A DNA stretch of 63,588 bases, counting the filler, from Hydrolagus affinis (lineage: Eukaryota): the NCBI GenBank assembly GCA_012026655.1. It is 4 parts of 4 records of this genome, joined end to end, with 100 filler letters (N's around TTAATTAATTAA, not from the genome) between each part and the next. Parts side by side here need not be neighbours in the genome. Positions count along the whole stretch, not along the records: positions 1 to 20,758 come from JAAILG010012898.1; 3 more parts are not named here. The stretch is one strand, 5' to 3'. Under the pieces are notes generated by a model. The model was given only the letters and a program-made list of their open reading frames with translations, did not search any database and had not been told where the DNA came from. Both the position numbers and the translations under genes were made by a program. Positions 1 through 63,588 of the stretch are shown here, piece by piece (positions within the stretch are counted from its first letter, which is position 1; each line of letters begins with the position of its first letter).

Positions 1-143
1 AGCTGAGTTCAATGCCCATTTTACTGTTTGAGTAATTTGATCTCACTTCCAATTGTGAAAAGATTGAGAGCAAGAAATCTCATTAGTTTGGAGGTCATTT
101 TCACTATTACTATAACTGGAATATAACAGTACTCTGCTCACCC

Positions 144-520
144 TTGTTTTCAAATCCCTCCACTCCTCTGCACCCCCCTATCTCTCTGATCTCCCCTCTC
201 CCCAAACAAGCACCCGCTGCCTTCGTTCCTCTGGGTCTGGCCTCCTCCATGTCCCCGAATCCTCCGCTCCACCCTCGGCGGCCGTGCCTTCAGCCACTAT
301 GCCCCGAGGCTCTGGAACTCCCTTCCTCACCTCCTTCACCTCGCCCCCTCTCTTCTCAGTTTCAGTTCACAGCTGAAGACCTTTGTCTTCGATCGCGCCT
401 TTGGTCACCTTTCTGCCCCTGCCCCTGGCTCGGTCCCGGGATCTGCTATTGTAAAGCGCTCTGAGACACCGTCCGGCGTGGAGGGCGCTATATAAATCAA
501 AGTTGTTGTTGTTGCTGTCT
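144..520 (+). mobile_element. L2-type LINE 3' end fragment
   Basis: Degenerate ORF2 C-terminus plus tail AAAGCGCTCTGAGAC...GGCGCTATATAAATCAAAGTTGTTGTTG, shared with many other copies in the window. Confidence 0.7.
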
Positions 521-794
521 GGCTTGGCTCCTCCATTTTCTAAATGATACAGGAAAACCGGGAAAGGAATTTGCTGACATTGAGTGACATTGGGAAACAT
601 TATATTCAAATAAAATAAAGGTAAAGCTAAAGAAACCAGATCAAAGAAACAAATTGCAATGAGCAGAAAATGATCTGTGATATTGATAAGACATTTGACT
701 GCACTGCATTTCATCGACTGCTTGGGGGCACTCAAGTGACGTGACCAAATCTTTGTACTTTAGGTTTCTTACATTTATTTCATGCTGAATGTAT

Positions 795-1120
795 TAATAA
801 TAATCCTTGATTTGATATAACGCTTTTCATAATCACTTTTTATCGACGTCTCAAAGCGCTTCACAGAATATACTGTAAAGTGAATTGACTGTACGTTTGT
901 GGGCGAAACGCGGCAGCCAATTGCGCACAGCAACGTCCCACAAACAGTCGTGGATTGATAATGACCAATTTTTATTATTGTGTTGTTTTTGGACGGATTA
1001 TTATTAGGCGTGAGGAGCAAGGAAAGTTGCCCAAGGTTTCGACCTGATCTGCCTGGATTCGAACACAGGTCTCATGCTTGTAAGGCAAGTGCTTTAAACA
1101 CTGAGCTACAGGAGCTCCAC
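795..1120 (-). mobile_element. tRNA-derived SINE, DeuSINE/SacSINE1-like (representative copy; many more, e.g. 10760-11075, 13480-13800, 18300-18603, 19510-19812, 27375-27690, 48410-48700)
   Basis: tRNA-like head with A box (TAGCTCAGTG) and B box (GTTCGAATC), central TGTTTGTGGGACG..GCGCAATTGGCTGCCGCGTTTC domain, and L2-like tail ending in (ATT)n. Confidence 0.75.
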
Positions 1121-1869
1121 ATATACTGCAATCCCAATTTCCAAAAATAATTCAGTGATTATCTGCACTACAGAAAAGCATAAGCAATAGAAGCAAATTA
1201 CTACTGGAAACGAGCACAAAGCATACAAGTGTTGCAGTGATTCCCAGGTGGATCAGATTTCGGAAATCAGATTTCTGCTTGTGGACAGAATGAGGTGTTC
1301 AGCAAATTGGACACCACACCATGAGAAGCTATGTACATATAAATTGCTGTCTCCCAATTTATTCCCTCCTGACCTGCCTTACTTTCGGTGGCTGAGCTTT
1401 CAGCTTCTCTGCCCCCACCCTTGCCTCCTTCGAAGCCTGTCTGAAGTCCCTTCTTTTTGATCGTGCCTTCAGCCTCCCCCACTACCTCTCTAGCTCTCCC
1501 TTATCCCAACCCTGCCACGCTCTCCATGCTTGGGTCCTGACACCAACTGTTCAACACCTTTGGACATATTCCTGACGTGACAGGCGATCTAGAAAAGTAA
1601 TTTTGTTGTTGTTGTCTCATGTAAAATCTGTGTTTGGGGTGTTGGACAGTGCACATACTCTAATAATAATCCGTCCAAAAAAAAGCAACACAATAATACA
1701 ATCGGTAATTTCAATCCACGACTGTTTGTGGGACACCACTGTGTGCAATTGGCTGTCGCGTTTCACCCATAAATATACAGTCAATTCACTTTACAGTATA
1801 TTCTGTGAAGCGCTTTGAGACGTCTAGAAGACGTGAAAAGTGCTATATCAACTGCAAGGATTATTATGG

Positions 1870-2450
1870 AAAGAGGTGAAAGGGCAGGTATTGCAACTCC
1901 TGCACTGGCATGGGAAGGTGCCGGGGGAAGGAGAGCAACGTTGATGGTGATGGAGGAATAAACCAGTGAGTCATGGAGGGAATGGTACCTTCAGAATGCT
2001 GAGAGGGGAGGGAAAGGTGTATTTGGTGGATGGATCATGCTGGAGTTGCAGGAAATGATGGAGGATGTTAAGTCTGGTTGGGTGGAAGGTGAGGGACATT
2101 ACTACATTACTCGTGGGAGGGACCTATCCTATTTCTGGGAAGAGGGGGAAGGAGTGCAGGCAGAGGTGGAGGAAACAAAGCAGATAAGATCAAGGGCCCT
2201 GCCTTCTACAGTGCATGGGAATCCTCGGTCAAGGGAAATGTAACACATTTCAGATGCCCTGGTGTGAAAGTTGGCATTGTCAGAGCAGATGCGGAGACAG
2301 AGGAACTGGGAAAAGGGAATGAAGGCAGGATGGGAGGAGGTGTAGTCCAGGTAACTGGAAGTTGGTGGGCTTGTGAAAGATTTCTGTAGATAATCTATGC
2401 CCCGAGATGGAAATGGTGAAGTTCAGGAAGGGAACAGAGATGGATAATAA
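1870..2450 (-). mobile_element. Penelope-like retroelement RT fragment (degenerate)
   Basis: Minus-strand translation VPFLNFTISISGHRLSTEIFHKPT matches the PLE RT motif LPFLD...LSTDIYYKPT; frameshifted. Confidence 0.6.
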
Positions 2451-5201
2451 TAATAATATGTGAAAATCCCACGTCTCATTAAATGTTGAAGTCACTAGTC
2501 ACAACTGTGTAAGCCTGATTGACTTCATCACCCATAGGGATAAAAAACAATCACTGATTCCACTTATTCCCATTATATATTGACCACTCTGGGGTGTAGA
2601 TGTCCAGTTATGCTTGTTGTGATGCTGTTGATGGTGAATTAGCCTGCACACACACACACACACACATACACACACACGCACGCACACACACACACTGTCT
2701 ATCTCGCTAGTGAAGATTGGGCCTTTGCGCATACTACAGAGGGAATAGAGGGCAGCATCCAACAACAGCTACAACAATTTGAATTATACACTGTGCCCCT
2801 CATGCAGGGTAGCGTCCTAAGGCACTTAAACATGCTGGAGGAGAACATATAATGAAAACACATTTCAAAATTCATCCTGCTCAGATGTGTTTATAATGTC
2901 ATTTATATTTGTACACTGAACTCCCCCCTCACCCCCCACCACCACCAATTTACAACTTAGTTGAATGATAAGCATTGTAGCAGAGTATCTGTCAATCAAA
3001 TAAGTCAATTGAAGGTTTTGTCCAGTAAAATTAAATTGTATAGCTTTGGGTTCCTGATTTGAATCCGGTCTAAAACGGGTCACTGCTGTGCACAATTGTC
3101 TGCCATATTTCATCCACAAATTTACAGTCAATTCACTTTACAGTATATTCTGTGAAGCGCTTTGAGACAGCAATAAGATGCGAAAAGCGCTATATCAAGT
3201 GCAAAGAATTATTATTATTATTATGACATTACAGTTCCCCACTAAAGCATTCTACACAGAATGATCTTGACTAATAAGCACAAAGCATAAAACTGGTTCC
3301 AAAGTTAGGACAAATTGTAATGAAATTGGGAGGTATAGTCCACAATAATGAATTGCTGGGATTTGAGAAATCGTACCAGTGGATACTGGGCATCCTCCGA
3401 TAACTATTTTAAATTTGCGACACACTGAATTTTTATACAAAATGTAGTATTTAAACAGTATGATACTAAAAAAAAATCAAACATTGACTTTGAATAAAGA
3501 TTTTTAAAGCAAACCTCCTATAGTGGCATTCTTGGCGGAGGTGAACATGTTCCTGACCTATGCAAACTATTGGCATTACATTAAGCAAACATCAGTATAT
3601 CAGTAAAAAGCAATTACGTCAACATCTAATATCCTTTGTCTCTTCAATCCATGTGGACAGCCAGTGACTGACTATTTTGCTGATTCATCGTTACCTCAGT
3701 GTACAGTACATTGTTGTCATTATGTACGATTCGATTTTCTGTAGAACCGGTCAGGTCTAATGTACATCAACTTCTTGATCTGGAAGGTAATGAGTTAAGC
3801 AGTTAGTTTATTGTCTTCACAATTGGGAAATTAAAAATTATGATTGGCAACGTTTTTGAAGTTTAACATAGTTCAGTTATTAAAAATTGCACTCCATTTA
3901 TTTTGGGGCCTGTTGACTCAGAAAGTTCAGTATATATATATATATATATATATAGTGCCTCTAAATATACACAACTTTTCTCGTTCTTTTTGGAGATTTG
4001 TGCTACTGGAATGCTGGAGTTTATCCAAATAATAGTTTGCTATTGGAAGACTTTCTACTGGTTTCCCAGCTAGTATAACCCTACCCATGAGGGCTTTTGC
4101 TTGTAGGATTGGAAAAGCTGAGTGGGAAAAATCCTTGCCTCTCTGTCTTGCTGACCAGTCAGGTTGGCTGTTTTGTCATCAGCAGTGCCCCCTGTGGACA
4201 CTCATATCTCAGGAACTGAACCGCTGAGATTGCTGCAGAGAATTGATTGAATTCCAATGTTCTGATGCCAAGTATATAATCTTGGAACAGGATCAGCTCC
4301 ATGGAGAATCCTGCTCTATCCCACTCTCCTCAGATAATAATAATTAGCGTTGCATTTCATATAGAGTCTTATCACACCATTAAGATGTCTTAAAGTTCAT
4401 CATAGGACACTCAGTAAAGTGGATTGACTGTGCATTTCATCGCCAAAAAACAGCCAGTTGTGCAATATAATATCCTGCAAATAACCAAGGAGAGAGTAAC
4501 CAATTTTTTATTTAAATGATGTTAGCCAGGGCATTTGAGAAACTCCCCTCTCTTCTCAAATAGTGTGGTGAGATCTTAAAATTCACCTAACAGGCAGATA
4601 GGACCTGTAGACATAATACAAAAGCAACAAATCATAGATTAATTGTAGGATATTTTCAGAAAACAAACTTGCAAAGATAGATTGATCACATTATTATGTT
4701 ACATTTGACACAGCCACAGAATGATATAAATATACCACATTTTCGCAATATTGAGCTTGACTTTTTCTCTATTTTCCTAGAATAAACAATACGAACATTT
4801 TCACAATAAATCATTGTCTCAGGAAGTAAATGCAACTAAGCCAACACCCACTCAGAATGGCATCTCACGTGATTTCTCAGACCGCAATTCCAGGGAATCT
4901 CACTCATTCCTTTTAATACTGTATTATAATTTCTTTAAGGCTTTGGAATCAGTAATGGTGGGTACAATGCTGAAATTATTTTAGAAATATCCATTCGCTT
5001 TCAACTCAATCTGTGATTTTCTTGCATTTCAAGAAATAAAAACCTATTGCACTAATTGGTAGCTGTAAAAAGTCTAATGGCATCAAAATCTTACTGTTAA
5101 CACATTGGATACCACAACTTTCTATTCTATTAAAAGTCTTTTCTATTCTCTCAAAGGATCTTTTGACATTTTCCTTTCCTCTGAATCAAAACGTTGTGGG
5201 T

Positions 5202-5260
5202 TCAACAACAAATTGTATTCACATACATAGTGCCCTTCATGTGGGTAGCAACTTGGAGTG
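5202..5260 (-). CDS. Candidate terminal cytoplasmic exon of gene C: (T)LQVATHMKGTMYVNTICC*
   Basis: Acceptor TTTTTAAG at 5261-5268; phase-1 entry matches the phase-1 end of the TM exon; short open frame with a Tyr motif. No second copy to confirm it. Confidence 0.3.
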
Positions 5261-5580
5261 CTTAAAAATTGTGTGGTTGAAGCTGTGCTGGAAAGAGGGG
5301 AAGTAAATGAAAGGACAGTCAGAGAGGAAACTCTTAAGGTGTGATTTTGCAAAATGTAGTGATTGAGGCAGAGATTTGGGGCATAGTGTGTAAAGTATGG
5401 CCACCGATAGTGGAACAGAGGGTTCGAGTGACATGTAGGTGACCCCTGCCAGCTGAGTGAAGGCAGAGCAGTGGGTAAAAATAATAAAATAATAATTTAG
5501 TTTTTCACATTATCTAGATGTCCGAAGAGCTTCACGCAATAGATTGTAAAGTGAATTGACTGTGTACTTTGTCGGCAAAA

Positions 5581-6800
5581 CAACAACAACAATAACTTGG
5601 ATTTATATAGCGCCCTCCAAGTAGGACGGCGTCTCGGAGTGCTTCCCAATAGCAGATCCCACGGCAGAGCCAGGGGAGGGGGAAAAAGGTGACTGAAAGC
5701 GCAGTCGCAAAGAAAGGTCTTTAGCAGAGACCTGAAAGTAAGAAGGGAGGGAGCAAGGTGAAGGGAGTGAGGAAGGGAGTTCCAGAGCCTCGGGGCCTAG
5801 TGGCTGAAGGTATGGCCGTTGATGGTGGAGCAGAGAATTCGGGGGACAAGGAAGAGGCCAGACCCGGTAGAGTGAAGGCAATGGGTATGGTTGTGAGGAG
5901 AGAGGAGGTCAAAGAGGTATGGGGTGTAGAGGAGTGGAGACATTTGTAAACAAGACTGAGGATCTTGAAATCGATCCTCTCCGGGACAGGGAGCCAGTAC
6001 AGTCTGGCAAGGACTGGGATAATTGGGGAGTGGAGTTTGGTACGGGTAAGAATGCGGACGGCAGAATTCTGGATGACCTGCATTGTATGAATGGTAACGG
6101 AGGGGAGACCGGTGAGGAGGGCATTTGAATAGTCCAGCCGAGAGGTAGCAAAGGCATGGACCAAGGTTTTGGCGGCTTTTGGGGTGAGATATTGGTGGAG
6201 GGGCGATGCATCGGAGACAGAAGAAAGTGGTGCTGGTGAGGGACGGATGTTGGGGAGGAAGGATAATTAGGGATCAAATCTGACACCCACGTTGCATATG
6301 GGTTCAGAAAGTTTCAGATCGGGTATTTGGAGGAGGTGAGAGCCATGGGATTGAAGAAGTTGACGAGAGCCAAAGATTATGGCTTCCATCTTGTCAACAT
6401 TGAGCTGAAGGAAATTGGCGCTCATCCAGCTCCTGATGTCTGACAGGCAGGCTGACAGAACATCAGGGGACTGAGGGTTGCAAAGTGAGGTGGACAAATA
6501 GAGTTGGGTGGCATCCGCCTACATGTGGAATTGTTCCCCATTTCTGCGGATGACATCCCCAAGAGGGAGCATGTGGATTAGGAAGAGGAGGGGGCCAAGG
6601 ATGGATCCTTGGGGTATCCCGCAGGTAACTGGGAGGAAACATTGTTTGTATAGATGTACCGCTGGTGGTTTGTGAGGTAGGACTCGAACCAACAAGTGCG
6701 GTCCCACTGAGGTGGATGACGGAGGACAGGCAGTGGAGGAGCATGTTGGGTCAAAAGTGGAGGAGAGGTTACCAGGGTGCCAATGGAGTCTGTCTAGCAA
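5581..6800 (-). mobile_element. L2 LINE, RT domain and 3' end
   Basis: ORF fragments [29 protein letters not shown] and HAFATSRLDYSNALL...LYWLPVPERIDFKIL; (GTT)n tail. Confidence 0.85.
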
Positions 6801-7177
6801 CGGGGAACCAGTAGAGTCTAGCTAGGTCCATCTTGGTGGTTGAACTCATTTTGCCTAGGCTGGACGATTGCATTGTTGAAGATACAGTGTTTCGTGTGAA
6901 ATATTAAATCAAGGTCCCATCTGTCTGTTCAGATGGATGATAAGGAGCGCGTGGCACTACTCCAAAAGAGAAGGAAGTTTCTTCTGGTGTCCAGACCAAC
7001 AATCACCCAAATATAGTTTGTCATTCACTTTGTGGCTGTTTGTTGGACAATATTGCAGGCAGATGTGATGCCACATTTGCCTGCTAAATACACAATAACT
7101 ACAATAATGATGTGAAGTGATTGAAGACATCACCCAGATTTGAAAGACATGAAATACTAGGATTATCAGTAACTTAC

Positions 7178-7291
7178 TTCCACAGTTGTTGAATTGACAT
7201 TGTTTCCAAATGATGAAGAGCAGGACAAGAAATGCAAACCCAGCCCCTCCACATCCAAATATCCATAAGGAAAGGGGAATATCGTTAATGG
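7178..7291 (-). CDS. Gene C transmembrane exon: (A)INDIPLSLWIFGCGGAGFAFLVLLFIIWKQCQFNNCG
   Basis: TCTTACAG acceptor, GTAAGT donor, 114 nt, phase 1-1, hydrophobic stretch followed by K; same strand and phase as the upstream C1 exon. Confidence 0.75.
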
Positions 7292-7639
7292 CTGTAAGAC
7301 AGTATAAAACATAAAGAATTTTAAAAAAAAACCAACAGCACCACAACTTTGGCTGTTTACCTCGAATTTATCATTAAAAACAATGCAGCGTTGCTGCCAA
7401 GATATCTATTTTTTAATTTTCCACATGTAGAAATCAGATCATGTGCTCTGAACTTCTAGTCTGGGGGAAATGTTACATTTTTAAGAGAAAATTGTCTTTT
7501 TATTGATCAGTTGATCGTTCAGCACCTTGGAAAGTCCTCCTGCCATGAAAGGCATTCTCTAGCATTTCATGAAAGGTGCCATACAAATGTGCAGTTTGTT
7601 GTTGTTGTTGTCGTCATTCTATTTATCAGTTGAGAATAC

Positions 7640-8780
7640 AGTAAATATTATTGGAGGAGAGGATGGGTGAGGCATGGGAAGGTGAATGGAGGAGATGGTT
7701 TGTGGTGGAGAAGAGGAGCCTGGGGTTATCCTTTGCCTCCAAGATTAACTTGGAGTAGAAAAAAGATTTAGTGGCTTGAGGGATGAGAGTTGGCTGATGT
7801 ACCAGGGGGAATTTACAGGAGTAAGAGAAGGTTCACGATGTGAGGGGGGACAAGGGAGTTGAGGATGGAGGAGAGGGATTTGCCAAGAAAAGAGGGCGAA
7901 GAGGGTAAGTCGGTTTGTGAGGGCCAGAGTGGCAGGAGTTCAGATGATTCCAGGGCAGCAGAGAGGGAGGGGAGGGAGATTTTTTCCAGGGGCCATAGGT
8001 GATAGCAGAGGATTGAGTAGGGGGAAGGCGTATGGAGGTTTTAAGGGAGATAAAGTGGCGGTCTGAAATGGCTTTATCAGTGATGGTGAAGTCCGAGATG
8101 GTAACCTGGGTGACCACCTGGTTAAGGGTGTGGTCATGGACATGTGTGGTGGAGTGAATGTGGATGGAGAGGTTAAAGGAGGAGGAGGGAGGAGAAGTCA
8201 CCAGTGGTAGAGCAGGAGGGGGTGTAGTGCCTAAAATTAGAAGGTGTTCAGAGCAGAGGGAGAGGGAAGATACGAGGGTGGAGATGTCCGAGAGGAAGGT
8301 GGTGGGGGGTTTGGAGGGATGATAGAGAAGGAGGATTTTGAGGGAGAGACTAGAGGGGTGGTAGTGAGTAAGGTACTCAAAGGAGAGGAAGCTTCTGGAG
8401 GAGAAAGAGAAAAGGCCAAGGTGGGACTGGGAGATGAGAACCATACCATCACCATGGCGGTTAGGCCATGGGGTTTGATGAAAGGTGTGGCCGGGTGGTG
8501 TGGCCTCAATAAGGGGAAGGTGTCCTCACTCCTGAGGACAGCACAGCCAGCCTGGCTTATCAGCAGGATCTAAAAGGGCAGACCAGTGACCAGGGGCAGA
8601 GAAGTATTCCCACTCACCTCCTCTTAGCCCTGTAAGCCAAAGCCCTAAATGGTAGGGTCATCTTAGCTGGACTAGCAGTGGGGAAGCTAGCCAGATGGCA
8701 CTATCAATGGCAAGTTATGTGGTTTTGGCTGGTTAGACTCCAGCATTTACCCTAACGCACAGTCTGGGGTCTCCAAGCCT
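7640..8780 (-). mobile_element. L2 LINE 5' part with APE endonuclease remnant
   Basis: Translation SFEYLTHYHPSSLSLKILLLYHPSK...LSLCSEHLLILG resembles the L2 endonuclease; many frameshifts. Confidence 0.6.
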
Positions 8781-9059
8781 TGGCTCTCGCTAACCTGGGC
8801 CTACTACTCTTGCGGAATTAGGTAAACAGGATCCATCCCTTCAGGGAGAGAGTGCACACATTCCTTTCCAACAATGTATCTCTGGGATTTCCACACCCTC
8901 AGGACTCCATTCCTGTAGCTCAGTGGTTAGGGCACTCGCCTCACAAGCGAGAGACCTTGGGTTCGATTCTAGGCAGGGTGAAACCTAGGGCAAGTTTTGT
9001 TACTCCCCACTCCTAACAATAATCTCTCAAGGAAAAAACAATAATACATTGGTCACTCA

Positions 9060-9880
9060 ATCCAAGACTGCAACAACAACAAAATGACATTTGTATAGCG
9101 CCTTTCACGTCAGGAGGACGTCCCAAAGCGCTAGACAGATACTACTTCAGACCTGAGGTGGGGACAGGGGGTGGGGAGGTGGGGAGAAGTTGCCGATGCA
9201 TCCATCGAAGAGGAGAGTCTTGAGGCGAGACTTGTAAGAGGACAGGGAGGAGGGCCGAGGTGGAAGGACTTTGGGATGGAGTTCCAGAGGTTGGGGACAG
9301 AGTGACTGAAGGCTTGCCCACCAATGGTTGGGCGGGTGGGTTGGGGGACATGGAGCAGACCAGAGGCTGCTAAATGGAGGGGGCGGGCAGGTTGGTAAGG
9401 GGTTAGCAGGTCACGGATGTAGGATGGGGCGAGGTTATGGAGGGCTTTAGATGTGAGGACCAGGATCTTGAATTGGATCCTCTGGATGATGGGGAGCAAA
9501 TGGGGTCAGGCAAGGATGGTGGACATGGGCTCCTGGAGTTTGGAATAGTAGAGGACATGGGCTACAGAGTTCTGGATTATCTGCAGCCTGTGGAGGGAGA
9601 AATTGGGAAGGCCGACCGACAAGGCATTTGCAGAATCGAACCGGGATGTAATGAAGGCATGGATGAGGGTTTCAATGGCTTTAGGGGTGAGGTAATGGTG
9701 GAGTCAGGAAATGTTGCGGAGGTGGGGAAAGCAGAACGAGTCATTGCTTGAATGTGATGGAGGAAAGACATTTGAAGGTCGAACAAGACACCTGATCCCC
9801 CATCACCTTGCTTCCCTCCACCCTCCCTATTCCGACCCCAGTGCCTTGGGATGTCCTCCCGACGTGAAGGACTCTCTAGA
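9060..9880 (-). mobile_element. L2 LINE 3' fragment
   Basis: RIQFKILVLTSKALHNLAPSYIRDLL...TIGGQAFSHSVPNLWNSIP. Confidence 0.75.
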
Positions 9881-11099
9881 AATGTAATTTTGTTGTTGTT
9901 GAAACAATGACTGTCCGGCGCCTTGGCACGTCCTCCCGACATGAAAGTCACTATACAAATAATTTAGGTGGTGTTGTTGCACTGCAAGAGATGATTTTCT
10001 TCAGATAAGATGTTAAACTGAGTTTCCATCTGCGTGTTTCGGCGGATGTCAATAGTGGCACTATTTGAAAAGAGAAGATAGTTTCTCTCAGTATTCTGGC
10101 CATCTCCCAAGTAAAATTGTTGACTCACTCCATAGTTGTTTATGGGACACTGTTGTTGTGCGCAACTGGCTGTCGATCCTCATCCTTGTCTTCAAATCCC
10201 TCCACTCCTCTGCAGCCCCCTACCTCTCTGACCTCCTCTCTCCTCAAACCAGCACCCATTGCCTTCACTCCACCAGGTCTGGCCTCCTCCATGTCCCTGA
10301 ATCCTCCGCTCCACCCTCGGTGACCGTGCCTTCAGCCACTATGCCCCGAGACTCTGTAATTCCCTTCCTCATTCCCTTCGCCTCGCCCCCTCTTTTCCCA
10401 GTTTCAGGTCCCAGCTGAAGACTTTCTCTTCGACCGCGCCTTTGGTCACCTTTGTACCTCTGCACCTGGCTCGGTCCCAGGGTCCGCTATTGTGAAGCGT
10501 TCTGAGACGCCGTTGGGCGTGGCTATATAAATCAAAGTTGTTGTTGTATTTCATCTACAGAAATAGACAATTAATCCACTTGATGGTATATCCTGTGGAG
10601 TGCTTTGAGGTATCTCAACCATGTTATAAGTTGCTAAATCAAATGCAACCATTTATATTATTATTCTTAACATTATAAGTATTTTTGAATAGTGACACAA
10701 GATCTTTAACATCCACCCAAACAGGCAGATGGAACCTTGGTTTAATGTCTCATCTGACGGATAATAATAATAATCCTTGAATTTGATATAGTGCTTTTTA
10801 CATCTTATCGATGTCTCAAAGCACCTCACCGAATATACCATAAAGTGAATTGACTGTATATTTGTGAGTGAAACGCAACAGCCAATTGTGTGCAGCAGTG
10901 TCCCATGAACAGTTGTGGATTGAAAATGACCAATTTTTGTTATTTTTTGGGGGAACGGATTATTACTAGGCATGTGGAGTAAGGAAACTTGCCCAAGGTT
11001 TTGCCCTGATCTGCCTGGATTCGAACACAGGTTTCACGCTTGTAAGGCGAGTGCTCTAAACACTGAGCTACAGGATGGCGCCACTGTTAATGCAATATA

Positions 11100-11735
11100 A
11101 CAACAACAACTTCGATTTATATAGCGCCCTCCATGCCGTACGGCGTCTCAGAGCACTTCATAATAACGGATCCTGTGGCAGAGCCAAAGAGAGGGGAATA
11201 AGGTAACCAAAAGTGTGGTCGAAAAAAAAGGTCTTTAGCTGTGACCTGAAAATGGGAAAAGAGAGGGCAAGGCAAAGGGAGTGAGGAAGGGAGTTCCAGA
11301 GCCTCAGGGTGTAATGGCTGAAGACAGGGAGCCAGTGAAGTCTGGCAAGGACTGGGTAATCGGGGAGTGAAGTTTGGTAAGGGTGAGCATGCGGGCGGCG
11401 GACTGTTGGATTTTGTGAGTGGTGGCGGAGGGGAGACTGGCGAGGAGGGCATTTGAATAGTTCAGCCGAGAGGTAACAAAGGCATGGACCAGTGTTTCGG
11501 CAGCTTTTGGGGTGAGATATTGGCGGAGATGGGTGATGGAAGAAAGCAGTGCTGGTAAGGGACCGGATGTGGGGGAGGAAAGAAAATTGGGGCTCGAACC
11601 TGACGCCTAAGTTGCGTACGGGTTCAGAGAGTTTTAGGGGAAGGTCGGGTAAGTGGAGGAGGTGAGAGCCGTGGGATTGAAGATGTCGACGAGAGCCTAA
11701 GAGTATGGCTTCCATCTTGTCAACATTGAGCTGAA
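11100..11735 (-). mobile_element. L2 LINE 3' fragment
   Basis: MEAILLGSRRHL...VRNLGVRFEPQFSFLPHI...LWNSLPHSL; paralogous to 5581-6800. Confidence 0.75.
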
Positions 11736-11967
11736 TATATCAATATGTTAGTTCTCCTTGAGGCTGAATTGACTCCAAGGTGAAATGCCTCACAGTGGAA
11801 TGGTGCAATGATGCCAGTGCTCTAATGGTAGTCTCGATAGTCTGGTTCCTGAGGCAGGTCCTCAGTATTCCAAGTCACTGCTCACCTAGCATTGCACTGA
11901 AGTGAGCTGAGTCTACGAGCCCAAAGATTCAATAGATATCTATGTTTAGAGAAATAAACGATCTTAC

Positions 11968-12279
11968 CTTGTTTAGAATCAGAAACAGTGTAAATAGCAA
12001 TGATTGGAGCTTTGAGGCTCAGGTGAGATACCAGACAGGTGTAAACAGTCCCTCTGTGGACAGGCTTTGTCTCTTCCAAGAAGCTTGAAGCTTTATAATC
12101 TCTCCCACCTCTCCCAAGCTGTTTGATTGTATTCACAGCCACAACATTCTTATCATCTTTATACCAAGTGATAGTGATATCTTCTGGGTAAAACTCATCC
12201 GTTTCACAAACTAGAGTCAGAGAGGTGGTTGAGTTCCCGTTAGACACTTTCGAGATTATTTTAGGATGCATCGGGGTAG
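11968..12279 (-). CDS. Gene C C1-set Ig domain exon
   Basis: 312 nt, phase 1-1, TTTTTTCACAG acceptor and GTAAGA donor; TLVCETDEFYPEDITITWYKD...YKASSFL...YTCLVSHLSL is the C1-set signature (C-x5-YP, W, YxCxVxH). Confidence 0.9.
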
Positions 12280-13809
12280 CTGTGAAAAAACAGAATAGAG
12301 AAGGAACATGCAAACCATATAATTTTGGAAACTGGAGCATTTATTCTCCAAAATATTCCATCCTTCCAGTGCAGTACAGTGATACAGACTATAATATTTC
12401 TGGGAACTGTTGAAATTTTCTTTAGGAATATCTTGAAATTAAATTGCTGTTACTAACATTAATGGAAATAATTTGACTATGTTGCAACAATGAATGAAAC
12501 AACAACTTGCATTTATATAGCGCCCTCCACGCTAGACGGAATCTCAGAGCGCTTCACAATAGCAGAGCCCGGGTCTGAGCCAGAGGGCGGGGGAAGGTGA
12601 CTTTAGGCGCACTCGAACAGAAAGGTCTTCAGGCGCGACCTGAGATGGAAAAATGAGGGGCTGAGGTGAAGGAATTGAGGGAGGGCGTTCCAGAGTTTCG
12701 GGACGTAGAGGCTGAAGGCATGGCTGCTGATGGTGGAGCGGAGGATTCGGAGAACGAGGAGGAGACCAGACCCAGTAGAGCGGAGGCAGTGGGTACTGCT
12801 GTGAGGAGAGAGGAAGTTAGAGAGGTAGGGGTGTGCAGAGGAGTGGAGGGATTTAAATACAAGAGTAAGGATCTTGAAGTCGATCTATTTTGTGACAGTG
12901 AAGTCTGGCGATTACTGGGGTAATCGGGGAGCGAAGGTTAATTCGGAAACAGCTGTAAGAGGCATAAGAGCTATAATACAGCAGTAGTAATGACAAAGGT
13001 TGAACTTGTAAATAGGGTTTCACAACTGTTAGTAGATGTATTCTATTACTCGACTACATTAGGAAGCTTAATGCACGAATGCTGCGGCTGGGTGGGTAAG
13101 GTTGATTAGATGATTTGACATCCTCCCTACGTGAAAGACCCAATATACAATAAATATAATTTGTATTTTATTATCAACAACACTCCGAGATTCAATGTAC
13201 ATCATTTTATATTTGTAATTTGTCAAGTTAGAGCGCTCTCCTCATAACTGAGAGACCTGAGTTTGATTCCCAGCGGGGTGAATTGTTGAGCAACTTTCTT
13301 TAGTCCACATTCTTCTGTTTACCTAGTAGTAAGTAGTTGATTGATAGATTGCTGTTCTGGGTGTAATAATTCCTTGAAAAAAATAATAACAACGATAAAT
13401 TGGTCACTTCAATCCATGATTATTTATGGGACACTGCTGCGTTTCACCCACCAAACACAGGTTCGGCCTCACCTGGAACATTAATAATAATAATCCTTTC
13501 ATTTTGATATAGTGCTTTTCATATCTTGTCAACGTCTCAAAGTGCTTCACAGAATACACTGTAAAGTGAATTGAATGTATATTTGTGGGCGAAACGTGGC
13601 AGCCCATTGCGCACAGCAGCGTCCCACAAACAGTCATGGATTGAAATGACCAATTTTATTATTGTGTTTTTTTTGGAGCGATTATTATTAGGCGTTTGGA
13701 GTAAGGAAACCGCCCAAGATTTCGCCCTGATCTGCCTGGATTCGAACAAAGGTCTCACACTTGTAAGGCGAGTGCTCTAACTACTGAGCTACTGGACTCC
13801 ACATGAGAA

Positions 13810-14330
13810 TATGAGTTCAGTTCTGGGCACCATACTTTAGGAAGGATACCAAGGGATTGGAAAGAGTTCAAAGGGGATTTAAGAGGATTGTACCAAGAAA
13901 GAGGTACTTCAGTTATCAGGAGAAGCTAGAAAAACCAGGATTATTCTCGTTGGAGCAGAGAAGGTTAAGCAAAGATGTAATAGAAGTTTTCAAAATTATT
14001 AGGGGATTTGATAGGGTGAACAAAGAGAAACTATCTCCAATGGTGAGTGGGTCAGCAGCCTGGGGACGCCAGTTGAAAATAATTGTTAAAAGAAACAGAG
14101 TGGAGATGAGGAGAAATACTTCCATGAGGCGATTTGTTTGGATCTGGAAGCATTGCCTGAGAGGTTGGTGGAAGCTGATTTGATAACAACGTTTAAGAGA
14201 GAAGTAGATCATTATTTGCAGCGCTATGGGGAAAGCGTGGGTGCGTGGGCTTGATTTGGACAGTTCTTTTCAAAGAGTCAGCACAGACACGATGGGCTGA
14301 ATGGCTTCCTCCTGCGCTATATAATTCTAT
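13810..14330 (+). mobile_element. CR1 LINE 3' fragment
   Basis: LERVQRGFKRIVP...SYQEKLEKPGLFSLEQRRL..DVIEVFKII. Confidence 0.8.
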
Positions 14331-14920
14331 TTTCGATGATTGTATAAAAATATACAGTCAATTGGGTGTCCCGTGGCTCCTTCCTGTTTGGGCGAAATCT
14401 TGGGCAAGTTTCCTTACTCCACATGCCTCACATGCCCATAATCCTTCAAGAAAAAACCCAATAATAATTTAGTTATTCAATCCATGACTGTTTGTGGGAC
14501 ACTGTTATGCGCAATTTGCTACGGCATTTCACCCACAAAATTTACAGTCAATTGACTTCACAGTATATAATGCAAAGTGCTTTGAGATGTCTACAAGATG
14601 TGAAAAACACTACATCAAATGCAAGGATTGTTGTTATAATTATTATAATTTACAGTATATGCTTTGAAGCACTTTGAGATGCCTCAAAGACATAATAAGG
14701 TGATGTATCAAATGCAAGGATTATTATTATTATTATTTAGGGAATTTCATTTACATTAACACTAAAAGGTAAAGTGCAATACTAAATGCAGATTGGCTTC
14801 AAATATTTATGGTACTTCATTTATTTTGTAGTATTCACAAACAGTGGTATTGAAAACCCCTCTCCTCTGGTGATTTAAGTTGAGATATGTGTTGAATAGT
14901 AGCAGTGGCCATTTACTTAC

Positions 14921-15235
14921 CGTGGACAACCAGTGATGTTCCAGTTCCATTTGTCATTCCTCTTTCCCAACATCTCACTCCACAGTGATAGGCTCCTGAG
15001 TCCTGGAGACTGATGTTCAGCAGCTGAAGGGAAGCTTCCCCACTCTGGGTAAGGAACCGTTTTCTGCCGTCTGAGCCCGGCTGGAGATACCCATTCTCAC
15101 CCAGTTTCCACCACTCAACAGTCACAGCGGAATTATCAGAAGGGGAGAAAATGCATTTGAAGGTAACATTGGCAGCTACGATGGCAACGGTGGTTTCAGG
15201 GGTTTGGGTCACTTTGAGGGGAACATCGGCAGCCA
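14921..15235 (-). CDS. Gene C pre-joined VJ-type domain exon, NKp30/SIRP-like
   Basis: 315 nt, phase 1-1, TTTGACAG acceptor and GTAAGT donor; VTQTP..VTFKC..VEWWK..ASLQLLNISLQDSGAYHC..NGTGTSLVV includes a J-like G strand in the same exon; no RSS seen. Leader exon not found. Confidence 0.9.
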
Positions 15236-18200
15236 CTGTCAAAGATAAATACAAACTTTATGTATATGTATTTATCAAATAATATAAAAACATTGATTAA
15301 GAGAACCATATCAAATACCTGGGCCAATGGCGAGAATCACGAGGTACAAAAACACAATCCGTTTCAAAATCATTTTGCGCAGTGTGGGTTGAAGCTTTCT
15401 ACAAATAAATTCAAAGCACTTTTGGGTTTGGGACAACTCAGTTTGTGTTTAATCTGATGCGATACACGACCAGGTGACACGTGATATCACAGCAGTGACA
15501 CCGTGAAGCTGCTGATTGAGTTGATGAGGGTGAGATGGGTGAGATGCAAATGTCCTTATTAGGCTGCAAGGTAACCTCCAAAGTTTGCAATCCATTCACT
15601 CTGATCCCCAGTGTATTGGCTATATCTGATGGAAAATATGTAACATCAGATAGATTGGGCGGAAATATTTTGTGTTTTGACCCCTTTGTTTAGATGAAAG
15701 AATTGGGTAACTGCAATCAATTGACAACCATTATTACGAGAGCAAAAGAATATTTCACAATCTCCCTTCACATTTCTAGGTTGTCAACAAAATATTTGGA
15801 AAATGTGTTACGTATTGCGATTTTCTTCATGTGCACAGGTGTCGCCAAGCTTCTTTCTAGAAATAACCACATACTGTACTATATAAATATTCAGTAACTC
15901 AAGCTACATGAACACTATAAACCCAACTGTTTTTTACATAGGAAATTTCAGCTTTCTTTGACTCACGAAATTCACCCATATCTGGGACTTAACTAGACTT
16001 TATCGTTTATTTTGCCAACAATATACATCGTCAATTCACTTTACAGTGTATTTTGTGAAGCACCTTCACTCGTCTCGAAAACATGAGAAATAAATAAATG
16101 ATATTTGTATAAAGCCTTTCAAGTTGGGAGGACGTCCCAAGCCGCTGAACAGTAGAACTGTTATATCAAATGCAAAGTTTATTATTATATTGCATATAAT
16201 ATTGCATATTTTGCATTGAGGCTTGAGAGAGCCACATAGGTTGTCTAGAAACATATTTTCTGGCAGGAAAACAAAACAAAACTGCACTTTGGCAATTATG
16301 TCAATAGATATTAATGGTTATCACCTCCAACCTGGTATTTCTGGGTTTGAAGGATTATGTTACCACATAAATATTGCAAAAATAATAATAATCCTTCAGT
16401 TTGATATAGCGCTTTTCATATCTTCTAGATGTCTCAAAGCACTTCAGGAGACACTCTGTAAAGTGGAGTGACTGTGTGTTATGTGGATTAAGCAAAATAT
16501 TTTATTACCCGATTGGATGATTAATAATATTAATTATTAGTATGATTAATAATCACTTCCCTACACGAAACAACGCTCACTCAATCTAGCGGAGATGCTC
16601 AACCCCGGAATTCTGACAAAATGTAATCTGTTGTTGTCTCAACGACATGTTAAGAAGAGGCTGTATGAAATGCAAGAGTCATTATTATTTATGATACTAT
16701 TAAGCTCCCTAAGACGCCATCCGACATGGAGATCGCTATATAAATCCAAGTTGTTGTTGTTGTAATAATCATGGAATTCTGTAGCTCAGTGTTTAGAGCC
16801 CTTGCCTAGCGAGTGAGAGACCAGGCAAAAAAATCACTTCACAGTATATTCTGTGAAGCGCTTTGAAACATTTAGAAAATATCAAAAATGCTATATCAAA
16901 TGCGAGGATTATTATTATTTTGCAATATTTATGTGATAACATAATCCTTCAAACCCAGAAATAACGGGTTTAGGTGATAATTGGAAGCCTTCTGCATTAA
17001 AGCCTGTCATAAAAGATAGGGAAATTAACTTCTCGTTAAATGTGTTTTGTAAAATCAACTGGCATGGTTCAATATTTTGATATGATTACATGAGACAGAG
17101 GTAAGATCATCTCATTGTGGGTAAAATCTATTCACACTCCTCTGATGTTTCTCTATATGCTAATACGTACTCTGGAGGTTGAACAGAATACAGCAATGTG
17201 ATCAACAATGACAACTTCGATTTATATAGTGCTCTCCACGCCGGACAGTGTCTCAGATCAGGAATGATGTGTTATTCGGCTCAATAGTCAACAACAACTT
17301 TATTTATAACACAAACAAATACTCGTGTTCCTAGAAGCTCTAATCACACACCTCGTTTGCTTGAACAGGTTTGATTGACACAGAATGATCAATACCATTT
17401 ATTAACTTCAACTGAACAATTGTGGCAATATATTCAGCCGATCAGTTGATGCCAATAACTACAGTAGGGAAGCCAGTATCTTGGGTAGAACCACATATAT
17501 GTCCCAGATTATAATTATCACTGAGAGCTGCAAACATGGTACAATGTGTCACATTATGTGGTAAATGTGGGTAAAACACTGCAGTGAATTGTGCACAGCA
17601 ATTTCCCACAAACAGTCATTGGTTGAGTGAGCAATTGTATGTATATCTATAGAATGTTAAGTCTCAATCATTTAGTCCAATTATTTTCCTATGTGCCATT
17701 CACACACAGAGTGAATAAATATTCCAGATATATTGCAATAATATATTGTTAGAGCCATACAGAGGTATAATTTAATTTTTAACGACTGTTGGTATGTAGC
17801 TTGCGGTATCAGGACTAAATGTTGCTTTACTTTACCACCGCTGAATACTTACTGGTACAAATGTGGAAGACAGTGTAAGTGACTCTCTGTCACACAGTAA
17901 CTATATTATGGTGCCTCGGGGATCAATATGAATCCTGCTCATTGTGTGTTTTTTATGCAATGATTAGTCCTGCTTTAATCACAGTGAATCATTTCCTCAC
18001 CTGAGGTGGCATCTGAGGTACTCTATCTATCAGCGGCAATGTATAACCATGTAATGTTTCAATGTTTCCACAGAGCATCGAAATAAATGACTCATACGCT
18101 GTTTCATTAATTGACTCCGCCTTTTGACCACTGGCTGAATTTGTTTCTCTTGCTGAATACTTCTGGTGCTGCTGCCCAAGTTTTTCAACAAGTTTATAGT

Positions 18201-20137
18201 ATTAATCGCTGGGTACTGGGTTTGGGGGCCAGTGATTTATGATCTACTTGAATTAAAACATTAAACTCCAACGAATAATTATGCACACCTTTTAATGCAT
18301 AGTAATAATGCTTGCATTTGATATAGTGCTTTTTATGTCTTCTAGATGACTCAAAGCGCTTCACAGAATATTACTGGAAAGTGAATTGACTGTAGATTGT
18401 GGGCAAAACGTGTGCACAGGAGAGTCCCACAAACAGTCATGGACTGAAATGACCAATTTATTATGATTATTTTTTTGAGGGATTATTATCAGGTGTGTGG
18501 AGTAAGGAAACGTGCCCAAGGTTTTGCCCTGACTGCCTGGAATTGAACCCAGGTCTCTTGCTTGCAAGGCGAGGGTTCTAACCAATGAGCTACAGGATTC
18601 CACTATATTTAAGGATAACCATGCAATCAGCCCTGAAATACTCTTATCCCCAGATGCCAGGGGTTTAACAGCACAGCCCCATCAGTGGCAGCATCATTGA
18701 GGATTTACAGAGATTTACAAAGGGAACATTGGTCTGTGGAGGGCAAACACCATTCGTATCATTGAATTTGAGTCTTGATTTCAGTCTTGAGACATTGTAT
18801 GCAACTGACTCAACACATCAATGTGAAAACCTTTTAGGCAACTGCCTGGAATGTGTGACAATATAAATAGGAGCACAACGATCCTGCTTAAGTTCATGAA
18901 ATTCAATTTAATTTAAACCAGTGAATAGATACAAAAGCATGTTGATTAAACACTTTAAAGAAAAAAACAATCTTTGCTTTGATTTCATCAAATGGAACGT
19001 TGCAGTGTGACATAGAAACAGATGCAATGAGACACATAGACTTCACTGATGGCCAACAAAAGTCTTTGCGGTGTGAGAGTGTAGCTGTGATACACACACA
19101 CACACACATCTATATATGTAGATGGAGATATATGCGTATACTTGTGAAATTGCTACACCTAAACAGGCACACGCTCCATCAGTTCATGTGTTGCATAAAT
19201 GGCCTGTGAGTGTGGACAATCGTGTTCTTTATTTAACCAGAGACAATGATAAAAAATAAATATTGCTTCATTTCAGCTACATTTTGCACATACTTGCATA
19301 ACGCCCACACAATAACCTTTACATTGTGGCAGATGAATTGCATCGCATTTTCTTAGAAACTGTTAAGGTTATTTATATCAGTTTATTTCTAATTTGAGTC
19401 TCTGTTCGTTAGTGTCATCAGATGAGCCAACATAATACAGTATAGTGAAACAAAACATTACCCTCACTGCACACACTGAACTGATATATATTTACTTCCA
19501 GCAGCATGTAATAATAATACTTGCATTTGATATAGCACTTTTCATGTCTTCTAGACATCTCAACGTGCTTCAGTATATACTGTAACATGTATTGACTGTA
19601 TATTTGTGGGTGAAACGTGGCAGTCAAATGCTCATAGCAGTGTTCCACAAACAGTAGTGGATTGAAATGATCAATTGTTTATATTTTATTTGAGAGATTA
19701 TTATTAGGCGTGTGGAGTAAGGAAACTTGACCAAGGTTTCACCCTGCCTGGAATTGAACCAAGGTCTCTTTCTTGCAAGGCGAGTACTCTAACCACTGAG
19801 CTACAGGACTCCACAAGACAGGATTTATCCATGAGGCAGCTCAAACTCGGGCTGAATAACTTTTAAATGTAACGGATTGAGAATTGTTTTTAGAATTGAT
19901 CACATGCTCTACATACAAATTTTGTAGTCATCAAACCGTATGTTTGTTGTTGAAATTGGCTACACAGACAATGGATTGAAGAGAGCTGGAATCAACTAAA
20001 GGCGGCTGCTTTTTGGCCAATAATTCAACTGACGATCAATCCTTGAAATGTTTGGATTTCCCAGAGAGAGAGAGAAACATTACTGAACCATATTCATTCA
20101 TCATAATCAAAACACAAAATACTAAAGATACTGGAAA

Positions 20138-20347
20138 TCTGAAACAGAAACAGAAGTTTCTGGGAAAACTCAGCAGGTCAGGCAGCATCCATGGAGAAAG
20201 GAAAGTGAGTCAACGTTTCGGGTCCATGACCCTTTGTCAGAACTCAAAAGAAGGGTCGTGGACCCGAAATGTTGACTCACTTTCCTTTCTCCATGGATGC
20301 TGCCTGACCTGCTGAGTTTTCCCAGCAACTTTTGTTTTTGTTTCAGA
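20138..20347. repeat. About 210-nt near-perfect palindrome (hairpin) of a Penelope-associated terminal repeat type
   Basis: Left arm TCTGAAAC...CAGGCAGCATCCATGGAGAAAGGAAAGTGAGTCAAC is the reverse complement of the right arm; partial second copy at about 39770-39940. Confidence 0.8.
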
Positions 20348-20758
20348 ATCACCACAGTCTATGGCTGAAGCCCAGTAGTAAGTACTTGGCTAAGCTGTAT
20401 CTGAAACAAAGCGTAAGAATTCCATGTTTTGGTGTTTGATTTATTTTATTTTATTCAATTCTATCGAAGATATGAAGATTGACCAAATCCGATAAATGTT
20501 GTTTATTTATTATTTATTTGAGGTCTACAAAACCACTTCACAGTGTTAGAAACTTCACAGTGTTAGAAATCTGGTCCCAGATTTTTATTGGTATATTTTA
20601 TTCTAGTGACATAATAGCTTCATTGATTTTATAAACGATTATAGTTGATAGCACAGCGACATTATCAGATTAGCATTTAACAATTTTGAAGATGAAATTG
20701 GATCGAGTTCATAAATGATGGTTAATAAGAATGGAATCGGGAAAAGGGAAAATGATGT

Positions 20759-20858
20759 NNNNNNNNNNNNNNNNNNNNNNNNNNNNNNNNNNNNNNNNNN
20801 NNTTAATTAATTAANNNNNNNNNNNNNNNNNNNNNNNNNNNNNNNNNNNNNNNNNNNN
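20759..20858. other. Unsized assembly gap: 44 N + TTAATTAATTAA + 44 N (identical at 36878-36977 and 51550-51649)
   Basis: Exactly 100 nt each, with a central linker that has stop codons in all six frames. Confidence 0.95.
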
Positions 20859-23017
20859 CATTCCAGTTGTTGACTACTCAGTGCCCAATGATCGGGTTAA
20901 AAGGCTTTTCAGACTCCAAAGCCATTTAAACCGATCCAAGCATAAAAACTTGCCATAAATTGGGAATTTTATCCAGCATGTTTATGTGTTGATTCATCAA
21001 CCAAAGTTCTATGAAAATCCAATTTTTTCAGTCGATACATTTCACCTAATTTCTCTACAGATGTTTCTGATCATCAGCAGTCTGATTATTTTGAAAAATA
21101 TATTTCAATTGTGTTAAGTTTGCTTTTTATGACTTTTGCTAAAAAATTACTCATAACAGTTTTATTGTTGGTTAAATATAAAGAATTGGAGGCTGAAAGG
21201 GTGTGAAAACCCCTGAGGTCCTGATGGTTCAAGATAAAGTGTTGATTTTTTGCAAACGTGTGTAGAATGGGTTTTTGCAGAGGTATGTAGACTTGTGGTG
21301 ACAAACTGTCACAATGTGTATGTTGTAAACTGCTGATTGCAGAGCTAACCCCGTATAAGGGAATGGCGGGTACGTGCAGCAGGCAGATAACCAGACATTG
21401 CTACAGCAGAAGGGGCCCAAAGGTCTGACCATGTCTAGTGTAAAAGCAACATGCAGACTGTGTCAAGTGCAGAAAGGGGAACCAGACATAACATACCCAC
21501 GAGATGTCCACGAGGGGCATGTGCTGAATAATGACTTTGATTATAAATAAGGATGAGCCTGGGGGACTGCACTTCGCTCGTGGGCCAGCGGCTGTGACCG
21601 AGCTGACCCAGAAGGGAAGTCCTCCTCTCACCCGGTAGTATTGTTTCTTTATGCGCTTTTATTGTTGTTACTCGGGCAGATGCTGACGATTGAATCTTTT
21701 ATTAAATAAGAATTAATTACTTTAGGTTTGCCCAGAATTTAATTATTTACGCTGCCCAATCCCATGAATGTTCTAATCTTCCTATAACCATCTAGTTCAG
21801 CGTGGCAATCTACCACATACATTATCTTGATTTTATTTGCAAACCTAGCGACTCTACTTGCGATTTCTATTTCCAGATCATTGATTTGAATGTTAAACAA
21901 AAGAGGTCCCAAAGTAGGTCCTTTAGGAACTACAGTGGTAACGTTTTCTCAGTTTCGTTACATTCCCTGAACAAACACCCTCTTGTATCTTCCAGCATAT
22001 GAGTTGCATATCCATCGTGATACACTTACACTGATTTTCAGATAGTTTACGTTCTGTAGCAGCCTCTCAGAGGAACTGTATCAAAGGTCCTCCTGAAATC
22101 CACGTATACAACAGCACTGGCTTAGATTTATCAAGCTCTCTTTTCACACAATCAATGAAAGCAGTATATTATATCAGCAAACTCTCCCATTCATGAACCC
22201 ACGTTGGTTATCATTAATTATTTTATTCTTGTCCAGATGCTACATGATTTTATCATTAAGCAGCGTCTTGATAATTTTACGTACAATCAAAATCAAACTT
22301 ATTGGTCTGTAGTTTGCTGCGATACTTTTGTTGCATTTTTTAAACATAGGAAATCAATCTGTCTTTCTCCAGTGCTTAATCATTATTACAGTTAGATTTT
22401 GAAAGGATTATTTTACCTGAACAATTATGCTCAACATAGTCACTATTATCAAATATTTCTAATATTTCTAATGTACCATAATCCGATTTCATGACTGGAA
22501 TCAACTGCAAATCATTTAATCATAATGGTAATAAACCTTGCATTTGATATAGCGCTGTTCCCATCTTCTAAACATCTGAAAGCGCTTCATAGAATGTACT
22601 GACCTGTGAATTGACAGTAGATTTATGGACAAAATGTGGCAGCCAATTACGCACAGCAGCGTCCATACAAACAGCCATGGGTTGAAATTATCAATTTTTT
22701 TGTGTATGTGTGTGTGCAGTAAGGGAACGTGCCCAAGCTTTCGCTCTGAACTGCCTGGATTTTAATACAGGTCCCACGTTTGCAAGGTGACTGCGCTAAC
22801 CACTTTACACCATAGGATTCCACTCAGTCAGTGAGTGACTTAGTTTGGTGCAGATTAATTACAAAATCTCTTCATCACAGTGATTATAGTCCCATTTTGA
22901 CACTGAGCACCCTCCAGGCACATTTACCTGATAGTAATAATTCTGCCATTTGATGCAATGGGAGAATTCATTTGCAGTTGCATATGGGATCCGAATGATA
23001 GGACGCTGTTTCTCTGG

Positions 23018-23104
23018 TCATTCCTGCCTTTTTCTGTGTGGTTTGCGAGTGGTGGGGAAATCCAGTGAGTCATAAACCACCTGTATCTGATCTTCAGCCT
23101 GAGA
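23018..23104 (-). CDS. Gene A terminal exon with ITIM: SQAEDQIQVVYDSLDFPTTRKPHRKRQE*
   Basis: TTTATTTTCCAG acceptor; phase 0 matches the preceding exon; VVYDSL fits the ITIM consensus (I/V/L/S)xYxx(L/V). Confidence 0.75.
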   Translation of the reverse strand, partial: SQAEDQIQVVYDSLDFPTTRKPHRKRQE

Positions 23105-26100
23105 CTGGAAAATAAATCTTCAGTAATAATATCAACAGCATTGCATTTGTTATAGCAACTTCTCACTTGCAGACATCTCAAAGCGCTTCACATGATACAC
23201 CATAAAGAGGATTGATTGCATATTTTATAGGGAAACACAGCAGCCAATTCACACTTTTGTGTCCTGAAAACAATGTGCATTGAGTGACATTTTATACTAT
23301 TTCGTTTGAAGGAATTATTACCCCCAGAAATCCCTTCCACCAATTGACTGACAAGAAGGTACCCACTTACTAATGGTAAACCGAGATGTGTATGTTTCTA
23401 TTTGTGTATGTATGTGTGTCTGTGGGTGAGGGGGGAATGGGGGGGGGGGTATAGTGGTGTGTGTTTGGAGTATGGTTGTTTGCCCAATACTTCGGACTTT
23501 CCCGCTCATGTCTCTAACTTGTGAAGCCAGAGATCTAACCACGGGCTCCATCGTGGGTGAACAGTATGATGAATAGATGGTTACATAGCGAATCGAACGA
23601 TAGCATTATCCATCAATATGTGGCCATTTGCTGAGAGACTCAATGCAAAATTACTCTTGTCTATCACCTTACACATCAGCATGATGTCCCAAGGCATTGG
23701 ACAGTCAGGGATTTTTGGTCCCAAGCAGGGAGTGTTCGTCAGGAGAGTTGGGAGCAGTAGGTGGGATGAGATAGTGGTTGAAGTTGCATTCAAAGTGGAA
23801 GGTCATTAGACAGGACTTGAGCAAGGCAGAAATAACAGGTTCAACATTACAGTTGTATAGTGCCTTTTGCGGCAGGAAAATGTCCCAACTCGCTGGAGAA
23901 TCATTGTTTCAGACCCGAGCTGGGAACAGGGATGGGGGAGGGAAAGGGGAGGATTTGGGGTAACCAGTCGGAACGTCAAAAGTAAGATCTTGAGGCGGGA
24001 CGTGAAGGAGGACATGGCGATTGTGAGGCTGACAGACTCTAGGACAAGCAAGCTCTCAATGGGCAACTCAAGTGGTTTAAGATGGGTAGTTACCAGCAGT
24101 TATCAAAATGCACAACCTGCACTCTCATCCCCCAAGCCTTGGTCCAAGCAGATCTGCACCTAATTGAGTGTGGGGTTGGGAGGGTGATCTATGGAGCGAC
24201 CTACACAGAAGCAATAGAGGGAGGGATTCTGGTGGAGGGATTGTGGTTTAGATCTCCAGAATCTGGAGAAAGTGAGCCTGAATCCCATTCAACAACAACA
24301 ACAAAGAAATTGGACTTTTATCACGCCGTTGAACTCGGGAGGACATCCCAAAGCGCTAAACTATCTGGTCGTTACCCGAGCGAGTTGGGACATTCTCCTG
24401 CCGCAAAAGGCACTATAATCATGGATTGATTGAGGGGGGTGTGAGGGAGTGGGTGGGTAGGGAGGGGAGGGTCGAAGTAGAAGAAGGAGAGTGGGAGAGT
24501 TGGAAGAGTTAGTGGGGCAGCCAAAGTATGGTCGAAGAGGAAGGTCTTGAGACCGGCCTTGAAGGAGGAAAGGGGGGAAGCGAGGTGGAGGGGCTGTGGG
24601 ATGGAGTTCCACAGTGTGGAAGCAAAGAGACTGAAAGCCCGGCCGCCGATGGTTGGGCGGTTACGGTGGTGGAGACTCAACCTCAAATATAGACACCAAC
24701 TGGCTGGATAATAGTTTTCACTTATTTAGCGTTGACCTTCTCTTTGTTTTACTTTGGTTAACTGTTGCAATGTCGATACGTTTGGCACATGCTCATTTTA
24801 ACTACCTCCTAATTTTCTGAGGATGCTGACTAGTCACCGATGTATGTGACTGCTCAGTTGTTTTGCTCACTGATTTGGAACACACAAAGCTTTGCAAAAC
24901 TTGATAAATAATAACAATAATTTGTGCACTGATATTATCACATCTTTGAGACATCTCAAACTGCTTCACAGCTTACACTGTAAAGTGGAATAACTGTGTG
25001 TTTTCTGGCCAAAACACTGTAGCAAATTGTTTACAGCGATATCCCCTAATAGCAAAATATTCGAGGACAAATTTATTCGTACTATTATTAAAGAAATTAT
25101 TACCTCTGGGAGCCACCAACCAAAGTAGGTATCTTTCCATGCTTTTTCTCACTCAACTGAAAATCAGTTAAAATTAGTTTAAAAGAAGGAACTTACCTTA
25201 TTCAGACGATGATTTCTGTGCATTAATTCACCTGCATAGTGATAATAATACTAGTTATAATAATGTTAATAATCATCAACAGTTTAGGGCTTCCCTAAAC
25301 TCTTTACTGCATTTTCTTCACATTAAGAGAAATAAACAAAAGTAATTGGTTGTTGTAATTATAATAATAAATTTGACAATTTTGTCACTCATAAACACTT
25401 GGAACCTACCTTCACTGAGAGAATCAAACTTTAAAACAAAAATAATACTGATCACCCTTTTATTTAGCATAAACAGTTATCACGTAGTGTTGACGCTGCA
25501 ATTCGCTTCAATGTATACACAGTAAAGCGAATTGACTATATATTTTGTGCATTGAGTGACCACAGTGGGAACCATGTTGGTATAATAGAAATCTGGATTG
25601 GAATAATCTTGTTCTAAAATTACCGGAATGAATCTCACCTGGATAGTCATGATTTCCTAATTTTGTTTCCATTTTCTGATTGTTACTGCAAACTCGGAAA
25701 ACACAAGAGTGTTATTTACTGTACACTGTGTATATATATATATATGAAAATACTTAATAAAATGGCTAAGTCTTTAATAATAATAATCCTTGCATTTGAT
25801 ACAGTTCCTTATCATGTATTCGGGAAGTATCAAAGCACTCCACAGAAAATGCAGTAAAGTGAATTAACTGTCCATTTGTTTCCCTGAACCCTAACAGTTT
25901 TTATGTGGCAACTGTCATTTCATTTCTGACGAAAGTTTGCCCTTGTCGTCCCATTGTGCACCTATTTCGAGCTAAAATAAATTCAGTGTTGAAGTGGACT
26001 GGAATATCAAACACAATTGAGGATTTTACTGTGAAAGAAACTCTGAAATTATTCTTACTGTTTACTGCCTCCCATCTTGGCATTTTCTGCTTGAAACACA

Positions 26101-27826
26101 TCAGGAGATCAAAATGAAATTAACATCTATAATCTTTGTATTCGACAAAGCGTCTTATCACATCTTTGAGACATTTCAATGAGTTTCACCAGACACATTG
26201 TCAATTGGATTGACTGTATATTGTATGGGTGAAAGTGGCAGACAATTGCGCACAGCAGCATCCGACAAATAGCCATGGATCGATTGACCAAACTATTATT
26301 TCCGTACTTTCCGGAAGCAATTATCATCTCCTGAAAAGCTATCCACCAATTCAGTAACAGGCAGGATCGTGCTCACTGCTGGCAAATAGAAGTGCGTGGG
26401 AGCAAAGAAACTTTCCTAACGTTATGTTTACTTGTCATTTTGGTTATTAGAGTCATAGAATTGTACATCATTGAAGATTCCACTGTTTCAGCACCGGCTT
26501 CTTAATAAAGCTATCAAGTCATCCCACTCCCCCCTCACATTCCTCTAGCCTTGCAAATGTGTTCTCCCCAAAAATCTTCTTTTGAAATCTATCTGAACGT
26601 AGTTGTCAAGTTGAAGATAAAAATACAGATTCTTTTAAAATTACTCTCTGTATATAAGACGTTCAGTGCCTTGGGACGATCTCCAAATGTAATTGTTTTT
26701 GCTTTTGTTGTTTACCTGTCAGCTTGCATTTACAAAGTGGGGCGAAGACAAGCAGCAGAAGTACAATCAGGAGAACCAGAGCAATGATCCCAATGGTGAT
26801 CAGAAGGTAGAAATAATTTACAGTGTGGAGAGAGACTGTGAGAGAGTGAGAGAGAGAGAGATAAAGACGATCCAATTACTTGGCACATTCATATCTGCCA
26901 ACCATTATACAAACATTCTCGTCCACAAACCTCTTTGAACATTTTTTGGAAGGAGGCAATATTACCTCGGGAATGGGATTTGCCAGTCGACCAACAAGTG
27001 GGTTAGTACTTACTGCTGGTAAACATATGTACGTTTGTATTTGGAATAAAGTTATATTATCGGCAGCTCTGAACATTTGTTATGAATGTAACGCTGTATT
27101 GCACTTTCTGTAGATTTCAAAGCGCTTCACAGGATACACTGTAAAGTGACTTGACTGTGTTTTGTAGGGGAAACTCGGCAGCCAATTGCGCATAGTGACA
27201 TCCTCACAAACATTCGTGGGTCAAAGAGATCCAACTATTACTTTTTAAACAATATATATTTTTAAGGTATTATGACCCACAGAACAGTAATCCACCAGTT
27301 GACTAACAAGCGGGTTCCAACTAACTGTTGGGTTAACAGAGGTTTATGTGCATTGTATGAGGAGTAATAATAGCAATAATAATCCTTGATTTGATATAGC
27401 TTATCAAAGCTTATCAACGTCTCAAAGCACTTCATGGAATGTACTGTGACGTGAATTGACTGTATATTTGCGGGCGAAATGCGGCAGCGAATTCCATAAC
27501 GCAGCGTCCCACAAACAGTCGTGGATTGAAAAATGACCTATTTTTGCCTAATTGATTTTTCATTGGAGGGATTATTATTAGGCGTGTGTGTGGAGTAAAC
27601 AAACTTGCCCCAGGTTTCGCCCTGATCTGGCTTGTTTCGAACTCAGACGAGTAAGTCGACTGCTCTAACTATTGAGCTACAGGACTCACAAGTAACGAAA
27701 CGTGTCCAAAGTTTCACCCTGACATGGTCGGGAAACGAACCCGGGTCATCTCATCACCAGCGATCTAACTACTGAGCTACAGGGACTTACTAATCTAGTT
27801 ATTAGATAATTAATGCGTACACTCAC

Positions 27827-28147
27827 CATCTCTCCTTTTCTCTGGGTACCTCACGCTCTTCTCTATAGTCTTCTCTGGAGACACTTGAGCAACACAGGTG
27901 CACATGGCACATTTGATCCAGATGTCCTTTGAGATGAGGATCTGACTCCTCAATCTGCAAGTGCCATCATGTTCGGACATCCCTTGATCACGCAGTCCCG
28001 CATTCACTTGTCCTGACACATTCCAGAAAACGGGAACCATATTGGGGGTCACTCCACTGACCAAACACACCAAGGGAACCGATTCAACCGAATCCAGGTG
28101 AACCCGAGGCACAAATAGTTGCAAGGATGACTTGTCTGTGAAACTCT
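27827..28147 (-). CDS. Gene A (left) C1-like domain exon
   Basis: 321 nt, open, phase 1-1; PLVCLVSGVTP..VFWNVSG..LRSQILI..W..CTC. Confidence 0.85.
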
Positions 28148-28927
28148 CTGAGGTGGGAGACAGACAATAGGAAATAGTAATGTCCACCTTCTCAGTTTTA
28201 CTGTTACTTGGGACAGTAACTTGGCAGCGCTCTCACTAGCAACAACTTACACATGAACTGGCACTCTTCAAGTCATTAGGGTGTCCCAGGGCGCTCTACA
28301 GTTATGGTTTTATGGACCTGAATTGGGAGTTGTGCTCAGGGGGTGGATGCAGGGCAGGCAGATTGGGTGTGGGAGAGTGTCTGAAGCAGAGGTCCTAGAG
28401 TTTGCTTTTTTTTTTAGAAAGGACCAGAATGGGGCAAGAGGGGTGGTTAAGGCGGAAGAGTTGTGGGACAGCCATGTTCTCAATAGACAAGATACTTGGG
28501 CTCAGCTGGTTAGTCTCCAGTAGTTACCCCAACGCACAATCTTGACCAACTCTCCAACCCAGCCTGCCTCCCGCAGCCCCATTTCAAAGCAATGGCACTC
28601 GCCATCCTTCGCCAAATGCTTCCGAGAGTTAGATAAGCAGTGTGCCCACCTTCAGGGAGCGAGTGAGCGAGCGTGCATTTTTTCCATAGAATCATAGAAT
28701 TATATGGCACAAAAGGAGGCCATTCGGCCCATCTAGTCTGTGCCGGCTCTTTGCACAGAGCAACTCAATCCCACTGCCCAGCTTTTTCTAACAGACCTGC
28801 TCTTCCTAAATAAAGATCTAGTTCCCTTTTAAAAGCTGTTATGGAATCCGCCTCCAGAATCTGTTTCTTACATGTATCTCTAGGTGGGATGTGCCCGTGT
28901 CCATCCCAATAAAGGTGGAATTCTTAC

Positions 28928-29245
28928 CTCCTACAAACAGAGTGGATGCATTCCGTAGAAGTTATGTATATTGCACAAAGCAATAGTATGAGCCAGAGTC
29001 ATTCCTCTGCGCATTACGGATTTTCAATTTAAACGCTCTGTTGACTATTTCAGCAGTAAATTTATAAGATGAGCCATTGCAGGATCCACTGTCGATCAGC
29101 TGTGGGGCTTCGCCATCAGTTTGCTTCTACAAAAGAACTTCTTGCACAGATACTGTCTCGAAGATTGAGTAGCACAGCACTTCAATACCCTCCCCGAACT
29201 TGACCATCTGGAGAAAGATGTACAGGGGTGGAAGAGGTATAGATG
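28928..29245 (-). pseudogene. Gene A (left) V exon with two in-frame stops
   Basis: 318 nt, same length as the right copy; TAG replaces TAC and TTG replaces the conserved Trp codon; second stop TAA in the CDR3-equivalent loop. Confidence 0.85.
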
Positions 29246-29899
29246 CTGAATGGGAAATAAAGCCGTATAAGTGAATTGAGAGTTTAAAGGAAGAAACATC
29301 ATTAAAAATAGAAAAACAAATTATATTTACACAACTATTGCCTTCCAAAGCTGGAGTACGTTCCAAAGGTCTGGATATGCAGGGCCTGCATCCGAGCTGA
29401 GGTTGATGATAAGGATAGAAGGAGGATCAGGAAGGTTGGAATAGGAGGGTGGTCAAAGGCATGATTGAACAGGAGGATCTTGGAGGAGGCAACACGACAG
29501 GGTGAGAAAAAGATAAATTGGCATGGAATTCCAATGGGTGGAAGCAAGAGGCTGAAGGCCTGATAGTCAATAGAAGGGCAGGGGAGGCAGGAGAAATACT
29601 GTAGGCAACAGCAATGTTATATAGAGCACCTCACATTGGTTAGCGCCCCAGAGTGCTTAAGAAAGTAAAATGTACAGAAAGCAGACAGTAACCGACAGAT
29701 AAAATCGTACCTCAGCAAAAAAAACATACATTCACTACCCTTTACCATGTGTTATGTGATGCACTTCGGTACATCTCGAATACAGGATAAGGATCTGTAT
29801 CAAATATAAGGATTATTATTATTGAGTGAGAGAAATAGATTCTGAACTCGAACCTGATCTTAATATTTACTGTTAAGACTGAAAGATCAATTGCATCAC

Positions 29900-30485
29900 A
29901 AGAACATAAGAACATAAGAATTGGGAGCAGGAGTGGGCCATCATAGCTGATCTTCTGACCCAACTCTAATTAACTGCCCTTTCCCCATATCCTAATCCCT
30001 GTATATTTTAAGAATCTATAGGTTCAGCCTTGAAAATGTTGAAGGAATGAGCATCTACAGCCTTCTGGGGTAGTGAATAAATTCACTACTCTTTGAGTGA
30101 AGATATGTTTCCTCAACTCTGTTCTAATAATTTTAAGACTGTGACCCCTGGTTATAGATTCTCCTACCAGGGGAAACAATCCCTCAGTGTCTACTTTATC
30201 CAGCCCTTTAAGAATCTTATATGTTTCAATATGATCTCCCCTAATTCTTCTGTACTCTAGAGAATACAGCCCCACTCTACTCAACCTATCCTCATAGGCC
30301 AGTCCCCTCATCCCAAGAACTAACAAGTGAATCTATGCTGCACCCCCTCTAAGGCAAGTATGTCCTTTATTAAGTAAGGAGACCAAAACTATATACAATA
30401 CTCTAGGTGCAGACTCACCAAGGCCCTATACAGTTGCAGCAAGACTTCCCTACCCTTGTACTCTAAACCTTTTGCGATGAACACT
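29900..30485 (-). mobile_element. CR1 LINE 3' fragment
   Basis: GMRGLAYEDRLSRVGLYSLEYRRIRGDHIETYKILKG. Confidence 0.8.
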
Positions 30486-32802
30486 AATTATTAGTTATTT
30501 TTCAATTCATATCTGGTTGCAAGACATGTGCGAGGACAGATTGTAAATTCTTTTTGTGTGTACACTATCCGTATTCTCGTGTTCTCTTCCTCGACTAAAC
30601 ACCTTTTCTTTCCTTGTCTGAATCTACGGTAAATAATTATTGCTTTCAAAATCTTTCTCTCCCTTCCTCCCCATGATCATGTTGTGCGTTTAAACTTACC
30701 AATTATCCAGGACAGCATGACAGAGAGAAGGACTGACGACAGTATGTTCGACATGATGAGTCAAGTGCTCTGACCAGTTTGCTATAGATAGCTCATGAGT
30801 TATTGAATGCAATGCGGAAACATTTTCTTTAGCGCATGCTTAAGATAGATGTCCATTATATGCCTGATCCCACGCATGAACACCTCACTGCAAGCTCTCT
30901 GTCTCACTGTGGTCAGACTTGACACAGTGATCATTACGAAACATTCCATGACGTACTGAGATCCGCCTTGGTCAAACAAGCCAATACTGTATATGCTTGA
31001 GATTATGGTGACCCATGCATTTGATACAATAATAATCATTTTATTCAGCACAGAGGTATTTTAAGACTTCGAGATGCCTTAACTAGCCTGATGTGGATTG
31101 AATATATATTTTGTTCACGAAACGTGGCAGCCAATTGTGCCAGTAGCATAATTCAATTGAGTGACCATATCATTAATGTTAACAACAATGCCTCACAACA
31201 GTGGATTCCAGGGCCGAGCCAGGGTAAGGGGGGTGGGGGGTGGGGTGGGCGGGGAGGGGTGCAGAGGAGAGGATGAATTTGAAAACAAGGGTGAGGATCC
31301 TGATTATTACCCCGAAAACAATCCACCAATTCAATAATTAATGGGTTTCTAAATAATACTAGGCAAAAACAGGCATTTGTGTGCAGTCAGAATATTGTTG
31401 CAACGTCTTGCCCTATCTTCAACTGGATTCTAACCAGGTCTTCTCGGTTGCTCATTAATTGTCCATAATTGCTCGCAAGGTTTGTGTCATGCTTTAATTG
31501 CATTAATTCATGGTAAATCGTACTTATGAATTTAAACTACTTATTCGCCTACCTAAATTGATGATTTTTAAATGCACCCAACAGAATGCTCAAGCAACAG
31601 AAAGGTTTAGACTACAATTCAGCACAATAAATCTGAGCTAATCACTTTCAATCATTCCTGATAGATACTCAACAAAGGACCAAAGTTCTTGATGGAAAAT
31701 TTGATCACCAATAATCTTTGCATTTAATGGAGCGATGGAATAATTGTGCCTTTGGTGTTAGGCAACAAAAGTAACAAGAAATTTGCACCTCAGCATCTCA
31801 TTAGATAGAAAATCTCAGGAGAATGGGAGATCATTCCATTTTAGAAAGAAAAATACGCATATTGGCTACAACATTTGGTTCTGTTTTGCTGCGATTCTGA
31901 AGAGCTTTATTTGCAGCAATGTGCTGGACGGAGTTGTGTTACCAAAACTCTCAATTACGTGTTGTTAATGGACGTGGAAAATTATGCTATTTTCACCACA
32001 TAACAGTAATATTCCATTGGGGTTGATAGAGTGCTCCATCATCAAGTCGTCTCAAACCTCCAGCCAAGTGTTCTTCTGTATTGTAGTTAATCTATTTCAA
32101 TTGAATTAATGCTTTTTATCGGCTGGTTTATAAATTCAGGGGAAATTATATGGTCGCTCAGTTCAACATAAGTGGCTAGATACTCAAACGAGATGATTAT
32201 AGGAACGATATTAATCATAATCATTGTGTTCAATACAGAGCCTTATCACATCTTCGCGATATCACAGAGTTCGGGATATAGCTCACAGTATATATTGTTA
32301 AGCGAATTGACAGTGTTTTTTGAGGTTAAATGAGGCAGCCAAGTTCGCCCAGTGACGTTCCATAAAGTGTCATGGATTGATTGGCCGAATTGATTTTTTT
32401 TTGTTATTGCCGTTGACTGACTAAAAGCAGTTTGACCGCATTCAGAACACACTCGAATTGTCATTAAATTGGTCACTGTATCAAGCCTCGCTTCATATGC
32501 ACATCTCGCTCACTGTTTGGAGGTGAGAGAAAACAAAGTAATATGATTGGATGCCCTTTACAGACCAGCCTGTACATGTGGGCGTTCAGTACACAAACAG
32601 GAAAACCACAAAAAATGTATTGACTGAAACAATGTACTTGTGCTTATCCTCAAGTTATTAATAAATATGCGGTTTTCCAATGTTGCTCTTTACGTCAAAC
32701 TTTCCAGCCCCCAAACTGACCATAATAGTATTATTCTAAGTGAGGGGAAAGTTTTGAGACACTCACAAACAGCTCAGAGCCACACACACAATGAGACTCT
32801 TA

Positions 32803-35800
32803 ATGATCTGTGTGCTCTCTCATCTTCTCCAAGGTTTGACTTCAATGTTCTCATCAGATCCAACAGTCAAGATAATAATCGTAGCTTTTTGTATGAAGAG
32901 TTTTGAAAAATATTTGCAGGATGTACTGTAAATTGTAGTTGCTGTGTACTTGTTCGCACACAGTATCGTCCCTCAAAAAGAAATAGGGTGAATGACCAAA
33001 TCTATCTGGGAGATAATGATACTAATTCTTGCATTTGACACAGCGACCCAACCCGTCTTCAAGACATCATAGCATTTCACTTGTTAAGAATATATACTGT
33101 CATGTGGATTATGTGTTAAACTCGGCAGCCGATATAACATATCCGGCAATTCACTTATAGTGTAAAGACGCCTAGATATAAAGACGCCTCGGAGAAATCA
33201 TGCTTATTATTATTGTTATTATATTTTGTGAAGTGTCTTGAGCTGGTTCAGAGACAATATTAAAATTGTTTATTATTAATAATATTACTTTTCATTCACC
33301 AGCAATTTATTTCCATGAATCAATGACTTGGCTATAATCTGACTCAATGTTTGACTTTATTTCAGTTGTGGTACCGCAGATGGCTTTGGAGCAGACTCCA
33401 GCATTGCAGACAATGGCGGTTGGGAACACTGTGAAGATTCATTGTTACAAGAGGATGCCGTCACTGGGCAGTGCTGTTGGATGGTTCAGACAGAGACACA
33501 ATGAGAAGCTAAAAAGAGTCTATACAGTATCACAAACCCATCCACATGGGATACAGGAGAAGAACAAACCTGATCGTTATCATCATATTTTCACCATTGA
33601 AAATGCTCAGAGAAATAATTCGGGGACATATTACTGTTCCACTAGCAATTTTACAAGTGGAAGCATTGTATTTGGGAATGGCTCCAAGGTCATAATTGCA
33701 GGTAAATTTCATCATACTATTTTTAGGAGAAATAATCACAATAACCTTTCCATCTGGATTAGAACCGGTCTATGTCTTCAAGACATCTTACTACGCTTCA
33801 CATGATACTGTGAGGTGACTGTAACTATAGTTTGTTAGCAAAACACGGCAGCCAATTGCGCACAGCAATGTCCCACAAATTGAGAGACCAATATATTGTT
33901 ATTATTGTTATGGAATTATTATCACCAGAGAAGTGATTTACAAATCAACTAATTACCCTATTTCCACTTGTTATTACATAAACAGAAGAGTGTGTGTGGA
34001 GTGCGAAAACTTGCCTAACATTTTGTCCTGATGGGAATTGAATCAAATTTATTTCGCTGGTGAGGTGATTGTTCTGATCACTCTGCAGGATACCATAAGA
34101 ATTTAAGAAACAGCAGGAGTGCATGCAGCTTTACCCGCCTATCTATAAGATCATTGCTGATCTGTATCTCAACACCAATTATGTTTTTGCCCCATCTCCC
34201 TTGATACACTGACAAAAATCTCTCGTGACGTGAAAGGCGCTCTATGCATAGAAATTTGTTATTTTTGTGGGTTGATAAGCTAGAGGACCTAATTTCAATT
34301 CCGAGGCAAGAAAGAATGAACTGTTGGGCCTGTTTCTTGACACTACTTATCAGCATTAAGTATGAAACCGGCCGTTATTCGATTGGTGGATTGCTATTCC
34401 GGGTATCATAATCTTTTAAACATAGAAGAATGTGAAATTGATCACCAAACCCAAGACTGTATGTTGGACACTGCGATTCTTGCACAGAATGCACAGATAC
34501 TACACTTATGGTGTGTAACTTATGAATCGGTTTGAGGTGGCTAGAAGACGTAAATATGCACTGTATGACATGCAAGGCCATATTACTATCGGAGGCTCTG
34601 GGGAATTATCATAAATTAATGATAATTTATGCGGATCTGTGTGCGCTTTGCGAATATGAATGTCCTCCCGACATGAAAGGCAATCCACAAATGCAATTTC
34701 ATTGTTCTTGCAATGTGTTGCTGTTGTCGTGTTGAATTGATTGTGTTCTGTTTCCTGGAAACAGATGGTCCCCCCAGGATATACATATTGTCTCCTCCAT
34801 CGGATGAGATCTTGTCAATGGACACAGTCCCGTTGATGTGTGTGGTCACTGGAGTGACACCAGGTTCCTCTCCCATCCTCTGGCGTGTGGCTGGACAGCA
34901 TATGGAGGGCCTGACTGATTCAGGCATCATAGAACCAGATGGGACCTACAGCATCAGAAGCCAGATCAACATCTCATTGGAGCTTTGGAAGAGCGGTGCT
35001 GTCTGTACCTGTATTCATTTCAACTCCACTGAAAACACTGGAAATCAAACTGCATCGTATCAGAAAGGTAACCAGCCACGGGGTTACCGATCTGTCCAGT
35101 TCCTAGTCTTTCCCCTCTGTAAGGACATAGGAACTTGCTGGTAGAAAGAAGACTAAGGTCCACCCATTTTGCTTTTCACCATCCACGTGAATTCCTACAG
35201 CTCAGCGGTTAGAGTGCTCACCTCGCAAGCGAGAGAACGCATTGTGTTTGATTCCCAGGTGGGACGGGGCAAAATGCTGGGCAAGTTTCCTTTATGACAC
35301 TCACGCCTCTGTTTACCTTGCAGCAAGTAGAAATCCGATTGTCTGTTGATTCGTGGGTTACTTTTCCAGGGGTAATAATCCTTTATGAATAGTTATATTT
35401 AAAAATAATTTCGTTGCTCAGTCCATAAAGTTGATGGGACATTGGTGTGAATAATTAGCTGCCACATTATGCCCACAAAATATACGGCCACACCACATTT
35501 TACTGTGAAGCATATTCAAACAATAATAACTTGCATTTGTCCAGCTCCCGTTATACAGGTTAGTGAATTAGAAGGCTAGAAAATGTCTCTTCAACCTTCT
35601 CTGCTCTCAGAAGAACAATCCCAGGTTTTCTCCTATCTCCACATAATCGATCTCGCCTTTGAGTCAGACGATTGTGCTGATCAAACCCCATGATTGATGC
35701 CATTTGATAAGTCTTGTCGATGTGCAGTCCCTGCCTCGTCTGAATAGGTTAATGTTACTGATACTGAACATAAACTTATAATAAGAACAACAATCACTGC

Positions 35801-36412
35801 ATTTAATCTAGTGCATACCGCAGATTCGAGACGTCCCATAGCGCTTCACCAAATATACTGCACTGTTAATTGACTGTATATTTTGTGGTGAAGCGTGGTG
35901 ATCTAATTGCGAACAGCAGTGTCTCACATGCAGTCGTGGCTTCAGTGCCAAATTAATATTATTGATAGTAAATAATAATAATAAACTCTGCATTCGATAT
36001 AGTTCTTTTTATATTTTCTAGCCGTCTTAAAACGTTTTACAGAAAATACCATTAAGGCAATTGAATGTATATTTGTGGTCACGACATGAGAGCAAATTGT
36101 GTACAGCAACGTCTTTCACAATCAACTGTGGATTGAAATGACCAATTTAAAAAAAAATTTTACTTGTAATTATTTTTAAAGTGATTGTTACCCGTCAAAA
36201 TGATCTGCCAACTATTCGCAGAGTGTGTTCTAACTACTGCACTACTTTAGTGTATTCTTGTAATGTGTAAATCATTTCTTTGCATTCCTCAGAATCTTCC
36301 GCATATCCAGACAACAGGGTTGTGCTGTATGCTATTCCAACCATAGCGTTCCTTGTGCTCCTTGGGATCCTCATTGTGGCTGTCAGAAAGATCACCCAGA
36401 ACTGCAAAACAG
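32803..36412 (+). CDS. Gene B, left copy: VJ-C1-TM receptor, open across all visible exons (tail exons not visible)
   Basis: Putative leader 32803-32833 (MICVLSHLLQ, low confidence), V 33366-33701, C1 34765-35067, TM 36293-36412; all phase 1-1 with GT-AG. Confidence 0.85.
33366..33701 (+). CDS. Gene B (left) pre-joined VJ exon
   Basis: 336 nt; ALEQTP..VKIHC..VGWFRQ..FTIENAQRNNSGTYYC..IVFGNGSKVII with a canonical FGxG J motif; no RSS seen. Confidence 0.9.
34765..35067 (+). CDS. Gene B (left) C1 domain exon
   Basis: 303 nt; PRIYILSPPSDEI..VPLMCVVTG..ILWRV..DGTYSIRSQINI..WKSGAVCTC resembles Ig constant domains. Confidence 0.9.
36293..36412 (+). CDS. Gene B (left) transmembrane exon
   Basis: (E)SSAYPDNRVVLYAIPTIAFLVLLGILIVAVRKITQNCKT; TTCCTCAG acceptor, GTAAGG donor; homolog at 40334-40447. 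Confidence 0.85.
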
Positions 36413-38436
36413 GTAAGGAATACGCTGTGCTCAAAGTAATATAGGGACAAGAGAAAGCCATACAGCCCATCAAGCCTGTTCCCATTATCCTAACCCACCC
36501 TACCACACTCCAGTACCCACTTCCCCTCGGCTGTCTCCAGACTGCTGTTTGTGCCAAGTCTCTTCAACTCCACCATTGGTGGCTGTGACTTCATAACTCA
36601 AACCTCCCTGGCACTCTCCCTCACTCATAACTCTCCTCCGCTTTGCCCCCTCCTTCCCCACTTTGAAATTCGGACGAAGCACTTTCTTTTTTGATCGTGC
36701 GTCTAATCAACAACAACAACAACAACAACAAATTACATTTATAGAGCGCCTTTCACGTCGGGAGGACGTCCCAAGGCGCTGCACAGGGGGAATGTGACCC
36801 GAGCTGGGAGGGGAGTGTTTGGGCGGGGGTGAAACACAAAGGGGAGGTCGAAGAATTTGGGGTGGAACAGAAGGCACNNNNNNNNNNNNNNNNNNNNNNN
36901 NNNNNNNNNNNNNNNNNNNNNTTAATTAATTAANNNNNNNNNNNNNNNNNNNNNNNNNNNNNNNNNNNNNNNNNNNNGTTCTGGATTGAAACGAACAATT
37001 TTATGACTGTGGGTTTTTTGGACGGAGTATTGTTTGGCGTATGGAGTAGGGAAATTTATCCAAGGTTTCGACCTCATCTGTTTGGATTCGAACACATGTC
37101 TCACGCTTGTTAGGCGAGTGCTCTTACCATTGAGTTACAGGAGCTCCACGATATGACATTCGCTTTCAATATTTTAGCAAAACAGTTTTAATTGTAATTT
37201 CCTTTAAATACTGCCCTTCACAAATGGTAGCTTCTCAAATGTGGAAAGCATGGTGATGCGTTTCTGTGTGGGTGAGACAAAAAGCTGATGAAAATAAACT
37301 CTATTTGAACTGGGATACAAATTTCCATCGAGAGTACATGATTTCTATATGGCTGATTCTGCACAATGATCATGCAGTGATTCTGCTCAGTGAAGCCTTC
37401 ACTATTTATATAAATCATGCGGGTATTTCGCTCTTGAATATCGTGTTGTTAGTGTGAGCTCCTGTGTGTGCCAAGCGGAGGGGGTGTTTAGGGGATGCCA
37501 ATTCCAATAATACACAGGATAAGTCGTATTTACTATCCGATTCTCGCTGCCTTTGGAATTCCTGGCAAGTTGTTTAAATGATTAATGTGTTACAGTAGTT
37601 TGCAGTAAAGTAAAGCTGCCAGCTTGATTCAACTTGAATCGCTTGCCCCAAAATATTAGAAAATTGTGTTTTCAGCCCCACATTGGAACACTGACCATTA
37701 ATGTAGGAGCAGTGATTTCAATAAGAACTTAGCGAGAATGTCAGATTCGACTTACTAAATGTTAAAGATGTTACGGCAACATTTATAAAGAGAAGCAAAT
37801 TTATTTGTGTTTCTTGGGCAATAGCACTGTTGCTTGAGTCAGTAGTTTCTGAACTAGAGAAGGCAGAAAAGAACAGATGAAGGTCAAGTCAGGCACGTCC
37901 AAGCCTTTGGTCACTGAGGTTTCTGGCGTTTTAACCAGAATTGTAAAATATAATCAATTCAGTATATTTTGTGAAATGCGTCGATGTAAGGTGGGTGGTG
38001 GTTATGAAGGGCTTTACATGTGAGTTCCAGGATCTTGAATTGGATTTACTAGATGATGGGGAGACAGTGCAGTCCAGCAAGAATGGGAGAGATGGTGTCA
38101 TGGAGTTTGGAACGGTAGAGGACACGGCCACAAAGTTCTGTATTAGCTGCAGCCTTTGGTGGGAGGAGTTAGGAAAAACAACAAACAGGGCATTTGCATA
38201 GGGGAGCCGGATGTTTTGAAGGCGTGAGTGAGGATTTTGACATCTTTGGGGTGAGGAACTGGCGGAGTCGGGCAATGTTGCGGAGATGGAGACAGGCAGA
38301 TCGAGTTACTGCTTGAAAGTGGTGAAAGAAGGAAAAGAGTTGGTTTGTAGGCAGAGTGAAACCGTGGAATGCAGAGCCGTGGTATGCCGTGAAGTTACAC
38401 AATCTCCACGGTTACCCCACATTCTCTGCGATGGCT

Positions 38437-41400
38437 TCACAGTCCAGAATCTTCCCTGATCGCCAGTCGAGGGTACAGAGTCTGTCGGAGAGAAAACCAA
38501 TGTGAAAGCCTGCACAGCTCTCCCTAATTGTTTACAACCGACTGGACACCTGGAGCTCAGTCGTGAGAGCTCAGCATTCACGAGTGAGAGGATCTGGGTT
38601 AGTTTCACAGGTTGGGTAACTTGTCACCTTCATTTACCTCATCGAGACGTCACATACTTCCTCCCATAACATTTTATCAAGTTAAGTTATGGTACAATTT
38701 GTCAGGAAAAAACAGCAGCTAATTGTACACAGCCATGTCCCACAAATAGTCGTGGGTGAAACAACCACATTATTATTACTTCGATTTATATATTTTTGGA
38801 GGGATTATTACCCCATAAAGTGATCCACAAATTGACTACCAACTAGGATCCTACTTACTGCTCGATGCACAGAGGTGTGGGGATCAGGGAAACTTGTTAA
38901 CATTTTGCCCTGCCTGTAATCAAGACCAGGACCTCCCACTGGGGAGTAGATCACTGTAGCCATTGAGCCACAGGACTCCACAAGCCTTACTAAGAACCTG
39001 TTGGCTTTCTTCAGTTTTACCTCGTTTTCTTCCTGGATCGTTCCTACGTCTGTGGTGGGATCATTCCTGGATACGGTGACTGTTGAAAAAGATAAATGAA
39101 GAGGCGATAATGGTGCAAATTCACTACATTCATCACATCGGTCGTTCCAACGCCTGTTTCAATAAAGTATCTGGAAAGTGTTGCCTCAAAATTGGGTGGA
39201 AGCCGATTCCATAACAAGTTTCAGAAATAAGAGGAGGGAAATTTGGGGAAGACAAACTTGGAAGCCTTTGCGGTAAGTGTGGGTGTGTGGGACTCGTTGA
39301 CATCTTTTAAAGAACCGACACAGACACAATGGACTGAATGTCCTATATCTCTGCTTTATAATTGTAAGATAGTATTCGCATGATTTTGAGAGGTTGTAGG
39401 GTGACATAATTGAGGTTTCCAATACAATAAATGGAATTGATGGAATAGCTATAGAAAATCTTTTTCCACTGGTGTGGAATCCAGAACAAGAGATATCATT
39501 TTAAAATTGGAACCAAGAGGAGAAATCGCTGGTAACATTCAGCAAGAGAGATGTGATAACAATAACAATAATAATCATTGCATTATATAAACCGCTTTTT
39601 CACGTCCTCTAGACGTCTCAAATCGCTTCAGATGATGTTCTGAAAAATGAGTTGACGCTATATTTATAGATGAAACATGGTAGCGGAGCAGATTCCCCAC
39701 AAATGGTCTTGGATTAGAATGACCAATTTTATTATTGTGGATTTTTTTGGAAGGTTTATTATTGAAGCATCCACGGAAAAAGGAAAGCGAGCCAACTTCT
39801 CGGGTCCACGATGCATTGTTCTGAAGAAGATTCATGGACCCGAAACGTGGACTCAATATGCTTCCTCTATCGATGCTGCCTGGCCTGCTGAGTGTTCCCA
39901 GCAACTTCGCTTTTTGTTTCATATTTCCATCATCTGCAGTATTTTGGTTTTTTTTGCTTAAAATTAGAGACTGACTCCGAGCCATAGGTGGAGCAAACAG
40001 GCGCGGTGACCAAAAGCACGAATTACCAGGAAGGTACTTCGTCCTGGTTTCAAATTGGGGAGAGAGAGGTCAAGGTGGAGGGATTGAGGGAGACTGTCAG
40101 TGAATTTTGGATTATGCAGTCACGGCCACTAATGTTGGAGTGGAAGGGACGAGACATGAACAGGAGTCTGGAACCAGCCGAGCGCAGGGAAAGTAGCTAC
40201 TGGAGGGTGGGGGTGGGGTGGGTGTGGGGGGTGTTGTGGTAAGCTATACGGAACAGGCTCGATGGGCTGTATGGCCTCCTCGTGTCCCTATATTCTTTTG
40301 AGCATGATTGGTGCTGAGGCTGATATTCATTACCTTGTTTGCGATTGTGGGTGATCCTTCTGACAGCCACAATGAGGTTCCCAAGGAACAGAAGAAACGC
40401 TATTGTTAGAATAGCATAAAGCCTGTTTTCTGGAGTTGTTGGAGGTTCTGAGAAACGCAAAGAAATAATTAGCACATTAACAGAGTACACTAAAGTAGTG
40501 CCGTCGTTAGAGCTACGAATAGCCGGCGGTAATTTTGAATGTAACAATCACTTCAAAAATAAAATTAATTAAAAGTAAATTAAAGAAACAATAATATTTT
40601 TGTTATTTCAATGCACGACTGTTTGTGAGACATTGCTTTCCGCAATTTGCTGCTATATTGCGTCCACAAATACACATTCAATTCCCTTTTGCAGTATTTT
40701 CTGTAAAACGCTTTGAGACGGCTAGAAAATGTTAAAATAACCATATCGAATGCAAATTTTGTTATTATTTACTTTTACTAATACTAATTTGGCAATTGTA
40801 TCCATAGTGTGTGCTAGACACTGCTGCTCACAATTCGATTGGCGCTCTTCACCACCAACTAGAGTGAATTTGCATTGCATTATATATTGTGAAGCGCTGT
40901 GAGACGTCTCGGTAACGTGATCTACGCTAGATTAATTGCAATGATTGTTGATATTATGATAAGGTTATGTTCAGTATCAGCAACAAAGCCCTTTGAATTG
41001 AGGCAGTGACTGCACATGGACAAGACTGATCAAATGGCTTCAGTCATGGGGATTGAACAGCACAATCCCTTGACCCAAAGCCGAGATAGATTATGTAGAG
41101 AAAGGAAAAAGGCTCGGATTGTTCTTCTGAGAGCAGAGAAGGTTGACAAGAGATTGACTAGCCAACTGGTTCTCTAACCTGTATAACGGGCGCTGGATAA
41201 ATGCTAGTTATTATTATTTCAATACGCTTCGCAGTAACATGTAGTGACCGTGTATTTTGTGTGCAAAACGTGGCAGCTAATTATCCACAGCAATGTCCCA
41301 CCAAAGCTGTGGACTGAATGACCAAATTATTTTGAAAAGAAATTTTTCCAAAGGTTTATTACTCCCGGAAAAATATTCCAAGAATCGACTATAAAGCGCA

Positions 41401-43917
41401 TTTCTACTTGCTGCACGATAAACAGAGGCGTGTGTTTAATAAGGAATCCTGCAGAGCATTTTGCACTGTCCCAACCGCGAACAAAACCCGGGTCGTCTCG
41501 TTTGTGTGATGAGCGCTCCAACAACTGAGCTACAGGAAAACATGTGGATGGTGAAATGCGAACTGGGTGGACCCTGGTCTTCTATCTACTGGCAATTTCG
41601 TATAGAGAGGAAAAACTAGGAGCTGGACAGGTCAATAGCCATGTCGCTGGTTACCTGTGTGATCTAATGCAGTTTGATTTCAAGTGTGATCAGTGGAGAT
41701 GAGATGAGTGCAAGTGTAGACAACGCCGCTCTCCCATATCTCCATTGATATGTTGAGCTGACTCCTGATGCTGTAGATCCCATCTGGTTCTGTGATACCC
41801 GAATCAGTCAGGCCCTCCATACTTTGTCCAGCCACCGTCCAGTGGATGGGAGAGGCACCTGGGGTCAGTCCACTGACCACACACATCAATGGGACTGTCT
41901 CCATTGACAGGATCTCATCCGATGGGGGAGATAAATTATATATCCTGGGGAGTCCGGCTGAGACCAGGGAACAAAAAGCAATCAATTCAACAAGACAACA
42001 GCAACACTTTACAAGAACAATGATATCAGATTTGTTTATTGCCTTTCACATCTGAAGGACATTTACAAAGCGCCCACTGATACGCATAATTGATCATTAA
42101 GCTACTTGGAGTGAACTAGCAACAATCCTTGCGTTTCATACAAAGCCTGGTCTCGTCTGCAAGACGGCTCAATGTACTTGACATGATACACACCATACGC
42201 ATAGTGACTGGGTATTGCTGCGCGAATCGTAGCAGTGAATTGCTCACAGCAGTGTGCAACAAACAGTCGTGGATGTAGCGACCATTTTCTTACTTTTTGA
42301 TTTTTGAGAGAATATCAACGCTGAAAAAGGTAATCCAGCAATGGATTAACAACTGTTTACCTTCTTACTGCTCGTAAACAGAGTAAGGAAACTTAACCAA
42401 AATTTCGCCTGCTCTTGCCTGAAAATTGCGTTCCGTTCGTATAGTTTGCAAATCGAATGCTGTAGCTTTAGTCCCTGTGCCCCAAACTGACTGTGGATTA
42501 TGGCCGTATTTATTACAATTGACAAGACTGGAGTGGAGAAATCTGTTGTAGGTCAGGGTAGCAAGTGAGTTGGGGCAAAGGCAGGCAATTGTAATTATGA
42601 TACAGGTTCAGTCGCGAACTTACAGAATGACCAGAGAGGATCACGAAGCTGCAAGCCCTCCTTCTCTTTGTACGTTCTTAAATTCCTATTGTGTCCAATG
42701 CAAAAAAGATTCGCATCACAAGCGAGAGGACCTGAGTTCGCTTCCCGTCAGGACAAAATATCAGGCAAGTTCTCTTGGATCGATTCTCCAGTGTTAGTAA
42801 TTTAATCAAAAACAATATTAATAATAATAATAAATTCGTCAATCCGTTTGTAGGACATTGCTGTTCGTAGTTGGCTGCCACGTTTTGCTAACAAAGTATA
42901 CAATCAAATCGCAATATCATGTGAAGTGCAGTGAGATGTATTGAAGACACAATCAGGTGCTAAAGCAAATCAAAGGGTTATTGTGATTCTTACGCATTAA
43001 AAAAAGGATGGTGAAACTTACCTGGAATTGTGTCCTCGGAGGCATTCCCAAATAGAATGTTTCCACTTGTATAATTTCTAGCAGTACAGTAATATGTCCC
43101 CGAATCATTTCTCTGAGCATTTTCGATGATGAAGATATCATGATAACGGTCAGTTTTTTTCTCCTTCTGTATCCCATTTGGAGAAGTTTGTGATACAGTG
43201 TAGACTCTTTTTAGCTTCTCATTGTGTCTCTGTGTGCACTGTCTAACAGCAATGCTAAGTGAGTGCATGCTGCCGTAACAATCAATCTTCACAGTGTTCC
43301 CAACCGCCAATGTCTGCAGTGCTGGAGTCTGCTCCAAAGCCATCCGCGGTAACACAACTGAAACAAAGTCAAACATTGTGCCAGATTACAGCCAAGTCAT
43401 TGATTCAAGGAAATAACTTGTTTGCTAACAGTTAGTAATAATAAGCAATATGAATATTGCCTCTGAAGCAAGGCAACATACTTCCCGGATTACAATAATA
43501 ATGATATTTATCATGATGTCTTCGAGACGACTCAAAGCTACTCACAGAATATACTATCAAGTGAATTGATTGTAAATATTCTGTGCGCTGTCGAGTTTAC
43601 CCTCAATCCACTTGACAGTATATATTGGTTAAAATTGAAGCGCCTTTTGATGTCTTGAAGATAGGATGAGGCGCTGTGCAAACTGCAAGAAATATTATCG
43701 TTATCCCCCAGTTAAAATTTCTTGTTCACTACATTGCTGTCCTTTGGATAGATATTGTGTGACAACAAAGTAAACATCCACTAAATTGTACAATAAACCC
43801 TTCAAATGGCATTGAGATTCCTCCACACAAAATCCTACAATTATTATTTTGGCTGGCCAATCTGATGAGAATATTAAGGTCTAACCTTGAAGAAGATGAG
43901 AGCGTGCACAAATCATT
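38437..43917 (-). pseudogene. Gene B, right copy: VJ-C1-TM-2 tail exons, damaged
   Basis: Leader 43887-43917, V 43022-43357 (Trp lost, FGNG changed to FGNA), C1 41655-41957 (GGA to TGA at 41680-41682), TM 40334-40447, tail 39021-39079 (phase 1-0) and 38437-38481 (TLYPRLAIREDSGL*). Confidence 0.8.
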
Positions 43918-45867
43918 AAGAACCTAATTGTGTGTGTGGATCTGAACTGATTGTTAGTGTCTCAAAACTTTCCGCTCGTTAAGAACAATACAAATATGGT
44001 TAGTTTGGGGGTTGGAAAGTTTGACGAACAGAGCGAGATTGGAAAACCGCATGTTTATTAATAACTTGAGAATAAGCACAAGTACATTGTTACAGGCAAT
44101 ACATATTTTTGTGGTTTTCCTGTTTGTGTATTGAACGCCCACTTGTACACTATGGTCTGTAAAGGGCATCCAATCAGATTACTTTTTTCTCCCTCAACTC
44201 CAAACAGCGAGCGAGATGAGCATATGAAGCGGAGCTTGAAGCAGTGACCAATTTAACGACACATCGAGTGTGGTATGAATGTGGTCAAATTCCTTCCAGT
44301 CAGTCAATTGCAATAACAGCAATATACGATTCTGGTTATTCAAACCATGGCACTTGTGGGACGTCAATGTGCGCAATTGGCTGTTGCATTGCAACCACTA
44401 AATACATTCAATCCACGTTACAGTATATTCTGTGAAGTGCTTTGCAACATCTCAATGAAACGATAAGGCTCTGTGTTGAATACAATAACTATTATTATCT
44501 TTATGTTTGAGAATCCAGGCAATGACGCTCCAGTGAGTTGCCATTTCTTTTTCCATTAATTGATAGACAACCTGTCAAACACGATAATTGCAATTAACAC
44601 TTATTATCTACAACAGAGAATGAGGCTTGACTAGAGTTTGAGACTACTTGACGATGGAGCACTCGAATAAACCCATTGAATTACCTGTTATGCGTTGAAA
44701 TTAAAATAATTTTCCGTTTACAACATGTGACTGTGTGTTTTAGTAACATAACCCTCTCCAGAACATTGACACAACTAAAGCTCTTCAGAATCGTAGATGA
44801 AGAGAAGAAAACTTTAGAACCGATAAGATGATTTCTTTAATTAATTTGAATGCTCTCCCATTATCCTGAGATTTTCTCTCCGATGAACTGCTGAGGTTTA
44901 AGTATTTTACTATTTTGATTGCAAGGAAACATAAACATCCCAAATTGACATCCCTGTGTTGAATGCAAATATTATAATTAATCCAATTTACTTTGCTGCC
45001 TTATGTGGTATCTTTCATTAATGATTGAAAGTAATTAACTTTCACATATAGTTACAATATTTCTGGGGCTTCAATACTGAGTTGAGTGCATTTTAAAATC
45101 ATCAGTTTAGGGAAGAAAAAAAACAGCTAAATTTCGTAAAGACTGTCTAGCTTGAAACAATAAAATTACAGCACGCTACAAACCTTGATTGCAATTATGA
45201 ATAGCTAAAGTGAAGTCGTGGAGATCAGCGTGAGAGGACCTATGTTGGACTCCTTGTCAATTTAGGTCGAAAGTTGGGCACATTTCCTTATTTCACACTC
45301 ATGGCTCTATTTAGCTAGTGTTCAATAGAAACCGAATTATTATTCCATTGTTGTATTGTTACGGGGCTTTTAGTCCACTTAATAATGGTGTTAATTATCA
45401 TAATAATTTGGTCATTCAATGGAAGGATGTTTTGGGGCCACTGCCATGCACAATAGGCTTGCGCTTTCGCCAACAAACTACACAGTCAGTACACTTGCTA
45501 GTACACTATTTGATGCTTTGTAAGATATCTCGACGACGTGAAACACCGCTGTATCAACAAAAGGGATTAATGTTTTTGCAAATGCAAAGGTCACTGTAAT
45601 GTTAAAAGCAAGTGTGTACAGTATTGACCCGTATGTCCAATGCGGGTCTCACTACGTCATGGAATGTCTCACAATGATCACTGTCTACAAGGCAAGTCTG
45701 GCCACTGTGAGACAGGAGAGGTAGCAGTGAGGTGTTCTTATCTGGGAACAGACACATAATGGATCTCTACATCAAGCGTGGGCTAAAGAATACTTCCCCC
45801 CAATTCATCGACTAACCGCAAGCACCAAGTAACTCAGCAGCAAACTGGCCAGATCGCTTGTTTCATC

Positions 45868-48800
45868 ATGTTGAAAATATTGTCTTCATTGCTTCTCTCT
45901 GTCGTGCTGTCCTGGATAAGCAGTAAGTTTAAACACGCGACTGGATCATTTAACGGGAGGTTGGCAGGGAACGATTTTGAGAGGAGCGATTATTTGGTAC
46001 CCTAAATTGAGACAAGGAAAGGCGTTTAGCAGAGGAAGAGAGTAAGAGAATACGTTAAATCTAGTGATAAGAAAAATTAAGATGTTGCCTCGCACAAGTT
46101 AGGCTAAAAATTACTCAATTCATAGAGTTTTTAATTTTCAAAGCTGAATTGATTGAGACACCAAGCCAAACTGTAAGGAAGAAGCAGGGAGGATATTGGA
46201 ATATGTTTCTCTCCCACGGTATTAATAATATGCGTAATAATATCAATCCTTACATTTGATCAGGCGACTGATCACATCTTCGAGAAGTCTCAGAGCGTTT
46301 GACAGGATACTTTGAAAACTGCAGTGACAGTACGATTTTATCTCTTGTTTGCCATCTGGCTTGATGTGCATTTTGTTTACTTAAAAGCTCCGGGACGCTG
46401 CCACGGGAGGGCTTTATGTAAAATTAAATGTTGTTGCCTACTTCATGTCTCCTGCCTCTCCCGCCCCACGAATGACATCAGGGCTTCCGACCATTTGGAA
46501 CTCCATCCCGCATTCCCTTCGTCTTGACCTCTCCTTTTGCCTCCTCTACCATGCCGTCGGCCACCCTCCTTTCCGGACCCTTGCAACCCTTCACTAATCC
46601 TGATCTTAACCCCCTAGCTCGAGTGCGGACCCTAATAGTCCCAGGTATTTGTGACATTCTACCGACATGAATGTCATTCTCTATGTAACTATAATTTGGT
46701 ATTATCTTATTATTGTTGTTATTTTTTTCGTTAATCTCTAACTTCAATTAAACGGCTGTGTTTCCCATTCAGAATCGGAAACTCTCGCGTCGCTGTTCCC
46801 CTATCTCCATATGCTCAAAGTCGGGGAGGATATTGAGGTGCTATGCTACTCAAGCTACGAGATTGAATCTGCGTACAAAGCTGTTTGGTACAAACAAACT
46901 GATGGCGAAGCCCCACAGCTCATCGATACTCGATACTGCAATGGATCATTATGTAGATTTACTGCTGAAACAGTCAACAGAGCGTTTAAGTTGAAAATCC
47001 GTGCTGTACAGTTTAATGATTCTGGCTCATACTATTGCTCTGAACAATACAGTAACTTTCTATGGAACGCATCCACTCTACTTGTCGGAGGTAAGAATTC
47101 CACTTGTTTTGTGATCTGACGCATTCCACCCACTCATGGATATATCTCTCATTGGTGTATTGCTAGAACGAGATATACACTCTATCTCTCCCTGTAGGGC
47201 GGCACACTGCTCGCCGAACTCAAGATAGTATTAAGCGCATGTTGGCAATACCAAAGGCGTCGTGGAAGAGGGCAGGGGAGTGAGTACCCTTGCGGTGCGT
47301 TTCGATAATTTCTGAAACTACTCAGTGTGGCTTTTGAGAGATTGACTTTCCTACAATCGCTCCACCTCAACACTTGTCTGAGACCCCTCTGCTCCTTTCT
47401 AACGAGATTCCATTTGACTGCTCCGTCAGCCACGCTCCCACATGCTAGCTACCTGCTCTCCAATCCTCCTGACTACAACTCCCATCTTAGGTCCATAAAC
47501 CGTTGAATGGGGTGTACTCCTGGCATGATCAGCGCTAGACAAGTGTAAATCGCTGCTGGTGAGAGCGCTGTATGCAACGTTAAATAATAGATATGAATAC
47601 ACTCTTGGTTTTCAGTTCTTCTAAGCGTATCGAAGCGCTTCCTTCACAGAATGTCCTGTAACGTGAGAATTTGTATGCGAAACAAGGCAGCCAGTTGCGC
47701 TCAGCATTGTCCACAAACAGACGTGGATTGAAATCACCCAATTATTTTGACGGCATATTTTATGCATGTAGAATAAGGTGGCTTGCCCAAAGTTTCTCCC
47801 TGAACTGCCTGGATTCGAAAACAGATAACACGCTCGTAATCCGCTGGGCTAGATGATTCCAGAGCTCCAGGCTTCTCATTGTCCCGGGTAAGATTAAAAC
47901 TGACATAGCGCACATTAATATATTCTCTTGTCTGTCTCCCACATCAGAGAGTTCCACAGACCAGACTTCCTTGCAAATATTCGTGCCTCGTATTCACCTG
48001 GATTCGGTTGAATCGTTTCCCTTGGTGTGTTTGGTCAGTGGAGTGACCCACAATATGGTTCCCGTGTTCTGGAATGTGTCAGGACAAGTGATGGCGGGAA
48101 CGAGTGATCAAGGTGCGACCCAACCTGACGGATGTTACAGTCTGAGGAGTCAGATGCTCATCTCAAAGGATACCTGGATCAAAGGTGCCATGTGCACCTG
48201 TATTGTTCAAGTGTCTCAAGAGAATACTATAGAGAAGAGCGTGAGCTACCCAGAGAAAAGGAGAAATGGTGAGTTTACAGATTAATTGTCTAATAAGTTA
48301 GATTAGTTAGTCGCTGTAACTCAGCGGTTAGAGAGCTCGACATGAGTCGACCCGGGTTCGTTTCCCTACTATGTCAGGGTGAAACATTTGACACGCTTAT
48401 TACTTGTGAGTCCTGTAGCATATTGGTTATATCACTTGTCTTACAAGCGTGAGACCTCTGTTCGAATCCAGGCAGATTAGGGCGAAACGTGGACACACAC
48501 AGCCCTAATAGGAATCCCTCCAGTAATAAAACACAATAATAAAGTATGGTCATTTTCAATCCACGACTGTTGTGGGGACGCTGCTATGCGCAATTGGCTG
48601 CCGCGTTTCGCCCACAAATATACAGTTAAATTGCTTTGCAGCATATTCCGTGAAGTGCTTTGAAAAGCGCTATAACATATAAAGGTTTATTATTATTACC
48701 ATACTCACGCATATAAATCTCAGTTTACCAAATAGTAAGTAGGAACACGTTTGTTAGTCAATTGGTGGATCGCTTTTCTGTGGGCAATTATACCTTGAAA

Positions 48801-51038
48801 ATATATCTTTTTAAAAAAGTTATAGTTAGATCTCTTGAACTTGCGACTGTTTGTGTGGATGTCGCTGTGCGCAATTGGCTGCAGAGTTTCACAAAAGGTG
48901 AAAGTCACTTTTGCACTGCAGCCAGTGAAGCGCTTTGAAATTGATGGAGAGTGCTAAAAAGCGTTGTCTCACGGGCAAGGATGATTATTATTATTACATT
49001 CTAAACTAATGGTCGGAGTTGCCGATAATATAACGTTACTCCAAACACATGCGCACACATGTTTACCAGCATTAAGTTCTTACCCGGTTATTGGTCAACT
49101 GGCAAATCCCTATCTCGAGGTAATATTCCTTCATCACAAAAAACTTAAAAGGTTTGTGGGACTAGAATGTGTGTACAATGTTTGGCAGCTACGAATGTGA
49201 CCAGTAATTGGATCGTCTCACTCTCACGCTCTCTCTCTCATTCAAATTCTTTATCTAAACTGCAGATAATTACTACCTTCTGATCATCATTGGGATCATT
49301 GCTCTGGTCCTGCTGATTGTACTTCTGTTGCTTATCTTCGCCCCACTTTGCAAATGCAATCTGACAGGTAAACAACAAGAAGAATAACAAAATTACATTT
49401 AGAGAGCGCTTTTCATGTCAGGAGGCCGAGGCAAGGCGCCTTATATTCAGAGTGTAATTTTAACAGAACCTGTATTTTTATCTTCAACTTGACTACTAAG
49501 TTAAGATAGTTTTCGAAAGAAGAACTTTGGGAGGAAAAATTTGCTAGGCTACGGGGGACAGTGCGGGGAGATTGATAGCTCTATTAAGGAGCCGGCGTTG
49601 TCACAATGGGCTGAATGAAGTACAATTCTATGTCTCTACTAACAAGAAAGACAAAAAGACATTACATTAACACAATACATCGTTGTTAATGTTTCCTTAC
49701 TCCCACGCACTTCTAATTACCAAAAGTGAGTGCGAACCTGCCTGTTACTGAACTGCTGGATAACTTTTCAGGAGATAATAATTGGTTCCGGAAAGTAAGA
49801 AAATAACAGTTTGGTCAATCGACCCATGACTATTTGACGGACGCTGCTGTGCGCAATTCTCTGCCGCTTTCACCCACAACAAATACAGTCAATTCACTTA
49901 ACAATGTGTCCAGTGAATCGCATTGAAACGTCTCAACGAAGTGATAGGACGCTTTGTCGAATGCAACGATTATAAATGTTAATTTCATTTTGTTCTCCTA
50001 ATGTGTTTCAAGCAGAAAACGTCAAGATGGGACGTAATAAACGGTAAGAATAATTTCCAAGTTTCTTTGACAGTGAAAGCTTCAGTTGTGTTTGATATTC
50101 CTGTCCACTTCAATATGGTATTTATTTTATCGTGAAATATGTGCGCAATGGAACGACAATGGTAAATTTGCATCAGACGCAAAGCGACAGTATTCACAGA
50201 GTACTCTCAAAAAATAGACAGTTAATTCACCTGGTTGTATTTTCTGTGGAGCGCTTTGAGACTTCCCGAATACATGATAAGGAACTGTATGAAATGCAAG
50301 GATTATTATTATTATTATTAGAGAATTAGCCATTTCATTAAGTATTTTCAGATGTATATTATTTAAATAGCACTCTTTTGTTTTCCGAACAGCGACAATA
50401 AGAAAATAGAAACAAAAGTACGAAATTATGAGCATCCAGGTGAGATTCATTCCATTAGTTTTAGAACAAGATTATTCAAATCCAGAGTTCTATTAAACCA
50501 ACCTGTTACCCGCTAAAAAAAAAAAAAAGACTTTTGAAAGAACACTAGGATGTAAAACACGTATAACGGTTTAACATTTGGGGTCCCGTAGCTTGGTTGT
50601 TATACTAGTCGTTCAGCAAGCGAGAGGATCTGGATTCCCAGGCAGGTTAAAATGATCTGGAATTTTCTTTACTCCACAAACTATCTGCAAGTAAACAAAA
50701 AAGACTGTATTGACTCAATGCAGAAAATATGTAGTCAATTCGCTTTACTGTGTATACCTTGAAGCGAAATGTGGCGTCAAGGCGACGTGATAAATTGTTA
50801 TATCAAATAAAAGGATCATTTTTATTATTTTAATATTAACGTTTGATTCTCTCAGTGAAGGTAGGTTCTAAGTGTTTATGAATCATACAATTGCCAATTT
50901 TATTCATATAATTCCAACAACCAATGACTTCTTTATACTCTTAATTTGGGATGAACTGTTGATGGTTATTCACCTTATTATCACTATTATTACTACTACG
51001 CAGGTGAATCAATGCACAGACATAAGCGTCCGAATATG
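45868..51038 (+). CDS. Gene A, right copy: leader-V-C1-TM-cytoplasmic exons, open; terminal ITIM exon expected in or after the gap at 51550
   Basis: Leader 45868-45922 (MLKILSSLLLSVVLSWIS), V 46773-47090, C1 47948-48268, TM 49266-49367, tail 50016-50043, 50393-50439 and 51004-51038; no stops and phases consistent. Confidence 0.85.
46773..47090 (+). CDS. Gene A (right) V domain exon
   Basis: IEVLC..AVWYKQ..FKLKIRAVQFNDSGSYYC..FLWNASTLLVG; V-set with the G strand in the same exon. Confidence 0.9.
47948..48268 (+). CDS. Gene A (right) C1-like domain exon
   Basis: 321 nt, phase 1-1; PLVCLVSGVT..VFWNVSG..DGCYSLRSQMLI..WIKGAMCTC. Confidence 0.9.
49266..49367 (+). CDS. Gene A (right) transmembrane exon
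   Basis: (D)NYYLLIIIGIIALVLLIVLLLLIFAPLCKCNLT; CTGCAG acceptor, GTAAAC donor. Confidence 0.9.
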
Positions 51039-62599: not shown

Positions 62600-63500
62600 C
62601 CCTTCTAGAAAATAGGAGGGTCTTGAGGAGGCAAGGGAGGAAGCGAGGCAAAGGGACTGTGGGATGCAGTTCCATTGGCACCAACAAAGTGGAGATGAGG
62701 AGAGAGATAAGAGTCAAATGATGTGAGGGCAGATCCACGAAGATGGATTAGAGAGGATAGGTGGTGTAGGAAGAGGAAGTGCTCGATATCAAAGGCAGCA
62801 AAGAGGTCAAGGAGGACAAGGCGGCAGAGGAAGCCCTGATTGCAGATGTTTAAAGTGTAATTAAAGACTTTGACTAGGGTTGTCTTCATGCTGTGCTCAG
62901 CATGGGATTTGGATAGAAGGGGTTCAAAGAGGAAATGGCAAGAAAGAAAGGAATGAAATTGGAACACAACAACTCTTTCCAGGGCCTTGGAGAGGAACGG
63001 GAGGTTTGAGATGGGCCGGTAACTACAGAGTATGCATCAGACTTTTTCAAGAAGTGGGTGATGACACCTGTTTTAAGAGGTGTGGGCATGGTGCTGGTGG
63101 ATAAGGAGTGATTGATGATGTTGGTTAGGAGGTGGGGCTAGGAGGTACGGATGGGAGATGTGGAGAGAAATGGAGATCTCTGAGATGCTGTCCGGCGTGG
63201 AGGTAAAATATAAATCGAAGTTGTTGTTGTTGTTGTTGATGAGATGGGGTGAGGTGAGGAGGTGGGAGGGGTGTGGGTCATGGGGGAGAGGTAACAGCAG
63301 TTATCAGTAGAAGGAGTAGAAGTGGCTGAATGGATTAACTCGGTTTTAGATTCGAGGAAGTCCAGCGTCTCACAGTTTGAATTGGAGGATAGGATGAGTG
63401 AGGCTTCGGTTGGTGGATGGATAAAGTGATTTTGGTGGAGAAGGGTAGCCTGGGGGTATTCCTTGTCTTCAAATCTTATCTTGGAATACAAGCAAGACTT
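62600..63500 (-). mobile_element. L2 LINE RT fragment (degenerate)
   Basis: HSMKTTLVKVFN..LVLLDLFAAFD..HLSSLIHLRGSALTSFDSYLS resembles the L2 RT motif. Confidence 0.7.
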
Positions 63501-63588
63501 GGCAAATGCAAGGGTGAGTGGTAGGTATTATTATGATCTAGCCAAATCAGTTCAGATGACTCGATCTGTCAGAGCAGCAGACAGGGAG

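Follow-up and report, generated by a model that had tools for sequence, protein, structure and literature searches.

A germline VJ-C1-TM gene of the chimaera Hydrolagus affinis within a cartilaginous-fish family resembling paired innate receptors

Background

A gene that carries a V domain and a J-like strand in one exon, followed by a classical C1 exon and a transmembrane (TM) exon, raises the question whether it represents a relic of the ancestor of the rearranging antigen receptors, a relative of NKp30 or SIRP, or a member of a separate group of receptors. Such a locus, referred to here as Gene C, occurs in a 20.7-kb piece of the window (the whole stretch of 63,588 nucleotides, fillers included, of H. 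affinis DNA that was analysed). A sequence-only reading of positions 7178-15235 had described it as a non-rearranging receptor gene with an NKp30-like V domain and had predicted an origin before the RAG-dependent receptors. As explained below, Gene C is probably an intact germline gene that encodes a type I membrane glycoprotein and belongs to a chondrichthyan VJ-C1 family resembling the paired innate receptors, and nothing found here makes it a relic of an antigen-receptor ancestor.

Exon anatomy and the absence of recombination signals

Gene C lies on the minus strand, where its split leader, VJ exon, C1 exon and TM exon can be read directly. The coding part of the leader exon (15319..15373, minus strand) begins with the ATG at 15373-15371, comprises 18 codons plus 1 nt (MILKRIVFLYLVILAIGP) and ends at a phase-1 GT donor that is read at 15318-15317. 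A leader intron of 83 nt (15236..15318, minus strand), with GT...AG boundaries that are likewise read directly, leads to the VJ exon (14921..15235, minus strand; ...gacAG before, GTaagt after). From 15235 to 14921 this exon runs unbroken through the J-like motif NGTGTSLVV (14925..14951, minus strand), with its G-x-G bulge, to the GT donor, and the earlier statement that V and the J-like G strand share one exon is thereby confirmed. The C1-set constant-domain exon (11968..12279, minus strand; cacAG before, GTaaga after) and the exon for the connecting peptide and TM segment (7178..7291, minus strand; tacAG before, GTaagt after) follow; the VJ, C1 and TM exons are in phase 1 at each start and end, just as had been proposed, with AG/GT splice sites throughout. 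Only one C1 exon was found between V and TM, and no other Ig exon in the 20.7-kb piece, in tblastn searches with ten homologues.

The extent of 7178-15235 was right for the three exons that it covers. The leader exon had been left out, so that the gene starts outside this interval, and the phase-1 end of the TM exon calls for at least one further 3' coding exon. To judge by their matching phases, by splice sites that are conserved and by the gene models of homologues, the exons would be joined to each other in H. affinis. Upstream of the ATG, a putative promoter region (5' flank, 15374..15700, minus strand) is better conserved than the neighbouring non-coding DNA.

No recombination signal sequence (RSS) was detected near Gene C in a scan of both strands for a heptamer, a spacer of 12 or 23 and a nonamer; the scan yielded a single weak site at 17986, far from the gene, versus 0.32 expected by chance. 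Gene C is therefore a germline-encoded, non-rearranging VJ-C1-TM gene without RSS, and its contiguous VJ exon together with the missing RSS rules out its identity as a rearranging TCR or Ig gene. The sequence-only reading held up in this respect as well, since the exons have the domain order of a single TCR or Ig light chain (IgL) in a gene that does not rearrange.

Membership in a family of cartilaginous fishes

The family members that were matched are all chondrichthyan, with one contig per species. Their NCBI names are inconsistent (SIRP-like, NCR3LG1-like, TAPBPL-like, Ig-lambda-like), and many of them are called SIRP-beta-1-like or SHPS-1-like. The family is large, clustered and poorly named, and has been seen only in sharks, rays and chimaeras. 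Gene C shares 45-80% identity with its members in the V domain and 40-72% in the C1 domain, carries the family marks of both (V with WWKxGE...NG[TS]G; C1 with FYP...W...YxCxVxH) and has an exon plan that recurs in the family loci L001 and L002.

The 20.7-kb piece is collinear with scaffold MU249845.1 of Callorhinchus milii at about 65-90% nucleotide identity (mostly 75-82%), and sequence comparison identifies C. milii XP_007902906 (P0172) as the orthologue of Gene C, a protein of 231 aa with amino-acid identities of 80% in V and 72.5% in C1. The leader exon is 87% identical in nucleotides to the start of P0172, MILKQIVFLYLVILTIGT, and the 5' flank is 89% identical (the leader exon falls within the same alignment) versus ~75-82% elsewhere. 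A one-to-one orthologue thus exists, but it is merely a machine-named gene ("tapasin-related protein-like") and not one described before. Identity with TAPBPL, which the NCBI name implies, was rejected: there is no large N-terminal tapasin domain, and the protein is leader-V-C1(-TM) with Pfam Ig-type domains only.

In the family tree, the partner of Gene C is P0172 (support 99), and the two fall in a clade of 13 members that includes elasmobranch genes (support 98). The clade stands apart from most of the C. milii paralogues, in agreement with the separate subfamily that had been suggested, and the branching indicates that this subfamily is ancient and older than the split between chimaeras and elasmobranchs.

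The cytoplasmic tails within the family are of several types: multiple ITIMs, or a short tail that follows either a charged or an uncharged TM segment. Such a range of members is suggestive of paired innate receptors. In C. milii, the ectodomains of P0164, an ITIM member, and P0170, which has a charged TM segment, are near-identical, and V-TM-ITIM forms without C1 occur in the same clusters, some of them as isoforms of V-C1 genes. Collectively, the family behaves like a lineage-specific cluster of paired innate receptors.

The V and C1 domains and their relatives

The predicted structures bear out an antigen-receptor-type V domain and a classical C1 domain, with AF2 pLDDT values of 90.7 and 86.8. 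The V domain (Pfam V-set, E=3.8e-9) is short, with 57 residues between the cysteines, and the C'/C'' strands are missing from the AF2 model. In VIA-align it reaches Z ~15 to VNAR, TCR V-alpha and VL (among the best 50 entries), and the model places it structurally closest to these domains, while no Ig or TCR V domain shares more than 25-30% identity with it. Within its J-like strand, G96, G98, L101 and V103 are nearly invariant among 52 family V domains, and NG[TS]G is present in 75 of 89 family proteins. The N-glycosylation sequon N-G-T stands at the Phe/Trp position of rearranged J segments, which is part of the V-V dimer interface.

The C1 exon encodes C..FYPEDI..W..YTCLVSH, as had been read from the sequence, and its Pfam assignment is to C1-set (3.6e-14 versus 0.047 for C2-set_2). 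Its best single-domain PDB matches are MHC class II beta-2 domains (49 bits), and Foldseek and VIA return MHC II beta-2, ZAG alpha-3 and Ig CL with Z of 13-14; MHC class II beta-2 is thus the nearest relative of the C1 domain in these comparisons. The C domains of UrIg2 are also among its top PDB sequence matches, at ~22 bits per domain.

These comparisons lend no particular support to the notion of an NKp30-like V domain. Human NKp30 is not among the best 60 PDB sequence matches to the V domain (phmmer) or among its best 50 VIA-align entries. In the Foldseek lists it appears at rank 11 for PDB and at ranks 4, 7, 8 and 10 for Swiss-Prot, with 23-25% identity, as one among many equal matches, and VNAR, TCR V-alpha and VL match the V domain as well or better.

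These results bear on the possibility that Gene C belongs to the published shark NCR3 (NKp30) family, as an NKp30 homologue that has retained a C1 domain. The family has reportedly been described by Kinlein et al. in 2021, with eight divergent subtypes in the nurse shark. Such an origin would fit the Foldseek ranks, the VJ-type V domain, whose J-like strand carries an N-G-T sequon like that of NKp30, and the V-TM-ITIM forms without C1. The neighbours of NKp30 in the MHC class III region are AIF1, LST1 or DDAH2. In the tables of PMC10751288, annotated NCR3 genes adjoin AIF1 and PRRC2A on chr19 of the white shark and ddah2 on chr34 of the sawfish. White shark chr19 extends to about 116 Mb, whereas the white shark member of the Gene C family is on a contig of 193.5 Mb; the sawfish members are on a contig of 53.95 Mb, and the sawfish chr34 list contains none of the family's names. 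Judged on these white shark and sawfish relatives, the family lies off the MHC chromosome of the annotated shark NCR3. In addition, no NCR3-named protein is among the matches listed in large homologue searches, and the TM segment of Gene C has no Arg. We consider membership in the NCR3 family to be somewhat unlikely.

A second possibility is that Gene C is a true cartilaginous-fish homologue of SIRP with one C1 domain instead of two. SIRP joins a VJ-like V domain to C1 domains and occurs in paired ITIM, charged and short-tail forms, and in its architecture the Gene C family looks, by analogy, most like SIRP. The many SIRP-beta-1-like and SHPS-1-like names would agree with kinship, as would the two-domain model of the orthologue, for which a SIRP-alpha cluster is the best match (TM 0.81). 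Taken singly, however, neither domain has SIRP among its best 30-50 matches, there is one C1 domain only, and the automatic names differ from member to member. True SIRP homology is therefore unlikely, and we prefer the interpretation of a separate chondrichthyan family with a SIRP-like plan.

Conservation, membrane anchorage and the cytoplasmic tail

The TM exon encodes a hydrophobic stretch of 23 residues, LSLWIFGCGGAGFAFLVLLFIIW, with no charged residue, followed by the Cys-rich juxtamembrane sequence KQCQFNNCG. In tblastn and blastp it aligns with the corresponding exons of homologues, and the gene model of Heptranchias perlo has the same TM-exon boundary (between ...NCK and G) and the same L-V-C1-TM exon plan, followed by two tiny cytoplasmic exons. 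A downstream search for the cytoplasmic exon(s) of Gene C identified none. A putative terminal coding exon (6904..6959, minus strand; IVPRAPYHPSEQTDGTLI, then stop), defined by an ORF and an acceptor only, follows a strong polypyrimidine-AG acceptor at a distance of 218 nt downstream from the TM exon; the acceptor and ORF length are kept in C. milii, yet 9 of 18 residues differ, and the candidate overlaps repeat-like sequence and has no homology to elasmobranch cytoplasmic exons. By analogy with the elasmobranch orthologues, the tail of Gene C is probably short.

It might be argued from the failure to find a tail exon that Gene C is no working membrane receptor, and that it is either a decaying pseudogene or the source of a V-C1 protein that is always secreted because the TM exon goes unused. 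In C. milii, the RefSeq model for the orthologue ends by read-through at a stop just after the C1 exon and is without the TM exon, so that a secreted V-C1 product is possible, and not one read fell on the C1 or TM exon in three runs of single-cell RNA (from a near-identical organism, tissue unstated). The dN/dS ratios against C. milii for V (0.55) and C1 (0.53) are also compatible with such a view, since purifying selection on these two exons is merely mild. However, all four exons are open in both H. affinis and C. milii, with ATG and splice sites conserved across a dS of 0.21, purifying selection is evident overall (dN/dS 0.48, binomial P=0.0026), and the gene models of the elasmobranch orthologues include the TM exon. 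The TM exon of Gene C itself is 93% identical in nucleotides to that of C. milii, retains its splice sites and has a dN/dS of 0.18 (P=0.04). Decay or exclusive secretion thus appears quite unlikely, and the evidence points to an intact gene, presumably expressed, for a membrane protein.

It is very improbable that Gene C derives from a rearranging Ig/TCR cluster in which RAG had joined V and J in the germline, although cartilaginous fish do have Ig genes that are joined in the germline, VNAR, TCR V-alpha and VL are the closest structures to the V domain, and a short intron splits the leader. Against it stand the low identity to all Ig/TCR V domains, a C1 domain that resembles MHC II beta-2 more than Ig/TCR constant domains, the age of the family, which together with its invariant J-like motif NG[TS]G is older than the chimaera-elasmobranch split, and the absence of any RSS remnant.

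Proposed role and comparison with known systems

Behind its signal peptide, the Gene C product is predicted to have a single VJ-type V domain and a single C1-set domain, and then an uncharged TM segment, a Cys-rich juxtamembrane sequence and a short tail. Its function can be proposed entirely by analogy. The family would comprise paired innate immune-type receptors working like SIRP, NITR or KIR, in which the membrane-distal V domain might bind ligand and the ITIM members might recruit phosphatases. Gene C would then be a non-signalling or partner-dependent member, like SIRP-gamma, with a possible role in adhesion, as a decoy or as a co-receptor.

Gene C resembles NKp30/NCR3 in being a type I receptor gene with a non-rearranging VJ-type V domain and an N-G-T sequon in the J-like strand, and V-TM forms occur in the clusters of its family. 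NKp30 has the architecture V-stalk-TM, whereas Gene C has a C1 exon between V and TM, and it has a positive TM residue for pairing with CD3-zeta/FcR-gamma, whereas the TM segment of Gene C is uncharged; nor does it appear closer to the V domain than VNAR, TCR V-alpha, VL or CD79b. With SIRP, Gene C shares a V domain with a J-like strand, then C1-set sequence, then TM, in a family of ITIM, charged-TM and short-tail members. SIRP has two C1 domains (V-C1-C1) and Gene C just one, SIRP is absent from the best 30-50 single-domain matches of V or C1, and the SIRP family is one of tetrapods, while that of Gene C is found only in cartilaginous fishes.

UrIg and UrIg2 are similar to Gene C in their single-exon VJ, split leader, C1-type domains and absence of rearrangement, and UrIg2 also has a TM form. 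They are reported in elasmobranchs only, as single genes, with three C domains in UrIg and nine to eleven in UrIg2, and germline joining is mentioned for UrIg (PMC12227049). The Gene C family, in contrast, has one C1 domain, is multigenic, includes ITIM and charged-TM forms and extends to chimaeras, and the ~22 bits per domain between UrIg2 and the C1 exon are well under the 49 bits for MHC II beta-2. The single C1 exon rules out the identity of Gene C with UrIg or UrIg2, which would call for VJ plus three or more C1-type domains.

The PRARP genes are said (Fu et al. 2019) to be MHC-linked, non-rearranging VJ genes of the IgSF that were first identified in the chicken. In PMC10751288 they are cited as remnants of antigen-receptor precursors, and by that description Gene C is like them in being a non-rearranging VJ gene. 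With the TCR and IgL chains themselves, Gene C has in common the V(J)-C1 order (plus TM for the TCR chains), the split leader, a V domain whose modelled fold best resembles VNAR, TCR V-alpha and VL (Z ~15) and a C1 fold like that of Ig CL. It differs from them in that its V and J form one uninterrupted germline stretch free of RSS, in that its TM segment is without the charged residues for CD3 assembly in TCR chains, and in that it carries an N-glycan sequon at the Phe/Trp position of J.

Organization of gene C and its surroundings

Gene C, on the minus strand of the 20.7-kb first part of the window, is a real, intact and conserved germline VJ-C1-TM receptor gene. The sequence-only reading had proposed a single-exon V plus J, followed by C1 and TM exons in phase 1 with no recombination signal sequence (RSS), and this layout was borne out by our reading of the sequence, by Pfam and by an RSS scan. 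The VJ exon (15235-14921, minus strand) matches the V-set (Pfam, 3.8e-9) and includes the J-like strand NGTGTSLVV (14951-14925, minus), which is open through to the donor; the C1 exon (12279-11968, minus) matches the C1-set at 3.6e-14 as against 0.047 for the C2-set; and the TM exon (7291-7178, minus) encodes a 23-residue uncharged hydrophobic stretch and then KQCQFNNCG. All junctions are AG/GT, with exons in phase 1 at both ends. The scan for heptamer-spacer-nonamer arrangements on both strands returned only one weak site, far from gene C, where 0.32 would be expected by chance. The exons proposed between 7178 and 15235 are all present, but the leader exon, which on the minus strand starts with the ATG at 15373 and gives way after 15319 to a phase-1 donor, lies outside that range beyond an 83-nt leader intron (minus), and the tail is missing.

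Because the TM exon ends in phase 1, at least one further 3' coding exon must exist. A conserved-acceptor scan yielded one weak candidate for a cytoplasmic exon (6959-6904, minus, 18 codons), whose acceptor and length are kept in the chimaera Callorhinchus milii and whose sequence is unconstrained. A tblastn search with seven homologue tails located no ITIM exon downstream of gene C in either of the two species; the ITIM exons that it did find all belong to P0054 (LOC103185896, L001:1-4546; tail exons L001:1691-4543), the gene upstream in C. milii. This neighbour is a V-TM receptor that lacks C1 but whose V, TM and ITIM tail are of the same kind; its orthologue would be expected just beyond the high end of the 20.7-kb piece.

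One tRNA-derived SINE of 250-330 bp, common to C. milii, is present in at least ten copies in the window (792-1121, 1660-1867, 3077-3224, 8911-9070, 10761-11075, 13474-13812, 14390-14648, 16378-16486, 18299-18603 and 19509-19815), with tRNA-like heads identified by Rfam and ARAGORN at 1049-1111, 8909-8981, 11011-11073, 13734-13792, 18533-18595 and 19739-19810. Nearly every RNA read mapped to the stretch falls on these copies. Much of the C1-TM intron and of the DNA beyond the TM exon is occupied by ORFs (5721-6164, 9131-9499 and 11158-11715, minus) in which '...LHWLP...FKIL...' recurs, a motif characteristic of sequence that derives from retroelements, and a (GT)n-type microsatellite at ~2499-2765 appears as a 'VCVCVCVC' ORF.

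Orthology with C. milii and selection

Exhaustive HMMER searching from the V exon, combined with profile searches, identified the nearest relative of gene C as the C. milii protein P0172 (XP_007902906, "tapasin-related protein-like"), with 80% identity in V, 72.5% identity in C1 and a near-identical leader; none of the proteins retrieved was marked as belonging to the window itself. Its locus, L001 (MU249845.1:15.21 Mb), aligns in blocks of ~65-90% identity, with non-coding DNA mostly at 75-82%. Since it is collinear with the entire 20.7-kb piece, introns and flanks included, we regard the piece as the orthologous locus in a second holocephalan; that it is instead an old duplicate is less likely. 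Between gene C and P0172, dS is 0.21 and dN/dS is 0.55 for V, 0.53 for C1, 0.18 for TM and 0.48 overall, non-synonymous changes being fewer than neutrality would give (P=0.0026 in a binomial test, and P=0.04 when the TM exon is taken by itself). The ATG, every splice site and the TM reading frame are kept between the two species.

The 5' flank of gene C is unusually conserved, at 89% in an alignment with C. milii that includes the leader exon. An Ig-type octamer, ATTTGCAT, occurs once per species 5' of the ATG (window 15544-15551, minus; L001:9910-9917, plus), and was rejected for its chance frequency and its non-orthologous positions. Contigs from the DNA sequencing run X1 differ by ~3% from the window near the gene C exons (positions 7214, 7288, 12010 and 12142); read as codons, the differences include I to F and I to S in the TM exon and A to T and V to L in the C1 exon, and one amino-acid difference restores the C. 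milii residue. The X1 sample probably came from another individual or from a sister species.

Transcripts and a possible secreted form

A search of RNA runs found none holding the V exon, and in three single-cell RNA runs of a near-identical organism no read fell on the C1 or TM exon, all of their coverage being on SINE/LINE repeats. The C. milii RefSeq model of the orthologue ends by read-through, seven codons past the C1 exon (L001:11781-11804), so that a secreted V-C1 isoform may exist in addition to the TM form or in its place. Read-through of the C1 donor in gene C is open for 28 codons (11882-11967, minus). Such read-through could reflect either a secreted isoform or an artefact of annotation.

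A chondrichthyan receptor family

The named family members returned by the HMMER and profile searches all come from sharks, rays, skates or the chimaera C. milii, and within each species they lie on a single contig. Their NCBI names conflict: SIRP-beta-like, SHPS-1-like, NCR3LG1-like, TAPBPL-like, Ig-lambda-like, MHC-II-beta-like and CD276. A likelihood tree built from 62 V-C1 ectodomains pairs gene C with P0172 (support 99) and nests the two in a 13-member clade (support 98), separate from the main C. milii expansions, that also holds Heptranchias, Heterodontus, Mustelus, Scyliorhinus, Pristis, Mobula and Leucoraja genes. As this clade unites chimaera and elasmobranch genes, the subfamily predates the split between the two groups. 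The Heptranchias perlo member P0155 (locus L002) shares the exon plan of gene C, including the point where the TM exon ends (after …SNCK and before G, as against after …NNCG in gene C), and continues with two tiny cytoplasmic exons.

Tails in the family are of three kinds: long and bearing multiple ITIM- or ITSM-like motifs, short behind a charged TM, and short behind an uncharged TM, the last being that of gene C's clade. Within the family, gene C is no more than a conserved, probably short-tailed member whose orthologue is annotated. The C. milii proteins P0164 (long ITIM tail) and P0170 (charged TM, …IIIVDY…, short tail), encoded on one 18.1-Mb scaffold, have near-identical V-C1 ectodomains (branch lengths 0.014); they look like a classic inhibitory/activating pair, such identity being the hallmark of paired receptors. 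There are also V-TM-ITIM forms that lack C1, and some of these are isoforms of V-C1 genes; skipping of the C1 exon would keep the frame because that exon is phase-symmetrical. A cysteine at the TM boundary is kept in the subfamily of gene C; across the family just 17 of 48 scored members have it, and it was set aside as a dimerisation signal.

Affinities of the V and C1 domains

The exons of gene C were compared one by one, in sequence and in structure. AF2 models of both domains are confident (pLDDT 90.7 for V, 86.8 for C1). For V, Foldseek returned shark VNAR, CD79b, NKp30 (rank 11), PD-1 and VL at near-equal E-values and 22-27% identity; the Swiss-Prot order was CD79b, Ig-kappa V, NKp30, CD7 and TCR V-alpha; and VIA-align gave Z ~15 to VNAR, TCR V-alpha and VL at 25-30% identity. 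The best 60 PDB sequence matches include VNAR, pIgR, CAR, TCR-mu and a light chain, and human NKp30 is absent from them. The VNAR matches fit, since the domain is short (57 residues between its cysteines) and is modelled without C'/C'' strands. In 75 of 89 family proteins an N-G-T/S sequon stands at the J Phe/Trp position, where a glycan would disfavour canonical V-V pairing.

The best single-domain sequence matches of C1 are to MHC class II beta-2 (49 bits), with IgM and UrIg2 at ~22 bits per domain, and its structure matches are MHC II beta-2, ZAG alpha-3, Ig delta and Ig CL. The two-domain Atlas model of P0172 best matches a SIRP-alpha cluster (TM 0.81). Searches of PDB sequences with family profiles were uninformative, multi-domain proteins dominating the list.

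The suggestion that gene C's family is a pre-RAG relic is neither supported nor excluded by the present comparisons. Its fuller form, in which the family, with V nearest VNAR and TCR V-alpha and C1 nearest MHC class II beta-2, would be a lineage sister to TCR and Ig-light-type chains that stayed membrane-bound and never rearranged, surviving from pre-RAG stock with chimaeras included, strikes us as improbable. Gene C as TAPBPL, as UrIg or as a rearranging receptor is rejected.

Comparison with known systems

The V domain had been called NKp30-like, a likeness that our comparisons do not specifically support; NKp30 is absent from the best 50 VIA-align entries. Gene C differs from NKp30 in architecture, in TM and in the map position of its relatives. 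White-shark NCR3 genes adjoin AIF1 and PRRC2A on chr19, which ends near 116 Mb, and three sawfish "NCR3-like" genes adjoin ddah2 on chr34 (Veríssimo et al., PMC10751288 tables); the white-shark family member lies on a 193.5-Mb contig and the sawfish members on a 53.95-Mb contig, and family names are absent from the complete sawfish chr34 gene list (PMC10751288). Queries with the family profile, with a bamboo-shark member and with a V-TM alignment retrieved family members only, with no NCR3-named or nurse-shark proteins, and none of the other searches turned up a protein named NCR3 either. Eight "NCR3 family" subtypes were reportedly distinguished by Kinlein et al. in 2021, and these may partly overlap with the present family.

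Non-rearranging VJ-C1 genes are sought-after comparators for the creation of antibodies and T-cell receptors by the RAG transposon. The family offers a minimal one-chain layout (VJ, one C1, TM), and chimaeras, sharks and rays all have it. It comprises multiple genes, inhibitory forms alongside putatively activating ones, and has been hidden in public annotation by contradictory machine names. If specialists have not catalogued it, the family would be an extra outgroup for trees of V and C1 domains and a candidate for an innate receptor system of the SIRP or NITR type at the root of the jawed vertebrates. In the work on UrIg and UrIg2 (PMC12227049), such genes are said to survive in elasmobranchs only; the present family occurs in chimaeras too, where UrIg and UrIg2 are unreported. 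Among known systems SIRP is the closest in likeness, and the family resembles, and probably functions like, a paired innate receptor system of that kind.
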